In this document: piece after piece, positions 1 through 64,000 of the stretch
Numbering within the stretch: position 1 is the stretch's first letter
How the letters are laid out: every line of letters starts with the position of its first letter
Source of the DNA: Gammaproteobacteria bacterium
Lineage (GTDB): Bacteria; Pseudomonadota; Gammaproteobacteria; Eutrophobiales; Eutrophobiaceae
DNA: 64,000 bases
Assembly: GCA_965116495.1 (NCBI GenBank)
Contig: OZ220696.1
Coordinates: 352,001 to 416,000 of the forward strand
Direction of reading: 5' to 3'
Translations under genes and position numbers: made by a program
The notes under the pieces: generated by a model
The model's database searches: none
The model's input: the letters and a program-made list of their open reading frames with translations, nothing else
Told to the model about the DNA's origin: nothing

Positions 1-1293
1 ATCACCCATGACTTTGACTGGTTCACGGCGAAGGCGATAGTCGGCTATCTTGAAACGGAAGTGGCAGATCTGTCCGATTCCGACGGCCAGGCGATCAACA
101 ACGTACAATACCGCGGGTTCAATGAATCCGACCAATACAGCGTGGAGTTACAATTCGCTTCAACGGGCTCAGGTCCGTTTACCTGGTTGATAGGCGCGTT
201 TTACTTCGACGAGTTTGCCGATGATCACACGCCGTTTAATTTCTTCCGTGATCCCATGGCCATATTCGGCGTTCCACCGGGAATAGGGCTTGGACCACTC
301 GGTTTGCTGTTTGCGGCGGAAGTAAATACAGAGGCCTGGGCCGGTTTCGGCGAAGTGACATTCCAGCCGGTTGACAGGATTACACTCACCGCCGGTGTGC
401 GTTACAGTACCGAGTCCAAGGACTGGCTGGGTTGTATCGGGGCATTTGCCGTATACGAGGTTGATTACAGACCCGACCTTTGCGATGGCAGCTTTGTCCC
501 GGATGACGATTCCTGGGATGCCTGGACGCCGCACTTCGTCATCGATTTTCAGTTGACCGACGACATGCTTGTCTACGCGAGCGCCACACGGGGGTTCCGT
601 AGCGGCGGCTGGAACTGGACCGCCCCTACTTTCCCCGATACGGATAACGGCTTTAATCCGGAATTCGTCTGGACTTACGAGGGCGGCATGAAGACGGATT
701 TGCTGGACCGGCGGGCGCGGTTTAACATCTCGGGCTTTTATTCCGATTTCACCAATGTACAGGTGCGCACTACGGATCCCAACGGCCTCATCACCATCCT
801 GAATGCGGCTACCGCGGATATCTATGGCGTGGAAATGGAGTTGAGCGCAACGCCTGTCGACAATTTCAATATTGCCGGTACCGTGGCCTGGCTGGATGCA
901 ACATATGCTGAGTTTATCGGCGCCGGAGGCGTCGACCTGTCAGGCAACAGGTTGAACCGGGCGCCGGAGTGGCAGCTTTCACTGATGGCGCAATATACGT
1001 TTCCCATCGGCGATTTCGGCACACTCACCCCCCGTGTTGAATGGCAATATGTCGACGAAATCTTCCATGACGAAAATAACACCCAGCCGCAGGGTTCGGA
1101 GAGTTTCGATATTATCAATGTAAAGCTGCGCTTTGAGTCCAACGATTCTAGTTGGGGTGCGGAGTTGTATGCGAAAAACGCGGACAATACCCAGTACCGC
1201 GCGCACTCGTTCCAGGGAATACTGCCCAACATCCTGCCCAGCCAGTACAGCGACCCGCGTATATTCGGCGGCAAGGTATTTTTCAATTTTTAG
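1..1293 (+). CDS. TonB-dependent receptor, C-terminal part (5' end outside window)
   Basis: Frame is open from base 1. Beta-barrel motifs (YASATRGFRSGG, LNRAPEW) and terminal Phe (GGKVFFNF). Confidence 0.93.
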   Translation: MTHDFDWFTAKAIVGYLETEVADLSDSDGQAINNVQYRGFNESDQYSVELQFASTGSGPFTWLIGAFYFDEFADDHTPFNFFRDPMAIFGVPPGIGLGPLGLLFAAEVNTEAWAGFGEVTFQPVDRITLTAGVRYSTESKDWLGCIGAFAVYEVDYRPDLCDGSFVPDDDSWDAWTPHFVIDFQLTDDMLVYASATRGFRSGGWNWTAPTFPDTDNGFNPEFVWTYEGGMKTDLLDRRARFNISGFYSDFTNVQVRTTDPNGLITILNAATADIYGVEMELSATPVDNFNIAGTVAWLDATYAEFIGAGGVDLSGNRLNRAPEWQLSLMAQYTFPIGDFGTLTPRVEWQYVDEIFHDENNTQPQGSESFDIINVKLRFESNDSSWGAELYAKNADNTQYRAHSFQGILPNILPSQYSDPRIFGGKVFFNF

Positions 1294-1322
1294 TTGTGCC
1301 TGACTTTTACCGGCGCTTAACC

Positions 1323-1355
1323 GACAGGGGACAGAATTCAATTCTGTCCCTTGTT
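1323..1355. repeat. GGGGAC(A/G)G-family palindromic hairpin (family B)
   Basis: acaggggacagaatt-c-aattctgtcccttgt inverted repeat in an intergenic gap. Confidence 0.75.
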
Positions 1356-1372
1356 ACTGTACCCTGTTAACT

Positions 1373-3409
1373 ATGGCGACCAGAATTGGCGTTGACATCG
1401 GCGGTACGTTTACCGATCTGTTGTTCTATAACGATCAGACTTCAGATATGCTGGTGGCCAAGGTGCCGACCACTCCCGCATCCCCTGAGCAGGGTTGTGT
1501 CCAGGTAGTAACTGACTCTGTTGATGGGGATCAGTTGCTGCAGACGCAGTACTTTTTGCATGGGACCACTGTCGGGCTCAACTCATTACTGGAGCGCAAG
1601 GGCGCCCGAGTAGGCTTGCTGGCGACCCGTGGGTTCCGCGATATCCTGGAAATCCGCCGCGGCGACCGGGACGAAATGTACAACCTGTTCTGGCAGTTGC
1701 CGGAACCCCTGGTCCCCAGGCGCTTGCGGTTGCCGGTTACCGGCCGCATCCGATCCGATGGCGCGGTTCACATACCTTTTGAAAAACAGGACGTACTTGA
1801 TGCGCTCGAGGTGTTCACCAGTGAGGGGGTGAACAGTATCGCGGTGGCGTTTATGAATGCTTACGCCAACCCGGACCATGAACTGGCCGCGGAGACCGCT
1901 ATCAGGGAAGCCGGATTCGATGGCGAAATTTCCCTGTCCCATCGGATATCACGGGAATACAGGGAATATGAACGCACTTCCACGACCGTGATCGATGCTT
2001 TTGTGCGCGGGCGCATGTCGAATTACCTGCGGCGGCTGGAAGCCGACCTGCGCGGCGCCGGGTTTAACGGCGCTTGTCTCATAACCCGGTCCGGCAGCGG
2101 ATCCATGACATTTACCGAAGCCGAAGACCGGCCTTTTGAGACGATTATGTCAGGGCCGGTGGCAGGCGCTGAAGGTGGCGGTGAACTGTCCAGACAACTG
2201 GACCTGGGAGATCTGATAACGGCAGACGTCGGCGGCACCAGTTTTGACACCTGCGTAATCACCCAGGGCCGGCCAACCTTGTTGTATGAGGGGAAGATAG
2301 TGGGGATGCCGTTGCAAACTCCCTGGGTGGATGTACGTTCAATCGGCGCCGGGGGAGGGTCTATCGCCCAGGTTGACGTGGGTGGACTGCTTCGGGTCGG
2401 ACCCGAAAGCGGGGGAGCCGACCCGGGTCCCGCCTGCTACGGCAAGGGGGGTGAAAACGCCTGTATGACCGATGCTGCTTTTTACCTCGGGATGCTGGGG
2501 GAAGGAAGACTGGCATCAGGAATGCAGCTTGACCTTGAGCTTGCGGAAAAGGCCTTGCAACCCCTGGCGGATAAGCTGGGATACGAACTGGATGAAACTG
2601 CCATCGGTGTCATGGATATCGCATCGGCATCCATGGCCGACGCGATACGGGAAATCACCGTGGAGCAGGGCATCGACCCGAGAAAGATGAAGCTGCTGGC
2701 TTTCGGCGGCGCCGGCCCTTTGATGAGTGCCCTGCTGGCCCGTGACCTGGACATCACGGAAATTATTATCCCTCTCCATGCCGGCAATTTCTCCGCCTGG
2801 GGTCTGTTGGGGGCCGACCTGACACGGGCCACTGCGCGTACACGCATCATGCGCCTGGATGAAGACAGCCTGGCAGATGCCAATGAAATCCTGGATGAGA
2901 TGTATTCGGACCTGGCTGCCCGTGCAGGCAGCGCCGGGGATGGGGATGAGTGGGCGCGGGAGGTTGGCCTGGATATGCGTTATAAAGGACAGGAACACAC
3001 GCTGAGTATCAATGTACCCAGCGAGAACGGGCGGGTGGCTGTCACGACCGAACAGGTGCGCGAGATCTTTACCCGTGATTATGATCGAACATTCGGCAAT
3101 ACCATGGAAGAGCCGGTAGAGATTGTGTCGATCCGCGCCACGGTGAGACATGCCCTGCCAAGAAGGTCGGAAACGCCCTCAGCGCTGAACGGCTCAGAAG
3201 AAACACACACCATCCGGGAAGCATATTCTTTTACCGAAAAGAAACGAATGGACTTCCGCATTCTTGACCGTTCATCCATGCAGGTCGGCGCTACCCTGAC
3301 AGGACCTGCTATTATTAATGAACCGACTGCGACCACTTACCTCGATGCGAACTGGGCCTGTGAAGTCCATGGTTCGGGGTGCTTATTCATTGCGCGTGTT
3401 GCCACGTAA
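1373..3409 (+). CDS. Hydantoinase/oxoprolinase subunit A (ATP-binding)
   Basis: GVDIGGTFTD, HGTTVGLN, DVGGTSFD, SIGAGGGSIA and AFGGAGP motifs. Confidence 0.93.
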   Translation: MATRIGVDIGGTFTDLLFYNDQTSDMLVAKVPTTPASPEQGCVQVVTDSVDGDQLLQTQYFLHGTTVGLNSLLERKGARVGLLATRGFRDILEIRRGDRDEMYNLFWQLPEPLVPRRLRLPVTGRIRSDGAVHIPFEKQDVLDALEVFTSEGVNSIAVAFMNAYANPDHELAAETAIREAGFDGEISLSHRISREYREYERTSTTVIDAFVRGRMSNYLRRLEADLRGAGFNGACLITRSGSGSMTFTEAEDRPFETIMSGPVAGAEGGGELSRQLDLGDLITADVGGTSFDTCVITQGRPTLLYEGKIVGMPLQTPWVDVRSIGAGGGSIAQVDVGGLLRVGPESGGADPGPACYGKGGENACMTDAAFYLGMLGEGRLASGMQLDLELAEKALQPLADKLGYELDETAIGVMDIASASMADAIREITVEQGIDPRKMKLLAFGGAGPLMSALLARDLDITEIIIPLHAGNFSAWGLLGADLTRATARTRIMRLDEDSLADANEILDEMYSDLAARAGSAGDGDEWAREVGLDMRYKGQEHTLSINVPSENGRVAVTTEQVREIFTRDYDRTFGNTMEEPVEIVSIRATVRHALPRRSETPSALNGSEETHTIREAYSFTEKKRMDFRILDRSSMQVGATLTGPAIINEPTATTYLDANWACEVHGSGCLFIARVAT

Positions 3410-3419
3410 CGGGAGCGCT

Positions 3420-3444
3420 GGGGACGGATTTCAAATCCGTCCCC
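3420..3444. repeat. Family B hairpin
   Basis: ggggacggattt-c-aaatccgtcccc perfect palindrome, flanked by the direct repeat cgtaacgggag (3405-3415, 3472-3482). Confidence 0.8.
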
Positions 3445-3488
3445 TGACAACTTTTAATCCGCGCATTGACGCGTAACGGGAGATAGTA

Positions 3489-5228
3489 ATGGATACACTA
3501 GCTGACAGCGAAATCAGAATTTATCGAGCCTTACCCGGTACGCATAGCGGCACTGATGCTGACCCGGTACAGACTGAAATAGTCCGCCATTCGCTCAACT
3601 CGGCTGCCAACCAGATGAAGCGAACCCTGATTCGCACATCATTCTCGCCGGTGATTTATGAGGTGCTGGACTTTGCCGCCGCCTTGTATGATACGAAGGT
3701 TCGCTTGCTCGCCCAGGCGCCCTCCATCCCGCTGTTCATGGGCACCCTGAATTTCTGTGTCGAAGCAGCGGTTGAAGGCTCGGGTGGTGTGGAAAATCTC
3801 GAACCCGGTGATATCATCCTCTACAACTGGCCGTTCGGTACCGGATCCCATGCCCAGGATACGGCCATGATTCAGCCGGTGTTTACCGATGACGGCACGC
3901 TGGTCGGGTATTCGGCTATCAAGGCCCATTGGCTGGATATCGGCGCCATCGCGCCTTACTGCACTGACACAACGGATGTTTTTCAGGAAGGAACGTTTTT
4001 CCCGGGCGTCAAGCTCTACAAGGGCGGAAAACTCGTTGATGATATACACCGTTTTGTGCTGGCCAATTCGCGTATGCCTGCATTCGTCGCGGGAGATATC
4101 CTTGCCCAGGCGACCGCCGTAGGCGTCGGCGCGCGCAACCTGGTACGCATTGTCGACCGTTACGGACTGGAGGTATTTCACAACACGGTCGAACGCATAT
4201 TCGACCACGGTGAGGCGACGGTACGCAGTTATTTCGAAAAGATTCCCGACGGACGCTACGTGGGACACGGCATGATGGACAACAACGGCGTCGATGATAA
4301 ACCGATCCCCTTTAATGTCGTTGTCGAGGTAAGGGGGTCATCGGTACGGGTGGACTTCACCAATTCACCGGAAGTGCAACCCGGGCCGGTAAACTGTCCC
4401 GTTGCCTCTACCGTCTCTGCCAGCCGCGTTGCCATCACCATGCTGGCGGGAGGTAACCAGGCGCCCTGCGATGGCCATTTCCGGCCTGTGGAAATCGTCA
4501 CACGGCGTAATTCCATGTTTGATCCCAACCCGCCTGCGCCCTGTTTCCTGTATGGCTGGCCTGCTATGCAGTCCATGGAGGTCATCTACCATGCCATGTC
4601 CAAGGTCAACCCGGAAACCGTGCCTGCCTGTTCAGGCGGCGACCTGTGCGCCCTGGTATGGTGGGGCACCAGGCAGGATTCCGGTGAGATGTGGGGTGAT
4701 GGTTCACCGTTCCCTGTCGGCCACGGTGGCAGCATCAGTGGGGACGGCAGTACCATGATGCACGCGGCCGAGGCGGCCACCCGGTTCGCCTCAATGGAGG
4801 TGATGGAGTCCAAGTTCCCGTGGGTGGTTGAACAGTGTCAGTTTGTACCGGACAGTTGCGGCGCCGGCAAATTTCGCGGTGGTATGGGTTACGACCTGGG
4901 TTTTGAACTGCTGGAAGAAGCTTATTGCACGCCGACCCTGGAACGGACCCGCACCAGGCCCTGGGGCCTTGCCGGCGGAGGTGAAGCGCGCGCCAACAGC
5001 GGTACTTTGCGTTATCCTGACGGCCGGGTGGAAGCATTTACGAAAGCGACTGGGATGCCTGTACCGAAAGGGGCCGTGTTGACGATCCATACAGGCGGGG
5101 GAGGTGGCTACGGGCCGCCAGAGCAGCGGGCATTGGAACAGGTCGAAGCGGATCTGAAGGAGGGTTATATCACGGAAGCCTTTGCACGGGAACACCATGC
5201 TGATGTTAAGACGAACCAGGCGATATGA
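3489..5228 (+). CDS. Hydantoinase B/oxoprolinase subunit, copy 1
   Basis: SPVIYEVLDF, HWLDIG, GAGKFRGG and TGGGGGYGPP motifs. Confidence 0.92.
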   Translation: MDTLADSEIRIYRALPGTHSGTDADPVQTEIVRHSLNSAANQMKRTLIRTSFSPVIYEVLDFAAALYDTKVRLLAQAPSIPLFMGTLNFCVEAAVEGSGGVENLEPGDIILYNWPFGTGSHAQDTAMIQPVFTDDGTLVGYSAIKAHWLDIGAIAPYCTDTTDVFQEGTFFPGVKLYKGGKLVDDIHRFVLANSRMPAFVAGDILAQATAVGVGARNLVRIVDRYGLEVFHNTVERIFDHGEATVRSYFEKIPDGRYVGHGMMDNNGVDDKPIPFNVVVEVRGSSVRVDFTNSPEVQPGPVNCPVASTVSASRVAITMLAGGNQAPCDGHFRPVEIVTRRNSMFDPNPPAPCFLYGWPAMQSMEVIYHAMSKVNPETVPACSGGDLCALVWWGTRQDSGEMWGDGSPFPVGHGGSISGDGSTMMHAAEAATRFASMEVMESKFPWVVEQCQFVPDSCGAGKFRGGMGYDLGFELLEEAYCTPTLERTRTRPWGLAGGGEARANSGTLRYPDGRVEAFTKATGMPVPKGAVLTIHTGGGGGYGPPEQRALEQVEADLKEGYITEAFAREHHADVKTNQAI

Positions 5229-5238
5229 GAGACGATAC

Positions 5239-6978
5239 ATGGATATGAACACAGTAGAGACGGTAGTGCATAAAGCGGGCTTCGGCCGTTCTGAAGGCAC
5301 CCGCGACGCCGACCCGATCACGACCGAGATCATGCGTAATTCGCTCAGCTCTGCGGCCAACCAGATGAAGAGTACCTTGTGCCGCATCGCATTCTCGCCG
5401 TTGATATACGAAACGTTGGATTTTGCCGCGGCGATATACGATGAAGACTTCTGCATGCTGGCCCAGGCGCCCTCGTTACCGCTGTTCATGGGGTCGCTTA
5501 CCTATTGTGTTAAAGAGGCCTCTGATGCGGTGGGCGGGTCTGAAAACATGCGTGAAGGGGACGTGATCATATACAACTGGCCGTTTGGCACCGGGTCCCA
5601 TGCCCAGGACGTTGTGCTGGTGGCGCCGGCGTTTCTCGGGAAAAAACTGATCGGTTACACGGCAGTCAAGGCCCATTGGCTGGATATCGCGGCCAAGGAA
5701 CCCTATTGCACCGATACGACCGACGTTTACCAGGAGGGCGTTATCTTCCCCGGCATCAAGTTGTATGACAGCGGCGAAGTGGTACGGGATGTATACAACC
5801 TGGTAATGGCCAATACGCGTATGCCCAAGATCATTTTTGGCGATATGCGAGCGCAGGCAACGGCAGTAAACATCGGCGCCCGCGAACTACAACGCGTGGT
5901 GAAACGCTTCGGCTATGAGACATTCAGAACTTCAACACAACGGATTTACGACCATGGAGAAGCGCTCGTCCGGCGTTATTTCGCCAACCTGCCTGACGGC
6001 CGTTACGTGGGGGAAGGCTGTGTGGATGATGACGGCCTGAGTGACGACAAGATACCTTACCAGGTTATCGTCGAAATAGACGGTGATACGGTACGGGTGG
6101 ATTATTCCAATGCACCACCGGCCACACGCGGTCCCATTAATTGCCCGGTCCCTTCCACCATCTCAGTTGCCCGTGTCGCGATCTCCATGCTGGCCGGCAG
6201 CGGTTATGCGCCTAATGAAGGACATTTTCGCCCCCTTGAAGTCATTACCAGGCCGGGCACGCTGTTTCATCCGCTACCACCGTCGCCGTCATTTCTCTAC
6301 GGCTGGCCCGCGCTGCAATCCATCGATGCGATCTACAACGCCATCGGCAAGGCAAAACCGGAGGCTGTACCCGCCTGTTCAGGTTGCGACATCCCGAATG
6401 TTTACTGGTGGGGCTACCGGGAAAAAACCGGTGAGCCCTGGGCCCACGGCGGCGGCATGCCCTGTGGTGGTGGCGCACATGTCCGTGGTGACGGGACAAC
6501 CATGTACCACGTATCCCTGGCGCAGTCACGCATCTCGCCCCTGGAGCTGGCCGAAACCAAGTTTCCCCTGATCTATAACAAGTTTGAATTGGCCCAGGAC
6601 AGTTGTGGGGCAGGAAAAAATCGCGGCGCCTGCGGTATAGATATCAGTTACCACGTGACGGAGGAGTGTTTCGGTACTGCTCCGATTGAAAGACAGAAGA
6701 CGCCGCCATGGGGTCTGCAGGGTGGCGCTGAAGCGAGGCCGAACAGTATGACCGTGTACCGGCCCGGTGAGGTAGCGGAAAAAATTGGCAAGGCAACCGG
6801 TCTGAAGTTTCCCAAAGGGACTATTGTTGACTTGTCTATTGCCGGTGGAGGAGGCTATGGCCCACCCTCGGAGCGAGTTGTCGAGCGCGTATATGGGGAT
6901 ATTGCCGATGGTTATATCTCAGAGGCGTATGCGCGGCAACACTATCCCCAATCAACCAGCGACGAACAGGCAGCGTAA
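5239..6978 (+). CDS. Hydantoinase B/oxoprolinase subunit, copy 2
   Basis: Paralogue of the preceding gene (YNWPFGTGSHAQD, KAHWLDI, PYCTDTTDV shared). Start moved to ATG 5239, after the stop of copy 1. Confidence 0.92.
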   Translation: MDMNTVETVVHKAGFGRSEGTRDADPITTEIMRNSLSSAANQMKSTLCRIAFSPLIYETLDFAAAIYDEDFCMLAQAPSLPLFMGSLTYCVKEASDAVGGSENMREGDVIIYNWPFGTGSHAQDVVLVAPAFLGKKLIGYTAVKAHWLDIAAKEPYCTDTTDVYQEGVIFPGIKLYDSGEVVRDVYNLVMANTRMPKIIFGDMRAQATAVNIGARELQRVVKRFGYETFRTSTQRIYDHGEALVRRYFANLPDGRYVGEGCVDDDGLSDDKIPYQVIVEIDGDTVRVDYSNAPPATRGPINCPVPSTISVARVAISMLAGSGYAPNEGHFRPLEVITRPGTLFHPLPPSPSFLYGWPALQSIDAIYNAIGKAKPEAVPACSGCDIPNVYWWGYREKTGEPWAHGGGMPCGGGAHVRGDGTTMYHVSLAQSRISPLELAETKFPLIYNKFELAQDSCGAGKNRGACGIDISYHVTEECFGTAPIERQKTPPWGLQGGAEARPNSMTVYRPGEVAEKIGKATGLKFPKGTIVDLSIAGGGGYGPPSERVVERVYGDIADGYISEAYARQHYPQSTSDEQAA

Positions 6979-7105
6979 CCCCCTGTTTTTGCTCCTTACC
7001 CCATGGGGGATTCTATAATTTAAATGTCTCTCTTAACTGTTAGACCAGTTTGTCCCAAACCTGTTACGACTTACAATACGCATTAGAGAAATCGAAGGAG
7101 CCGGT

Positions 7106-8200
7106 ATGTGTGGCCATTACCTGACGAGACTGAAATTTAAGCTTTTACAATCACTTCGGTGCCCGGCTAACGCCAACCTCATAGTCACTGCAATCCTGGT
7201 TCTGCTGGCTCAGCAAGCAGGCGCCGTTACTCCATTCAAGCTGGCCACTTATAAGAATCATGGGGATGAGCGTCCTGCAATTGTATGTGGAGATAACCTG
7301 ATCGATATTGCCGGCGCAAGTCAAAACCTGGATGAGGCGCCTGGCTCTGCACAAGCAGGTGTCCCGGAAAATATGCGCGAATTAATCGAAAACTACGAAT
7401 TACTCAAGCCCCGGTTATACGAAATTTCTGATGAATTCTGCCAGAAGCAAACAAAGGACTTGCCATTTATCTATCCGTTAACAGGGATGACACTGGCAGC
7501 GCCGATCAAGTATCCATACAACCTGTTAGCTGCCGCGGCAAATTATCTGGACCACGCAGAGGAGATGAACAGGGTTACGGATTACGATGTCAGTATCAAC
7601 CCTGAGACGGACGCTCCTTATCTGTTTGCCAAGTCAGCGCGTTCAAGCATTATCGACCCTGGAGAACCCTATTATATTCCTGCCGGACGTGACAAAATTG
7701 ACTGGGAAGGTGAGTTGGCGATTGTCATCGGAAAACCGGCAAAAAATGTCAGTATGGACCAGGTGCATGATTATGTGTTCGGGTACAGCATTATCTATGA
7801 TGTATCCGATCGTGGAAAACAGTACCGTCAGAAACCAATGTTACCAGGACCTGACTGGTTCTCGTCAAAAAGCCGGGATGGTGCAGCGCCGTTTGGCCCA
7901 TATATAGTCCCGAAAGAATTTTTACCTGATCACGATAACCTGCGCTTGATAACCCGTCTGAACGGTGAAGTGGTTCAGGATGGTAATACCGGGGATATGA
8001 TCTTTAACGAAGCGCGCTTGTTGTCGTTTGTTACCTCAATCCTTACCTTATATCCGGGTGACGTGATTGCAACAGGCACGCCTGCCGGTGTGGGCTCAGC
8101 CCGGCGTCCGCAACGCTGGGTTAAGCCCGGAGATGTGGTTGAAATTGAGATTGAAGGAATTGGTACGCTGGTAACACCAATTAAGGCGGAAAAACAGTAA
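7106..8200 (+). CDS. Fumarylacetoacetate hydrolase family protein with a signal-peptide-like N-terminus
   Basis: DWEGELAIVIGK, DVSDR and TGTPAGVG motifs. Hydrophobic LIVTAILVLLAQQAGA stretch. Exact start uncertain. Confidence 0.85.
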   Translation: MCGHYLTRLKFKLLQSLRCPANANLIVTAILVLLAQQAGAVTPFKLATYKNHGDERPAIVCGDNLIDIAGASQNLDEAPGSAQAGVPENMRELIENYELLKPRLYEISDEFCQKQTKDLPFIYPLTGMTLAAPIKYPYNLLAAAANYLDHAEEMNRVTDYDVSINPETDAPYLFAKSARSSIIDPGEPYYIPAGRDKIDWEGELAIVIGKPAKNVSMDQVHDYVFGYSIIYDVSDRGKQYRQKPMLPGPDWFSSKSRDGAAPFGPYIVPKEFLPDHDNLRLITRLNGEVVQDGNTGDMIFNEARLLSFVTSILTLYPGDVIATGTPAGVGSARRPQRWVKPGDVVEIEIEGIGTLVTPIKAEKQ

Positions 8201-8211
8201 CGTTACTCTGC

Positions 8212-9270
8212 ATGATCCATTTATGGCTGCGCGCAGAAGCCAAACCGTTTGAACGAAGGGCAGTTCTGACACCGGAAATGGCGGGGAAACTGGTTGCGTC
8301 AGGTTATGCCGTATCGGTTGAAGAATGTGATAACCGCATATTCGACACGGAGCAATACCATCAAGCGGGTTGCCGTATTGCCCCTGCCGCTTCCTGGCAG
8401 GATGCTCCGCCGGACTGTTATGTGCTTGGGTTGAAGGAATTGCCTGAGCCATTACCTTCGTTGCATCACAAGCATATCTATTTTGCCCATGCCTACAAGC
8501 AGCAAAACGGTTGGAAGGAACTATTGGGCAAGTTTACCGATGACGGCGGCCAATTGTTTGACCTGGAATATTTACTGAACGAAAACAGTCAGCGTATCGC
8601 CGCATTTGGTTACTGGGCCGGTTTCGCAGGCGCCGCGCTGGGTATCCTGAACTGGTTGAAGCAACCTGGGACGATGGGGTCAGTCCGCAGTTACCCCGAT
8701 AAAAATCAGCTGCTTGCGGAGGTGGCGAATAAGCTGAAAAAGTCCGGGAAACGTCCGCGGGTCATCATCATCGGCGCCAAGGGGCGTAGCGGCCGCGGCG
8801 CCGCGGAACTCTGTCAAAGCCTGGAGATTGAAACAACTTTATGGGACATGGAAGAAACCGCACAAGGAGGGCCGTTCGTTACAATTCTTGAATACGATAT
8901 CCTGATAAACTGCGTGCTGGTTCAATCAGACACCCGGCCGTTTATAACCAATGACCTGCTGAAAAAAAAACGCTTGCTCACCAGTGTAGTCGACGTCAGT
9001 TGCGACCCGTACAGTGTCTATAACCCGCTACCGGTTTATACTGACTGCACGACATTTTCCCGGCCGTCACTGCATCTCAGAGACGAACCCGTTTTGGACC
9101 TGATCGCCATAGACAATTTACCGTCGATGTTGCCAAAAGAAAGCAGTGAGGATTTTTCAGCGCAACTGCTGGGTGCCTTGCTGGAATTGCCGGATGGCCT
9201 GACCTGGCAGCGCGCGTTGAAACTCTTTGAAGACAAAAAGATCCAGGCCCGGTTAACGGAAGCCGGTTAG
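8212..9270 (+). CDS. Saccharopine dehydrogenase (NAD+, L-lysine-forming; LYS1-like)
   Basis: HLWLRAEAKPFERR, FAHAYKQQ, DLEYL, GAKGRSGRGA, DVSCD and IDNLPSMLPKESS motifs. Confidence 0.93.
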   Translation: MIHLWLRAEAKPFERRAVLTPEMAGKLVASGYAVSVEECDNRIFDTEQYHQAGCRIAPAASWQDAPPDCYVLGLKELPEPLPSLHHKHIYFAHAYKQQNGWKELLGKFTDDGGQLFDLEYLLNENSQRIAAFGYWAGFAGAALGILNWLKQPGTMGSVRSYPDKNQLLAEVANKLKKSGKRPRVIIIGAKGRSGRGAAELCQSLEIETTLWDMEETAQGGPFVTILEYDILINCVLVQSDTRPFITNDLLKKKRLLTSVVDVSCDPYSVYNPLPVYTDCTTFSRPSLHLRDEPVLDLIAIDNLPSMLPKESSEDFSAQLLGALLELPDGLTWQRALKLFEDKKIQARLTEAG

Positions 9271-9420
9271 AAACAGGATACAGGATATGCGTCACATTCA
9301 CTGGCTGAGAGCAAAATCATCGTTTTTTGCGTTCTATTATTTTCCTTTGCGCACCCTAACTATTTGATACTTCTATAATTATTTTGTTGACGGTTATTTT
9401 TCCTTCCTATATAGTTCCGT

Positions 9421-9783
9421 GTGTATCGTTGGATAAATCGTGGGATGCTGAATATGCTCGCGGAGACCGCGGAGCTGTCGGACGACTCAGTGCTGGTGTT
9501 GTCTGGCGCGTTTCCTGGTCGTCTGTTAAGCGATAACACACATGCGAATTCAGCTTCCGCGTTCGAGGAGACCCACACGCCGCACACCGTCATGGAGGTG
9601 CCGGTTGCGCACACTATTACGAACAAGGCAGAAGATGGATATGCCCGGAGTAACCTGTTTGAGAAACGCCGTGCGTTGATAAAGTCCTGGGCGGGAGTAT
9701 CTGGCCCGTTAGTTGCAGTTGCCTCAGCCGTCCGTACGAGCCCGCGAACCTATTTTCTGTCCCTGCGCACCGAGGCAACATAA
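9421..9783 (+). pseudogene. P4-like tyrosine integrase C-terminal remnant
   Basis: LSDNT...VAHTITNKAEDGYARSNLFEKRRALIKSWA resembles the integrase C-terminus (LAH...AY.RSDLFEKRR.LM..W). The HxxR motif and the N-terminal domains are missing. Confidence 0.75.
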
Positions 9784-11194
9784 GACAAGCTCGCCTCTGC
9801 GGCTGCAACCCCACTTTTCATGGCGCCATTCAGGGATGGCAAACGCGTGTAGTCGCCCGCAAGGAACAGGCCACGTGCGCATTCGGTCAGTCGCCCACGC
9901 ATGTCATACACATCCCTGAGCATGCCGGCAGGCGAGAGACATATCGCCTCGGGCCAGCGGTAGACCCTGGCGAAGAGAGGATGTTGAGGCATGGCGGGAA
10001 AAAAACGGCGCATCTCTTCAATCACCTGCTGTATAATTACATCATCGTTTAAGGCGAACAGTGCTCTTGCATGTTCGCCAATGATCAGCGCGTGAACCAG
10101 GGTCTTGCCTGGAGGGGCTGCATCCGGAGCCATAGCAACCAAATTCGTAACCATAGTCAGAATGGTAGGAGAACCGGGAGGAAACAGGGCAGCGTGAGAT
10201 CCATCGGCCAGAATGTTCTCATCCAGCCCAAAAGCCAAATTGCAGCACGAGCTGTAACTGACATGTTCAAGCACAGTTCGTATTCCCCCCCCCCCGGTAA
10301 TGCCGGGATGATTCGCGCGGCTATCGTAGCGGTGGTGGCACAAATAACCGCATCGGCTTCGATCTCTTCTCCAGTGGTCATGACGACGCCTCTCACCTGC
10401 CTGTCTTCAAGGATGATTCGCTCGACGGGCGAGGAGACCTGGATGAAACTCGCGCAAGCCTCGGCAAAGGCCTTGCTGAGGGCGGCAATTCCTTGTCTTG
10501 GCAAATAGCTGCGCGTTGCAGGATTGATAGTCCACAGCCAAAGTAACGCCATGCCGTATGCAGCCCCCACCTGTTCGGAAGTCCCGGCAGTAAAGCAGTT
10601 GAGGTCCAGTTCTCCCGCTTGTTTCAGGTATCGGCCAAGGGAATTGGCGCGAGCGAAATCGGCGAAACTATCCCCCGTGTCCAGGTCCAACATGCGAGTA
10701 TGGTCTTCGAAATCGAGGTCCTTGGCGCGCTTCTTCAGGAGCGCGAACAGGCGCATGAATTCCCAATTTCCCGCCAGCGTGTGCTGTGGCGAAAAGAGCA
10801 TGGTGTGAAGGGTCGTCAAAGTCTGTTTCACCGAACCACCCATGTACAGGCCCCAGAACCGGCCGCCGGCGTAGCTTTGGCCGCCTTTACTTTTAGGGCT
10901 TTGGAATAGTTCCACGCCCAAATCGCGTGCAAGGTCTCTAGTAGTTGCGAAAGATTCATGGATGACGCTTGCACCGCCGTACACGTGAAAGCCTTCGATC
11001 TCCTCGCAAAACATGCGCCCGCCGATCTTGTCGGAGGCTTCCAACACCCGAATGTTGCAGTTGCTCTCCGTGTGACTGGCAGCGAGTCTCCAGGCTGCAG
11101 CGAGACCGGCCGCTCCGGCTCCGACAACTAGGATTTCTGATCCCTTCGAACGTCGGACTCGTTTACGAGTCGAACCAGTCTCACGAGTAGCCAT
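9750..11194 (-). pseudogene. FAD-dependent oxidoreductase (amine oxidase/HemY-like), frameshifted at a G11 run
   Basis: VVGAGAAGLAAA...EASDKIGGR at the N-terminus. The C-terminal LFLAGDY...SLNGAMKSG lies in another frame. Frames switch at the C11 run 10285-10295. Confidence 0.8.
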
Positions 11195-11299
11195 ATTATA
11201 GTCCTCACGTCCCACCCAAAATTGAAATGCTAAGTAGTATCACATCCAATTGCACCTGAATCAAACTCAACTGAGATTGCCGTATGTGTGCGTGCCGGC

Positions 11300-11470
11300 C
11301 CATATGCACCGCTGGTGTAGAACTTGATCATCATGAGGCAGCAGATTCCGTAACGCCCAATCAATGTCGATGAGACGGCGCAGCAAGTCAATCTCCCCCG
11401 GCCATTGCTGCCGGTTGGTGGCCCGGGCATTTTAATTTAAATTGTTGCCAATACGACGGACCGCGCTGAT
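11300..11470 (-). pseudogene. mobC: MobC relaxosome protein remnant overlapping the first codons of a relaxase
   Basis: Minus strand reads VRRIGNNLN*NARATN (MobC motif RIGNNLNQIAR with a stop at Q), overlapped by MMIKFYTSG, which resembles ColE1-type relaxase starts. Confidence 0.65.
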
Positions 11471-11705
11471 ACTGCCCACTGTACCGTGTGCGCGCATGTC
11501 GGGCTGCATGACTTCCCATGCAACACGGAATTTTCCCCTCGTTATTTTCCGGCGTGTTAAATTTGGGCCGACACCTGCACTTAGAGGGAAACCGGGACAA
11601 TTACATCGCTCGCATAACGGATTTATAATAGCAGAGATCGTGCTTAAATATCCTGCAAAAGTTGTGGGATCGATTGTGTGAAAATGGTTGTTCGTATATT
11701 ATAAA

Positions 11706-12893
11706 ATGTCATATAAATCAACTAGATATTATGTAAAACATACTCACTGGCTGGGAGCAGGCCTGTCATCGGTGCCGGGGATCCGCCGGCTGGCAATGAT
11801 GGATTACCCCATGACCGTATGGAACAGGACGCCGGCGAAAGCGCAGGCTGCTATTGCCGGTATCAGGCCGGTAGAAGCCGTTGCCCGGGAGTTGGATTGG
11901 ACGCGGTTGGCATCCGGGGTCAAGCCGGGTAATGTAGTGGTATCGATGCTGCCTGCATCCATGCATCTGCGCACGGCGGAACTTTGCCTGGAGAACGGCG
12001 CTCATTTTGTTACTTCCAGTTATATTTCCGGAGAAATGGCTGCGCTGGATGAACAGGTGAAGATGAAGCAACTCTGTTTCGTCAACGAGTGCGGCCTTGA
12101 CCCGGGGTTGGACCACCTGTTTGCCCATGCTTTACTGGATGACTACAGGGGGAGTCCTGTCTTTGAGCCTGGAAACACGGTCACGTTTCATTCTTACTGC
12201 GGCGGCTTTCCACTGCATGCGGATGACTTCACCTACAAGTTTTCCTGGTCGCCGCTCGGTGTTTTGAAAGCGTTGATATCCCCGGCGCGGTGGATTGCCC
12301 GGGGCGAGGAACGCAGCACCGAAACGCCTTACAGGGAAATCGAAACTTATCTTGTTAACGGGGAAAGCTTTGAGGCTTATCCCAACCGTGATTCATTGCC
12401 GTTCATCAGCCAGTACGGGATCCAGAGTAGTTGGAATATCGAAGATTTTGTGCGCGGCACACTGCGGCTTAACGGCTGGGCAAAGGCCTGGCAGGACATT
12501 TTCGAAACGGTGGAGAATGCAACCGGGGCAGCCGGGGAGCAACGCCTTGCCGGGTTGAGTGAAGAGTTGTGGCAGCGACACCAGTATGCAGAGGGAGAAC
12601 CGGATCGGGTTGTTTTGAGTGTGGAATTAGGAGTCAAGGACAAAACGGGCAAGCAGGTATGGCGCCGGCGGTATCTCCTGGACAGTACCGGTAATGAACG
12701 GGGTTCAGCCATGGCCAGGCTGGTCTCTGTTCCGGTTTCACTGGTGGTTGAGGCCATACTGAACAATGAAGTCGAAGCCGGCGTAACGCCTGTGCCATCG
12801 GACAGGGGACACGTTAACAGGTGGATTGGGTTGCTACGCAGGTCGGGTGAGAATATCGTTGTTAAGGAGTTGCCGATAGAACCAGCGGTTTAA
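11706..12893 (+). CDS. Saccharopine dehydrogenase/reductase (NADP+, glutamate-forming; LYS9-like) with a displaced start
   Basis: HWLGAGLSS, ECGLDPGLDH, SYCGG, YKFSWSP, YPNRDS and RGTLR motifs. The native ATG appears stranded at 9287; an in-frame ATG at 11706 comes from the element. Confidence 0.88.
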   Translation: MSYKSTRYYVKHTHWLGAGLSSVPGIRRLAMMDYPMTVWNRTPAKAQAAIAGIRPVEAVARELDWTRLASGVKPGNVVVSMLPASMHLRTAELCLENGAHFVTSSYISGEMAALDEQVKMKQLCFVNECGLDPGLDHLFAHALLDDYRGSPVFEPGNTVTFHSYCGGFPLHADDFTYKFSWSPLGVLKALISPARWIARGEERSTETPYREIETYLVNGESFEAYPNRDSLPFISQYGIQSSWNIEDFVRGTLRLNGWAKAWQDIFETVENATGAAGEQRLAGLSEELWQRHQYAEGEPDRVVLSVELGVKDKTGKQVWRRRYLLDSTGNERGSAMARLVSVPVSLVVEAILNNEVEAGVTPVPSDRGHVNRWIGLLRRSGENIVVKELPIEPAV

Positions 12894-13158
12894 CGTTTTT
12901 GAGATTAGTCGTCCTCTTTGCATGCCACAAATCGTATTGATCTTGTAATGCCAACCAACTCTCTGGCGAACGGCCTAATGTCTTAGCCAAACGTAAAGCC
13001 ATTGCAGGAGAGATATTGCTATCGCCATTTAACAAACGAGCAAGCGTAGAGGGTGATACTTCAAGATTCAAGGCAACCTTTCTGACACTGAGCTTGAAAG
13101 GTTCAATATAAGTCTCTCTGATAAACTCACCCGGATGAGGCGGGTTATACATGCTCAT
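12862..13158 (-). CDS. higA: HigA family antitoxin
   Basis: MYNPPHPGEFI, HTH, MALRL...SPESWL..Q..YDL. Confidence 0.92.
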   Translation of the reverse strand: MSMYNPPHPGEFIRETYIEPFKLSVRKVALNLEVSPSTLARLLNGDSNISPAMALRLAKTLGRSPESWLALQDQYDLWHAKRTTNLKNVKPLVLSATP

Positions 13159-13436
13159 TAATGATAATCCTCATAGTTAACAATATAGATATTACCTTCT
13201 TCAAATTTGAAGGTGATGCGCCAATTCCCATTGACAGAAATCGACCAGATTTCCTTTCTTTCACCCTTCAGCTTATGCAGTCTGTAACCTGGGATATCCA
13301 AATCCCTAATGATGGTTGCCGTATTTAAGGCCGCTAACTGCATCCTGAGTCGTTTCCGATGAGCAGGTTGAATTCCACTCGTGCTACCGGTTTCGTAGAA
13401 GCGTTGCAGTCCCTTATGCTTAAACGATTTGATCAC
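13158..13436 (-). CDS. higB: HigB (RelE/ParE-like) toxin
   Basis: MIKSFKHKGL...LHKLKG...WSISVNGNWRITFKF...YEDYH; lies upstream of higA. Confidence 0.93.
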   Translation of the reverse strand: MIKSFKHKGLQRFYETGSTSGIQPAHRKRLRMQLAALNTATIIRDLDIPGYRLHKLKGERKEIWSISVNGNWRITFKFEEGNIYIVNYEDYH

Positions 13437-13527
13437 TCACCAAGTATAGCGTATTGCGCACCACGCAACAAGGCCGCTTCCTGAAAGGTATGGCGGAGAG
13501 AGAGGGATTGCTTCATAATCACTTTCC

Positions 13528-14772
13528 ATGGAGAAGTATTCTTTTACAAAAATCCTCTACCATGCGCTCAGGGGCCACAAGCGCTGGCAGCCGGCCTGGC
13601 GTTCGCCGGAGCTGAAGAAATCCTATGACGTAGTCGTAATCGGCGGGGGAGGCCATGGTCTTGCCACGGCTTATTTCCTGGCGAAGAAGCACGGGGTCAC
13701 CAACGTCGCGGTGCTGGAACGCGGCTGGATAGGGGGCGGCAACAGCGGCCGCAATACCCAGGTGACCCGGTCAAACTATTTTTACCCGGAAAGCGCAGCG
13801 TTCTTCGAGCACTCCCTGAAGCTGTACGAAAGCATGAGCCGGGATCTGAATATCAACGTGATGTTCAGCCAGCGCGGCGTGCTGAACCTTGCCCACAGCG
13901 ATCATGACATGGAGATGCTCAGCCGCTGGACCAATGCCATCCAACTCAACGGTATCGATTCCGAGGTACTGACACCGCAGCAGATCAAGGAGATGGAACC
14001 GGTTATCGATATCAATGCGCGTTTTCCCATAGCCGGCGGATTTATCCAGAGGCGCGGCGGTATCTCCCGCCACGACGCGGTCAACTGGGGTTATGCCCGC
14101 GCCGCCGATGCACTGGGGGTGGATATTATCCAGAACTGTACCGTCACAGGTTTCAATATCAGTAATGGCATGGTTACCGGAGTACGCACATCGCTCGGGG
14201 ATATTTCGGCGGGTAAAGTACATATCACGGTAGCCGGGCACACGAGTGTGCTCGCGAAAATGGCGGGTTTTGGTCTGCCCTTGACCAGCATGGCGCTGCA
14301 GGCCATGGTGTCGGAGCCGATCAAACCGGCGCTTAACCTGGTGACCGTGTCCGGCCCCATACACATGTATGCCAGCCAGTCGGACCGCGGGGAGATTATC
14401 CTGGGCGCAGGCGCGGACGTGTACAATTCCTATGCCCAGCGCGGCAGTTACGATAACATCGAATCCTGCGTGGCAGCGTTCCTGACCCTGTATCCCGGGT
14501 TCAGCCGCCTGAAGCTCATGCGCCAGTGGGCAGGTATCGTGGATATTTCGCCCGATACCAGCCCCATCATGGGCAGGACCCCGGTGCAGAACCTCTACAT
14601 CAACTGCGGTTGGGGGACCGGCGGTTACAAGGCCATCCCGGCGAGCGGTGATACCATGGCTTATACCATCGTTAAAGACCGGCCTCATACATTGATAAAA
14701 CCCTTCTCCCTGGAGCGTTTCGAAAGCGGCGCCCTGGTGGACGAATCGGCGGCGGCAGGTGTCGCGCACTAG
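13528..14772 (+). CDS. soxB: Sarcosine oxidase subunit beta
   Basis: IGGGGHGLATAY, GGGNSGRNT and GWGTGGYKA motifs; C-terminus AAAGVAH. Confidence 0.93.
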   Translation: MEKYSFTKILYHALRGHKRWQPAWRSPELKKSYDVVVIGGGGHGLATAYFLAKKHGVTNVAVLERGWIGGGNSGRNTQVTRSNYFYPESAAFFEHSLKLYESMSRDLNINVMFSQRGVLNLAHSDHDMEMLSRWTNAIQLNGIDSEVLTPQQIKEMEPVIDINARFPIAGGFIQRRGGISRHDAVNWGYARAADALGVDIIQNCTVTGFNISNGMVTGVRTSLGDISAGKVHITVAGHTSVLAKMAGFGLPLTSMALQAMVSEPIKPALNLVTVSGPIHMYASQSDRGEIILGAGADVYNSYAQRGSYDNIESCVAAFLTLYPGFSRLKLMRQWAGIVDISPDTSPIMGRTPVQNLYINCGWGTGGYKAIPASGDTMAYTIVKDRPHTLIKPFSLERFESGALVDESAAAGVAH

Positions 14773-14784
14773 GCCGGATATCTC

Positions 14785-15078
14785 ATGTTCCGTATCTCCT
14801 GTCCTTTCTGCGGTGAGCGTGATGAGCATGAGTTCGTCTTCGGCGGACAGGCTCATATAGCGCGGCCTGCACCGGCCGAGCAGGTTTCGGACCGGGAGTG
14901 GGCCGAATATCTTTTTTTTCGTGATAATCCCAAGGGGGTTCACCTGGAACGCTGGCAACACCGCCATGGGTGCCGGCAGTGGTTCAATATTGCTCGTCAT
15001 ACGGTGAGCCATGAGATCCTGGCCGTGTATCGCCTCGATGAAGCAGCCCCTGATGTGAACCGGGAAGAAACGGTATGA
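14785..15078 (+). CDS. soxD: Sarcosine oxidase subunit delta
   Basis: CPFCGER...RDNPKG...WQHRHGCRQWF zinc motif. Confidence 0.93.
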   Translation: MFRISCPFCGERDEHEFVFGGQAHIARPAPAEQVSDREWAEYLFFRDNPKGVHLERWQHRHGCRQWFNIARHTVSHEILAVYRLDEAAPDVNREETV

Positions 15079-18038
15079 GTGAATCCCAGCCTATGCGGCT
15101 TGAAACCGGCGGCAGGATCGACCGTAACAAGCCGTTGTCATTTACTTTCGATGGCAAAAAATACACTGGCTTTGAAGGCGACACCCTGGCATCAGCATTA
15201 CTGGCCAACGGGGTGCGCGTGGTAGGGCGCAGCTTCAAGTATCACCGTCCCCGGGGCATTCTCGCTGCTGGTGCCGAAGAGAGTAATGCGCTGGTGACCG
15301 TGGGGCAGGGCGCCCTGGAGGAACCCAATGTGCGGGCCACGTTGCAGCCGTTATACGATGGCCTGTCGGCGCGCAGCCAGAACTGTTGGCCCAATGTCAG
15401 GTTTGATATCGGCCGCAGTCTTGATTACCTGCATTTCCTCTGGCCTGCCGGGTTTTACAATAAGACCTTCATCTGGCCTCACTGGCACTGGTACGAGAGG
15501 ATTATCCGGCGTATATCGGGGCTGGGCAAACTGCCGACTGGAGATGATCCTGACCATTATGTTCATCATAATGTACATTGTGATGTCTTGATAGTGGGCG
15601 CCGGTCCTGCCGGACTGGGTGCGGCGCTGACGGCCAGCGAGCACGGGTTGCGGGTCGTCGTGACAGAGCAGGACAGCCAGTTGGGCGGCAGCCTGCTCTG
15701 GAGTGAAGAGAGCATTGACGGCGTACAGGCAGACACGTGGCTGGAAGACACGGTGCGCGTTTTAGGGCAACGGGATAACGTTACCCTGTTGACCGATACC
15801 ACGGCCTCGGCCTGGTTTGACCACCGTATGGTTATCGCGTGCCAGACGGTAACTGACCGCCGCATCCCGGGGGAGGGGGAAGGACCCCGTCAGCGGTTAT
15901 GGAAGATACATGCGCGCGAAATTATTCTGGCCACCGGCGCTATTGAGCAACCGCTGGTCTTCGCCAACAACGACCGCCCCGGTATCATGCTGGCAAGCGC
16001 CGTACAGCAGTACTGTAACCGTTATGCGGTGGCGCCCGGGAAACGCATAGCCATAGCGACCAACAACGACAGCGCATACAGCGTTGCCGGCGCACTCAGG
16101 AATGCAGGGGTGGACGTTGTGGCCATGATCGATTCCCGGCAAAAACTGACTGGAAAGCCAGCACGGCTGGTGCGCGATCAAGGCATGACGGTGTTTCATA
16201 ACGCCATGCCGCGGGATTGCCGGGGCGACAAAGGCGTGCGTAGCGTGTCCGTAACCAAGCGGGACAGCCTGGAAACCCTGGCAACCCTGCAATGCGACTG
16301 CATCGCCATGGCCGGGGGTTGGCAGCCGGCGGTGCATCTGTTCACCCAGGCGCGCGGCAAATTGCGCTACGATGCCTCGCCTGGCGCGTTCGTGCCGGAA
16401 GAAAACCCGCCCCATATGCACGTGGCGGGGATGGTGGCCGGCGCCCTTACCTTGGAAACGGCCCTGGACCAGGGCCGGGAGGCCGGTCTCGCTGCCGCTG
16501 GGGACGGACTTCAAGTCCGTCCCCAGACACGCTCGAAGAACCCTGGTGCCTTGCATATCGAACGGGCCTGGAGCGGGCAGCGTAGCAGCCGCCAATGGAT
16601 CGACTTCCAATATGACGTGACCCTGCAGGATATCGATATAGCGGTAGCCGAGAACTATACCTCCGTTGAACACCTGAAACGTTACACGACCACCGGCATG
16701 TCCGTCGACCAGGGCAAGACAAGCAATGTGAACGCCTTGCTTGCCCTGGCAGCACGTACGGGCAGGACTCCCGGTGAGGTGGGGACAACCACCTTCCGGC
16801 CGTTCTATATGCCGGTCACCCTGGGCGCCCTGGCCGGACGTGACAGTGGCGAGTTCTATGCGCCGGTTCAGCGCAGCCCGTTGTTTGCCTGTCACCAACA
16901 ACTTGATGCCCGGTTTGAAGATTACGGCACCTGGCGCCGCCCGCGGGTCTACCCGCGCGGGAGTGAAAGCGAGCAGCAGGCCATTACCCGGGAGGCCGTG
17001 TCTGCCCGTACCTCCGTTGTCGTTTTCGACGGGTCGCCGTTGGGCAAATTTGAAGTGTACGGACCAGATGCCGCCGAATTTTTGAATCGCATTTACATCA
17101 ACAATGTCACCTCACTGAAGACAGGCCGGGCCCGGTATGGCCTGATGCTGAATGAAAACGGCATCATCATCGACGACGGCATCTTTGCCCGTCTTGCCGG
17201 GGATCACTACCTGGTGCATACCACCAGCGCGGGGGCAAACCGGATCCATGCCTGGATGGAGGCCCTGCTGCAGGGCGACTGGCCGGACCTGGATGTGTTG
17301 CTGACGCCGGTTACCAGCCAGTGGGCTAACATGGCCGTATCCGGCCCGCGTTCAAGACAACTGCTTGAGCGGCTGGGGATCGATATCGACTTCAGTGACA
17401 ACGGGTTGCCGCATATGGCTGTCGTGACCGGCAGGATAGATGAGGTGCCGGTACGCGTGCTCAGGGCAAGCTATACGGGTGAACTGTGTTATGAGATCAA
17501 CGTCCCTGCTGATTGGGGAGAGTCCTTGTGGAATCGCTTGTTGCAACTCGGTGAAGACCTGCAGGTGATGCCGATCGGAATTGAAACACTGGGGATATTG
17601 CGCACTGAGAAGGGTTACCTGCACGTAGGCAGCGATACAGACGGTTACAGCACGCCGGGAGACGTTGGTTGGGGCCATGTGGCAGAACGGAAGCAGGGTG
17701 AGTTCCTTGGCAAACGCTCGTTGAGCCGTCCTTTTAATACAAGCAGTGGGCGTCTGGAATTTGTCGGTCTTACCCCTGCGATAGAAGGGGGTGTGCTGGT
17801 CGCCGGTGCGCATGTTATTGATGCGAGATATTCCAGCGCACCTGCTCCCACCCAGGGATATGTGACTTCCGCCTGTTACAGTCCCAACCTGCAACGCTAT
17901 GTCGGCCTCGGACTGGTCCGGGACGGCAGCAAGCGGCTGGGTGAGACAGTGAACGTGTATGACAACGGCCAGGTTCATGCCGCGCAAATCAGTAAACCGG
18001 CAGCATGGGACCCGGAAGGAGAACGGTTGCATGTTTGA
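15075..18038 (+). CDS. soxA: Sarcosine oxidase subunit alpha
   Basis: GDTLASALLANG, RSFKYHRPRG and HLKRYTTTGM.DQGK motifs; GcvT-like C-terminal domain. Confidence 0.94.
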   Translation: MSESQPMRLETGGRIDRNKPLSFTFDGKKYTGFEGDTLASALLANGVRVVGRSFKYHRPRGILAAGAEESNALVTVGQGALEEPNVRATLQPLYDGLSARSQNCWPNVRFDIGRSLDYLHFLWPAGFYNKTFIWPHWHWYERIIRRISGLGKLPTGDDPDHYVHHNVHCDVLIVGAGPAGLGAALTASEHGLRVVVTEQDSQLGGSLLWSEESIDGVQADTWLEDTVRVLGQRDNVTLLTDTTASAWFDHRMVIACQTVTDRRIPGEGEGPRQRLWKIHAREIILATGAIEQPLVFANNDRPGIMLASAVQQYCNRYAVAPGKRIAIATNNDSAYSVAGALRNAGVDVVAMIDSRQKLTGKPARLVRDQGMTVFHNAMPRDCRGDKGVRSVSVTKRDSLETLATLQCDCIAMAGGWQPAVHLFTQARGKLRYDASPGAFVPEENPPHMHVAGMVAGALTLETALDQGREAGLAAAGDGLQVRPQTRSKNPGALHIERAWSGQRSSRQWIDFQYDVTLQDIDIAVAENYTSVEHLKRYTTTGMSVDQGKTSNVNALLALAARTGRTPGEVGTTTFRPFYMPVTLGALAGRDSGEFYAPVQRSPLFACHQQLDARFEDYGTWRRPRVYPRGSESEQQAITREAVSARTSVVVFDGSPLGKFEVYGPDAAEFLNRIYINNVTSLKTGRARYGLMLNENGIIIDDGIFARLAGDHYLVHTTSAGANRIHAWMEALLQGDWPDLDVLLTPVTSQWANMAVSGPRSRQLLERLGIDIDFSDNGLPHMAVVTGRIDEVPVRVLRASYTGELCYEINVPADWGESLWNRLLQLGEDLQVMPIGIETLGILRTEKGYLHVGSDTDGYSTPGDVGWGHVAERKQGEFLGKRSLSRPFNTSSGRLEFVGLTPAIEGGVLVAGAHVIDARYSSAPAPTQGYVTSACYSPNLQRYVGLGLVRDGSKRLGETVNVYDNGQVHAAQISKPAAWDPEGERLHV

Positions 18039-18591
18039 TGGGAGTCCTTCATTTGCGCTGAAGGAAAATGATGAGCGGTCACGGCTGTCACAGGCAGAGA
18101 GTCTGCGGCTGGAAGCGGTTAACGGTATCCGTAAGCTGCGCCTGCAGGTGCGGCCGCACGCCGGGATAGATCCGGGCCGGCTTGAAGAGTTACTGGGTAT
18201 CGCTCTGCCGGCAGACCCACTGGAAAAGACAGGTGAAGTGCCTTCAGCCTACTGGCTGGCGCCAAATGACTGGTTGCTGGTTAACCCGGCAGCCGATGCA
18301 GACAGCGTTAAAGTCGCGTTACGGGATGCAGTCGATGGCGCCACGGCCGTTGTCACCGACATGAGCGATGCCTGGAGCATCATCGACATCTCCGGTGAGG
18401 ATGCCGTAGCAAGACTGGCGCAAGGGTGTTCGGTCGATCTCCATGACAGCGTATTCCCCGCCGGCCGCTATGCATTGACCCGGTTGCAGCACCTGTCGGT
18501 CATTCTCCACCGGCTGGATGATACCCCGCGCTTTCGTATCCTGGTTGACCGTAGCGTGGCGCAATTTCTCTGGGATTGGTTGGCCGTGTGA
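18031..18591 (+). CDS. soxG: Sarcosine oxidase subunit gamma
   Basis: WLAPNDWL, LAQGCSVDLH and RSVAQFLWDWL motifs; ATG overlaps the end of soxA. Confidence 0.88.
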   Translation: MFDGSPSFALKENDERSRLSQAESLRLEAVNGIRKLRLQVRPHAGIDPGRLEELLGIALPADPLEKTGEVPSAYWLAPNDWLLVNPAADADSVKVALRDAVDGATAVVTDMSDAWSIIDISGEDAVARLAQGCSVDLHDSVFPAGRYALTRLQHLSVILHRLDDTPRFRILVDRSVAQFLWDWLAV

Positions 18592-18626
18592 GTGCTGTGA
18601 CTGGAATTGAATTTCCTGTCCTTCGA

Positions 18627-20990
18627 TTAAAATCGCACTTCACCGGTCAGGTACCATTCACGATCACGCGCGAGGACTTCTGAACCAACACCCGCTGAGT
18701 TTGCCAGTTCGTTGTAATGTACGTAGCGTAAATCGCCGATATTATTCACATAAAAAGTCAGCGCATATTTCTCATCAGCGCTATTCCAGGCGATGTTGGC
18801 GTTGTACAGGCTATAAGACTTCTGGGTTTCGTGGTCAGCGTTATTACCGCCAAAAAATACTTTACTGCGAAAAGTCCAGTCTACCCGCGGCGTCAATGTG
18901 CCCATATCACCCAAACCAAATTCTTTGATGATAGAGGCGCTCCCTGTCCATCTCGGCACATGTGGGAGCCGATCGCCATCGGCAGGTCCGCCAATGGCCG
19001 TCGCTGCAGGATCGGCTTTGGTAATGTTGGCATCAAGGTGACCGATGGTCGCTTCAACAAACCAGGTATCAACCGGCACCCAACGCGCTTCAAGTTCAAA
19101 ACCTTTGACCTCGGCCTCACCGGCATTTTCCAGTATCGGTGCAATACCCCGGAAAACCTCCAGTTGAATGTCGGTATAATCGGCATAAAACGCGGCGGCA
19201 TTCAATATGAAGCTATCATTTGGACTGCTGTATTTAAAGCCTATCTCGTAAGAATCCACAAATTCCGGGTCATAGCTGGGCGCGCCGGGCAACTCTCCGG
19301 CAATGCGTTGTTGAAAGCCACCGCCCTTGAAACCTTCCGAATAAGTGGCATAAGTCATCAGGCTGTCGTTCCAGTCGTAAGACAGGTTCACCATGGGTGT
19401 CCAATCATCTGCATTGGCCTTATAGGTGCCAAGGGGAATAATCTGAAAAGTCGGCTGACCCGGCGCGAATATGGGAACAACAACCTGTTGCCCATCGACC
19501 ACGATGAATTCCTTGTTGTCCTTGGTATAACGAATACCTGCCGTCAGGTGCAGTTTTTCGGTAATGTCGTAAGTGGCCTGGGCAAAACCGGCCTTGCTTT
19601 CGTTATCATAATAACCACCACTTTCAATATCCAGGCTTACAAAATCAACGGCATTATTGTTAACGCCATCTTCGTTGAAGTAGTAAAACCCCAGGATCCA
19701 CTTTAACCTGTCGCCGAACGAATTACCCTGTAATTGCAGCTCCTGCGATATCTGCTCCTGTTTGAATTCGTCCCTGATGTAGGAGAGAAAAAAAGGACTG
19801 TAGTCACCATCCTGGGAAAAATTACTGTCAAGATTACGATAAGCTGTAATCGATCTGATGCTCATGTTATCGGTAATTGCCCAGTCAATCGTCCCGGAGA
19901 TACCATAAGTGTCTGCATCATAAAATTGAGGATGCCCTGAGGTATTTTGTCCAATGCCGATAGTATCAAAATTGACACAATTCGCATTGGTGCCGGCGGG
20001 GTTGCGAAATGTTGCATCACAACCTGTCGCCCGGCCTGGCGGTAACGCGAATTGAGGGATAGGGCTGTTTATCCCGAGGAAGACGTTATGGCCAAATGGA
20101 GCACTCCCAACGCTGCTGGGGCTGGTTGGCCCTGAGAAAGTGATCAGGTTGTTGGTATCCGAATCAGTCACTCTGCCCTGGCCATTTTCCCTGTCCCGGG
20201 AATAGTCGCCGGTAATATTGATTTCCACATTATTATTCACCAGCCAGCGCAGTGCACCGCGAAAGGCCAGAGTGTCATCGTCATTGGTATCCTGACCCGT
20301 TATCGGGTTGACGACATAGCCATCCTGGTTCAAGGTAGCAAGGGTTACAGAGGCAAAAAGATTATCTGCCAGAGCGCCATTCACTTTGGCCGTCAAATCC
20401 ATACGATCATCCGATCCCACTTTTCCCCGCAGCTTGACCTCAAATTCCTCGTGGGGTTTAACGGTATGAATATTCACGGCGCCGCCGATGGTGTTGCGGC
20501 CGAACAGGGTACCCTGTGGACCACGCAAGACTTCCACACGTTCTATATCGATCAAATCCAGTACTGAACCTACACTGCGCGCCAGATAGTTGCCGTCTAC
20601 GTAGAGTCCGACACCAGCGTCTGTAGTAGGTACATGGTCGGTTTGCCCGACGCCACGAATATAAACTGATACGTTGTTATTGCTGCCACCATTGGTGTTG
20701 ATATTGGAAAAGGTCATATTCGGCGTAATTGTGCCAATACGGTCGAGTTGGTCTATGCCCCGTGCCGCAAGACTTTCGCCACTGAAAGCGGAAACCGCTA
20801 TGGGCGTATTCTGGACATTTTCCTCCCTTTTTCTGGCGGTCACGACAATCTCATCCATTAATGCGTCGATCCCACTCTGGCTCTCCTGCGCAAACCCGGG
20901 AAATACAAACAAAATGGAGAGAAGGCCTGCCCCAAGACCTTTGAAAGATAAATTCAGAATGGTTGCAAGCCGGCAATAGATGCTATTCAT
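18627..20990 (-). CDS. TonB-dependent receptor
   Basis: EIVVTARKREE TonB box region, IERVEVLRGPQGTLFGRN plug motif, terminal F. Confidence 0.95.
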   Translation of the reverse strand: MNSIYCRLATILNLSFKGLGAGLLSILFVFPGFAQESQSGIDALMDEIVVTARKREENVQNTPIAVSAFSGESLAARGIDQLDRIGTITPNMTFSNINTNGGSNNNVSVYIRGVGQTDHVPTTDAGVGLYVDGNYLARSVGSVLDLIDIERVEVLRGPQGTLFGRNTIGGAVNIHTVKPHEEFEVKLRGKVGSDDRMDLTAKVNGALADNLFASVTLATLNQDGYVVNPITGQDTNDDDTLAFRGALRWLVNNNVEINITGDYSRDRENGQGRVTDSDTNNLITFSGPTSPSSVGSAPFGHNVFLGINSPIPQFALPPGRATGCDATFRNPAGTNANCVNFDTIGIGQNTSGHPQFYDADTYGISGTIDWAITDNMSIRSITAYRNLDSNFSQDGDYSPFFLSYIRDEFKQEQISQELQLQGNSFGDRLKWILGFYYFNEDGVNNNAVDFVSLDIESGGYYDNESKAGFAQATYDITEKLHLTAGIRYTKDNKEFIVVDGQQVVVPIFAPGQPTFQIIPLGTYKANADDWTPMVNLSYDWNDSLMTYATYSEGFKGGGFQQRIAGELPGAPSYDPEFVDSYEIGFKYSSPNDSFILNAAAFYADYTDIQLEVFRGIAPILENAGEAEVKGFELEARWVPVDTWFVEATIGHLDANITKADPAATAIGGPADGDRLPHVPRWTGSASIIKEFGLGDMGTLTPRVDWTFRSKVFFGGNNADHETQKSYSLYNANIAWNSADEKYALTFYVNNIGDLRYVHYNELANSAGVGSEVLARDREWYLTGEVRF

Positions 20991-21186
20991 GATTTTAAAC
21001 CCCCCGCTAGTGTTTAGCCCCGAAATTTAAGCTCCAATAACCTTGACAGGTCATGGTCTGGTGATAACAGTAACTCTCCCTATACCAATAATAGTAGTTT
21101 TATAATTGTCTTATAGCATATATCATTTTGTATAAAATATTCTATCTGAAATCGCGTAAGTCGACTATTCCCGGTATACATAAAAA

Positions 21187-21951
21187 ATGTTGAAATCACT
21201 AAATCCAGTCACTCTTCCAGACAGTTCCTGTCATGACCTTTGTGCTGCAGCAAATAACCGGAATTACCGGATATTCGCGGGAGGCGTTCGATACGGCCAG
21301 GTGGAAGCTATCCCTCGACCACTGATATTTGTGCTGGATGGGAACTGGCTGTTTGCATCCGTGTATGAATATTTGCGTACGCTTTCTATCTTTGACCCAT
21401 CAATCGGAGGCCCGGTCATCGTGGGAATTGGTTACCCCACCGATGATACCGGTACGCTGTTACGACTTCGAAAACGTGACCTGGATCCGAAACCGGATAA
21501 TATCAACAATGTCGGGCAATTTCTGACATTTATTGTTGAGGATGTCCTGACTTTTTTACAAAGTGAACTGGGCATTGTACCAGGCAAGAAAATACTGGCA
21601 GGTCATTCCATGGGAGGGTCATTCGCCCTTTTTGCAATGGGTTCGAAAAAAGCCGGAATTGACGGATTTCTGGCAAGCAGTCCACCCATCCTCGGCACGG
21701 TGTTGGAAAAAATAGATCAGCATGTCCGCAATATCGCAATCACAAAAGAGGTAAAATTATTTTGCAGTCTCGGCGCCGACGAAGCTGTAAAGTTTCCTCA
21801 TATCAGTTCCGGATTTCCTCTACTGATAGAATCGCTGGAGCAATTTGCGCCTGAAAACCTACGCTACAGGCATGTCATTTTCGAGGGTGAAAATCACAGC
21901 AGTATTACACTTGTCGCATTATCAAAAGGTCTGCGTTATCTCCTCACATGA
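21187..21951 (+). CDS. Alpha/beta hydrolase (IroE/YuiI-like esterase)
   Basis: VLDGN, VGIGYP, GHSMGG nucleophile elbow and GENH motifs. Confidence 0.85.
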   Translation: MLKSLNPVTLPDSSCHDLCAAANNRNYRIFAGGVRYGQVEAIPRPLIFVLDGNWLFASVYEYLRTLSIFDPSIGGPVIVGIGYPTDDTGTLLRLRKRDLDPKPDNINNVGQFLTFIVEDVLTFLQSELGIVPGKKILAGHSMGGSFALFAMGSKKAGIDGFLASSPPILGTVLEKIDQHVRNIAITKEVKLFCSLGADEAVKFPHISSGFPLLIESLEQFAPENLRYRHVIFEGENHSSITLVALSKGLRYLLT

Positions 21952-22090
21952 TCTATCCCCGCCTGTAAACGCCAGGCAGGTTCCCCATATAGGGAAATAC
22001 TGAATTTTTCCTTTGGATTGCTGGTGCGTTATTCCGGATTGGTTTATCATTCGTATCGGAAGTATGTTTAACATTTAGCAGGAGCTTATC

Positions 22091-22564
22091 GTGGCAAGAT
22101 CCGTTGCAACTACATCAGCAGCACAGAGGTTGGTATTTCAAAATTTTCTGCCTTGTCGATTCAAGGCGATTAATGAGCGAAACTTAAGGCTGCTTGCCGA
22201 TACACATGAAAGCCTGGGGATATCCGCTCCGGAATTCAACATTATGGTTATTTTATCGGAGCATGATGACGTTTCATCCAGAGAGATCAATAAGATAAAC
22301 GGAATGGATAAAGCCACCATTACCCGGGCACTCGGCCGTCTCATCGACAAGAAGTTTATTTCTCGCACCAGAAGCAAAACGGATAGTCGACTCATCAAAT
22401 TAAAACTTACGGCCAAAGGTAAGCGAACGTTCGGTCAGATAGAGGAAAATGCACTGGCCTGGGAACGTGAATTAGTCCGGAACATCAAGTTGACAGATCT
22501 GAATAAGCTTTATGCCATATTAGATAAGATCGATGCTAATCTTGACAGGTTGGACGAAAGTTAA
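22091..22564 (+). CDS. MarR family transcriptional regulator
   Basis: MDKATITRAL...DSR...LTAKG winged helix. Confidence 0.9.
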   Translation: MARSVATTSAAQRLVFQNFLPCRFKAINERNLRLLADTHESLGISAPEFNIMVILSEHDDVSSREINKINGMDKATITRALGRLIDKKFISRTRSKTDSRLIKLKLTAKGKRTFGQIEENALAWERELVRNIKLTDLNKLYAILDKIDANLDRLDES

Positions 22565-22782
22565 AACTTGATGTCGTAAAGCATAGAGCAGGGTATGGAG
22601 TGGGGCGAAACCGGAGGGGTTTTTTTACGATCTCTGTCCTGCAACTCCGCTCGTTCCATGCCGCGCTCGTGAAAGGTTCTTTTTATTTTCCTGAAAGTGG
22701 CGTCATCGATTTTATCAGCGAGGCCGATACCCAAAACTTCTGTTCCTACCGCTTCGCTCAGTGCGTTGAAAGTGATGCCCAT
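22561..22782 (-). pseudogene. TauD/TfdA dioxygenase N-terminal fragment
   Basis: ITFNALSEAVGTEVLGIGLA...FHERG resembles the first ~40 aa of TauD, then similarity is lost. Confidence 0.55.
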
Positions 22783-22825
22783 GCCGGGTTACCTCGATGA
22801 AGTGGATGGTCCGGATACGGACACT

Positions 22826-23851
22826 TCAGTTTCTCAGCAATGGCATGACCTCAGCCCCGAACCGCTGCAGTTCTTCCAGCGTGGGATGAAACTGCAGCAG
22901 GAACGTCTCGATGCCCAGCGACTCAAACTGCCGCAAGCGTTCGGCAATCATTTCCGGTGTGCCCACCAGTCCTGCCATCGTGCCGCCGTTGGTGCCCACT
23001 TTTTCCTGGTCATGGGGCTGTACCTGGTGCATTACCACTTGTTTGTCTGCCCCCTTGATTTGCATGTGGCGTAATGCCAGCAGGCGCTGGAATTCCTCGT
23101 TTGCCGCGGTCTCCGTTTCCCGGCAGATGACAAACCCGCCCATCCCGAAGCGAATCGTACGGCCGTGTTTTTGCGCCCGCTCCTTCATGTTGGTCACGAG
23201 TTCCGGAAATTGATCCGGCGGCCTGCCGTTCATGACAAAAATATCGGCGGCCCGCGCACCCAGGGCCCGGCCCTGTTCCGATTCGCCGCCGATGTAGATC
23301 GGGATGTGCGGCTGTTGCACCGAGCGCGGGGCAATGGAGGCGTTCTTTATCCGGTAGTACTCACCGTCGAAACTGAAATTGTTACGGGTCCACAGGCCCC
23401 TGAGGATATCGATGTATTCAGCGGCACGGGCGTAGCGATCATCGTGCGCCAGCACCGGCACGCCAAGCATCTCGTATTCAGGTGGCCACCAGGCAGACAC
23501 CAGGTTTATCGCGAAGCGGCCCCGGCTGATTTGGTCGATACTGTTCGCCATTTTTGCGATAACACCGGGTGCCCGCAGACCGGGTTTTACCGCCGCGATG
23601 ATTTCGATTCTTGACGTCAGTGCGGCCAGCCCGGCCGCGCTGGTCCAGGCATCGACCATATCCAGCGTCGCGCCAATGGGATGTATGAAGTGCTCGGCAA
23701 GCAACAGGGTGTCAAATCCCAGTTGTTCCGCCAGCAGGGTCGTCTCCTTCACGTATTCGTAGGAGGCCGTACCCTGATCATGGGCATCGGTCATGATCCA
23801 GTTACCGTAAACCGGCGGCCAGAAACCAAGTCGCATTGCGCTCATATCCAT
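22826..23851 (-). CDS. LLM-class flavin-dependent monooxygenase (SsuD/SfnG-like)
   Basis: AEQLGFD, AAVKPG, SRGRFAINLVS, YIGGES and GLVGTPE motifs. Confidence 0.88.
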   Translation of the reverse strand: MDMSAMRLGFWPPVYGNWIMTDAHDQGTASYEYVKETTLLAEQLGFDTLLLAEHFIHPIGATLDMVDAWTSAAGLAALTSRIEIIAAVKPGLRAPGVIAKMANSIDQISRGRFAINLVSAWWPPEYEMLGVPVLAHDDRYARAAEYIDILRGLWTRNNFSFDGEYYRIKNASIAPRSVQQPHIPIYIGGESEQGRALGARAADIFVMNGRPPDQFPELVTNMKERAQKHGRTIRFGMGGFVICRETETAANEEFQRLLALRHMQIKGADKQVVMHQVQPHDQEKVGTNGGTMAGLVGTPEMIAERLRQFESLGIETFLLQFHPTLEELQRFGAEVMPLLRN

Positions 23852-24008
23852 TTTTCTCCCGGTTCTTCAGTTGAAATCCAACTCTGAATTATACTGGTAG
23901 AAACCTCATATCCAAGTTACGATAAACCTGATTGCAATACTGTAATTTATCAGGTTTGCGGGCGGTGTTGCCATATATTGTAGACAATAAACTGGTTGAG
24001 GCAGGCTT

Positions 24009-26276
24009 ATGAAGGGGAACCATGTCCCCGTCCTGAAAGATCTGGTGCTGGTAGGCGGTGGGCATGCTCACGTCACCGTGTTGAAAAAGCTGGGCATGAA
24101 ACCCATGCCGGGTGTACGCGTGACGTTGATTTGCCGGGATTTGCAGGCGCCATATTCCGGCATGTTGCCGGGGTTGATTGCCGGACACTATACGTTTGAC
24201 GAAGCGCATATTGACCTGGTTCCCTTATGCCGGTTTGCCGGCGCGCGGTTTTTTCACGATGAAGTGGTTGGCCTGGACACGGAAAATAAAAGGCTGCTCT
24301 GCCGTGACCGGCCGGACCTGGGTTACGACGTGCTGTCAATTAACGTCGGCTCAGCCCCTGATATCTCTGCCGTCCCCGGCGCTGTTGCCAATGTAACGCC
24401 GGTCAAGCCCATCGATGGTTTTGTCGACAACTGGCGCAGCCTGTGTGAGCGGATATTGACACGCCGGGGTGGTGTGCGGATCGGCATCGTCGGCGCGGGA
24501 GCGGGCGGCGTTGAGTTGACGCTTGCGGTGCAGTACCGGCTGAAACAGCTACTGGCCGGGAAATGGCCGGACAACGCCGACCCAGAATTTCACCTGTTTA
24601 CCGATGCCGCTGATGTCCTGGTCACACATAATCGATTTGTGCGCGCCAAATTTCGACGCGTTCTTGCCGAGCGGGATATCAACGTCCATACGGGACACGA
24701 GGTGGTCGAAGTCCGGCCCGGCGCGCTGCAATGCGCCAACGGCGCAACCTTTAACCTGGATGAGATCCTGTGGGTGACCATGGCCCGTGCCCAGCCGTGG
24801 CCGGCAAAAGCCGGTCTTGATGTTGACGCACAGGGATTTATCAAGGTCAGCGATACGCTTGAGTCCGTGTCCCATCCGGACATCTTTGCGGCCGGCGATA
24901 TCGCCCACATGGTCAATCATCCCCGGCCCAAATCCGGCGTGTTTGCCGTTCGTCAGGGGCCGCCCCTGTCATTGAATGTCCGGCGCAGGTTACTGGGCCG
25001 GCGCCTGAAACCCTTTTTCCCGCAAAAAGAATTTCTCAGCCTGATTTCCACCGGGGATAAATATGCCGTCGCATCACGCTCCTGGTGGGCGCTGGAAGGA
25101 CACTGGGTGTGGCGCTGGAAAGACTGGATAGATCGCCGCTTCATGCGCAAGTTCAACCAGCTTCCGGATATGAAAGAACAGGTTCGGCAGGATATTCCAC
25201 GCGGTCTGGTTGACGAGGACGCGATCAGGGAGATATCTGCCATTGCCATGCGTTGTGGCGGCTGCGGTTCAAAGGTGGGCGCTACGGTGCTTGAAAACGC
25301 ACTGGCAGGCCTCGAACCGGTTTCCCGGGATGATGTGCTCATCGGCCTGCGCGAGCCTGATGATGCTGCCGTGGCGAGTGTGCCTGACGGTAAGGTAATG
25401 GTGCACACGGTCGATTCCTTTCGGTCGTTTCTCGATGATCCCTATATCTTCGGCCAGGTCGCGGTAAATCATGCGCTGAGTGATCTATACGCGATGGGTG
25501 CGGAACCACAAACGGCACTGGCTATCGTGACCGTCCCCTACGCGGATGAAAAGAAGGTTGAGGAACTGCTTGCGCAAATGCTGCAGGGCGCCCTCAAGGT
25601 ATTGAATGAGTCAGGCACCGCGCTGGTCGGCGGGCATACCAGCGAAGGGGAGGAGTTGTCCCTGGGTTTTTCCGTGAACGGCCTGATTGATCGTGACAAA
25701 ATCCTGCACAAGAGCGGCCTGCGCGCAGGCGATCGAATCCTGTTGACCAAGCCCATCGGTACCGGAACCCTGTTTGCTGCCGACATGCGTCACAAGGCAA
25801 AAGGGCCATGGATTACAGCCGCCCTGGACAGTATGCTGCAATCAAACCATGAAGCAGCGGGGTGCCTGTTCGCGCACGGGGCAACTGCGTGCACGGACGT
25901 GACCGGCTTCGGCCTGCTGGGACACCTGGTGGAAATGATTAAACCATCCCGCGTTGATGTCGAGATAGACCTGGGCGCTATCCCATTCCTGGACGGCGCG
26001 GAGGAGACGGTTGCAGCCGGCGTATTCAGTTCATTACAGCCCCAGAACCTGCGTTTGCGCCGCGCCATCCAGGATGTTGAAAGTGCATCAAGGGATCTGC
26101 GCTACCCGTTGATATTCGATCCGCAAACTTCAGGCGGACTGCTTGCCGGTGTCCCGGAAGAGCAGGCCGATGCCTGTCTCGGCGAATTGCGCAAGCTGGG
26201 CTACACCCGCACTGCGACTATCGGCAGGGTGCTGCAGGAGAGCGATCACCTGGAGCCGGTGAAGTTAGTATTCTGA
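24009..26276 (+). CDS. selD: Selenide, water dikinase fused to an N-terminal FAD/NAD(P) oxidoreductase (SenC/SelD fusion)
   Basis: N-terminal LVLVGGGHAH, GAGAGGVE and FAAGD. C-terminal MRCGGCGSKVG, DDAAV, SDLYAMG, GGHT, TDVTGFGLLGH and DPQTSGGLL. Confidence 0.93.
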   Translation: MKGNHVPVLKDLVLVGGGHAHVTVLKKLGMKPMPGVRVTLICRDLQAPYSGMLPGLIAGHYTFDEAHIDLVPLCRFAGARFFHDEVVGLDTENKRLLCRDRPDLGYDVLSINVGSAPDISAVPGAVANVTPVKPIDGFVDNWRSLCERILTRRGGVRIGIVGAGAGGVELTLAVQYRLKQLLAGKWPDNADPEFHLFTDAADVLVTHNRFVRAKFRRVLAERDINVHTGHEVVEVRPGALQCANGATFNLDEILWVTMARAQPWPAKAGLDVDAQGFIKVSDTLESVSHPDIFAAGDIAHMVNHPRPKSGVFAVRQGPPLSLNVRRRLLGRRLKPFFPQKEFLSLISTGDKYAVASRSWWALEGHWVWRWKDWIDRRFMRKFNQLPDMKEQVRQDIPRGLVDEDAIREISAIAMRCGGCGSKVGATVLENALAGLEPVSRDDVLIGLREPDDAAVASVPDGKVMVHTVDSFRSFLDDPYIFGQVAVNHALSDLYAMGAEPQTALAIVTVPYADEKKVEELLAQMLQGALKVLNESGTALVGGHTSEGEELSLGFSVNGLIDRDKILHKSGLRAGDRILLTKPIGTGTLFAADMRHKAKGPWITAALDSMLQSNHEAAGCLFAHGATACTDVTGFGLLGHLVEMIKPSRVDVEIDLGAIPFLDGAEETVAAGVFSSLQPQNLRLRRAIQDVESASRDLRYPLIFDPQTSGGLLAGVPEEQADACLGELRKLGYTRTATIGRVLQESDHLEPVKLVF

Positions 26277-26350
26277 AGTCAAAGACTATTGTAGAAGGTT
26301 AAGATTAGGGGATAAGGGCACAAATCAAGCTTGGGTGGTATGTGTCGAGT

Positions 26351-27532
26351 TCATTGGGTATGATTGGCAAGCTCCCGCGCCATATCGCCTACACTGATTA
26401 CCTCAACGCTCTCTGTTTTCAGGTAGCGCTCCTGTCCGGAATAAACGATAAAGGAGCGTTCGGGTTTAATATCCGCTCGTGCGTGATAGAAGCCTTTTTC
26501 AAGCCGAGGCGCCAGGCCTCGCTTGATTTCAACAGCCCAGAAGTGACCGCCGGGCATTTCCAGAAGCAGGTCGATTTCTGCGCCTGCCGCGCTACGGTAG
26601 AAGCTCGCTCTTACCCGATCAGGGGCGTGGTTAAGAAGGTTTTCCAACACGAAACCTTCCCAGCTTCCGCCAGCAACGGGATGACCGAGTACACTTTCCT
26701 GGTTGTCCAGTCGCAGCAGCGCATGAACGATACCGCTATCACGCACGTAAATCTTCGGAGATTTGACCAGTCGTTTGCCAAAGTTTGCATGGAAAGGTGG
26801 TAAGCGTCGTACCAGCAGCAGGTCGACCATTAAATCGAGATAGCGCATTATGGTTTTTCCATCGACTGCAAGCGCGCGGGCAAGTTGCGCCGCGTTAAAC
26901 AGGCCACTTTGTAAGTGTGCCAGCATCGTCCAGAAGCGGCGCAAGGTTTCTGCCGGAATCCTGGGTCCCAGTTGAGGTACGTCGCGCTCAAGGTAAGTGC
27001 GGATGAAGCTCTCCCGCCATATGGCGCTGTCGGCATCGCTATCTGCCAGAAAACTGTTGGGAAAACCACCCCTGGTCCATAGTTTTCCGTAATCAACTTC
27101 GTCAACTTCAAGAACGTCCAGAGGGCTGAGTTCTACAAAGACAATGCGGCCGGCCAGAGTCTCACCTGATTGCTGCAGGAGGTCGATGGAGGCTGATCCC
27201 AATAGCAGGAAACGCCCTGCATTCAGATTTCTCATTCTTCCCTTATCTATCAGGCCGCGCAGTGCCTGAAACAGGTCAGGACTGCGCTGGACTTCATCCA
27301 GGATCACCAGTTTGTCTTCATGCGCTGTCAGGTACGCGACGGGGTCGGCAAGTTTTTCGCGGTCGTGTCCCGCTTCAAGATCAAGGTATATGGCTTCACG
27401 GTCCGTAAGACCCAGTTGCGCGATGTGCTCAGCCAGAGTTGTTTTACCGGTCTGGCGCGGACCGAGCAGGGCAACAGCCGGAAATTGTTTCAGGCGGGAT
27501 AATATTGTCTGTAGTTTATGGCGATTTATCAT
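26351..27532 (-). CDS. AAA+ ATPase (AAA_14 + DUF4143 type)
   Basis: GPRQTGKTT Walker A, ILDEVQ Walker B, KSPKIYVRDSG and EIDLL...EIK. Confidence 0.9.
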   Translation of the reverse strand: MINRHKLQTILSRLKQFPAVALLGPRQTGKTTLAEHIAQLGLTDREAIYLDLEAGHDREKLADPVAYLTAHEDKLVILDEVQRSPDLFQALRGLIDKGRMRNLNAGRFLLLGSASIDLLQQSGETLAGRIVFVELSPLDVLEVDEVDYGKLWTRGGFPNSFLADSDADSAIWRESFIRTYLERDVPQLGPRIPAETLRRFWTMLAHLQSGLFNAAQLARALAVDGKTIMRYLDLMVDLLLVRRLPPFHANFGKRLVKSPKIYVRDSGIVHALLRLDNQESVLGHPVAGGSWEGFVLENLLNHAPDRVRASFYRSAAGAEIDLLLEMPGGHFWAVEIKRGLAPRLEKGFYHARADIKPERSFIVYSGQERYLKTESVEVISVGDMARELANHTQ

Positions 27533-27643
27533 CCTTGCAATTATGGCATGTTATGCCGAATATGCAAGGATAAATCCGAGTCTCTCGTTAGAATTAAGGA
27601 GTATGGAAAATTGTCAGCAAATACGTGTTGTAAATACTTGTAT

Positions 27644-28594
27644 TCAAAGATTATCCAACAGGGTTTGCCACTGCCTGCTCTCCCGTTCCGGGGTGAACAG
27701 GTATTTGCGTTCGTTTCCATGCTCGTGCAGGCGTTGCAGGAAGTTTTGGTCGGTTTCCGCCCGTTGTAACAGGGCGCATAATCCCCCGGTGTTTTCTACC
27801 GGGTAATAACCGGGATAATCCTCACCGAGCAGGCCGACGTTGCCGTCGATATCTGAGGCGATGACGGGCACACCTGCTACCAGAGCCTCGGAAATGACGT
27901 TGGCGCCGCCTTCCATGATCGAGCTGTGCACCAGTGCGTGCGTCTTCAAAAACTGCTCTCTTACCTGCCAGACGCCGACCTCGCCGCGCCAGTGATAACG
28001 GGGGTTTATCTCCATCTCGGCGCGCGCCTGTGCGGCCCATTCGTCGTTATGGGCCTTGCCGAGATGGATCACGCGCAGGCGGGACTGTTCCGGCAAGGTC
28101 CGGGCGGCATAGGCAGCTCTGAACGGGTCTTTTTCCTCCCGTAAATGACCGACCACACAGACATCGAAGGTAAGTATTGACGGACTGCGTGCGCGTTTCA
28201 ACGGCACTGCCGATTGATGGATCACGTGCAGTTTCTCCCGGTATGGTTCCGGTATTGCCCGGTACACCAGGTCGTGCAGGCATACCAGTGCATCAGCCAT
28301 TTCCATGGAACGCAGGGTTTCCTCCGGATGGCTGTGCTGGAAGCGGTAGATATCCGTACCGCTCAGGGCAACCACCAGGGGGCGCCCGGGGAACTGTTGG
28401 CGGTATCGTGCTATCGATGGGGCGCTGCGCCACGCGTGTATCGCTACCATTATATCGCCCGGCGTCCCGTCCCAGTCGGATTGAACAGTTATCCTGTGGC
28501 CGATATGCCGTAACAGCCGCTCCCAACGGGTGGCGGTCACGCGATTTCCCGTTTTCGATTGTTTTTTTGCAGGGGTAATCAGGATGATCTTCAT
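27644..28594 (-). CDS. senB: Selenosugar synthase, selenoneine biosynthesis glycosyltransferase
   Basis: GNRVTATRW, HAWRS, GTDIY, GHLREEKDP and SIMEGGANVISEA motifs; adjacent to selD and an EgtB-like gene. Confidence 0.9.
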   Translation of the reverse strand: MKIILITPAKKQSKTGNRVTATRWERLLRHIGHRITVQSDWDGTPGDIMVAIHAWRSAPSIARYRQQFPGRPLVVALSGTDIYRFQHSHPEETLRSMEMADALVCLHDLVYRAIPEPYREKLHVIHQSAVPLKRARSPSILTFDVCVVGHLREEKDPFRAAYAARTLPEQSRLRVIHLGKAHNDEWAAQARAEMEINPRYHWRGEVGVWQVREQFLKTHALVHSSIMEGGANVISEALVAGVPVIASDIDGNVGLLGEDYPGYYPVENTGGLCALLQRAETDQNFLQRLHEHGNERKYLFTPERESRQWQTLLDNL

Positions 28595-28648
28595 ACTCTT
28601 ACTTTAAGCTACAATATTCATGATGCAACCCCCAAACAGAACAGGGCA

Positions 28649-28699
28649 GGGGACAGATTTAAGCATGCCCCTGCATGTAGTAAGCAGGGGTCTGTCCCC
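28649..28699. repeat. Family B nested hairpin (~51 bp)
   Basis: ggggacaga...cccctgc...gcagggg-tctgtcccc. Its reverse complement matches the copy at 38985-39035. Confidence 0.8.
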
Positions 28700-28731
28700 G
28701 GGTGCTCTCCACACTTTAAGCGACAAAAACC

Positions 28732-30048
28732 ATGATGCAACAGGTAAGCAGTAATTATTTGAAGGAAATCATGACGGACGCCCATAGCAGGACCCTGGAA
28801 CTGGTCGCCGGCCTGGATAAAGAGCAACTGATTGGGCCGAAGTTGCCCATCGTCAATCCGTTACGCTGGGAGATCGGCCACGTGGCCTGGTTTCATGAAA
28901 AGTTCATCCTGCGCGACCTGTATGGCCGCGCCCCGCTGCTGGCAAACGGTGACGCCATCTATGATTCCATCGCCATCCATCATGAACAGCGCTGGGACCT
29001 ACCGTTGTTGAGCATGCAGGAGACGCTGGATTACATCGAGAACGTCCTCGATGACTGCCTGTCGCTGTTGCCGGACGGTGACGCGGACCCGGAGCAGAGT
29101 TACATATACCGGTTTTCCACCTACCATGAAGATATGCATACCGAGGCTTATTGCTGGTCGCGCCAGACCCTGGCCTATCCGAAGCCTTCGTTTGCAAATG
29201 CGCTGAGACCGGAAGATACGGATACCGGAGCCTGGCCCGGGGATGCGGCTGTCCCGGGAGGGGTATTTTTCCCGGGAGCTACCGAAACAACGCCGTTTGT
29301 CTTCGATAACGAAAAATGGGCGCATGAAGTAACCGTCGAACCGTTTCACATGGCAAAAGCGCCGGTCACCAACGCTGGGTTCATGGAATTTGTCAATGCG
29401 GGGGGGTATCGATGCCGGGAATTCTGGTGCGACGAAGGCTGGGCCTGGCGCGAGCAGGCAAATGCAGAACATCCGGTGTACTGGACTGCCGGTGAACGGG
29501 GAGAATGGCGGTTGAGGCGGTTTAATGAGACCGTGGAAATGCCGCTGCATCAACCTGTCATTCATGTTAACTGGTACGAGGCCGACGCGTATTGCCGCTG
29601 GGCAGGCAGGCGTTTGCCGACCGAAGTGGAGTGGGAAGCCGCAGCACTGGGCGAACCTGCGCAAGGCAATAGCAAACTTGCCTTGAACAAACGCAGCTAT
29701 CCATGGGGAGAACAGTCGCCGGATAGACGGCAGGCCAATCTTGATGGCCGTGCGCTGGGATGTATCGACGTGGCTGCCTTGCCTGCGGGGGACAGCGCGT
29801 TCGGCTGCCGGCAGATGATCGGCAACGTATGGGAATGGACCGCGACCACGTTTGCCCCGTTTTCCGGGTTCTCGCCGGATGCCTACAAGGAATACTCAGA
29901 GCCGCTGTTTTATGACACCAGGGTATTGAAAGGCGGCACCTGGGTAACCCGAAGCCGCATGATCACGGGCCGGTACCGTAATTTTTTCACCCCGGACCGG
30001 CGCGACGTGCTGGCAGGCTTCAGGACCTGCGCGCTTTCTTCAAATTAG
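28732..30048 (+). CDS. senA: Selenoneine synthase (EgtB-like, DinB + FGE-sulfatase domains)
   Basis: NPLRWEIGHVAWF, HEDMHTEA metal motif, RRLPTEVEWE, GNVWEWT and YRNFFTPDRRD..AGFRTC; next to senB. Confidence 0.88.
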   Translation: MMQQVSSNYLKEIMTDAHSRTLELVAGLDKEQLIGPKLPIVNPLRWEIGHVAWFHEKFILRDLYGRAPLLANGDAIYDSIAIHHEQRWDLPLLSMQETLDYIENVLDDCLSLLPDGDADPEQSYIYRFSTYHEDMHTEAYCWSRQTLAYPKPSFANALRPEDTDTGAWPGDAAVPGGVFFPGATETTPFVFDNEKWAHEVTVEPFHMAKAPVTNAGFMEFVNAGGYRCREFWCDEGWAWREQANAEHPVYWTAGERGEWRLRRFNETVEMPLHQPVIHVNWYEADAYCRWAGRRLPTEVEWEAAALGEPAQGNSKLALNKRSYPWGEQSPDRRQANLDGRALGCIDVAALPAGDSAFGCRQMIGNVWEWTATTFAPFSGFSPDAYKEYSEPLFYDTRVLKGGTWVTRSRMITGRYRNFFTPDRRDVLAGFRTCALSSN

Positions 30049-30062
30049 TTGCTATACGGCGC

Positions 30063-30194
30063 GGTCCTTTCAATGATCTTGAATACTATGATGTGCCTTC
30101 CGGCAAGAAGAAAAAAGTCCCGGTTGCATTCACACTCTGGGGCTCTCAATTTGAAGAAGGGACATTGTGCCGGATCGGTATATTAAAAAACTAA
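30063..30194 (+). pseudogene. Possible amidase C-terminal fragment
   Basis: Reads VPVAFTLWGSQFEEGTLCRIG, similar to amidase C-termini; no start codon. Confidence 0.35.
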
Positions 30195-30270
30195 TTTAAT
30201 ATTAATAAGTTAAGAAAGACATTGAATGTTCAATATTAGATATTTATCACCTTGAGGATTAAATTGGGGA

Positions 30271-31665
30271 ATGAACAGTGACAAGCAACACCTGAGAAGC
30301 CTGCCGTCGGTAGATCGCGTACTGCGCGAGACGGTCCATCTTACCGAACGATGGGGACATGAGCGTGTCACGGCGGCAATCCGCAATGAGCTTGAACAGA
30401 TGCGAAATAACCCGGAAGCGTTGGACACTGCCGACAAGACATCATCATTAAGCCATGTCGTGGCTGCCGTTGAAACTGAACTGGAAAATGCCGCGCAGAG
30501 CAGTCTGGTCAGCGTATTCAACCTAACCGGTACGGTATTGCATACGAACCTGGGCCGCGCATCACTCCCCGACAATGCATTGGAAGCGGTGCAGGTCGTG
30601 GCGCAGTCACCGTCCAACCTGGAATATGATTTGCAGACCGGGAAACGGGGCGATCGTGATGAACACGTCGAACGCCTTATCCGTGAACTGTGCGGCGTGG
30701 AAGCGGCAACGGTGGTGAACAACAATGCAGCCGCGGTACTGCTGGTGTTGAATACGCTGGCAAAGGGGTTGGAGGTCCTAGTTTCCCGGGGCGAACTGGT
30801 CGAGATCGGCGGTTCATTTCGCATCCCGGAGATCATGCAGAGTTCAGGATGTGTCCTGGTCGAGGTCGGTACGACCAACCGTACCCACCTGAAGGATTAT
30901 AAAAATGCCGTAAACGATAAAACAGCGTTGTTGCTCAAGGTACATGCGAGCAATTATCAGATCCAGGGCTTTACCCGCAGCGTTGCCGAATCAGAGCTGG
31001 CGCAATTAGCCCAACGCTACAGTTTGCCGTTTGTTGTCGATTTGGGCAGCGGTAACCTGGTCGACTTTCCCGCATTCAACCTGCCCGATGAACCCACCGT
31101 GGCGCACACGGTGAAGAACGGCGCGGATATCGTTACGTTCAGTGGCGACAAGCTGCTGGGCGGTCCCCAGTGTGGCATTATCGCCGGTAAACGGGAATTG
31201 ATAGCCAGGATCAAGAAGAACCCCATGAAACGGGCCCTGCGCGTCGACAAGATGACGCTGGCTGCCCTGTTGGAAGTATTCAGGCTCTATCAGGACCCGT
31301 CCCGGTTGGCGGAAAAACTGCCGACCCTTACATTCCTGACCCGGCCGGCTGCCGAGATACGCACCCAGGCAGGACGGCTTGCTCCCAAGGTAGCAGAAAC
31401 GTTGGCGCCCCGTTATGAAGTCGCGGTTAGCGAATGTCACAGCCAGGTGGGCAGCGGCGCACTGCCGGTTGATACGCTACCCAGCTATGGTTTAAGGATC
31501 GGCGCGGCGGATGAGTCGGATGAAGCGATCAGGCAACTGGCCGAGTCCATGCGCCGGCTGGCTGTACCGGTCATCGGCCGCATCAACAAGGGCGCCTATT
31601 TCCTGGACCTGCGGTGTCTGGATAGGGAGGAAGAATTTATTGCCCAGCTTGAACACATGAAATAA
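30271..31665 (+). CDS. selA: L-seryl-tRNA(Sec) selenium transferase
   Basis: NLTGTVLHTNLGRA, VNNNAAAV, SRGELVEIGGSFRIP and FSGDKLLGGPQ (PLP Lys). Confidence 0.96.
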   Translation: MNSDKQHLRSLPSVDRVLRETVHLTERWGHERVTAAIRNELEQMRNNPEALDTADKTSSLSHVVAAVETELENAAQSSLVSVFNLTGTVLHTNLGRASLPDNALEAVQVVAQSPSNLEYDLQTGKRGDRDEHVERLIRELCGVEAATVVNNNAAAVLLVLNTLAKGLEVLVSRGELVEIGGSFRIPEIMQSSGCVLVEVGTTNRTHLKDYKNAVNDKTALLLKVHASNYQIQGFTRSVAESELAQLAQRYSLPFVVDLGSGNLVDFPAFNLPDEPTVAHTVKNGADIVTFSGDKLLGGPQCGIIAGKRELIARIKKNPMKRALRVDKMTLAALLEVFRLYQDPSRLAEKLPTLTFLTRPAAEIRTQAGRLAPKVAETLAPRYEVAVSECHSQVGSGALPVDTLPSYGLRIGAADESDEAIRQLAESMRRLAVPVIGRINKGAYFLDLRCLDREEEFIAQLEHMK

Positions 31666-31933
31666 CGCCCTCCCGTTATTCTGGCTTACGCCCCTGTGGC
31701 TCCCGCGAAAGCCCGAATCCCGCGGGATAATGGATCGCTCCCGGCTTATTTTTTTGTTTTCCGAAGTAGAATTAGGGAAAATAAGATTTTACTTTCTCAG
31801 ATTTCAGACTATAGTACGGTTATCAGCAGTTGATAAGTTAATACATGGATACCACGGATATCGGCCTACAAGTACTGTTGGAGTTGAATGGCAAGAATAC
31901 AGTCTGATGTCTTTGATTGAAGAGGTAAAGATC

Positions 31934-32302
31934 ATGCCTAATTTGCACGTCGGTATTATGCCAAGAGAACGGTTTCAGCAGCGCGTATTGGACATTGCAG
32001 GCGGTCGTATCAAACCCGGAAGGGGAGAACCGGAAATCTGGTTCAGTTCGATGAAATCATTCAGCGAGGTGTTGAGTGATAACAATGTCCGCTTACTGAA
32101 AATGATCGCGGAACAGAAGCCTTCCAGTATCAAGGAACTGGAAAAACTAAGCGGACGGAGGAGCAGTAACCTGAGTAGAACGTTAAAAACGTTTGAGCGA
32201 TATGGCTTGGTTGACCTGCGAAAGGTTCCCGGCAGTCGAGCGATTTTGCCCGTTGCCAAAGCTACCGGCGTCAGGCTGAGCTGTGATTTTGCATCTTATT
32301 AA
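31934..32302 (+). CDS. HVO_A0114-like HTH regulator/orphan antitoxin
   Basis: EIWFSSMKSFSEVLSDNN...SGRRSSNLSRTLKT; RBS gagg before ATG 31934. Confidence 0.75.
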   Translation: MPNLHVGIMPRERFQQRVLDIAGGRIKPGRGEPEIWFSSMKSFSEVLSDNNVRLLKMIAEQKPSSIKELEKLSGRRSSNLSRTLKTFERYGLVDLRKVPGSRAILPVAKATGVRLSCDFASY

Positions 32303-32336
32303 TTCAAGCCCCAACGCACTGCCCGTACTTGCCCCC

Positions 32337-33398
32337 CTATGCACATATTTCATTGGTAGCAAGATTTTTCAACAAGCTGTCGTTATCTACGGCTCCTTCA
32401 ATTTCACGCAGCCACCTGCGGTACTGGATGGATACCATATCAGTCGGGACGGAAATCTCGTTAATGTCGAATGGGATTTGCGGCGGGTTCTGTGCTTCGA
32501 TCACCACAATATCTTCTTCCAGTACACGTTCCTGAAATGCCAGATGGGGATAATCGGGCTCATCCTTGTTGTGATCACGGCAGGTAAACCAGAAACTGCG
32601 GCAATGACCCTCGTCAAGGGGTGATGCGCTCATCCATAAGATGGCCCGATTACCTTTCCCGGCTTTGCTGATGAGTTCAAATTCCAGGTTGACGGTAAAC
32701 GGCATGGTAATCTGGTAGTTCGTTTTTCCCATCAAAGATACGTCCGGGATAGGCATATCATCAGTCTGGGGGTTGAAATGAAAAACCAATTGACCGTTAT
32801 TACGTTCGATTGATGGGGGTGATACTTCCGTCATGTTCGGATCAAACAGTGTATTTGGATGCACGTAGGGAAAATGGGCTAAATCCACAAAGTTCTCCAG
32901 GCGCCTGGCTGCGGAAGTTGGCCAGCTATAGGGTTTGCCGATAACTGCCTTGAACGCGTCGTCATCAAATCCGGGACAGGGAGGGATTTCTGTCTCTGCA
33001 TCGGTTTCAAGACGAACCCAGACGAGGTCGTATTTTACTTCAGCAGCATATTTTTGAATTTTTGCGCGGCCCGGTATTTTTAAATCCCGGCACGCAGGAA
33101 TATCGACACATTTTCCGCTACTGTCATAGGCCCAGCCATGATAGCGGCAACGTATTCTGCCGTCTTCTATGAATCCCCTGGACAAGGATGTTGAACGGTG
33201 CGCGCATCGGTCAGCGAAAGCGGAAACACTTCCGTCCAGTTTTGCTATAACCAGGGCCTCCCCCAGCAACTGCACCTGGAGCGGGCCATTACCGGAGGGG
33301 TCTGCCGAATACAATTCCTCCAAGGTACAGACAGGATGCCAGAAGTGACGCCAGGTCTCTTCTTTGATAAACCGGCCATTTGTTTTCGCTTTGGTCAT
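32337..33398 (-). CDS. Rieske non-heme iron oxygenase (VanA-like O/N-demethylase family)
   Basis: CAHR...CRYHGW Rieske motif and ENFVDLAHFPYVH mononuclear iron motif. Confidence 0.9.
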   Translation of the reverse strand: MTKAKTNGRFIKEETWRHFWHPVCTLEELYSADPSGNGPLQVQLLGEALVIAKLDGSVSAFADRCAHRSTSLSRGFIEDGRIRCRYHGWAYDSSGKCVDIPACRDLKIPGRAKIQKYAAEVKYDLVWVRLETDAETEIPPCPGFDDDAFKAVIGKPYSWPTSAARRLENFVDLAHFPYVHPNTLFDPNMTEVSPPSIERNNGQLVFHFNPQTDDMPIPDVSLMGKTNYQITMPFTVNLEFELISKAGKGNRAILWMSASPLDEGHCRSFWFTCRDHNKDEPDYPHLAFQERVLEEDIVVIEAQNPPQIPFDINEISVPTDMVSIQYRRWLREIEGAVDNDSLLKNLATNEICA

Positions 33399-33414
33399 GT
33401 AATTCTCCAGTATG

Positions 33415-33469
33415 TGGGGTCAGGTCGCACAATGCACACTATAGCTGTGCATTGTGCGACCTGACCCCA
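33415..33469. repeat. Family A hairpin doublet (RAYT terminal repeats head to head)
   Basis: 24-bp arms tggggtcaggtcgcacaatgcaca with a 7-nt spacer; followed by a tandem copy of tgaccccatttccg. Confidence 0.9.
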
Positions 33470-33496
33470 TTTCCGTGACCCCATTTCCGTGCGAGG

Positions 33497-34354
33497 TCAG
33501 GTCACAGCGCTTGTGAGCGTATCCTCCAGAACGGTCAATCCCATCCCTGATAACATCGGCAGGTAGTAATTCCGGTGGATCTTGTTGACCTTCGGGGTTA
33601 AAGCGCCGCGCATCCCGAGCCACACCATCATTTCCACCGCTTCGGCGCCACCACGTTCCATCCATTCATCATGAGGGATATCGACCAGGCTTTCCGGATC
33701 GTCTTCGATCCGGTCAAGAAATTCTTCGTCCCAGTCCGAGTTCATATGGCCGAAACGATCGCCGTGCAACTGATGAGAAAGTCCACCGGTGCCCACAACA
33801 ACAACACGCGCATCATCGGGATAGGACTCTACGGCAGTGCGCAGTGCGTGTCCAAGTTTCCATAGCCGGTGCGGCGTCGGTAACGGATGCTGCAGCACGT
33901 TGACCTGGAAGGGCACGGTCCTGACGCTCCAGTCCGGCTCATGATCAAACAATAACGGCAATGGCACCAGGATGCCATGGTCCATCACCATGTCCTGGCA
34001 AATGGTGAGATCAAATTCACTCTCTACCACCAGCGAGTTGGCCAGGTGCCAGGAAAATACGGCATCACCTTTTACCGCCGGCAGCGGACGCGCGCCCCAG
34101 CCTTCATCACCGATAGGGTATTCATCGGCAACACCCATCGCGAACGTCGGGTACTTGTCGAAAAAGAAATCGGTGCCATGATCGTTGTACAGAACGATGG
34201 CGTGAGTTATACCGACGTCCTTTAACCAGGCTTTTGCAGGCTTATAACCGTCAAACAGGGGCTTCCACCCCGGCGTCTCCTGCTGGTTTTGATCGAAAGC
34301 CACGCCAATCGAAGGAACGTGGGACGAACCGATACCCGCAACTAGTCTACCCAT
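33497..34354 (-). CDS. ligB: Class III extradiol dioxygenase beta subunit (protocatechuate 4,5-/gallate type)
   Basis: SSHVP, YNDH, DEGWG, DHG, GTGGLSHQL and EMMVWLGMRGAL motifs. Confidence 0.88.
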   Translation of the reverse strand: MGRLVAGIGSSHVPSIGVAFDQNQQETPGWKPLFDGYKPAKAWLKDVGITHAIVLYNDHGTDFFFDKYPTFAMGVADEYPIGDEGWGARPLPAVKGDAVFSWHLANSLVVESEFDLTICQDMVMDHGILVPLPLLFDHEPDWSVRTVPFQVNVLQHPLPTPHRLWKLGHALRTAVESYPDDARVVVVGTGGLSHQLHGDRFGHMNSDWDEEFLDRIEDDPESLVDIPHDEWMERGGAEAVEMMVWLGMRGALTPKVNKIHRNYYLPMLSGMGLTVLEDTLTSAVT

Positions 34355-34379
34355 TTTTTTGCTCCACTGTGTTTTGCCG

Positions 34380-34748
34380 CTACATATTTTGCCGCAATGG
34401 CACGTTGCGGGTTTTCATGAATTCTTCCACCGATTCGCCACGCTGCTGCGCACCGATGGGGACCAGGCCATCACCGGTCATGGCGCCGACTTTCAACAGC
34501 ATATAGATGTTGCCGCCGCCTTCTTCTATCAGTGCCTTCCAGTCCTTCTCTTTAACCTTTTGCTTCTCCCACGCGGAAAGACCGTAGTTGTTCATGTAGG
34601 CTTCCTCGTCTTTACGATAAGCCTCCCGGTTTTCGGCTTTGTGAAGAGAAAAGGCAAAACTGTTCAGCTTCAGCCCTTGCTGCGACCTTTGCCCGGTGAA
34701 CACACATGTGCCCGGGATATGATCACTGTGACCGGTTTCTCTACTCAT
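34380..34748 (-). CDS. ligA: Extradiol dioxygenase alpha subunit
   Basis: IPGTCVF...LNSFAFSL...GGNIY.L.K; directly upstream of the beta subunit. Confidence 0.86.
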   Translation of the reverse strand: MSRETGHSDHIPGTCVFTGQRSQQGLKLNSFAFSLHKAENREAYRKDEEAYMNNYGLSAWEKQKVKEKDWKALIEEGGGNIYMLLKVGAMTGDGLVPIGAQQRGESVEEFMKTRNVPLRQNM

Positions 34749-34854
34749 TATTCTCTACCTGGTTTGTGAAAAGTTGAAGGGACGCGGACCCCGCCAGACT
34801 GTGCAGTATGCGCATATCGGCACAGGTGATCAATGTACGGGTAGGGGTTCGCAT

Positions 34855-36039
34855 TCAGATCTCCGGCCAGTAATCGAACGGTAGCCCTGTATGTTGCCTG
34901 GCATAGGATATCTGGGAGGTCTCGTCAGACACCAGGTATTCCAGTTCCGCCACCTGCATACGTCGTTCGAAAGGATTGCTGTCGGGGTGGATATGATACT
35001 TGGCCGTGTTCCCGGAGGAAAAACGCTGGCACTGGAGGTTGCGCGCCAGGGCGACGGCGGCATAGCGGTCTAAAATCGTAGCATCGTCTTTTGTAAAGTA
35101 TTCGATCAGCGCGGTGGACAGGACACTCACATCGGCAAAGGCCGCGTTAAGACCCTTGGCGCCGGTCGGCGGGACGATGTGCGAGGCATCACCGCACAGA
35201 AACAAACGGCCATGGGACATGGGTTGGGAGAAAAAACTCCGCAACGGGGTCACGTCTTTCTGGAAGATCTCCCCTCGCACAAGCTCCCAACCGGGTGCGC
35301 CCAGACGCGTATCGAGTTCTTCCCAGATCCGCTCATCGGGCCATTCGTTGAGATCTTCATCCGGTGCGCACTGGAGATAGAGCCGCGATATTTTCGGTGA
35401 ACGCATGCTCAACAGTGCAAAGCCGCGTTCATGATGGCAAAACATCGCTACATCTTTCGACGGAGGCGCTTTGGCCATCACACCGAGCCAGCCGTAGGGA
35501 TAAACATTCTCGTACGTCTTGAGGACGCCGGCCGGGATCGAATGACGCGAAGGACCATGAAAACCATCGGCCCCGATAACGAAATCACAGCTTATTTCCT
35601 TATCCACGCCCTCGTGAGTGTATTTCACTGTCGGGGAATCGCCCTCGATGCCTTCGATTGCCGTGGCGGGCGCCTCATAGAAAACCTTGTGATCTTCCGC
35701 TGCCAGCGCACCCAACAGGTCCTTGGTAAGCTCTGACTGACCGTATATCGTGACGCCAACCCCTATCAGCTTGTCGAAATCGAGAAAGTGATGCTCATTA
35801 TGCAGGCCGATGACCACACCCGGATGATACATGCATTCCTTTTCCAGGCGTTCGCCGACACCTGCCTTGATCATCAGTTCTACCGCGTTCTTCTCCATGA
35901 CACCGGCGCGAATGCGACTTTCGACGTATTCACGGCTTTTCCTTTCCAGGACGACACTTTCGATCCCGCGCTGGCGTAATATCCAGGCCAGGAGCGAACC
36001 TGCCGGGCCGGCGCCCACTATCACGACTGGTACATGCAT
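34855..36039 (-). CDS. pobA: 4-hydroxybenzoate 3-monooxygenase-like flavoprotein with an altered substrate pocket
   Basis: RIRAGV, DGFHG, RGFALLSMRS and GDASHIVPPTGAKGLN motifs. Confidence 0.88.
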   Translation of the reverse strand: MHVPVVIVGAGPAGSLLAWILRQRGIESVVLERKSREYVESRIRAGVMEKNAVELMIKAGVGERLEKECMYHPGVVIGLHNEHHFLDFDKLIGVGVTIYGQSELTKDLLGALAAEDHKVFYEAPATAIEGIEGDSPTVKYTHEGVDKEISCDFVIGADGFHGPSRHSIPAGVLKTYENVYPYGWLGVMAKAPPSKDVAMFCHHERGFALLSMRSPKISRLYLQCAPDEDLNEWPDERIWEELDTRLGAPGWELVRGEIFQKDVTPLRSFFSQPMSHGRLFLCGDASHIVPPTGAKGLNAAFADVSVLSTALIEYFTKDDATILDRYAAVALARNLQCQRFSSGNTAKYHIHPDSNPFERRMQVAELEYLVSDETSQISYARQHTGLPFDYWPEI

Positions 36040-37073
36040 TGTCTTGTCTCCTGGTCCGGATTATATTCGTTTAAGCGGGCAAATACACTGCGGGCGTTGC
36101 CCTCAAAGATGGCCTTTTTCTCGTCTTTGTTCAGTGCATTGTTGTTATCGATGTAACGTTTGGTGTCGTCGAAATAATGGCCGGTTTCAGGGTCTATGCC
36201 GCGTACTGCACCTATCATTTCAGATGCAAACAGGATATTTTTGGAGGGGATTACATCCACCAGCAAATCAATCCCGGGCTGGTGATAAACACAGGTATCA
36301 AAGTAGACATTGTTCATCAACAATTCATCGAGCGGAGGCAGTCCCATCATGTCGGCCAGGCCGCGGAATCGCCCCCAGTGATAGGGTACTGCGCCGCCAC
36401 CATGGGGGATGATGAACCTGGTATCCGGGAAATCCCGGCACACAGTCGATGTCATTAACTGCATAAAGGCAGTAGTGTCGGCGCTCAGGTAGTAGGAACC
36501 GGTGGTCTGAAAGGCATGATTACAAGCCCCGCTCACATGGATCATGGCGGGGACATCCAGTTCGCACATTTTTTCGTATATCGGATACCAGTAGCGATCT
36601 CCCAGGGGAGGGGAGTCCCAGTGGCCGCCCGAAGGGTCCGGATTCAGGTTAAACCCGACAAAGCCGAACTCAAGCACACAACGCTCCAGTTCCAGAACGG
36701 CATTACTTAATCCTGCCCCCGGTGTCTGGGGTAACTGGCAACCTCCGGCGAAGTTATCCGGGTATAACTGCGTGATGCGATAGATTAACTCGTTACAGTG
36801 CTCAGACCAGAATTTACTGGTGCTCTCATTGCCGACATGATGCCCCATCCAGCTGGCGCGCGGCGAAAATATGGTGAGATCGATACCCCGGGTCCGTTGC
36901 AGTTTTAACTGTGCCCCTTCAAGACTCTCCCGCAACTGGTCATCACTGATATCAACGACCCCTTTTTCATGGTGAAAGTGTGGGTTATCGGCCAGTTCCG
37001 CTTTTTGTTGCTCGCGGTACTCGCCCAGCGCAGCCGGCGCCGTGGTGTAGTGCCCGTGGCAATCAATAACCAT
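36021..37073 (-). CDS. ligJ: 4-oxalomesaconate hydratase
   Basis: IDCHGHYTTAP, FSPRAS, NLNPDPSGG, PHGGGAVPYHWGR and FASEMIGAV motifs. Confidence 0.93.
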   Translation of the reverse strand: MVIDCHGHYTTAPAALGEYREQQKAELADNPHFHHEKGVVDISDDQLRESLEGAQLKLQRTRGIDLTIFSPRASWMGHHVGNESTSKFWSEHCNELIYRITQLYPDNFAGGCQLPQTPGAGLSNAVLELERCVLEFGFVGFNLNPDPSGGHWDSPPLGDRYWYPIYEKMCELDVPAMIHVSGACNHAFQTTGSYYLSADTTAFMQLMTSTVCRDFPDTRFIIPHGGGAVPYHWGRFRGLADMMGLPPLDELLMNNVYFDTCVYHQPGIDLLVDVIPSKNILFASEMIGAVRGIDPETGHYFDDTKRYIDNNNALNKDEKKAIFEGNARSVFARLNEYNPDQETRQCMYQS

Positions 37074-37075
37074 GC

Positions 37076-37774
37076 TCAGTCATTCAGATCGTCCAGTGAA
37101 TCCAGGTAAACCAGGCCGGCTTTTTCCAGGCGCGGGCGCATGTCATAAATATCCAGACCTAAAATGCCGTTCGCCAGTTGTTCACGCTTGCCCGTCTCGT
37201 TTTGTTCCCGGGTCCGGGCAGCAGTCATAACAGGCTCAGCCCAGTGTCTCGGAATCACTACCACGCCGTCATCATCCGCAACTACTACATCACCGGGATT
37301 GACGGCCTGGCCGGCACAGACAATGGGTACGTTTACCGAACCAGGCGTGTTTTTAACCGTGCCCCGGGCAGATACCGCTTTGGACCAAACGGGGAAACTC
37401 ATCTCTTCCAGTATCGCCACATCGCGTACGCCGGCATCTATCACAAGGCCTTTTACACCTCGTGCGCGGGCCGAAGTGGCCAATAAATCACCGAACATTC
37501 CGTCTGTATTGTCCGTGGTGCAGGCAACAACCAGGACATCTCCAGGCCGGCAAAGCTCGATAGCCACATGTAACATCCAGTTGTCGCCAGGCTGGGCCAA
37601 TACCGTAACGGCACTGCCTGCGATCCGGGCGTGTCGGTAAATCGGTCGAATATAAGGTTTTAACAACCCGACCCGTCCCAGCGCTTCATGTACCGTGGCG
37701 ACGCCCAGGGTTCCCAGCGCTTCCACGACCGCGGCATTTGCCCGTTCAATGTTTCGAACTGCTACCGTTCTCAT
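37076..37774 (-). CDS. ligK: 4-carboxy-4-hydroxy-2-oxoadipate aldolase
   Basis: [23 protein letters not shown] and GLDIYDMR motifs; start at MRTVAVRN. Confidence 0.93.
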
Positions 37775-37787
37775 CAGCTTACTTTCC

Positions 37788-38861
37788 TCATCTTGCGGGG
37801 ACATACACTACACCCCTGCTCAGCAGGCGTGCAGTGCGCAGCAAACTCACTTTTTCAATTACCGGAAATTCTCCGGAATCATCCACTTGCAGAGCGACGG
37901 AAAACTCTCCGATAGGGTGTTCCACTGATATGGTTTTGACTTCGCCCCCAGGCCGTTCGACCATTCCCTCTACGACCGATCCGGGTAATATGCAAGCGGT
38001 AGCTGCCGACACTGCTCCCAGCACACCGACAGCCGCATGACATTTGTGAGGAATGAATGTTCGTGTGTTGACCAGCCCTCCATTTACCGCAGGCGATGCA
38101 AGGCACATCTTCGGGATGGTCTTGTTTTTCACATCATCCAGGTTCATACCGGGGCCGATTTGAAGTCGAATAGACTCCAGTCTCGCCTTTAAATCCTCAT
38201 TCGCGCTCAGTTCAAGCGGTGACTCATAGCCGCTGATGCCGAAATCAGTTGCCCGCAAAACCACTACAGGCATGCCATTGTCAACGCAGGTCATTTCCAC
38301 ACCGTCTACAATGTCCAGTACCCGGCCCGTGGGCAGGAGGTCTCCACAGATCGAGCCGGCCAGATCCTTATAAGAGCAAAGCACCGGTGCCCCACTGCCC
38401 GGCACGCCATCAATTTGAACTTCTCCCTCGTACTCCGTTTTACCGCCGGGCGTAGACAGTTCCAACTCGCTCAATCTTCCGCTGTTGACCAGGTGCACTG
38501 TAAGCCGGGTTGTCTCTTCATGTGCCGGCACCAGGCCGGCCTCTATGGCAAAGGGCCCGACGCCCGCCAGGATGTTTCCGCAATTTGGCGTGGTATCGAC
38601 CTTGTCCTGACCTACCACGACCTGTACGAACAGGAAGTCGATATCTGCGTCCGGCCGGGAAGAACGGCTCACGATAGCCACCTTGCTGGTAAGGGGATCG
38701 GCGCCGCCCAGGCCGTCTATCTGCCGTTCACCCCGGCCCATGGCATCCAGCAGCACTTCGTTGCGCTGTGCCGGGTCCGCGGGTAAATCTTCAGCAAGGA
38801 AATACAATCCTTTCGAACTCCCGCCGCGTATTTGCATATACGGAATCGCTGACTGTTTCAC
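37788..38861 (-). CDS. ligU: 4-oxalomesaconate tautomerase (PrpF/GalD family)
   Basis: [37 protein letters not shown] and LLRTAR motifs. Confidence 0.92.
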
Positions 38862-38984
38862 GTTCGCGCTTCTGGTTTGTGTAATAACAGCGTATTTCTA
38901 ATCCGTTCAGCTAACCAATGGGAATTAATTACCCAATCATGCGAAAAAGTAATCCGGCCGTCCTAACCATGCCCCGGTCCATCC

Positions 38985-39035
38985 GGGGACGGACCCCCGC
39001 TGACAACATGCGGGGGCATGCTTAAGTCCGTCCCC
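38985..39035. repeat. Family B nested hairpin
   Basis: ggggacggacccccgc...gcgggggcatgcttaagtccgtcccc; inverted homolog of 28649-28699. Confidence 0.8.
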
Positions 39036-39115
39036 AATGCAACATGCCTGTTTCATCTCATGAATAATTGTATAAAAACTGCTATCTTACTGAAAAAACA
39101 TCATGTTGGAACAGA

Positions 39116-40366
39116 GTGAGTAACGATAATTTTCGCATTCCAGGGGTCAGTCTCCGCCATCTCAAATCTGCCCTGTACGTAGCAGAATACAAAAACGTGA
39201 CGCGCGCTGCCAACAAACTGAACCGTTCCCAGACCACCATCACTAAAGCAATCAGTGAACTGGAATTGACACTGGGCACAAGGCTATTCGACCGGGCCGC
39301 AACGGGCATGATGCCCACCGTATATGGCGAAGCCCTGGCTCGCAGGGTAAGGCTGGTGGTTGATGAATTTGACAAGGCCGGGAAATCATACCAGGAATTC
39401 AAACCCGGCGGGCGACACTACCACTCAATACCGGTTTTCTCACTGGATATCAGTTACAAGCGGTTGGCAGCCTTTGTGGCACTTTATGAGAAGCGTAACG
39501 TCACTGCCGCTGCACAAACACTCGGTATAAGCAAAACAGCAGTATATAACTCCATGCGATATCTTGAGGAGTTGCTGGAATTACCTCTTTTCCAGACCGA
39601 ACCCCACGGGGTAACACCGACCGGGCTGGCCACGATTCTGGTTCGACACACCAAACTGGCATTTTCACAAATTCATCAGGCCATCGACGACATCGCCAAC
39701 CTGGATGGAGTGACCCAGGGACGTGTCGTGATCGGAACGCTGCCTTATACCCGAACCTACCTGACACCAGTAGCCATCAACAGGCTGCTGGAAAAATATC
39801 CCCAGATTGATGTGGTCACCCGGGAGGGTCCCTACGATATACTGGAGTCGTCCTTACGAAGTGGTGATATCGACTTCATTGTGGGCGCCATTCGCAATAT
39901 CGAAAACCGTGCTGATATCGTTACCGAAAAACTCTTTGAAGATCGGCTGTCTGTGATTGCGCGCAAGGACCACCCGCTGGCCGGCAGGTCAAGAATCAAC
40001 TTCAAGGACATGCAGGATGCGCAATGGGTGTTGCCCGCAAGGGGAAGCCCCAGCCGGCAATTGTTCGATGAGACGCTGTCACGTCACGACATGCTCGTGC
40101 CGGAGCATGCGGTTGAGACCAGTTCCCTGTCCATGGTAAGAGGTCTCCTGATGGACAGTGACCGGGTAGCCCTGTTGTCGGAACACCAGATTTATTATGA
40201 CATGCAGTTCGGCATACTGGACGTATTGCCGGTCGTCCTGGAGGACACTTATCGCCCCATTGGTCTGACGCTGCGAGCCCATACCCAACCCTCGCCCGCG
40301 GCTGAATTGTTCCTGGGATACCTCAGGGAAGTCTCAGAGGAAATTCACAAACAGGGCACAGCGTAA
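39116..40366 (+). CDS. LysR regulator with two HTH domains (LigR/GalR type)
   Basis: Two HTH segments (VTRAANKLNRSQ; VTAAAQTLGISK) plus a LysR substrate domain; divergent from ligU. GTG 39116 is the likely start. Confidence 0.9.
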   Translation: MSNDNFRIPGVSLRHLKSALYVAEYKNVTRAANKLNRSQTTITKAISELELTLGTRLFDRAATGMMPTVYGEALARRVRLVVDEFDKAGKSYQEFKPGGRHYHSIPVFSLDISYKRLAAFVALYEKRNVTAAAQTLGISKTAVYNSMRYLEELLELPLFQTEPHGVTPTGLATILVRHTKLAFSQIHQAIDDIANLDGVTQGRVVIGTLPYTRTYLTPVAINRLLEKYPQIDVVTREGPYDILESSLRSGDIDFIVGAIRNIENRADIVTEKLFEDRLSVIARKDHPLAGRSRINFKDMQDAQWVLPARGSPSRQLFDETLSRHDMLVPEHAVETSSLSMVRGLLMDSDRVALLSEHQIYYDMQFGILDVLPVVLEDTYRPIGLTLRAHTQPSPAAELFLGYLREVSEEIHKQGTA

Positions 40367-40367
40367 C

Positions 40368-40432
40368 AGTGATGGGGTCAGGTCGCACATTGCACATGTA
40401 ATGTGTGCAATGTGCGACCTGACCCCATCACT
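40368..40432. repeat. Family A hairpin doublet
   Basis: Perfect 29-bp arms agtgatggggtcaggtcgcacattgcaca with a 7-nt spacer, between convergent genes. Confidence 0.9.
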
Positions 40433-40442
40433 TGCAATATCA

Positions 40443-41330
40443 TCAACTGGCTTCTTCCGGCCAATACAGGCGCATGGGGTTATCTACCAGCAGTTTTTGT
40501 TGCAGTTCTTCCGTGGGGGCAATACGGGGTATGTAGTCTACCAGTTTACCATCGTCCGGCATGTGAGACTTCATATTGGGGTGAGGCCAGTCGGTTCCCC
40601 ATAACACGCGGTCCGGGAAAGCGTCGATCACACGCCGGGCGAAGGGGATGACATCTTCGTATCCTGGCGGACCAACTGCTGAAATCCGTTCCGGGCAACT
40701 GACCTTCGACCAGAAATTCTCATTCTCAGCCAGCAGTTTGATAAAGAGATTGAACCCTGGGCCATCGACCGGTTGGCTGACATCAGGGCGGCCCATATGA
40801 TCCACCACCACCGTGGCAGGCAGGGATGTGAAGAAATTGTAATACTCTGCCAGGTCCGCTGCCTCAAAATAGATGACGATGTGCCAGCCCAAAGGTACGA
40901 TTCGCTCTGCGATGCCGGCCAGTTCGTCAATGGGCAAGCTGTCCACCAGGCGCTTTACGAAATTGAAGCGTGCGCCGCGTACACCGGCTGCATGCAATTG
41001 TGCCAATTCATCACCAGTTACAGTCGATCGCACCGTGGCGATACCCCGAGCCTTGCCGCGGGAGGATTGCAAGGCATCCGCCAGAGCACGATTGTCTGCG
41101 CCATGGCAGGTGGCCTGCACGATCACATTGCGGGAGAAACCAAGGTGATCACGCAATTGCCATAGTTTGTCCTTGCCTGCATCGCAAGGGGTGTACTTTC
41201 TCTCCGGTGCAAAAGGGAACTCTGCCGCGGGGCCAAATACGTGGCAGTGTGCATCCACGGCGCCATCAGGCACTACGAATCCAGGTGCGCCGGGCGCCGG
41301 GTGAAATGGCAACCAATCGGGATCCATCAT
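40443..41330 (-). CDS. ligI: 2-pyrone-4,6-dicarboxylate lactonase
   Basis: DAHCHVFGP, VQATCHGADN, RFNFVKRL, DHMGRP and WGTDWPHPN motifs. Confidence 0.94.
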   Translation of the reverse strand: MMDPDWLPFHPAPGAPGFVVPDGAVDAHCHVFGPAAEFPFAPERKYTPCDAGKDKLWQLRDHLGFSRNVIVQATCHGADNRALADALQSSRGKARGIATVRSTVTGDELAQLHAAGVRGARFNFVKRLVDSLPIDELAGIAERIVPLGWHIVIYFEAADLAEYYNFFTSLPATVVVDHMGRPDVSQPVDGPGFNLFIKLLAENENFWSKVSCPERISAVGPPGYEDVIPFARRVIDAFPDRVLWGTDWPHPNMKSHMPDDGKLVDYIPRIAPTEELQQKLLVDNPMRLYWPEEAS

Positions 41331-42157
41331 TTACCGGCCTTGCTTCCGTCAGTAGTTCCGGCGTTTTGAATCGAGGGAATAGCCGGCAAGCCCTCGGACA
41401 TGAGATTTTTCAGATTTTCCACTGTGGAATCAGTCATCAATGGCTCAATGCCCAGTTCCCGCAATAACACGGCAGACGCCTCCATTTCATGCAGGCGGCG
41501 CTTTGCGTGCACGTCGGAGCCCGTAACCAGGCGCTCCAGCAAGCGTTCATCAGCCTGTGTAATTTCTGTACTGATGTTTTGCCACAACCACTCGGACAAA
41601 CCCGCTTGTTCCGCACCGCGCAAGGCCTCAATAACCACAGCGGCCAGTCCTTTTGTAAATACACTGCGTAACAACTTGCGGGTGGCTGCGTCACCCGCCC
41701 TGGTTCCCAGAGATTCTACCGGCATGCCCAGGGGCAAAAAAGACTTTACAAACCGGTCAGCCCCCGTACCTGCTGCCAGTGCCCGGGTACGTATGCCCCT
41801 GCCCGGCACGATCTCCACCAGGGCAATGTCGGCAAAAGCGATACCGCGTTCGTCTGCTTTCTCAGCCAGTTGGCGTTTCAAGCCCGCAGAACCTGTAGAA
41901 AAATCGGCATAGAGTGCATTTTGGGGTATCTGCTCGAAGGACTGTGACAATGCTGTGGCAGCGTCCGAGGCCGCCGTTAACGCAAGGACCGCATCCACAC
42001 CGGCTACCGCCTCTCCCGGGTCTTCGAAACGGCTTACTCCAGCCGGCGTTATCACGGGTGCGGGATCGTAGGCTTGCACGGAAATACCGGCCGACAGCAG
42101 GTCTGAACTGATGATTGAGCCGGCTTCGCCCAGACCAAAAATGCACACGGTTTTCAT
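41327..42157 (-). CDS. NAD(P)-dependent oxidoreductase (6PGD/HIBADH-like, DUF1932 type)
   Basis: GLGEAG Rossmann motif, KLLRSVFTKG and HAKRRLHEM. Confidence 0.85.
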   Translation of the reverse strand: MKTVCIFGLGEAGSIISSDLLSAGISVQAYDPAPVITPAGVSRFEDPGEAVAGVDAVLALTAASDAATALSQSFEQIPQNALYADFSTGSAGLKRQLAEKADERGIAFADIALVEIVPGRGIRTRALAAGTGADRFVKSFLPLGMPVESLGTRAGDAATRKLLRSVFTKGLAAVVIEALRGAEQAGLSEWLWQNISTEITQADERLLERLVTGSDVHAKRRLHEMEASAVLLRELGIEPLMTDSTVENLKNLMSEGLPAIPSIQNAGTTDGSKAGK

Positions 42158-42189
42158 AAATCCTCCAAATTCACCGGAATTTAAAGACT

Positions 42190-42338
42190 AGGCAGTGCGC
42201 CAGCCCTGCTGTGCCTTCGTCAGGAACCCCAGGAATTCATAAGCGCCGCGCTATGGTAAACCGTACCAAACATTAAATGAATGTTCAGTAGTGCCGCCTC
42301 ATGCAGCTCTACCGCCGGAGAGCCAACACACTCTTCCG
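42190..42338 (-). ncRNA. 6S-like structured RNA (putative)
   Basis: 5' gtgtgttggctct pairs fully (with G-U) with 3' agggctggcgcac. Internal hairpin tactgaacatt/aatgtttggta. The tgaa...gggttc...acagc segment recalls the 6S 3' strand. TATAAT lies just upstream. Confidence 0.55.
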
Positions 42339-42348
42339 GAACAACAAT

Positions 42349-42354
42349 ATTATA
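42349..42354 (-). promoter_or_regulatory. Consensus -10 box upstream of the putative ncRNA
   Basis: TATAAT on the minus strand ~10 nt before the predicted RNA; no clear -35. Confidence 0.4.
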
Positions 42355-42468
42355 ACCACGCATAAAACCGTCCCTATGGTAGAGTCCACGCATACGTTAG
42401 TGGCCACACCCGCTGACCTGCCCCCTTGCTGTTTTCAATACATTCGTACGTAAGTTGATGCTATTTGG

Positions 42469-44451
42469 TTAACTCACCAGATCGTCCACTGCTCGTAGAC
42501 CTTCGTCGATGGCTGTGTTACAGAGTGCAACATAACTGGCGTCAGAATTAGCGATCGCAATTCTGCCAAATCGTTTACGGGCTATTTCGTGTGGCCGTTC
42601 TCCCTCTTCATAATCTGGATCAAATAGGGAGTTATACTGACGTGAGTAGCCATGTGGCCAACGGTTTACGGTAAGACCAATAACGTCTTCTCTAACATTA
42701 AAACTTGTTGAATCAAACAGGCTTGCCAACTGTTCCCTGACTTCAACTTCATAATCTTCAAATTCCATTGATAATAATTCTGTCTGTCCCTGACTATGTT
42801 GATCCTGAGGGTTAAGCCCGGAATGCGGATTAACCATCCCACCAATCATGTATATAATCACAGGCTCTTCTGCATTAAGACCCTGTTTATGGTCACCTAA
42901 CGAACGACCATAAGCCAGACATTCATGTAAAATCCGCCCAGGAAAATAAAAACTTCCAGAACCGAGTTCAAGAAGAGGTTTACCGCTACGTAGAAAAACA
43001 CCCACTGAAATGAAGGGCATTTTGACATTGGCTTTGAGAGCATGTTGTTGCTCTACAGGGAGTTCGGGACAAATATGCGGTAAATACATGTGCCATCCGG
43101 CATAGATGCAGTGTTTAGCTTTAACGCGATATGATTCATCTCCACGTACGTAGCTAACTGCTACTCGACTGCCTTTATCGACATTTTTGATACTGGTAAC
43201 TGTTGAATTTAGTCTGATACGAACGTTTGATTCCTCATCATCCAGCTTTGCATAATTCAATCGTGCAGTGGTTAACTCTTCCATAGTTTTTGCTTCAGTA
43301 ACCGCAGGCACCAATTGCCTCACAAGGTTTCTAGTAATAATTGCATTTCCATCAGGTCCGTAGTGACCTTCAAGCGGTGGCATACTGTCAATTTCTTCCT
43401 GGATTTTTCTTCCTTGATCTCCCATCACATGCAATCCAGGTAACCCTGCCCAATGAAATGCTTGGGAAAGTGGCGTGCACTCGGTGGTCAATCCGATCAA
43501 AGCAGATGACTGTCGGGTAAAAATATGATCGGCTGTGTCTTGTGACAAGCCGCAATACTTTGTAACAAAAGTATTGTAACTCATGGAATGAAGAGCAGAT
43601 TTGCGCTCAACTTCTGATAAATCTTCAAACACATCCCTCGTGGACGTGAGGAAGTCATGCAACTCCTTTTTTGCCGCCTCAGGAATTGGCATGTCAGGAA
43701 TATGCTTAACCAAGTTAAATTCGCCATCCTTATTTTTGCGATTCATTGGCTGGATATCGTCAGTCAATGTAACTGCCTTGCCATACTTTTCCTTATCGAA
43801 ACAAATTGAAGGATTTAGATCGAATGCACGTAAACGAAAATCTCCTACTTGTCCTGGCTCGAGACGCTCAAAACTCACACCTATGTCACGCAATAGTTTT
43901 TTTGACTGCTCACTAAAATAGGGAGTTTCCATCATCACACTACCGCCCGGTCCCATGTAGGTTTTCCCATCGTGCGTAAATTCGATACGCTTGGCATGGC
44001 CACCGAAATCATCATGGTTATCAATAATCAGAATCTTTACATTGGGGTCACTGGTTTTTTGTTGGTATGCATAAGCAGCCGTCAAGCCGCTAATACCACC
44101 TCCAACGACGATAAGATCATATTCCTCATTCAGGTCGATTGACTTGCCCCAAGTTTTTCCTGTCCATGCGTGGGCATGAGCGGACTCGAAAGAACCAACA
44201 TGACTACCTCTTAGACCTGTTTTTGCTGGGGGATAATAATCCGGATCTTTCTCAGGAGAATATGAAGGAAGCTGATTCGTAGTGGCAAAAGAAACTCTGG
44301 GAAGAGAACTACCATATGTGGCGAGTGCTGCAGTAGTCATACCTATACCATGTAGCAGATCACGACGGCTTATTAGGCGGTCAAGACCTAACTCTCTTGC
44401 CTTCTTATCGTACTTTTTATATTTCTGCATAGGATTTAGATTTTTTCTCAT
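42469..44451 (-). CDS. Spermidine dehydrogenase (SpdH)-like flavoprotein, Tat-exported
   Basis: SRRDLL twin-arginine, YYPPAKTGLRGSH, VGGGISGL, DNHDDFGGHAKR, TVNRWPHGY and GRIAIANSD motifs; AT-richer than the flanks. Confidence 0.85.
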   Translation of the reverse strand: MRKNLNPMQKYKKYDKKARELGLDRLISRRDLLHGIGMTTAALATYGSSLPRVSFATTNQLPSYSPEKDPDYYPPAKTGLRGSHVGSFESAHAHAWTGKTWGKSIDLNEEYDLIVVGGGISGLTAAYAYQQKTSDPNVKILIIDNHDDFGGHAKRIEFTHDGKTYMGPGGSVMMETPYFSEQSKKLLRDIGVSFERLEPGQVGDFRLRAFDLNPSICFDKEKYGKAVTLTDDIQPMNRKNKDGEFNLVKHIPDMPIPEAAKKELHDFLTSTRDVFEDLSEVERKSALHSMSYNTFVTKYCGLSQDTADHIFTRQSSALIGLTTECTPLSQAFHWAGLPGLHVMGDQGRKIQEEIDSMPPLEGHYGPDGNAIITRNLVRQLVPAVTEAKTMEELTTARLNYAKLDDEESNVRIRLNSTVTSIKNVDKGSRVAVSYVRGDESYRVKAKHCIYAGWHMYLPHICPELPVEQQHALKANVKMPFISVGVFLRSGKPLLELGSGSFYFPGRILHECLAYGRSLGDHKQGLNAEEPVIIYMIGGMVNPHSGLNPQDQHSQGQTELLSMEFEDYEVEVREQLASLFDSTSFNVREDVIGLTVNRWPHGYSRQYNSLFDPDYEEGERPHEIARKRFGRIAIANSDASYVALCNTAIDEGLRAVDDLVS

Positions 44452-45032
44452 AAAACCATGTCAATTGTATTGTTTTTAATATGACGCGTGCTCGATGGAT
44501 TATCAAGATTTTATTAATTGGACGAGACAAATAATCTAATTCATTGATGGTAAATTTTTGCGCCAAGCGTGATTGTTTATTTGCAGAACCGAATGACTCA
44601 GGCTTTTTTTGTAAATTGGTATATTCGATAAGCGCTCGAGAGAATGATTCTATGATTGGTTCAGGAGAGCATTGCTCCCAGAAACTAATCGTCACTTTTG
44701 CAAATCGCGCTTACCTGGAAAATTGACGCGAATTTATGCTATAGCGAACCAATTATAAAAGCCTTCTTAAAAAGGGCGAGAAATGCCCCAGACACCGATA
44801 TGTAAGTTAGTATTGGATTTATTTGAGGTGCTACTCGATATAGATCCACCCAAGTTGCGAGTTCAAGAATGGACTGAAAAATTTTATCGAAAGAGTAGAA
44901 CGAAAAGTTAGTATAATTTATATTTTTCGACTATGGTCGTATCCAGAATTTCATCAGGATGATCACTATATTTCATTTTCGTGATTGATTTATTCATTCC
45001 GACTTTTTAGATTATCTAACCAGTGAGATAAT

Positions 45033-45545
45033 CTACTCAACACGTTCAATTTCAAGTTTTCTCGTGCGTACGGCTTCTTCCAGAATCACAATAAGCTCCC
45101 GGTAAACGCCAAAATCCTCCCAAGTACCATCGAAACCACGGGGTACAACAAAGTAATCGCCCGCTGTTAAGGATTGTGCATTACCGGCTGCATCGGTTAG
45201 CACTGATTTACCGCTGAGCACAACAACAAATTGATCATACGGGTAGTTTCTCACACGGTTTTTAACATGCCCTACTTCACCCGTTTTTTTCGGTGTCGAT
45301 TCGAATATAGATACAGAAAGCTCTTCGCCCGTGAACAGAAAACTCCACTTCGCCAGGCGTGTTGCATCGTCCCATGGTGCTACTTTTAGACCAAGTCCAC
45401 TAACCATGTCTGTATTAATTCGTATCGGTGATATAACTTCCTTCGTGGATTGCTCGTCGGCATATGAGTTACTAACTGCCGTAAGTGGAATTAATAGCAC
45501 TAGTATTTTAATTACATATCGTTGTATCTCAGATTGGATATTCAT
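45033..45545 (-). CDS. Secreted cupin (DUF861/EutQ-like)
   Basis: YPYDQFVVVLSG...AGDYFVVPRGFDGTW; signal-peptide-like N-terminus. Confidence 0.75.
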   Translation of the reverse strand: MNIQSEIQRYVIKILVLLIPLTAVSNSYADEQSTKEVISPIRINTDMVSGLGLKVAPWDDATRLAKWSFLFTGEELSVSIFESTPKKTGEVGHVKNRVRNYPYDQFVVVLSGKSVLTDAAGNAQSLTAGDYFVVPRGFDGTWEDFGVYRELIVILEEAVRTRKLEIERVE

Positions 45546-45781
45546 TATTAACCTCTAAATTTATCATATTAGCGGCTCGTTTCCTGTTCGCAGACCTTCG
45601 TAAGTTGCTGTATAAGCCAGTGCAACGTAACTTGTATCTACACAGCGTCCATCATGGACTGACCCCATTCTATTTTTTGGCACGTCCGGAAATATTCTGC
45701 TGTTCCGGGTGAGCCGGAATCTTTATACATTATGACCTGTCGAATTAATTTCTGCTTGTGGCATCCAGAATAAATGCGAGT

Positions 45782-45898
45782 TCCAGTGGGCTTGCAGGCA
45801 TTATTGCTGCATCAGCAGGGAACGATCTTTATCATCCGTTACAAGCGATGCTTGTCGGTGGGGCAGGTGTGGTGATCATGTACAAGCTGCATTATTGG
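45782..45898 (+). pseudogene. Ammonium transporter (Amt) internal fragment
   Basis: Reads GLAGIIAASAGNDLYHPLQAMLVGGAGVVIMYKLHYW, an Amt-like transmembrane segment with no start or end. Confidence 0.6.
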
Positions 45899-46141
45899 CA
45901 GAGTCGAATAGAAAAGAAAGAGTAGGACGATGTATTGAAATTATTGAACGTGATGGATAGAAAGATACAAGAGAGGAACACCGAAGTCTCCGAGGAAATT
46001 CACAGTTTGATTTAAAAGACAGTTACGCAACTATTTCCCATGACAATCAAAGCAAAAACTATTGGTTTCCGGGACTTGAATTGACTATATCTAATATATT
46101 TAACTTGGTAGAATTGTTAATTTCGAACTGGAGGCAAAATC

Positions 46142-48808
46142 GTGGAAAAGAAACTGGAATCAGGTACAAAGGCAATTAACTCCACTCGGAACGGGCAAAC
46201 AAGGCCTTTTGCTTCGGCTCTGATGCTTGTATGTGCGGCAGGTATTTTTTCATCTCCGGCTTTGGCGCAATCAGCCCTTGAAGAAATAACAGTCACGGCA
46301 CAACGCCGGGAGCAGAGCATCCAGGATATCCCTTATAATATTTCAGCCTATTCGGATGAGTATCTTAAGTCCGCCCGGGCCTTCGATATAGGCGACGTCT
46401 CTCGGCTCGTTCCGGGGCTCAATTTCAAGGACCAGGGCGCAGCGCTGCGTTCAAGCCGGAATTCTTTTATTCTGCGCGGCATTAATGCCAATGATTCCAG
46501 GCTCATATTCGGCACCGATGTCAGTTCCGGTGCAGTTTCAATGTATTTCGGCGAGACACCATTATTTTTTCCCATCGTTATGAAGGACATCGAGCGGGTG
46601 GAAGTATTGCGCGGCCCGCAGGGTACTTTATACGGTTCAGGATCGCTCGGCGGGACAATCCGCTTCATACCGAAAGCGGCTGAATTGGGAGAGTTTTCAA
46701 TGGATGCCAATGTGCATCTTGATTCGATGTGGGAATCCGATGAGGTTGGTTATGGCGGTGACGTTGCGGTCAACATTCCCCTGGTGGAAGATACCCTGGC
46801 CTTGAGGCTGGTGGCGAGCTGGGATGACCTGGGTGGCTTTGTGGATGGGGTCGGTCTTGTACAACGTGACAGCAGCGGCGAGCCTGTCCCAAGTGTAGCC
46901 GGAGACCTTGCGAGTGGATATGTGCTGGCTCCGGAAGAGGATACCAACGATACTCAATCTTACATGATTCGCGCCAACCTGCACTGGGTGCCGTCGGACA
47001 CGGTCGATGTCCAGTTGACCTACCTCAACCAGGAGAGTGAAGTAGATGATTTTTCCGGGGTTAACCCCGGCTTTGACGGGGGGCTGGTTGACGCCAGTCT
47101 CGCTAATTTCCCCGGGTCATTCTTTTCCAACGCAAATGCCTGTAATGGAGGCGTCGCATTCTCCAGGGATTTTTTCACCCCAAACCAGACTTGTCTTGGC
47201 GCAGGCGGGAATACGCTCTATGCGAACAGTGGCGTAACAATCCCTGATGCAGGTGACTACGATCACACCATGTTCGTCAAATCAGCCGGCGAAAGTAAGG
47301 CTGACATTTTTAACGCGGAAGTGAATATCGATCTTGGTATAGCTTCGGTTACATCTTCGACTTCCTATTCGGAAGTCAGCTATTTCAATACCCCTGATTT
47401 TACCGGCTTCGATTTGCCTACCAGGGCGCCGGGGGGGTCAAGTGTAGCGACATTTAATTCATTTTATCCGCGGGCTGCCGGTGTTACCTCTTCCTTTGAT
47501 GAAACCGAGCGGTTTACGCAGGAAATTCGCTTCACGTCAAATGGAGATAACAAGGTCGACTACGTTATCGGCGCTTATTATGAAGACAGGGAATCGGTCG
47601 GCAAGACTATTACCACGCAACCGGGGTTAAGTGAATTTGATACGACCATCAATGTGGCAAACCTCGGATTTCCCCGTGGCAGAAACAACGCTAATCACCC
47701 GGACGTCACCTTCGCGGAAGACAGGCTTTTCAAATTTGAAGATATTGCCGTCTTTGGTGAGTTGACCATGCACATAACCGATCAATGGCAGGTTACCGGT
47801 GGTATACGGGCATTCTGGCAGGAATTTTCCCACGACTTTGAATCGTTAATACCGTTTTGCGGTCTGTTTTGTTCAAGCCCCGAGCAGCCCCGGTTTTTCG
47901 AAGGCGGCACGACCGTTAATGATGCAAAGCGGGATTTTGAAGACCAGATTTTCAAGGTCAACACGTCATATGATATCAACGACGATATGATGGCTTATTT
48001 TACCTGGGCCGAAGGGTTCCGCCATGGCGGCGCCAATGCGCTTCCGCAAGGTGGCCGCCAGGCCTCTTTGCCGTCATTGCTGCAGTTTCAACCGGATACG
48101 ACAACCAACTGGGAAGTAGGTTTGAAAGGTTCTCTCTCGGAGCGTATAAACTATTCAATCGCGGCCTATCTTGTCGAATGGGACGATTTCCAGTTTGAAT
48201 CTCTGGTAATAAATGGATTTAAGGTTGTGCTGAATGGGGCTGAAGCCGAAACAAAAGGTATTGAGCTGGAACTGAACGGCAGCCTGGGTGAAGGCATGAC
48301 ATACAATATCGGCTATTCATACGTCGATGCGGAGGTCACAAAGGATTTCGTCGTATCAGACTATGTTGCCGGAACCACAGGGTCCTTTTTTATACCGCCC
48401 TTCACGGTACTCCCCCTTATTACGGTTTCAGATGGCGATCCGTTACCGAGTGTGCCTGACCATACCTTTGCATTCGCTCTCGATTACCTGCAACCACTCA
48501 AGATGAATAACTGGTCGCTTGCCTGGCACGTGGATGGAAAATACTCCAGCGACACACAATCGACATTTAATCAAAATGTGAATCTGGGACGGGATTTCTT
48601 CGAAATCGACTCCTATGCCGTGTTTAATGCATCAGTAGCACTGGAATCCAATGACAACTGGACTGCATCACTGTTTGTGCGCAATATAGGGAATGAACAG
48701 AATTTATCTGCCGGCAATACCGCAGCAGCAGCCGGCGGCGTGCACCAGTACTATTTCACCCTGCGGCCACGCACAATCGGTCTGTCCTTCAATTTCCGCT
48801 ACAATTAA
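46142..48808 (+). CDS. TonB-dependent receptor
   Basis: LEEITVTAQRREQ, IERVEVLRGPQGTLYG; C-terminus RPRTIGLSFNFRYN. Confidence 0.95.
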   Translation: MEKKLESGTKAINSTRNGQTRPFASALMLVCAAGIFSSPALAQSALEEITVTAQRREQSIQDIPYNISAYSDEYLKSARAFDIGDVSRLVPGLNFKDQGAALRSSRNSFILRGINANDSRLIFGTDVSSGAVSMYFGETPLFFPIVMKDIERVEVLRGPQGTLYGSGSLGGTIRFIPKAAELGEFSMDANVHLDSMWESDEVGYGGDVAVNIPLVEDTLALRLVASWDDLGGFVDGVGLVQRDSSGEPVPSVAGDLASGYVLAPEEDTNDTQSYMIRANLHWVPSDTVDVQLTYLNQESEVDDFSGVNPGFDGGLVDASLANFPGSFFSNANACNGGVAFSRDFFTPNQTCLGAGGNTLYANSGVTIPDAGDYDHTMFVKSAGESKADIFNAEVNIDLGIASVTSSTSYSEVSYFNTPDFTGFDLPTRAPGGSSVATFNSFYPRAAGVTSSFDETERFTQEIRFTSNGDNKVDYVIGAYYEDRESVGKTITTQPGLSEFDTTINVANLGFPRGRNNANHPDVTFAEDRLFKFEDIAVFGELTMHITDQWQVTGGIRAFWQEFSHDFESLIPFCGLFCSSPEQPRFFEGGTTVNDAKRDFEDQIFKVNTSYDINDDMMAYFTWAEGFRHGGANALPQGGRQASLPSLLQFQPDTTTNWEVGLKGSLSERINYSIAAYLVEWDDFQFESLVINGFKVVLNGAEAETKGIELELNGSLGEGMTYNIGYSYVDAEVTKDFVVSDYVAGTTGSFFIPPFTVLPLITVSDGDPLPSVPDHTFAFALDYLQPLKMNNWSLAWHVDGKYSSDTQSTFNQNVNLGRDFFEIDSYAVFNASVALESNDNWTASLFVRNIGNEQNLSAGNTAAAAGGVHQYYFTLRPRTIGLSFNFRYN

Positions 48809-48829
48809 AGTCCTTTGCAGTTATCTGTC

Positions 48830-48858
48830 GAAGCCGCCGCATCCTTTCCGGCGGCTTC
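48830..48858 (+). terminator. Stem-loop after the TonB receptor gene
   Basis: gaagccgccg-9 nt-cggcggcttc 10-bp stem; no U tract. Confidence 0.4.
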
Positions 48859-48912
48859 ATCCCGCACAGCAAACCAGTTACGATCTGACCCCATTCTACA
48901 TGGGGAAACAGC

Positions 48913-50130
48913 ATGAACGAATTCAGGAAAGGCTGGGGTCCCTTGCTGGCCGCAATGGTAGGCATGATGTGCGGCTTGCTCACAATAACCAATTACTCAC
49001 AGGGCTTCTTCGTCGGTCCCGTTACGGCCGACCTTGGCTGGTCGGTGCCAGAGTTTTTCTTTGCGTTCACGATCTCGGCCTGTCTGGGACTAATTACTGC
49101 CCCGCTCATTGGTTCGCTCGCATTGAAGTACGGCATCAAGCGCATGGGTATTCTCGGACTCGTCGGGCACGCGCTGGCGTATGTATTGATGTCGCTGAAC
49201 AATGGTTCGCTGGCGCTGTGGTACCTGACATTCGCAGCCCTGGCATTTCTCGGAGCGGGTACGCTGCCGGTCATCTGGACGGCCGTCCTCAACGGCTGGT
49301 TTGAGAAGAATCGCGGCAAGGCAATCGGAATTACCATGGCGGGTACCGGGTTAGGCGCATTCCTGTTACCGCCGATCGCTGAGTTCCTGATTTCCAACTA
49401 TGGCTGGCGGACGGCGTACCAGGGTATCGGTATCGGTGCGTTGGTGGTGTCCTTGCCGATAGTCGTTTTGTTGTTCAATGAAAACCCGGAAGCGGGGTCC
49501 GGCAAAGCAAATTCGACAGCGCCGGATACAAGCTGGGGAGTGACGCGCGCGGAAGCGCTGCGCGGCTACCGTTTCTGGGTGCTCGGCAGTGTGTTGTTTA
49601 TCACTGTTTTTGTCATTGTCGGTTTGCTTTCGAATTTCGAGAGAATCATGGTGGCCCAAGGATTGGCACGCGCGGATATCGCAGGTATCGCGGCGACAAT
49701 GGGGTTGACCGTAATCATTGGCCGATTGCTGGTCGGGGTGTTGGTTGACAAATTCTGGGCGCCTGGGGTCGCAGCGGTATTTATTGTGATGCCCATCATC
49801 GCAATGCTGCTGATGAAATATGGCGCCCCGTCAATGCAGACCGGTATAGTCATCGGTATCGCCATAGGACTTGCCGCAGGCGCCGAACTGGACATGCTTG
49901 CCTATCTTACCGGCCGTTACTTCGGACCTGCACATTACCCGGCAGTATTCGGCGGCATTTTTGCTTTTTTTACGGTTGGCGCCGGTATTGCTCCACCACT
50001 GTTCGGCGCGGGCGCGGCGACCTGGAATGGCTACGGTATGGTACTGAACGGCTCGATCGGATTATTGCTCCTGTCGATCATATTGTACCTGAGCTTGGGC
50101 AAATACCCGGATGCCCGGCGTTCCCCGTGA
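48913..50130 (+). CDS. MFS transporter
   Basis: About 12 hydrophobic segments, WFEKNRGKAIG and GAELD...RYFG motifs. Confidence 0.92.
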   Translation: MNEFRKGWGPLLAAMVGMMCGLLTITNYSQGFFVGPVTADLGWSVPEFFFAFTISACLGLITAPLIGSLALKYGIKRMGILGLVGHALAYVLMSLNNGSLALWYLTFAALAFLGAGTLPVIWTAVLNGWFEKNRGKAIGITMAGTGLGAFLLPPIAEFLISNYGWRTAYQGIGIGALVVSLPIVVLLFNENPEAGSGKANSTAPDTSWGVTRAEALRGYRFWVLGSVLFITVFVIVGLLSNFERIMVAQGLARADIAGIAATMGLTVIIGRLLVGVLVDKFWAPGVAAVFIVMPIIAMLLMKYGAPSMQTGIVIGIAIGLAAGAELDMLAYLTGRYFGPAHYPAVFGGIFAFFTVGAGIAPPLFGAGAATWNGYGMVLNGSIGLLLLSIILYLSLGKYPDARRSP

Positions 50131-50406
50131 TGGGGTCAGGTCGCACAATGCACACCGCCCGTAACTGGTTCCACATTAAAAGGTTTTCAAGGATATCCCG
50201 AAGCCGCAAACGCTGGCTCCACCCAGACTGCTTGACCACTACGAATCGGTATTTACGACGCGTCAAAGCGCTATGGCTGCTGCCTATCGGTCAGGACATT
50301 ACACCATGGTTGAAGTGGCGGAGTACTTTGGAGTCAACAGAACTACAGTGGGCCGAACGTTGAAAGAACGAGCCTCAAGTGTGCATTGTGCGACCTGACC
50401 TCATTC
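50129..50406 (+). mobile_element. Non-autonomous internal-deletion derivative of the RAYT element
   Basis: Left ~48 bp matches 51441-51489; the rest matches 52243-52470 (3' end of the transposase and right repeat). Confidence 0.9.
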
Positions 50407-50500
50407 ACGCTTTCTTCTCCCAATCGTCTGTGGTGTTTGTCCTGGCCAGTGTAATGATTTTGCTCATTGGTGTATCGGTTATTTATCTATTTTGAAGGGT

Positions 50501-51370
50501 TCAGATTATAAAGATTCCTGCGTCAGTATTAACCTGGTCTGATGAGATGTCCGCGTCAGTGTCAGTATTAACTTGGTCCGATGAGGTATCCGCGTTGGTA
50601 TCCACTTCTACCACATCGATGTTTGCGAAGAAATCCATTGTACCGTCCCCGTCGATATCGAGATCGAAGGTGTCGGGGTTGGTATTGATGTCGTGGATAT
50701 CGGAAACGAGATCGGGTTCAATCCAGCGGTAATATTCGCTTTCTTCGGTAATGATGAGGCCGTTTTCATCATAAACGGGGGAACGGCCGGTGCCGTCGGC
50801 GTTTTCGCTGATAGGAGCTTCGCGAGTATAGTATCCTTCTGTATCCATCTCTCCATTTTGGTTTGTGTCAATCCACATTTTTATTTGATATTGCTTGTTT
50901 TCCTCCAGGCCTGAAAACCAGGTAACGCTTCCGAAGCGGTCAAAGCCTAATTCTATCAAGGTATCGCTGGGATTATTCAGGACAATCTCTTCATAGTTGA
51001 TATGTATTATTCGCTGCCACTCGCCAGGATTGCCATTTTCATCTAGTTCCCGGATTAGTAGGTAGGTCATATTAACCATCTCTTGTACATATATTGGCCA
51101 GGTTTGTTTAGAGATTGGCCCTTCAGTCGTTGGGTCAAAGTCGGTATGGTGTATGTCTGACTCTGGTTGCCCCTGCCCTTCGTACAACTGATAGAAATCA
51201 CCATCATCATGATCAAAGTCCATGTAGAGAGCGAAGCCGGTTTCATTGTTGATTACATCGAGGTGTATTGAGTATTTGCTGGTCAGTCCGAGGTCGTCCA
51301 GTGTATTGCTGCCGGTCTGTTCAAGGTCTAGTGTAAATTCGGCCATGTCTTGCATTGTGGTTTTCCTCAT
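50501..51370 (-). CDS. Very acidic hypothetical protein with DxDxDG-like Ca-binding loops
   Basis: 289-aa ORF with RBS gagg; DFDHDDGD, DTNQNGEMD and DIDGDGTMD motifs; duplicated C-terminal AD(T/I)SSDQVNTD. Confidence 0.7.
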   Translation of the reverse strand: MRKTTMQDMAEFTLDLEQTGSNTLDDLGLTSKYSIHLDVINNETGFALYMDFDHDDGDFYQLYEGQGQPESDIHHTDFDPTTEGPISKQTWPIYVQEMVNMTYLLIRELDENGNPGEWQRIIHINYEEIVLNNPSDTLIELGFDRFGSVTWFSGLEENKQYQIKMWIDTNQNGEMDTEGYYTREAPISENADGTGRSPVYDENGLIITEESEYYRWIEPDLVSDIHDINTNPDTFDLDIDGDGTMDFFANIDVVEVDTNADTSSDQVNTDTDADISSDQVNTDAGIFII

Positions 51371-51440
51371 TGAGAATTGGAGAAATCTAAATAACCTTAT
51401 CTAATGCCGGGAGAATAAGCAAATTTATAGGCTTAGTGCG

Positions 51441-52472
51441 GATGGGGTCAGGTCGCACAATGCACATCGCCCGTAACAGGTTCCAGATTGGCCTGATCTA
51501 TTTGAAAAGCAGGTAGACTATTAGTAGGATTTCAACTAACCTCTGAATAAGTCAGCATTCCGTAACAGGGATTTTGTATAAATCAGCTTTCAAGGATGAA
51601 CTTATGGCAAGACCTCTCCGAATAGAATTTGCAGGAGCACTCTACCACATCACCTCCCGCGGTAACGCACGTGCTGATATATTTTCAGATGATTTTGACC
51701 GTTATCAATTTCTCAAGCTGCTGGGTGAAGCAGGCAAGCGGTTTGGTTGGTTGTGTCATGCGTACTGCTTAATGTCCAACCACTATCACTTGCTCATCGA
51801 AATCGGCCAGCCCGGATTGTCTAAGGGAATGCGCTTCCTCAACGGCGTTTATACGCAACGCTATAATAAACGACATGCCAGAGTAGGGCACTTGTTCCAG
51901 GGCCGGTTCAAAGGAATCCTGGTAGAGAGTGACGCCTATTTTTTAGAGCTGGTACGGTACATTGTTTTAAACCCCGTTCGAGCCCGGATGGTGAGACAGG
52001 CTCAAGAATGGCCTTGGAGCAGTTACCGGGCCACGGCAGGGCTGGCACGCCCCGAACCTTGTTTAACAATTGACAGGGTATTAGCCGAATTTTCGGAAAG
52101 GTGTGACAGTGCAAGAGCGAAGTATCAGGAGTTTGTTAACACCGATCAAAACCAACCCTCACCTTGGGAGAATCTCAAAAATCAAATTTACCTGGGCTCG
52201 GATTCCTTTGTGCAGGAAATGCTGAATCATATAGAACCGGATAAGGTTTCTAAGGATATCCCGAAGCCGCAAACGCTGGCTCCTCCTAAACCGCTTGACT
52301 ACTACGAATCAGCATTTACGACGCGTCAAAGCGCAATGTCTGCTGCCTATCGGTCAGGGCATTACACTATGGTTAAAGTGGCGGAGCATTTTGGAGTCAG
52401 CAGAACTACAGTGGGCCGAGCGTTGAAAGAATGAGCCTCAAGTGTGCATTGTGCGACCTGACCCCATTCTAC
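51441..52472 (+). mobile_element. RAYT element bounded by ~26-bp inverted repeats
   Basis: gatggggtcaggtcgcacaatgcaca ... tgtgcattgtgcgacctgaccccattc enclosing the transposase gene. Confidence 0.9.
51604..52434 (+). CDS. REP-associated tyrosine (Y1/HUH) transposase with a C-terminal HTH
   Basis: MARPLR..., YHITSRGN, AYCLMSNHYHLL (HUH), GHLFQGRF, YIVLNPVRA (catalytic Tyr), WPWSSY and VAEHFGVSRTTV. Confidence 0.92.
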   Translation: MARPLRIEFAGALYHITSRGNARADIFSDDFDRYQFLKLLGEAGKRFGWLCHAYCLMSNHYHLLIEIGQPGLSKGMRFLNGVYTQRYNKRHARVGHLFQGRFKGILVESDAYFLELVRYIVLNPVRARMVRQAQEWPWSSYRATAGLARPEPCLTIDRVLAEFSERCDSARAKYQEFVNTDQNQPSPWENLKNQIYLGSDSFVQEMLNHIEPDKVSKDIPKPQTLAPPKPLDYYESAFTTRQSAMSAAYRSGHYTMVKVAEHFGVSRTTVGRALKE

Positions 52473-52522
52473 CTGGGCAAATACCCGGATGCCCGGCGTT
52501 CCCCGGGTTGGGCACCGGTACC

Positions 52523-52915
52523 CTATTGTGGCATGTAGTTAATTCTGAAGGGGTTTCCTTCCGGGTCTCTTAATACCGCTTGATACCAACCATAGTAGGT
52601 TTCAAACGGCGGTTTAAGCATTGTTCCACCCAGTTCAACTGCATAATTGCAACGAGCATCAACATCTTCCCGGCTTGATGCACCAAAGGTTATTAAGAGC
52701 GTGTCTGTTTGGGTATCTGGTTTAGTTAGTGACAAAAGCCCGTAGGCATCCAGGCTACTTATGCCGATACAACATGCGCCTGTTTCGAAGCCTCTGAAAT
52801 AATCTGAACGACTTGCCGTTATCTCTTCAAGATTAAATAGTGTTTGATAATACTCAGCAAGGGCAACCATGTTCTTTGCAAACACATTGACATAGAATAA
52901 TGGATATTTATTCAT
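52523..52915 (-). CDS. VOC/glyoxalase family protein
   Basis: ELGGTMLKPPFETYYGWYQAVLRDPEGNPFRI. Confidence 0.85.
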   Translation of the reverse strand: MNKYPLFYVNVFAKNMVALAEYYQTLFNLEEITASRSDYFRGFETGACCIGISSLDAYGLLSLTKPDTQTDTLLITFGASSREDVDARCNYAVELGGTMLKPPFETYYGWYQAVLRDPEGNPFRINYMPQ

Positions 52916-52932
52916 TTTATTTCTTAATAGAG

Positions 52933-53916
52933 TCAAGCTGATTTTCCGTACGTTTTCTCATACATGTAAGCAACATGTTCCCCGGCAGTCGTCTCCGGGA
53001 AATCCAGCTCTCCGGATTCAGGCATGCAGGTAGGGACACATTTGACCTTGTAAAAATAATCAGGATCAAAGAAAGTGGGGCAGGAATAGCGGCTTTTGCC
53101 ACTCTGGTTATTAACGACACGGTGCATATTGGAGCGATATACACCATTGGTGAACACACGCATCATTTCGCCCAGATTGACGACAAACGTGCCTTCTATT
53201 GGAGGGGTTCTGATCCAGTCACCTGCGGAGTTTTGCACTTCCAATCCGCCAATATCGTCCTGCAAAAGCATGGTTAACATACCCCAGTCCGTGTGTGCCC
53301 CTGCCCCAAGTTGATTGGCAACAATTTCGGATTCCTGGGACGGATAATGCAGCAGACGGCCAACCATCACAGGTTCGGATAAGCCCTCGTCGAAATAAGC
53401 CTCGGTCAGATCCAGTGACAAGGCGAGTATCTTTGAAAGCGTTCTGCCCAGGTCCCGCATCAAATCAACATATTCATTAAATGAATCTTTAAAACCCTCT
53501 GGTTGTTCCGGCCATTGATTGGAACCCGTGTTGGGCACTCCTTGTTTCACATAAGGGTGGTTTTCATCCAGGTCATTACCGATAAGAAAGCCTTCTTTTA
53601 AATCGGGTGGCGAACCTTCGTCTAACGTCTGTGCCTTGATAGGTTCGTAGCCGCGAGTACAGGATGAGTTGTTGATATGAACTCTGTTCTTATCCGCTGC
53701 AGGCAAAGCGAAGAATAGTCTTGCCAGCTCAAGATGTTGCTCCATGCGCTCAACAGGAATGCCGTGGTTACTGATATAAAAGAATCCTGTTTCCCTGGAG
53801 GCTTTATGCACCTCCCATGCCACGGCTTTCTTCGCCTCTATATCACCGGAAAAATAAGGGGTAAGGTCAATAACCGGTATCCTGTCAGCGGCCTTTGCGG
53901 GGGTGTAAGTAATCAT
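52933..53916 (-). CDS. 2-oxoglutarate/Fe(II) oxygenase (IPNS-like)
   Basis: IPVIDL, GFFYISNHGI, HTD...H facial triad and RYS motif. Confidence 0.92.
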   Translation of the reverse strand: MITYTPAKAADRIPVIDLTPYFSGDIEAKKAVAWEVHKASRETGFFYISNHGIPVERMEQHLELARLFFALPAADKNRVHINNSSCTRGYEPIKAQTLDEGSPPDLKEGFLIGNDLDENHPYVKQGVPNTGSNQWPEQPEGFKDSFNEYVDLMRDLGRTLSKILALSLDLTEAYFDEGLSEPVMVGRLLHYPSQESEIVANQLGAGAHTDWGMLTMLLQDDIGGLEVQNSAGDWIRTPPIEGTFVVNLGEMMRVFTNGVYRSNMHRVVNNQSGKSRYSCPTFFDPDYFYKVKCVPTCMPESGELDFPETTAGEHVAYMYEKTYGKSA

Positions 53917-54088
53917 AGAATGGGGTCAGGTCGCACAATGCACGTTGTAATCATAGAATGGGGTCAGGTCGCACAATACACGTTGTAGGTGAAGTGACGT
54001 TGTATTTTGGAATCAGCAGAACTGCAGCGGGCCGAACGTTGAAAGAATGAGCCTCAAGTGTGCATTGTGCGACCTGACCCCATTCTAC
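53917..54088 (+). mobile_element. Second RAYT deletion derivative with a duplicated left end
   Basis: 38-bp tandem (53909-53946, 53947-53984) containing the left repeat, then the last ~50 bp of the transposase gene and the right repeat. Confidence 0.85.
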
Positions 54089-54091
54089 ATT

Positions 54092-55291
54092 CTACCCATT
54101 TAACTGGACTCTGAGTTCGCTTACTTCGCTGACAAACATATTGGTGTTTATCTTGAAGCTTTTTAACCGGGCATTGGAGTAGCTGCCTACCAGTTCTGCG
54201 ACGGCTTCCTGGGTCTCGATTAATGCTACATGCTGGCCGAGACAGGAGTATAGGCCGCCGCCGAAGTCCAGCAGATGGTGGACAACTTTCCGGGTCGGAT
54301 CGTAGCGTAACGGATCGTCGTAAACCCTCGGGTCGCGGTGGGCCGCGGGTATCAAGTGATGGACCGGTGTGCCTTCAGGGATCAGGACTCCACCATATTC
54401 CAGGTCTTCTGAAGCATAGCGCATCAGCGTATTGATACGGCCGGACAAACGGATAGTTTCATCGACAGCAGCAGGAATCAGCTCAGGATGATCAATGACT
54501 TGTTGCCAGCGTTGCCTGTCACTCGCAAGCCGGCCGATGACCGTGGCGATGCCATGGGCGGTATTGTCGGTACTGGCCTCGTTGAACATGGAGACAATGT
54601 GGAACAACTCCTGCTCACTGAAATGACCGGCCTGGTGCTGGGCAATGAAATTGGCGAGGAGATTTTCCTTCGGCGCTTCCATTGCATTGTCTATGAGGCT
54701 TTGGACATAGGGAAACAATTCATCGTAGGCGGCGATAATACCGGGGGTAAATTCAGGATTTCTGCTGAATATCTTCAGAAGCCGGTCAGACAGGTCGGCG
54801 ATCCAGGGGGCATCACTCAGCGGTGCGCCAAACCATAGACAAAACAGGCTGGATGGGACCGAAAAAGCAAAATCGTGCAGCAGATCGGTTTCTGTGTCCG
54901 GCTCTATGTTCTGCAGGAGGTCCTTGACCAGTTGCCGGATCATGGGGCGTTGTTCTTCGATAACCGAGGCGCCGATTGCCCGCGTCAATGCCTGGCGGAT
55001 ACGCGTGCGGTATGCATCCCGGCCGTGGCTTAATAACATGCATCTCTTGAATTCCTTTGCCGGTCCTTCAGGAAAGTTCATGGCCTCGACCAGGCCCATA
55101 TGATCTGAATGTAAGCGCCGATCCCTTAACAAGCCGACACATTCCTTATGTCCCAGCACTTCCAGCCCGCGGGCACTGCGGGCGAAGGGCCCCCGTTCGT
55201 GGGCCGACATGACAATAGCATCAAAATCGTCACTGGAGGCAAAGGCTGCGGTGATATCAATGGTGGGGAGTTGGTCGATGGTGAGTGTCAT
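54092..55291 (-). CDS. Cytochrome P450
   Basis: ETIR (ExxR), AHRDP and FGGGLYSCLG heme motif. Confidence 0.93.
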   Translation of the reverse strand: MTLTIDQLPTIDITAAFASSDDFDAIVMSAHERGPFARSARGLEVLGHKECVGLLRDRRLHSDHMGLVEAMNFPEGPAKEFKRCMLLSHGRDAYRTRIRQALTRAIGASVIEEQRPMIRQLVKDLLQNIEPDTETDLLHDFAFSVPSSLFCLWFGAPLSDAPWIADLSDRLLKIFSRNPEFTPGIIAAYDELFPYVQSLIDNAMEAPKENLLANFIAQHQAGHFSEQELFHIVSMFNEASTDNTAHGIATVIGRLASDRQRWQQVIDHPELIPAAVDETIRLSGRINTLMRYASEDLEYGGVLIPEGTPVHHLIPAAHRDPRVYDDPLRYDPTRKVVHHLLDFGGGLYSCLGQHVALIETQEAVAELVGSYSNARLKSFKINTNMFVSEVSELRVQLNG

Positions 55292-55498
55292 GAGACTCCT
55301 GTGGATACCTCTGTTTAAGCCCGTTTAACCGACTGCTATTTTAGCAGGATACAGAGTCTTCCAATCATAATTATTGTTTACAAGTGATGATTATTTGTTA
55401 TGCATCCCCGTAATCGCCCGGGCTTACTGGTAGCTGGTGATAACGCTCATGGCCGATAACTTTTTCGTCATCGTGCCGTCTCCGGTAAGAAATATGGG

Positions 55499-56695
55499 TT
55501 AGCTGCTCGATTCCCGGATCATCTTGCGTAGCATGCGTACGCCGACGAGCTTGATCATCAGACTTTTAAAAAGGGAAGGCGGGGCCGTGTTGGCTGCGGA
55601 AACATACTGGTTGATGCCTAGTTGCTCGCGCAGGTCCTCGGACATGGCCTGCATGGGGCCGTCGGACGGGATGCCGGTCGCATCGGCGATACGCACCATG
55701 CGCTGGAAGTTCGAAATGACCCCGGCCGCATCGACCATCGCTGCGGACCCCATCTTGTCCACCAGGGCCTGACGCGTCGACTCCAGCGCAGCGCCTTCAA
55801 CTCCCATGCAGGCGTTGGTGTACTGCAGCAGTTCGCGGGAATCAGGTATTCCCCTGATCTCGGTGCAGGACGGATCAGTGAGGCCGTCGAAGTCGATGGA
55901 CCCGCCTGTCAGTTCGACGCTCTCACGGAGCATCACCACATGTGAGGCAGTTCAGTAGAAACAGCCGTTGAGTGCGGACACCCGGGCGGCCACTACCTCG
56001 GTCTGGGGGCGGGACAGGGTTCCCTGGGGGGACTTGGTTACATTCCACACCTCGTCAACCTTCAGGTAATGCGCTATGGAAGTATCAAGCAGGGTGCGCA
56101 CCTCGTCGGGGACCAGGCTCAGCGCCCGGATGACGTAGCCGCGCATGTCGCCTTCCCACAGGTCCGCGTCAGGCCCGGAATCTACCCGCATCGGGAGTAT
56201 CGGGACCCAGGCCCGGTCGTAGGCAGCATTGTCGGGACGGTAACGGCTAGGCTCGCCCGGTTGCGGTTCCGGCAGTTCATTCAGGGGCAGGCCGAGGCAG
56301 CGGCAGAATTCGTCTATGGAGAACACCGCGACCTGGGTGCCGATAATTTCAACGTACTGTTCTACGCTGAGACCCTGCTGCATGATCCCGTCAAACCAGC
56401 TTTTCGTGAGCCGCGCCGAATCGGTGGTCACGCGGTGGATGACTTCGACCACCACATCGGGAAGATCGCTGACTGTGTCATGGGCCCCGTCAACCGTGTA
56501 TGGAGATAACGCTTCCTTGCGCCGGCGACAGAGATTGCATTGCTGTGAGTGGCGGATTTCCCTGGCTATGTCGACCCGTTCAGCACCCGTGAACCAATTA
56601 CCCGGAGCAGCCAGGCGCTGCCAGTAACGGTTATGGCTTGCAGCGAAATTCTCGCGCACCGGCCAGGGAGCATTGCTGTAGTCAATCACACTCAT
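55499..56695 (-). CDS. AhpD-related selenoprotein (UGA at 55952-55954 read as Sec; 398 aa)
   Basis: ORFs 55952-56695 and 55499-55939 are in frame across one TGA: ...SALNGCFY-U-TASHVVMLRES..., giving a CxxU motif. A SECIS-like hairpin follows, and selA/selD are in the window. Confidence 0.82.
55895..55951 (-). promoter_or_regulatory. Putative bacterial SECIS element
   Basis: UGA-A-CUGCCU...GAUGCUC-CGUGA-GAGCGUC...AGGCGG. The apical loop starts 24 nt after UGA and contains GU. Confidence 0.7.
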
Positions 56696-56750
56696 TTGCA
56701 GGAATTCTCCCTGATTCTACAGGTTGCGTCAACGCAGTTGTTTGCCCGGC

Positions 56751-56824
56751 AAATTTGGGACAGCCATAAATTTCGGACCAGTATAAATTTGGACTGACCA
56801 TCAATTTATGGGTGTCCCAAATTT
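56751..56824. repeat. Family C hairpin (AAATTTGGGACA-CCATAAATT arms)
   Basis: aaatttgggacagccataaatt...aatttatgggtgtcccaaattt; homologous to 61273-61408. Confidence 0.8.
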
Positions 56825-56862
56825 ACTTCCCTGAATATGCTGGTGGCATCAACAACGCGCGA

Positions 56863-59244
56863 CTATTCTCCGTAAGCCCAGCTTAGCTGTGCGCCGAAGG
56901 TGCGTGGCGTCACGGTGAACAACCTGTACGTATCCGGTCCCCAGGAACCGTCTATGTCAATTTTTGCCCGCTTGTCGGTAATGTTGTCCACGAAGAAACG
57001 CAGGCCCCAGTCGCCATGCTGAAAATTGGCGCTCAGGTTCAACAGGAAATAATCTCCAATTTCAACAAAGCCGGGAAAGTTGTCGTTGAAGAACGTGTCG
57101 GATTCACCCGTGTAGGAGAAATTGCCGCGCAGTGATGCTTCCGTGTTATCCAGCATGGTAAACGGGAACGTATATTCCATGGTGCCGGAGAAAGCCCACT
57201 CGGGCACTTTTGGTATATTGTCGCCGTCCACACCCAGGGGAGGGGTAAACCCCGGTGCAGCCAGGCCCGGGTCTACAACTTGATCTTCGGTCAGTTCCGC
57301 ATTGAGCCAGGTGGCGCCGAAGTGCAGCAAAAATTGATCCGTCGGCCGCGCGGACAGTTCAAGCTCGAGCCCGTCCACCTCAGCCTCCGCCGCGTTGGAA
57401 ATGAACTCGACAGCGCCGGTGGGCTCCACGCCGGGCACCTGCATGTTGTCCCAGAACATCTTGAAATACGTCGCATTCAGGGTGATCCGGTCGTCGTTCC
57501 AGGAGGTCTTGGCACCAACCTCGACGCTCAGGACTTCGTCTGAAGTGAACGCAGCGGGGATGCTGATACCGAAAGCGGATGCTGTCGAAGCATCGTTTAT
57601 CCCCCCCTGCCTGAAACCGGTCGCAGCGCGTACGTAGTACATCTGGCTGTCAGTGGGTGCAAAGGACAGGCTGGCATCCCAGGTTATTTCGTCTTCCTTT
57701 GCGACATCATCAACTGTTACTGTCGGAGTAGTCTGGATCGGACCGCCGAACAACGGTGGGATGGTAAAAGCGATACTGCCCTGGAAGGCCTGCAGGGTCT
57801 GCTCCAGGTTATCCTGTTCCGAGTCAAAATAACGCACGCCGCCGCCCAGGGTAATCTGCTCCGTTACCTCGAAATCAACGTGGCCGAATACCGCGAAGAA
57901 CTCAAAATCGATATCCTGGCTGCGGGCGAACGCCAGGGAAGCGCCGGCCAGCGCCGGGTCCGTGATACATTCATCCCTGCTGCGGCAAACGGGTATGCCT
58001 GTGACTATGTCGCCGGCCAGGATATCCAGTTCGGAGTACGTCTCATCGTCTTCGTAGAAGAAACCGCCGACAAAGTTGACCGGACCGTCAAGGTTGGAAC
58101 TGAAGCGGATTTCCGCGTTGAATACATCGCGGTCCTGGAACTGGTGAATGCCGTAGGAGCCGAGCGGAGGACCGAACGCCGGTGGAAAGCCGAATGACAT
58201 GGCGGTGGCCGAGGTGTCTTCCAGAAATTCCACGTTACGCTCGAATTTCGAAATGGAGCCGAGCAGCGAACCGAACCCCAGGTCGTAATCGATGGTGATA
58301 CCGTACATGTCGATATCGTCACCGTAAGGTTCCTGGTGGGCGGTCGATGTCTTCAGGTCGCCGAACGTGCCGTCGAATGCCGGGATAAAATGCGGGAAGG
58401 GCACGACGATCACCTGGGTCGGCGTAAGCAGGCCGCTGGCAACAGGTGCATAGTGCTGGGCGCCGTCCACCTTCGTTTCCTGCATCTGGTAAAACGCATC
58501 GATGGTCAGGTTCTCGTTCGGTGTCAGGCGCGCCATGATGCGGCCGCCGGTTATTTCCGAATCATTAACGTCTTTCAGTTCGGTGGGAGCGTTCAAACCG
58601 GCGTACTGGTCAATATACCCGCCTTGTTCTTTCTGCCAGCCCACCAGGCGCAGGGCAAGCGTGTCCGCAATCAGCGGCACGTTGACCGCGGCGTTGACGG
58701 AGTAACCCTCGTCACCATGCTCGGTCGATTCAAATCCCGCAGAAACATTCATCTCGAACGCGGACGCATCCGGCTTGTTGGTGATGATTCTCACCGCGCC
58801 GCTCATGGAACTGGCCCCGAACAAGGTACCCTGCGGACCTTTCAGCACCTCGATGCGGGCTATGTCATAGGCGCCTATATCGGGCGTACGGCCGCCGCCG
58901 TCCTGGAAGTTGCCGCCGGTGATAGGAGACTCGTCGAAGTAAACACCCACGGTGCTGTCACCGGGTGAGGAAATGCCGCGGATGATCAACTGGGTGTCAC
59001 CCACACCCTGCGTAGCGTATTGCAGCCCCGGTTCCAGGCGGGAGAAATCTTCCAGGGAACGCAGGTCGTGCTTGTCTATGGTATCGCCGGTTATGGCGGT
59101 GATCCCGCCTGCAATGTCCTGTACCGATACTTCGCCGCGTTTGGTCGCGGTAACGACAATTTCTTCAATGCCCTGGGCGTGGACTTCAGACAGACAAAGC
59201 ACAGGTAAGAGTGCAATGATGGAATATTTACTGAAAAATTTCAT
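56863..59244 (-). CDS. TonB-dependent receptor
   Basis: Signal peptide, IEEIVVTATKR and IARIEVLKGPQGTLFG motifs. Confidence 0.95.
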   Translation of the reverse strand: MKFFSKYSIIALLPVLCLSEVHAQGIEEIVVTATKRGEVSVQDIAGGITAITGDTIDKHDLRSLEDFSRLEPGLQYATQGVGDTQLIIRGISSPGDSTVGVYFDESPITGGNFQDGGGRTPDIGAYDIARIEVLKGPQGTLFGASSMSGAVRIITNKPDASAFEMNVSAGFESTEHGDEGYSVNAAVNVPLIADTLALRLVGWQKEQGGYIDQYAGLNAPTELKDVNDSEITGGRIMARLTPNENLTIDAFYQMQETKVDGAQHYAPVASGLLTPTQVIVVPFPHFIPAFDGTFGDLKTSTAHQEPYGDDIDMYGITIDYDLGFGSLLGSISKFERNVEFLEDTSATAMSFGFPPAFGPPLGSYGIHQFQDRDVFNAEIRFSSNLDGPVNFVGGFFYEDDETYSELDILAGDIVTGIPVCRSRDECITDPALAGASLAFARSQDIDFEFFAVFGHVDFEVTEQITLGGGVRYFDSEQDNLEQTLQAFQGSIAFTIPPLFGGPIQTTPTVTVDDVAKEDEITWDASLSFAPTDSQMYYVRAATGFRQGGINDASTASAFGISIPAAFTSDEVLSVEVGAKTSWNDDRITLNATYFKMFWDNMQVPGVEPTGAVEFISNAAEAEVDGLELELSARPTDQFLLHFGATWLNAELTEDQVVDPGLAAPGFTPPLGVDGDNIPKVPEWAFSGTMEYTFPFTMLDNTEASLRGNFSYTGESDTFFNDNFPGFVEIGDYFLLNLSANFQHGDWGLRFFVDNITDKRAKIDIDGSWGPDTYRLFTVTPRTFGAQLSWAYGE

Positions 59245-59383
59245 TTCGTTCCCCGGTTGTTAAATTATCCTGCAAACTGCACAATTCAATACGCGACTGT
59301 GTAAAATGAGCACTTGCCGGTAAAATTATACATAATATTGTAAATAGTTGAAGGTGTCCTGTCCCAAATCCGCCTGGGAACTA

Positions 59384-59646
59384 GTATTCTTTCAACTTGA
59401 TATTGCCATGTTCAGCGGGTCGGGAAGCGGTTGAGCGCAAGGCGCGCCGCGCCGGGAATGGCGCGTCCTTGCCAAGCGGCGTAACGCCGCGGGCGACCGC
59501 TTCCCGGCCCGCCCGCAGGGAGCGACACAGCAACGCCAATACGGCGTTGCAGCCCTTGACAAGGGCGCGTCATTCTCTGCGGGCTGCGCCTTGTCTTGAC
59601 GCCGCTGTGTGGCTCTGAACATGGCAATATCAGGTTGAAAGAGTAC
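59384..59646. mobile_element. MITE with 32-bp terminal inverted repeats, flanked by TA
   Basis: gtattctttcaacttgatattgccatgttcag versus the reverse complement of the right end: 30/32 identical. TA on both sides; no credible ORF. Confidence 0.85.
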
Positions 59647-59665
59647 TAACCAGAGGAGATTATTG

Positions 59666-61267
59666 ATGAATGCCGAAGATAAAACGCAATCAGACGTCAG
59701 TGAGTTGAAAGCCAGTCATCACCCGGAACTGGTCCGGCCCGACATGCGCGGGTTTCTCGAATTATTGCAGGAGAAGGATGAGATCATCGTCATCAAGGAG
59801 GAGGTCGATCCGCGAAATTTTGAGTTGTCGGCCATAGTCCAGCACAGTGAGAACGGACCGAACAAGGCGGTTTTGTTTGAAAACGTGAAGGGCTTCGATA
59901 TGCCGGTGGTGGCGAACCTGTACGGCACCATCCACAGGACGGCGCTGGCCCTGGGCATAGTGCCGACGGATGAGCAGATCAAAAAATATTACGACGACCC
60001 GCGCGGCAGTCCCGGATCACTGGCCGGCATGTCCGGCCGCAAGATGAACGGCTTTTCCATGGACCCCCGCTCCCGGGCGGAGCTGATCCTGATCAAGGAA
60101 CTGTTCCTGGACGCAGACCGCAGGGCCTATAACAAGGAAATACCTTATGTCATGACGGCAGATGCGCCCTGCCAGGAGGTGGTGGTCAGGGACAATATCG
60201 ATATCCTGGGCCTGTTGCCCGTGGTCTGGCACCTGAAGGAAGATGCGGGCCCCTACATCACACCGGGCGGCCTGGTACAGAAGGACCCCGATAACGGCCT
60301 GCTCAATATCGGCGTCCGGCGCCACATGGTGAGCCATGAGCGCTACGCGCCGAACCAGGTCGGCGTGCAGATCGGCACGCAGACGCCCGGCGGGAAGATC
60401 ATCCAGAAATACCATGACCGGGGCGAGCCTTGTCCGATGGCTATCTGCCTGGGGCCCGATCCGGCTACATCGGTACTTTCCACCTACTCATCGCCCCATT
60501 ACTGGATGGAACCGCCATACAGCGAGTTTGACATGACCGGGGTCATCAGCAACAGGCCGCTGGAACTGGTGAAGTGCAAGACCATCGATCTGGAGGTGCC
60601 TGCCAATACGGAAATCGTGATCGAAGGGTTATCGCCACCGCCACCGGATAACAAGATAGATGAAGGCCCGATGATGGAGTTTACCGATTATTCCGGTACG
60701 GTCGTCGAGGCGATACCGTACATGGAAGTCACGGCGGTGACTTACAGGAAGAACCCCATTTTCCATACCTGTATGTCCGGTAACTCCGAGGAGCACCGGG
60801 TGGGCTGTATCTGGGCTTTCTTCGGCTATGAACAAATGGCGCTGGAATTGATCAAAAAGCAGTTTCCGCACGTGGTGGATATCGGCATTGCCGCCGGATC
60901 CCACGCGTTTCATGCGGTGGTATCCATGAAGAAGACCTACGAAGGCGAAGACAGGCAGGTGCTCCAGTACCTGCTGGCGACCCAATACTTCAAGTTTGTG
61001 ACGGTAGTGGATGATGATATCGACCCCCATAACAGCGAGCAGGTCGAGTGGGCCAAGGCAACCCGCGCCGGACGCCGGCCGGAAGATTTCATCATCTCAC
61101 CGCAGATGCCGACCTGGGAAATGGATCCGGAGATTGACCGCCACTGGCGTGTCACAAAACTGGGCATACTGGCAACGCGGGATATCGGCGAGTCATACAC
61201 ACAACCGTCACCGGATAGAGCGATGATGGAAAAAATGCGGACAGTATTCGACAAGTACACGCAGTAA
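59666..61267 (+). CDS. UbiD family (prFMN) decarboxylase
   Basis: AVLFENVKG, EDAGPYIT, EVPANTEIVIEG, EGPMMEFTDY and VVDDDID motifs; RBS gaggag. Confidence 0.9.
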   Translation: MNAEDKTQSDVSELKASHHPELVRPDMRGFLELLQEKDEIIVIKEEVDPRNFELSAIVQHSENGPNKAVLFENVKGFDMPVVANLYGTIHRTALALGIVPTDEQIKKYYDDPRGSPGSLAGMSGRKMNGFSMDPRSRAELILIKELFLDADRRAYNKEIPYVMTADAPCQEVVVRDNIDILGLLPVVWHLKEDAGPYITPGGLVQKDPDNGLLNIGVRRHMVSHERYAPNQVGVQIGTQTPGGKIIQKYHDRGEPCPMAICLGPDPATSVLSTYSSPHYWMEPPYSEFDMTGVISNRPLELVKCKTIDLEVPANTEIVIEGLSPPPPDNKIDEGPMMEFTDYSGTVVEAIPYMEVTAVTYRKNPIFHTCMSGNSEEHRVGCIWAFFGYEQMALELIKKQFPHVVDIGIAAGSHAFHAVVSMKKTYEGEDRQVLQYLLATQYFKFVTVVDDDIDPHNSEQVEWAKATRAGRRPEDFIISPQMPTWEMDPEIDRHWRVTKLGILATRDIGESYTQPSPDRAMMEKMRTVFDKYTQ

Positions 61268-61272
61268 CCGGC

Positions 61273-61408
61273 AAATTTGGGACACCCATAAATTTGGTTC
61301 AAAATTCAGCCGCCCATGGATTGATGGTCAGCCCGAAATTCATGGGTGTCCCAAATTCACACCGGCCCGAAATTTATGGGTGTCCCAAATTTATATCCCA
61401 AATTTATA
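61273..61408. repeat. Family C hairpin with duplicated right arms
   Basis: aaatttgggacacccataaattt followed by two atgggtgtcccaaatt arms and a partial cccaaatttata repeat. Confidence 0.8.
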
Positions 61409-61417
61409 CTGGCAACA

Positions 61418-62695
61418 TTGAATAGGTACTCTACCCGGTTTTTTTATGGTTGGCTGATCACGGCAGCGGCAGGGGTGGGGCTGTGTTTTGGTTATGCCGG
61501 CAGCGTGATATACGGGTTCAGTTCCTTTATTCTGCCGCTGTCCGCGGAGTTCGGCTGGTCGCGTCGGGATATCGGTCTTGCGTTCAGCTTTATGGTGACC
61601 ACCGTTTTTCTTGTGAGTCCGCTGATGGGTGTTTTGCTGGACAGGTATGGCGCGCGCCGCTGCCTGTTGACCGGCACGTTGTTGTTCGGACTGTTCCTGT
61701 CCTCGCTGTGCCTGCTGACTCCCGATATCCGCCATTTTTATGCGATGTTTGTTCTGCTGGGTTTATCCGGCACGGCCACCACGGCAATTTGCTATTCACG
61801 CCTGCTGGTGTCCTGGTTTGAAAAAAGAAAAGGCTGGGCCCTGGGGCTCGCCCTGACCGGTACCGGTGTGGGGGCAATGATTGTTCCACCGTTGATACAG
61901 GCTATTATTCAGACAACCGGGTGGCGTGGAGCCTACCTGGCGCTCGGTGCGCTCAACCTCATCATAGTGGCCCCGCTGCTGTATAAGTTCGTACTCAACT
62001 CGCCGGCAGAAAAAAATACCTGGCCGGATGGTATTCCGCCAACGACCGGGGCTGACGAAGATCGGCAGTTACACATGCGCAAGGGCTTTACTCTCGGCCA
62101 GAGCATGAGACAAGGGGTGTTCTGGAAAATCGTAGTCGGGATATTCCTTATTTCCCTGTCCCAGACAGGCCCGTTTGTGCAACTAATCCCGATCCTGAGA
62201 GACGTGGGACTCGAGGAGTTTGCTGCGGCCACTACCGCGTCCCTGCTGGGTGTTGCGGTAATTGGTTCCCGTCTCGTTTGCGGTTACCTGATGGATCGAT
62301 TCTTTGCCCCGTTTGTTGCCGGCGCATTTCTTGTCGCCCCGGTGTTCGGATTCATTGCGTTTGCCCTTGAGCCGTCCATATGGACAGCAGTGATGGTCAC
62401 CGTCCTGCTGGGAATGGCATACGGCGCCGAGTTCGACATCCTGGGGTTTTTTTGCAGCCAGTATTTCGGCCGTCTCTCGTTCGGCAAGATCTACGGCATC
62501 CTGTTCGCGGTCTACAGCCTGGCGGTTGGAGTGGCGGCGCCGCTGGCAGGCTGGAGCTATGATCAGTCCGGCTCTTACGTGGAGATGTTCGTCGCCGGCG
62601 CGCTGGTCAATCTGCTCGCGGTATTCCTGATCCTGACGCTGGGACGCTACCCTGAATTGCCCACCGTCGTTCCTGCGAAAGCAGGAATCCAGTAG
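61418..62695 (+). CDS. MFS transporter
   Basis: FFYGW, EFGWSR, WFEKRKGWALG and GAEFD...YFG motifs. Start uncertain because the ORF-track start 61346 lies inside a repeat. Confidence 0.88.
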   Translation: MNRYSTRFFYGWLITAAAGVGLCFGYAGSVIYGFSSFILPLSAEFGWSRRDIGLAFSFMVTTVFLVSPLMGVLLDRYGARRCLLTGTLLFGLFLSSLCLLTPDIRHFYAMFVLLGLSGTATTAICYSRLLVSWFEKRKGWALGLALTGTGVGAMIVPPLIQAIIQTTGWRGAYLALGALNLIIVAPLLYKFVLNSPAEKNTWPDGIPPTTGADEDRQLHMRKGFTLGQSMRQGVFWKIVVGIFLISLSQTGPFVQLIPILRDVGLEEFAAATTASLLGVAVIGSRLVCGYLMDRFFAPFVAGAFLVAPVFGFIAFALEPSIWTAVMVTVLLGMAYGAEFDILGFFCSQYFGRLSFGKIYGILFAVYSLAVGVAAPLAGWSYDQSGSYVEMFVAGALVNLLAVFLILTLGRYPELPTVVPAKAGIQ

Positions 62696-62830
62696 GAAAG
62701 GTGTCGCCTTAGGCGACTCGTTATATCACTGGGTTCCCGCTTGCGCGGGAATGACGGAGTTGCGCGGAAATGACGGAGTTGCGCAAATGACGGAGTTGCG
62801 CGGGAATGGCGGAGTTGCGCAGGAACGACA
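62665..62830. repeat. GTC(A/G)TTCC-N-GGAATCCA REP doublet plus four tandem 17-19-bp end repeats
   Basis: cgtcgttcctgcgaaagcaggaatccagt ... actgggttcccgcttgcgcgggaatgacg, then four degenerate gagttgcgcgggaatgacg units. Confidence 0.85.
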
Positions 62831-62844
62831 GCAGGTAATGCTGG

Positions 62845-64000
62845 TCAGAAATCCGGCACCTTCTCCACATCCGGCACCAGCGCTACTTTTTCAAACTCCT
62901 CGCCGAAAGGCCGGGTAGCGTCGATGCCCATGACGGAATAACTACCGTCATCCGGGGCCGAGGGGTCCAGTTGCCACAGGGTCATATTCGGCAGGATCAT
63001 GACGTCTTTTTGTGCCTGGGCGCGGGTGCAGATGGCCCACATCACCTTGTCCATGTCGTGGATGTCGATGTCTTCGTCCACGACGACCGCCAGCTTGCTG
63101 CCCTGGGAACCGAGCAGGGTCGCCAGCACCTGCCTGGCTTCATTGCGGGCATACTGCTTCATGGCGACTATACACATCAGTCCGACACCGCCGGCTCCAT
63201 GAAAATGGACGCGTTTGATACCGGCAAACTTGCGCCTCAGCATAGCGTAGCAGGAAGCCTCCATGGGGATCATTTTCAGTACGTGATTGTCCGTCGTCGG
63301 CACGCCACTCATGCCGGCCAGCAGCACAGGATCATGGCGGTGGGTGATGGCACTGACCTCCATGACGGGTTTGTCCGACGCCTGGGTATAGTAGCCGGTA
63401 TACTCGCCAAACGGGCCTTCATGTTCGCGTACCCCCGGAGGCATCCTGCCTTCTATGATGATTTCCGCGGAGGCCGGTACTTCCAGGTCCAGCGTCTGGC
63501 ACTTGACTACCTCCAGGGGTTCTCCCAGGAACGCGCCTGCCAGGGTCAGTTCATCAACGCCATAGCCTGCTTCCCATTGGGTTGCTATTAACGTGCTGGG
63601 AGCAACACCCAGTGCAATCGCAAGCTCCAGTGGTTTACCCAACGATTCCGCTTTTTTGTAATGAACGCCAAGGTGATGGGGCGGTGGTGACAACACGCCC
63701 AGGCGCCGTTTGCCCAGCACCTGGTGACGATAAATAGAGGCATTCTTGCCGCCGTCCTCGGGATCCCTGCTGATGGCAACACCCAGGGTAATGAACGGAC
63801 CGCCGTCCAGTTCGCAATAAGTCGGGAAGGGTAGCGCAGTGAGGTCAGCCTCATCGCCCAGCCGGATCACTTCATTGCACGGTCCCCGGTCGAGCAGTTT
63901 ATGTTCTTCCAGGTTGTCAATGGCCTCGAGATATTTGGCGTTGGCTTCCTGCTCGGTGGTTTCCAGGGCCTCGAGCATCAGTTGCCGGTTGGCATAGAGT
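62845..64000 (-). CDS. UbiD family decarboxylase (5' end outside window)
   Basis: DGGPFIT, EVPASAEIIIEG, EGPFGEYTGY, VVVDEDID and GIDAT motifs. Confidence 0.92.
   Translation of the reverse strand, partial: LYANRQLMLEALETTEQEANAKYLEAIDNLEEHKLLDRGPCNEVIRLGDEADLTALPFPTYCELDGGPFITLGVAISRDPEDGGKNASIYRHQVLGKRRLGVLSPPPHHLGVHYKKAESLGKPLELAIALGVAPSTLIATQWEAGYGVDELTLAGAFLGEPLEVVKCQTLDLEVPASAEIIIEGRMPPGVREHEGPFGEYTGYYTQASDKPVMEVSAITHRHDPVLLAGMSGVPTTDNHVLKMIPMEASCYAMLRRKFAGIKRVHFHGAGGVGLMCIVAMKQYARNEARQVLATLLGSQGSKLAVVVDEDIDIHDMDKVMWAICTRAQAQKDVMILPNMTLWQLDPSAPDDGSYSVMGIDATRPFGEEFEKVALVPDVEKVPDF

Follow-up and report, generated by a model that had tools for sequence, protein, structure and literature searches.

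The perfect 32-bp direct repeat that brackets a transposase-bearing unit in this gammaproteobacterial genome is best read as the overlap between the end of a resident MFS transporter gene and a fragment of that locus imported from a related lineage, which would have become attached to a long-established TIRtron at its right end (rough probability, 55%). Related elements show no such duplications and the two flanks differ in ancestry, so that the repeat is likely an import overlap and, under this reading, would not be a target-site duplication.

The repeat and the locus

In the window, the 64,000-nucleotide stretch analysed, the unit has the order given in the preliminary description, deleted element, acidic gene and intact element:

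48882..48892 (-), decayed right-type end remnant upstream of the MFS start codon, also in G016, G022 and G015
48913..50130 (+), MFS transporter gene
50096..50127 (+), left copy of the repeat in the resident MFS 3′ end (33-34 bp with the mismatch at 50095)
50132..50402 (+), TIRtron with an internal deletion, comprising a left end core (50132-50154), a leader of ~26 nt, the transposase gene in its 3′ part and a right end core (50380-50402)
50501..51370 (-), acidic ORF of 289 aa, GC 0.46, between the two elements; from a small family without a name
51444-52465, intact TIRtron with a Y1_Tnp ORF
51444..51466 (+), its left end core, starting GGGGTCAG
51604..52434 (+), TIRYT transposase, 276 aa; the genome has no other intact copy
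52443..52472 (-), right end core (52443-52465) and 6-7 nt of outer flank, with the junction immediately after
52474..52505 (+), right copy of the repeat, at the start of the putative imported tract
52472..53300, putative import, ~1% diverged from G022 and G015; right limit between ~53300 and 53916
52523..52936 (-), glyoxalase-like gene, with 11 bp between its stop and the former MFS stop
52933..53916 (-), 2OG-Fe(II) dioxygenase gene, candidate site of a homologous crossover
53922..54081, small end-pair derived from the element by deletion, with two left ends (38-bp stutter) and one right end

The two 32-mers are indeed identical and unique: no exact extension is possible, and a search of both strands of the 4.34-Mb genome with up to 4 mismatches returned these two copies only. 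The first base outside them differs (T at 50095, C at 52473) and the second agrees, the true overlap length being 33-34 bp with one mismatch; the position equivalent to 50095 is C in G022, G005, G015, G016 and G014. The TGA stop of the MFS gene comes from the outer flank of the element, empty alleles stopping one codon later at TAG, and the old stop just 3′ of the right copy has mutated from TAG to TGG (52510). The left copy carries the G022 haplotype and differs from the G016 copy at 4 of 32 bases, despite their common junction. A hairpin at the target site was rejected, as folding was no better than that of shuffled sequences (z -0.04 to -0.44).

The 227-bp 3′ part of the deleted element is 91% identical to the intact copy. 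The end-pair at 53922-54081, which the preliminary description had overlooked together with the remnant at 48882-48892, corresponds to a left end only in G022 and to no end in G015. The acidic ORF has four homologues at 42-53% and no match in Pfam, NCBIfam or Atlas; the idea of a dedicated cargo family was dropped, TIRtron ends lying within 1.5 kb of none of the six loci with acidic homologues (4 genomes).

The element is a TIRtron

The element is of a known kind: it is a TIRtron, with a Y1/HUH transposase (TIRYT) and GGGGTCAG inverted ends (Di Nocera et al. 2013, PMC3733652). Inverted repeats of 25-26 bp carrying this motif at 51444 and 52465 flank the transposase gene, and GTAG-tagged REP hairpins are absent as flanking repeats. 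The protein matches Y1_Tnp (E 1.6e-11), its best PDB match being TnpA-REP (4ER8, E 0.001), and scores 72 bits with the NCBIfam RAYT model NF047646, below the cut-off of 80. Its HUH histidines are H60 and H62, and Tyr119 lies in a YIVLNPVRA motif; all three residues are invariant in 10 homologues.

TIRYT here is probably the TnpA-Y1 subclass 2.1 of Quentin et al. 2018, which the available text of that study defines by a C-terminal HTH (Bac_DnaA_C, HTH_23 or HTH_28) and reports in 14.9% of strains (PMC6006769). The HTH signal is weak, with HTH_23 in 8/10 and HTH_28 in 6/10 members at E up to 0.05, this protein itself falling below the cut-offs. Genome-wide there are 112 TIRtron end cores, likewise overlooked before, with 46 close pairs among them; dispersed end dimers of this kind accompany some TIRtrons. 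The mainly open literature that we searched mentioned TIRYT in two works only and yielded no TIRYT biochemistry, mechanism or long duplications, so that the cutting register and strand discussed below are read from footprints.

Footprints of the family

A mechanism making ~30-bp duplications, as had been proposed, should leave them at related elements. No flanking repeat longer than 10 bp was seen at any of the 47 homologous loci with an end pair recognised by our script (the other 30 of 77 lacking one), although many of the compared sites are old, with flank identities of 78-88%, and duplications may have been erased there. Nor is any other end combination in this genome flanked by a repeat of more than 10 bp, the next longest match being 10 bp. 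This is the outcome that the preliminary description had named as its own refutation. On the 0/47 result and the variable footprints described below, a fixed target duplication of ~32 bp was rejected.

Filled and empty sites were compared with G022 in 20 regions chosen by synteny, several of them off-site; 18 sites are shown and 15 counted, leaving out one with a residual end in G022, one with another repeat family in G022 and one with a single end in our genome. In 13/15, 11-81 bp were replaced, small end-pairs thus mostly replacing target DNA. Of six comparisons with ~90-98% flank identity, three showed an overlap (2, 2 and ~13 bp) and three a loss (18, 22 and 45 bp). At one site G016 has an imperfect duplication of 14-15 bp that G014 lacks.

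The ends also leave a register. Tandem stutters occur at 33/258 ends, 24 of them with the leftmost start 7-9 nt outside the core, compared with 10/2000 random positions, and at least 6 outer bases are inverted-identical in 26/46 small pairs. The right-end flank ATTCTA is followed by differing neighbours in our genome, in G016 (twice), in G019 and at locus L052. Since the right junction falls in the register where family ends are cut and rejoined, the transposase probably took part in making it; this much of the earlier claim of a transposon-made repeat stands, without the duplicating mechanism. Imperfect repeats of 47-294 bp with one copy at an end and the other away from it occur at 5/77 homologous loci. 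For three loci with one-ended repeats (L057, L065 and L070), the relatives are just 75-83% identical, too distant to inform on an ancestry step.

Ancestry of the two flanks

Because close relatives carry empty and differently filled alleles, the two repeat junctions can be dated separately. The empty allele, whose search in relatives had been suggested, is present as a single-copy site in seven of them. The relative G016 has the same left junction, and in it the first element bears the same internal deletion (73/82 identical); only the right flank is young, which does not agree with a recent insertion of the whole cargo unit. The right junction was found in no other assembly searched, and a metagenome scan of 50 stretches revealed G016-type junctions and not this one. 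The second repeat copy is absent from all three relatives whose transposase here is 96-97% identical, and in G016 the glyoxalase gene is missing beside the transposase. That G014 has the right junction of G016 was considered and dropped, its scar fitting a separate microhomology deletion inside an end.

Over flanks of 830 bases, our genome differs from G022 at 52 positions on the left and 9 on the right (Fisher p 1e-8) and from G015 at 60 and 13, i.e. by 6-7% and ~1%, whereas the control G008 shows 88 and 73; G019 also shows a step, smaller (105 vs 58, p 1e-4). With G008 as outgroup, derived sites shared by G022 and G015 only number 15 in the MFS gene and 0 in 52472-53300, and sites private to our genome 35 and 4, one of these four falling in the now unused stop codon, for a terminal branch of 0.042 on the left (MFS gene) and 0.005 in the right tract. 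The whole region is a mosaic, 1-16% from G022; a single window out of 165 lies within 1.5% of it, the first one right of the junction. These differences suggest that the right flank, from the second copy onward, is a recent import from a related lineage. Since the two junctions are neither of one age nor of one ancestry, perfect repeats at the flanks are not necessarily target duplications.

Origin of the right junction

In the scenario that we favour, an ancestor would have lost the glyoxalase gene, like G016, through a deletion adjoining the right end. Single-stranded DNA from a relative with the empty allele would have paired within the dioxygenase gene, and the HUH transposase would have cleaved the resident right end, 6-7 nt beyond its core; the cut end would have been joined to the incoming strand 33-34 nt before the old left-junction point in the MFS end. 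Homologous recombination in the downstream dioxygenase gene would have closed the other side, restoring the glyoxalase gene. Since the MFS and glyoxalase stops are only 11 bp apart, a joint that imports the glyoxalase gene in full will nearly always lie within the MFS end and produce a direct repeat of arbitrary length. The acidic gene would then be one of several cargoes between ends at this hot spot. According to the available text of the respective studies, the E. coli TnpA-REP cuts and transfers single strands even far from its site (PMC3333891), and one-sided homology with an illegitimate joint is a described route (PMC2884548).

The tract starts at the junction, which the import itself may have made. 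However, an ordinary homologous import would equally stop at the element edge, and the divergence step alone is thus no proof of it. Moreover, the left copy is G022-like though G016 has the same junction, so that an extra conversion or recombination step is needed. Also running against the import model, the 5′ half of the dioxygenase gene is no closer to G016 (5.0%) than to G022 (3.2%), the region is mosaic throughout, G019 has its smaller step, and the right junction is seen in this assembly only among those searched.

A true long target duplication would imply that the element was inserted long ago by both ends, at joints separated by 33-34 nt, and that homologous import reaching the element edge later renewed the right flank, while the relatives lost their duplications via end-adjacent deletions. 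Each copy does abut an end in the expected register, such deletions are common in the G022 comparisons and could have erased duplications, and the imperfect duplication in G016, missing in G014, goes in the same direction. We nevertheless consider it unlikely, given the 0/47 loci, the overlaps and losses in the six close comparisons, the three relatives devoid of a second copy, and an unselected copy at an active end that would need to have persisted since the G016 split. Alternatively, the same import could have had its left joint made by microhomology, without transposase. Six bases upstream of the joint the donor reads ATTGTAC, identical at 6/7 bases to the outer flank of the end, ATTCTAC, and a further 6-nt slip, between CTGAGC and CTGGGC, would yield the observed junction; this homology-facilitated illegitimate recombination is known in naturally competent bacteria, following the available text of PMC2884548, and the G014 scar is compatible with a deletion by microhomology. 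But two steps are required, and the joint lies in the 6-7 nt junction and stutter register of the family, which random microhomology does not favour, making this route rather improbable. If the transposase was not needed, the locus would be an ordinary import beside a known repeat family.

Campbell-type integration of a circle underlies ISCR1 complex integrons. Here, a circle with the elements and a captured 33-34 nt MFS end would have recombined into an empty allele, giving repeats of variable length; flank capture has been proposed for TnpA-REP and cited for IS91/ISCR in the available text of PMC3333891. Both flanks should in that case be the recipient's, whereas divergence from the empty-allele lineage amounts to 6-7% on the left and 1% on the right; this ancestry switch argues against a circle unless later exchange replaced the left flank, and 34 bp is a short RecA substrate, so that we hold such an event to be very improbable. 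We give hardly any credit to an assembly artefact, a chimeric join of two co-occurring strains at the right end: ancestry does switch at a junction found in no other assembly, but the genome is a single 4.34-Mb contig, the sides have at most 7 bp in common where they meet, which is too short to cause an overlap error, the four private changes lie in the right flank, including that in the unused stop codon, and the join falls in the register of the family.

Extending the import reading, TIRYT could be a one-ended recombinase, which cuts 6-7 nt outside inverted ends and joins them to homology-anchored incoming single-stranded DNA. The dispersed ends would be docking sites at which genes are gained, and "target duplications" that are long, variable and leave gene ends intact would be overlaps of resident and donor alleles. 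This generalisation seems to us possible though doubtful; if true, it would supply a function for a large uncharacterised HUH subfamily and a mechanism for some insertions with long target duplication. The locus itself leads one to expect cutting at 6-7 nt beyond the end core, and joints that form only where a homologous anchor is available.

Comparison with known systems

With the TIRtrons and TIRYTs as presented in the available text of PMC3733652, the locus shares a RAYT-like Y1 gene between long inverted ends starting GGGGWSAS and paired ends that form a family across the genome; a C-terminal HTH is a putative further likeness. Unlike our account, that text does not treat target duplication, cargo, cutting register or gene import, and "target site", "duplication" and "TSD" are absent from the 2013 main text. 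The REPtron, with TnpA-REP and REP-BIME (Ton-Hoang et al., PMC3333891) and REPINs (PMC3116915), is similar, as far as the available texts go, in its HUH single-strand cutting and strand transfer, in one resident gene serving many paired repeats, in local amplification and in the flank capture proposed. The ends here, in contrast, are not GTAG-tagged hairpin REPs, and their junctions cluster 6-9 nt outside the core. IS200/IS605 elements (IS608, ISDra2) have the same Y1 HUH catalytic domain, but neither inverted ends nor flanking repeats in the available text of PMC3333891, whereas the ends here are inverted.

Homology-facilitated illegitimate recombination likewise imports foreign DNA through a homologous anchor and a non-homologous joint (PMC2884548, available text); the joint here lies exactly at a transposon end and was probably made by the enzyme. 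Finally, the insertions with long target duplication (Furuta et al. 2010, PMC2853133; Nobusato 2000 cited therein) have in common with this locus a genome-unique repeat of more than 30 bp, an overlap with a gene end and a single-copy empty allele in relatives. Theirs concern restriction-modification genes without a mobile element, double-strand breaks being invoked, while here a Y1 transposase gene and an acidic ORF are involved, each copy adjoins a transposon end and the two flanks are of different ancestry.

The repeat and the element it brackets

The perfect direct repeat of the preliminary description is confirmed: the same 32-mer stands at 50096-50127 and 52474-52505, and a search of the genome studied (G000; 4.34 Mb, single contig) detected no third site at up to four mismatches. 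The base just beyond the 32-mer is T at the left copy and C at the right copy; since the relatives have C, the left copy has changed at one base and the overlap extends to 33-34 bp. Between the copies lie:

50132-50402, internally deleted element
50501-51370, acidic ORF
51444-52465, intact element

The bracketed element is a TIRtron. Its ORF at 51604, the only intact transposase copy in the genome, matches the Y1_Tnp domain, with H60, H62 and Y119 invariant in 10 homologues; the C-terminal HTH match is weak, and the closest relative of solved structure is TnpA-REP. The inverted ends begin GGGGTCAG, the TIRtron consensus GGGGWSAS (PMC3733652, PMC6006769). Genome-wide there are 57 left and 55 right end cores, 112 in all, and 46 close end pairs, mostly 50-120 bp long; 17 of 23 congeneric genomes contain the end motif. 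At C1:507787, relative G022 (locus L171) carries at the same intergenic site a pair belonging to another GGGGTCAG end family, so different TIRYT families reuse sites.

Four homologues of the acidic protein (42-53% identity) were found, and it has no family match in Pfam, NCBIfam or Atlas. The six homologue loci inspected, spread over four congeneric genomes, are without TIRtron ends within 1.5 kb. Nothing indicates that the two elements and the acidic gene moved as one unit, as had been proposed. The 3′ end of the ORF (50522-50599) carries a 39-bp tandem repeat (85%). In relative G016 (locus L016), the interval between MFS gene and transposase, the same hot spot, holds other cargo, named from its translations: a PIN-domain toxin-antitoxin-like pair, a relocated P450 gene, an ATPase-like ORF and a KefC-like transporter; a 50-bp P450 fragment remains at a right end. 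Elsewhere (L163, L153 in G016, L053, G010:C1 near 738000 and 692000), ends of one orientation line up in runs, up to 8 in 13.5 kb at kilobase spacing, and end-plus-gene units occur as tandem copies; these arrangements look cassette-like.

Two junctions of different age

The MFS orthologue is found at 90% identity or more in ten relatives. The expected empty allele, a single repeat copy continuing into a full glyoxalase gene, is present in G022, G015, G008 and G019. About 100-120 bp of the glyoxalase-side flank is retained in G014 and G007, the single copy leads into another gene in G005, the locus is rearranged in G002, and a left end follows the MFS gene in G016 and G010. Three relatives carry a transposase with 96-97% identity, in each case at the MFS locus or near it, and the double repeat is absent from all three.

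G016 shares with G000 the left junction and the internal deletion, with identity at 73 of 82 bases, but has different cargo; its transposase right end adjoins the dioxygenase stop, the glyoxalase gene being missing. The G000 right junction was found in no other assembly examined (relatives' loci and a metagenome scan of 50 stretches). A recent insertion in one piece, as first suggested, is not supported: only the right flank is young.

Divergence changes across the element. To its left, G000 differs from G022 and G015 at 52 and 60 of 830 positions, an outlier to both; from the right copy on, it differs at 9 and 13 (830 bp; p 1e-8 for G022), within their diversity. G019 has a smaller step (105 left, 58 right) and G008 none (88 and 73). 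Sites derived solely in G022 and G015 amount to 15 in the MFS gene, against none in 52472-53300, and among 165 windows G000-G022 divergence is lowest at the right junction. These sequence comparisons are evidence, new at this locus, that the two sides of the repeat derive from different lineages. The imported tract would span 0.8-1.4 kb, because divergence from G022 climbs again past about 53300 and G000 has at 53922 an end-pair that differs in type from that of G022. In the right copy, the former MFS stop codon is mutated. Identity between G000 and G022 is about 78-85% across much of the sampled backbone and 92-98% in several blocks including the focal region, a patchiness that points to extensive between-species exchange.

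Target duplication and the register of the joints

The postulated mechanism making duplications of about 30 bp does not survive a survey of 77 homologous loci. None of the 47 with a recognisable end pair has long outer-flank repeats (longest match 10 bp, similar to a cross-locus control), and among the best 25 left-right combinations listed within 60 kb in G000, the focal pair matches over 32 bp and the runner-up over 10 bp. Of 15 usable sites filled in G000 and empty in G022, 13 had 11-81 bp replaced; the remaining two showed overlaps, one of 2 bp and the other, imperfect, of about 13 bp. Sites empty in G000 and filled in G019, G016 or G014 gave overlaps of 2-3 bp, one imperfect duplication of 14-15 bp, and losses that range from 7 bp up to several kb. 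Many compared sites are old, so early duplications could be hidden by later deletions. Further end-bounded duplications at the MFS locus differ in length: G016 has one of 50 bp, L053 one of about 1.2 kb, and L052 one of 67 bp near an end pair. Imperfect repeats of 47-294 bp with only one copy adjoining an end occur at 5 of the 77 loci, whose relatives are too distant for an ancestry test.

The right joint is in the register of the family's ends. Right ends with flank ATTCTA have different neighbours next in G000, G016, G019 and L052. At least six outer bases, varying among loci, are inverted-identical in 26 of 46 small pairs. Of 258 ends, 33 show tandem stutters, compared with 10 of 2000 random positions; in 24 of the 33 the leftmost start is 7-9 nt outside the core.

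Throughout G000, the short stretches (6-8 bases) directly outside both ends of a pair are locus-specific mutual inverted copies, and 86% of 105 ends have A or G at position -6. Such stretches might represent a copied guide or mark the cut site. When orthologous pairs of G000 and a relative are compared, the spacer is inverted in 9 of the 11 comparisons that could be scored (8 of 10 distinct sites; four further comparisons were too short or unclear), with flank orientation unchanged. End pairs appear to flip in place.

Examples of inverted-spacer pairs
C1:1842021, 2804449, 3083860, 4011364, 1451329, against L134, L138, L139, L143, L155, L230, L243, L245, L248

At 50128-50130 and at the G016 right end (L016), the element's outer flank supplies its neighbour's stop (TGA for MFS, TAG for dioxygenase), a pattern that fits selection acting as a filter on deletions beside the ends. 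In G014 (L247, against C1:2133283-2133291), an end pair takes the exact place of a target hairpin's 7-nt loop.

Origin of the repeat

Most likely, with a probability of about 0.55, cleavage at the resident right end was followed by its joining to a DNA strand that came in from a relative with the empty allele; this strand would have been anchored through homologous recombination in the dioxygenase gene, and the glyoxalase gene would have been regained through the import. The distance between the glyoxalase stop and the former MFS stop is 11 bp, so a joint including the whole glyoxalase gene nearly must fall in the MFS end, leaving the repeat. Single-strand cutting at a distance with strand transfer is described for TnpA-REP in PMC3333891, and homology-assisted illegitimate recombination in PMC2884548; by analogy, the enzyme cut and transfer and the one-sided homology would each be plausible for TIRYT.

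The main weakness of a cut and joined right end is that plain homologous import would also stop at the element's edge. An old true duplication, later refreshed by such import, is for this reason possible, if rather unlikely. The left copy in G000 has a G022-like haplotype, with four differences in G016, which requires an extra step under either explanation. A microhomology joint made without the enzyme seems less likely still. We regard a circle carrying the flank, comparable to ISCR1, as improbable, and mis-assembly as very improbable.

Comparison with known systems

In the literature searched, TIRYT is named in two works only. Paired repeats are covered by the REPIN work (PMC3116915), in whose text 'inversion' has 0 matches and 'duplication' one. 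The locus resembles, in its footprint, the insertion with long target duplication described in PMC2853133, but differs from it in having transposon ends and flanks that stem from different lineages.

What the first reader, a model, noticed from the sequence alone, without database searches (positions are those of the whole stretch)
50129..54088. RAYT behaving like a TIR transposon with a graded series of non-autonomous derivatives
Seen: the intact gene is bounded by single ~26-bp inverted repeats. Derivatives of ~280 bp and ~170 bp keep both ends plus the transposase 3' end, and ~55-65-bp doublets keep only the ends. Established: classical RAYTs are viewed as immobile, domesticated genes beside GTAG/CAGA REPs. 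Inference: this HTH-bearing RAYT subgroup is mobile, and the series shows how REPIN-like repeats arise by internal deletion.
Basis: partly seen in the sequence, partly recalled or inferred. Interest (0 to 1): 0.72.

Follow-up and report, generated by a model that had tools for sequence, protein, structure and literature searches.

The report
Mobile RAYT with mirrored capped ends
A tyrosine transposase gene of a class usually called domesticated has changed place and host in this bacterial genus, and its roughly 45 miniature two-armed repeats mostly carry a variable 6-7-base cap mirrored on both arms, likely the footprint of an enzyme that cuts and rejoins one DNA end at a time instead of cutting and pasting both.

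Summary
The anatomy is real. It is a TIRtron (TIRYT; RAYT group 1, subclass 2.1), a known but little-studied class; the scan met TIRtron doublets before in other genomes. Mobility is supported: a relative has the empty allele; here a 2.3-kb block ending in the element lies between identical 32-bp direct repeats; the element is 93% identical in a species whose rpoB is 79% identical; one other genome holds two 99% copies with different flanks. 'TIR transposon with internal deletions' fits only partly: 6 of 45 miniature copies trace to this element, target junctions vary from -44 to +32 bp, and solo ends form head-to-tail arrays. Not found in the papers searched: the 6-7 bases outside the conserved GGGG differ between copies but mirror each other within a copy (72 of 122 doublets; chance 1%), three other repeat families of the same genome lack this, the cap is absent from empty sites (0 of 17), and stutter duplications restart at it. 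Inferred mechanism: a single-strand nick 6-7 nt outside the repeat and one-ended rejoining; doublets can arise by copying one end. No biochemistry was done.

The parts
51604..52434 (+). TIRYT gene, 276 aa: HUH (H60-Y61-H62), catalytic Y119 in a Y---NP motif, WSS motif, C-terminal helix-turn-helix
51444..51466 (+). left terminal inverted repeat core of the intact element
51437..51443 (+). left cap of the intact element (not a mirror of the right cap)
52443..52465 (-). right terminal inverted repeat core of the intact element
52466..52472 (-). right cap (7 nt); the same cap is joined to four other flanks in this and related genomes
52350..52367 (+). cryptic look-alike of the repeat inside the gene; the point where the left arm of the 80-125-bp derivatives is attached
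   Evidence: sequence shows it directly
50132..50402 (+). 271-bp internal-deletion derivative (element bases 1-48 + 802-1026, 91-94% identical); its cap supplies the present stop codon of the MFS gene
50096..50127 (+). left copy of a 32-bp direct duplication (3' end of the MFS gene)
52474..52505 (+). right copy of the 32-bp direct duplication, running on into the native sequence seen in the empty allele
50501..51370 (-). 289-aa orphan ORF carried between the derivative and the intact element; absent from the empty allele
53960..54081 (+). 122-bp doublet: last 76 nt inside the right repeat, two arms, caps mirrored over 6 nt and of right-end type
53915..53952 (+). 38-bp tandem (stutter) copy of the doublet's cap and left arm
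33416..33468 (.). 53-bp doublet; the orthologous copy in G001 and G019 is 100 bp and still carries transposase 3' sequence; right cap stuttered
40374..40426 (.). 53-bp doublet with 6-nt mirrored caps; orthologue in G016 has a 39-nt spacer; one run holds an allele without it
48885..48899 (-). remnant right end (8 nt of repeat plus the same 7-nt cap) just upstream of the MFS gene

Best explanation
This is a TIRtron that has moved within and between genomes, and its TIRYT protein likely acts on one end at a time: it is predicted to bind the 23-bp repeat, nick one strand 6-7 nt 5' of the GGGG whatever the bases there, hold cap plus repeat as a 5'-phosphotyrosine, and join it to a free 3'-OH. Shown by sequence: the element, empty and filled alleles, transfer between species, mirrored locus-variable caps with a sharp edge, stutters that restart at the cap, solo-end arrays, junctions with variable gain or loss of target, ends re-joined at several points of the neighbouring gene. 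Inferred: (1) rejoining after short extension of the same nick gives stutters; (2) joining to nearby 3' ends gives adjacent deletions and 2-50-bp duplications; (3) copying one end onto the other side gives a doublet with mirrored caps, for instance the right end copied onto the look-alike at 52350-52367; (4) host template switching between arms later flips, swaps or collapses spacers. Odds: element mobile as a unit 0.85; cap belongs to the transferred strand 0.65; nick at -6/-7 by this protein 0.5.
For: Protein: HUH, Y---NP and fold closest to TnpA-REP 4ER8. HUH nicking leaves 5'-phosphotyrosine and a 3'-OH that can prime or attack; an extend-and-rejoin model exists for BIMEs (PMC8266576; PMC3333891). 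Empty allele in G019, identical 32-bp repeats here that share 4 bases absent from G016 and G019. Fourfold-site difference, element versus rpoB: G010 20/117 versus 111/224; G001 19/119 versus 86/255. Other taxa: homology stops at the repeats, flanks unrelated; two 99.3% copies in one assembly. Caps: match between arms 0.70-0.96 at -1 to -6, 0.54 at -7, 0.30 at -8 (control 0.27), 39 different 6-mers in 46 pairs; repeated in 60 doublets of relatives; 72 of 122 with a run of 6 or more, chance 0.98%; absent in three other families, n = 52, 37, 43. Cap not in the empty site: 0 of 17 whole, 4 of 17 with 5 nt or more, 4.6 expected. Own 7-mer cap recurs within 40 nt upstream in 45 of 266 ends, 0.9 expected. 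G010 shows head-to-tail solo ends restarting at a local cap.
Against: No activity was measured. The gene is single-copy in 4 of 4 genomes with a close intact copy and always next to the same MFS gene; P450 and oxygenase neighbours are also little diverged (0.16-0.19), so the whole island moves too. Genomes with many repeats lack a close intact gene (G018 125, G007 80, G014 80 copies), and G018 has near-identical spacers at two loci. Full-length elements show no mirrored caps (21 loci), the 99.3% pair does not share a 7-nt cap, and about a dozen doublets from other taxa show a mirrored cap once: the cap rule may be limited to this genus. 50 of 122 doublets have runs under 6. Some caps match the target flank (L362, G000 2009403), and similar caps occur with unrelated spacers at one locus, so cap origin is mixed. 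No conserved dinucleotide marks -7/-8. Empty alleles come from species 73-96% identical in the flanks, so junctions are blurred; relatives' doublets include orthologues and are not independent.
Confidence: 0.55

Rival explanations
1. An ordinary two-ended TIR transposon with MITE-like copies made by internal deletion.
For: Inverted repeats bound the gene; the 271-bp copy is a true internal deletion; 100 > 53 bp at one locus; homology in other taxa ends at the repeats; a C-terminal HTH could bind double-stranded ends.
Against: No direct duplication of 5 nt or more next to any of 46 pairs; junctions lose 27-44 bp or gain 2, 3, 13 or 32 bp; solo-end arrays; 122-bp copies lack left-end sequence and carry right-type caps; most spacers unrelated to the element.
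Confidence: 0.12
2. The gene is domesticated and immobile; it rides in a horizontally moving island, and host recombination and template switching at the repeats produce the rearrangements.
For: Single copy, same neighbour gene in 4 of 4; neighbours also little diverged; spacers flip in place (8 inverted, 5 same), as does 1 of 2 control doublets; template switching homogenises arms and inverts spacers (abstract of PMC8604942); no relative in phage collections and one plasmid record.
Against: Empty allele plus recent 32-bp duplication; element less diverged than the MFS and receptor genes beside it in G001 (0.16 versus 0.35 and 0.29); repeat-bounded homology and a 99.3% pair elsewhere; three other hairpin families under the same host show no mirrored flank.
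Confidence: 0.15
3. TIRYT moves the repeats but cuts at the foot of GGGG; the mirrored cap is target DNA copied in inverted form, or a target hairpin entered at its loop.
For: Purine-pyrimidine is conserved at -2/-1; near-identical spacers carry different mirrored caps; similar caps with unrelated spacers at one locus; target-like caps at L362 and G000 2009403, and nesting inside other palindromes at L093 and L094; spacer inversion leaves caps in place.
Against: The whole cap is in 0 of 17 empty sites, pieces at chance level; one 7-nt cap is joined to several unrelated flanks; stutters restart 6-8 nt out (27 of 64).
Confidence: 0.13
4. Another enzyme (a different TIRYT or a DDE transposase) moves these repeats.
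For: Repeat-rich genomes hold only 34-38% relatives flanked by other repeats.
Against: This repeat bounds this gene in 4 genomes, the only intact class-2 Y1 gene found in G000; other TIRYTs have their own repeats.
Confidence: 0.05

Closest known systems
TIRtron / TIRYT (PMC3733652) = TnpA-Y1 subclass 2.1 (10.1101/279083) = RAYT group 1 (PMC5581495)
   Same: Y1/HUH gene with C-terminal HTH between inverted repeats with GGGGWSAS; repeat families in dimers and clusters.
   Different: [quoted passage not shown]
[quoted passage not shown]
   Same: Same fold and catalytic motifs; single-copy gene; many extragenic doublets with variable spacers (0 of 45 inside long open frames); tandem amplification.
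   Different: Each REP is a hairpin with a GTAG foot and is cut at CT or CA; here a single arm does not fold better than shuffles (z 0.0 and 0.25), has no GTAG, and the gene itself has moved.
IS200/IS605 (IS608, ISDra2)
   Same: Y1 fold; single-strand chemistry; no fixed target duplication.
   Different: Those have asymmetric hairpin ends, guide-selected tetra/pentanucleotide targets and exact junctions; here ends are inverted repeats, caps vary and junctions are imprecise.
IS91-type and Helitron one-ended HUH transposition (recalled; listing only)
   Same: One active end, variable other boundary, carriage of flanking DNA.
   Different: Different HUH family (Y2), dedicated ori and ter ends; not tested here.
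MITEs of DDE transposons
   Same: Short gene-less elements with terminal inverted repeats, some by internal deletion.
   Different: No fixed target duplication; HUH enzyme.

Membership tests
TIRtron/TIRYT (subclass 2.1, group 1) | Y1 core with HUH and Y---NP | tested here: met
   PF01797 E 1.6e-11; H60, H62, Y119, N123, P124 invariant in 39 sequences
TIRtron/TIRYT (subclass 2.1, group 1) | C-terminal HTH extension | tested here: met
   helices 231-275 in the model; HTH_23 in 13 and HTH_28 in 7 of 39 members, below cut-off for this protein alone
TIRtron/TIRYT (subclass 2.1, group 1) | gene flanked by inverted repeats with GGGGWSAS | tested here: met
TIRtron/TIRYT (subclass 2.1, group 1) | placement in the published clade by tree or clustering | not tested
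   reference sequence sets were not fetched
Canonical REPIN-RAYT (groups 2, 3) | hairpin REP with GTAG foot | tested here: not met
   single arms fold no better than shuffles; no GTAG foot; NF047646 72 bits, cut-off 80
Canonical REPIN-RAYT (groups 2, 3) | gene fixed and vertically inherited | tested here: not met
   empty allele, patchy presence (4 of 23), transfer
Canonical REPIN-RAYT (groups 2, 3) | many extragenic inverted doublets per genome | tested here: met
   44 short pairs in G000
DDE TIR transposon with MITEs | fixed-length direct target duplication | tested here: not met
DDE TIR transposon with MITEs | DDE transposase | tested here: not met
   HUH fold
IS200/IS605 | subterminal hairpins, Y---Q motif, fixed target | tested here: not met
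   Y---NP; no hairpin; no fixed target
any HUH transposase | covalent 5'-phosphotyrosine and strand transfer | not testable with these tools
   needs purified protein

The most novel reading that the evidence does not exclude
Group-1 RAYTs are active one-ended HUH transposases that cut at a measured distance (6-7 nt) from a repeat, not at a sequence, and build REPIN-like doublets de novo by copying a single end; they shuffle and collect neighbouring genes (orphan ORF, VapBC, exchanger, sulfatases) and are the mobile stage from which domesticated RAYT-REPIN systems arise.
Probability: 0.35. Interest if true: 0.78.

Novelty: new variant of a known kind. Interest (0 to 1): 0.58.

Why it matters
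Whether any RAYT moves itself, and how two-armed REPIN-like repeats are born, are open questions in the papers read; subclass 2.1 is the second largest Y1 subclass (14.9% of strains) and no biochemistry on it turned up in the searches. This locus gives comparative evidence of mobility and an exact, cheap prediction (a nick 6-7 nt outside GGGG, cap carried along, one end enough) that the published cleavage-and-strand-transfer assay can test.

Tried and rejected
Fixed direct target duplication: none of 3 nt or of 5-8 nt directly at the ends of 46 pairs, 2 of 46 at 4 nt; the 2-nt signal (25 of 46) follows from the conserved AT/AC. Caps as inverted target duplication: not general. Generic hairpin correction as the cause of caps: three control families negative. 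Circular intermediate: Logan contigs of 8 runs gave mostly cross-mapped doublets; one 'goes back' joint rests on 32 letters and was not used. Phage or plasmid carriage: none in viral contigs or phage records, one plasmid record at 48.6%. Generality of mirrored caps: a pattern search of 301 class genomes and 5 chosen genomes gave about a dozen doublets, one with a 6-nt mirror, too few to decide. Main ~85-bp family as relic of an older TIRYT stop region: a 12-nt motif like the gene's stop region occurs in 11 of 40 spacers at up to 3 mismatches, without a control; left as a hint. Orphan ORF: no usable hit. Heptamer arrays elsewhere in G000: no repeat arm seen in the two stretches printed. G016 gave no rpoB match, so its host distance is known only from flank identities of about 80%. 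No tree was built and no complex was predicted.
Full report
OBSERVATION. The window (G000:C1:352001-416000) holds an intact gene at 51604-52434 (276 aa) with a Y1 transposase domain (PF01797, E 1.6e-11; NF047646 below its cut-off). H60-Y61-H62 and Y119-x3-N123-P124 are invariant in 39 aligned relatives. The model (mean pLDDT 84.6) matches E. coli TnpA-REP 4ER8 best, then ISDra2 and IS608, and ends in a helical HTH-like domain. Single inverted repeats bound the gene (cores 51444-51466, 52443-52465). The 271-bp copy at 50132-50402 is element bases 1-48 plus 802-1026. The '170-bp' copy is a 122-bp doublet plus a 38-bp tandem copy of its left arm. The genome has one intact gene, 112 repeat cores within 4 mismatches, 46 inverted pairs and 20 unpaired ends; 25 of the 46 pairs are 83-87 bp.

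IDENTITY. This is a TIRtron. PMC3733652 (passages; its Figure 9 and supplements not seen and may show flanks) names RAYT-like genes flanked by repeats with GGGGWSAS 'TIRYT' and notes repeat families in dimers. [quoted passage not shown] PMC5581495 (passages) finds group 1 the most IS-like RAYT group; 10.1101/2021.07.10.451892 (passages) treats it as unable to duplicate. Only two papers in the library hold 'TIRYT' or 'TIRtron'. The scan has 13 earlier notes with these words in other genomes; a look-up for copied arms and empty sites gave none.

MOBILITY. (a) A close intact gene (96-97% aa) occurs in 4 of 23 genomes of the genus, once each. (b) G019 has the empty allele: the MFS gene runs into the glyoxalase gene, while here 2.3 kb (derivative, orphan ORF, intact element) lie between two identical 32-bp copies, 50096-50127 and 52474-52505. 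Both copies share 4 bases that differ from G016 and G019, so the duplication is younger than the split from G016, although G016 has a left end at the same junction; repeated use of one site is the simplest reading. One run shows the G019-like continuation. (c) In G001, G010 and G016 the left end joins the MFS gene at three different points and the genes between the ends differ (VapBC-like pair, P450, AAA protein and exchanger in G016; sulfatases beyond the right end in G010). In G010 element plus MFS sit between other core regions. (d) Fourfold-site differences from G000: element 20/117 versus rpoB 111/224 in G010; 19/119 versus 86/255 in G001. Against a simple reading: P450 and oxygenase are also low (0.16-0.19), so island DNA moves too; rpoB is the only coding baseline. 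(e) Among 77 loci from species genomes, 8 pairs share 500 nt or more at 80% or more; in the Pseudomonas, Nitrosomonas and L141/L150 pairs homology starts at the left repeat and ends at or near the right one with unrelated flanks, and L169/L170 are 99.3% copies in one assembly. 21 of 57 loci with enough flank have the motif on both sides (background 116 of 2010 windows).

THE SERIES. One lineage is graded: 122-bp copies in G000, G001, G016, G019 and G008, 100-bp and 80-bp copies, and the 53-bp doublet at 33416, whose orthologues in G001 and G019 are 100 bp. Their left arms attach at a repeat look-alike inside the gene (52350-52367); 116 nt from there to the end plus 6 nt gives 122. They carry no left-end sequence, and their caps resemble right-end caps. 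In G000, 6 of 45 gene-less pairs trace to this element (four by BLAST, two through orthologues). The rest fall into other spacer groups.

THE CAP. Outside the GGGG the two arms of one doublet match at 0.96, 0.91, 0.80, 0.76, 0.70, 0.76, 0.54 (positions -1 to -7) and 0.30 at -8, against 0.60, 0.73, 0.39, 0.29, 0.26, 0.38, 0.28, 0.27 for arms of different doublets; 46 pairs have 39 different left 6-mers. 60 doublets of relatives repeat this. Of 122 doublets (45 here, 77 in relatives, orthologues included), 72 have a run of 6 or more, with the mode at 6-7; chance 0.98%. Three other GGGG[AT]C palindrome families of G000 (n = 52, 37, 43) sit at control level. The cap is not read from the final target: whole in 0 of 17 empty sites, 5 nt or more in 4 (4.6 expected). 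One 7-nt cap is joined to several unrelated flanks. 64 of 266 ends have another GGGGTC within 80 nt upstream (background 1.8%); the shared stretch before GGGG is 6-8 nt in 27, 0-4 in 22; an end's own 7-mer recurs upstream in 45 of 266 (0.9 expected). G010, the distant host, shows head-to-tail solo ends at several loci and no short doublet among its 39 listed matches; each restart follows a local 5-8-nt cap, and one solo end lies between imperfect ~50-bp direct repeats. Of 60 doublets in relatives, 16 are empty in G000, 21 shared, 23 without colinear flanks; clean pairs show gains of 2, 3 or 13 bp or losses of 27-44 bp.

RESULTS AGAINST. Full-length elements lack mirrored caps (21 loci). The 99.3% pair does not share a 7-nt cap. 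About a dozen doublets from other taxa show one mirror, though three copies in G131 share 5-6-nt caps across loci. In G018, without a close intact gene, spacers one base apart carry different mirrored caps; of 24 orthologous comparisons 8 are inverted, 5 the same, 5 unrelated in spacer, 6 too short; 1 of 2 control doublets is inverted too. So host template switching and spacer exchange act on these repeats, and a few caps look target-derived.

MECHANISM. Established: HUH enzymes form a 5'-phosphotyrosine and a 3'-OH that can prime synthesis or attack (PMC8266576, passages); an extend-and-rejoin model was proposed for BIME arrays (PMC3333891, passages). Inferred here: TIRYT nicks 6-7 nt 5' of GGGG; rejoining after short extension gives stutters; joining elsewhere gives insertions with variable loss or gain and adjacent deletions; copying one end across gives mirrored doublets; flank bases that replace part of a cap become the next cap. 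REPIN papers (PMC3116915, passages and part of section 10; PMC3337134, part 2 of 3) describe asymmetric excision and tandem arrays, not mirrored caps. 10.1101/2020.03.09.984088 (part 1 of 2) reports subclass 2.1 genes and C-terminal fragments among prochlorosin genes, a parallel to the 3' derivatives. 10.1101/2024.07.17.603846 (passages) found no circles of the E. coli RAYT gene. Searches showed no paper on TIRYT mobility or caps; subscription journals are largely outside this library.

VERDICT. Observation partly confirmed; interpretation partly supported. A member of a known class with comparative evidence of mobility and an undescribed, family-specific end signature that makes the mechanism testable. 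New variant of a known kind; interest 0.58.

Noticed in passing
G000 genome-wide; window 1323, 3416, 16496, 28649, 38980: Three further GGGG[AT]C palindrome families (150 of 195 inverted pairs) with no cognate TIRYT gene in this genome; relatives have such genes. Different families occupy the same intergenic sites in different species.
   Followed up: partly
window 56746-56831 and 61268-61399: Another repeat family in direct and inverted copies; also next to solo ends at G000 3654614 and 3661878.
   Followed up: no
window 50501-51370: 289-aa acidic, lower-GC (0.456) orphan ORF with a 39-bp tandem repeat near its end; no usable family or Atlas hit.
   Followed up: partly
L031 7304-13095 (G020): Beside a truncated TIRYT lie pieces 90-93% identical to G000 stretches that adjoin repeat ends (near 591329, 4255077, 4258344), against about 80% for the core around them: possible repeat-linked cargo transfer.
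   Followed up: no
L098-L099 (G020), L078 and L068 (G016): Islands with many same-strand solo ends spaced 0.5-6 kb apart, like cassettes.
   Followed up: no
L023 (G003): A 38%-identical TIRYT of another repeat family also shows stuttered ends restarting after a 7-9-nt cap.
   Followed up: no
L027 15442-15614; L030 4000-4322: A different ~150-170-bp repeat with many copies in G000, one next to a doublet.
   Followed up: no
G000 about 1077700 and 1104400: Heptamer arrays followed by inverted arrays; same unit length as the cap, but no repeat arm seen beside them.
   Followed up: partly
window 53914-53916 and 54092-54094, 50128-50130: Caps overlap the oxygenase start codon, the P450 stop codon and the MFS stop codon, so end movement rewrites gene termini.
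   Followed up: partly
G000 2244784-2245140 (L001): An IS200-type Y1 gene with two internal stops.
   Followed up: no
window 62745-62835: Tandem 17-19-nt GC-rich repeats.
   Followed up: no
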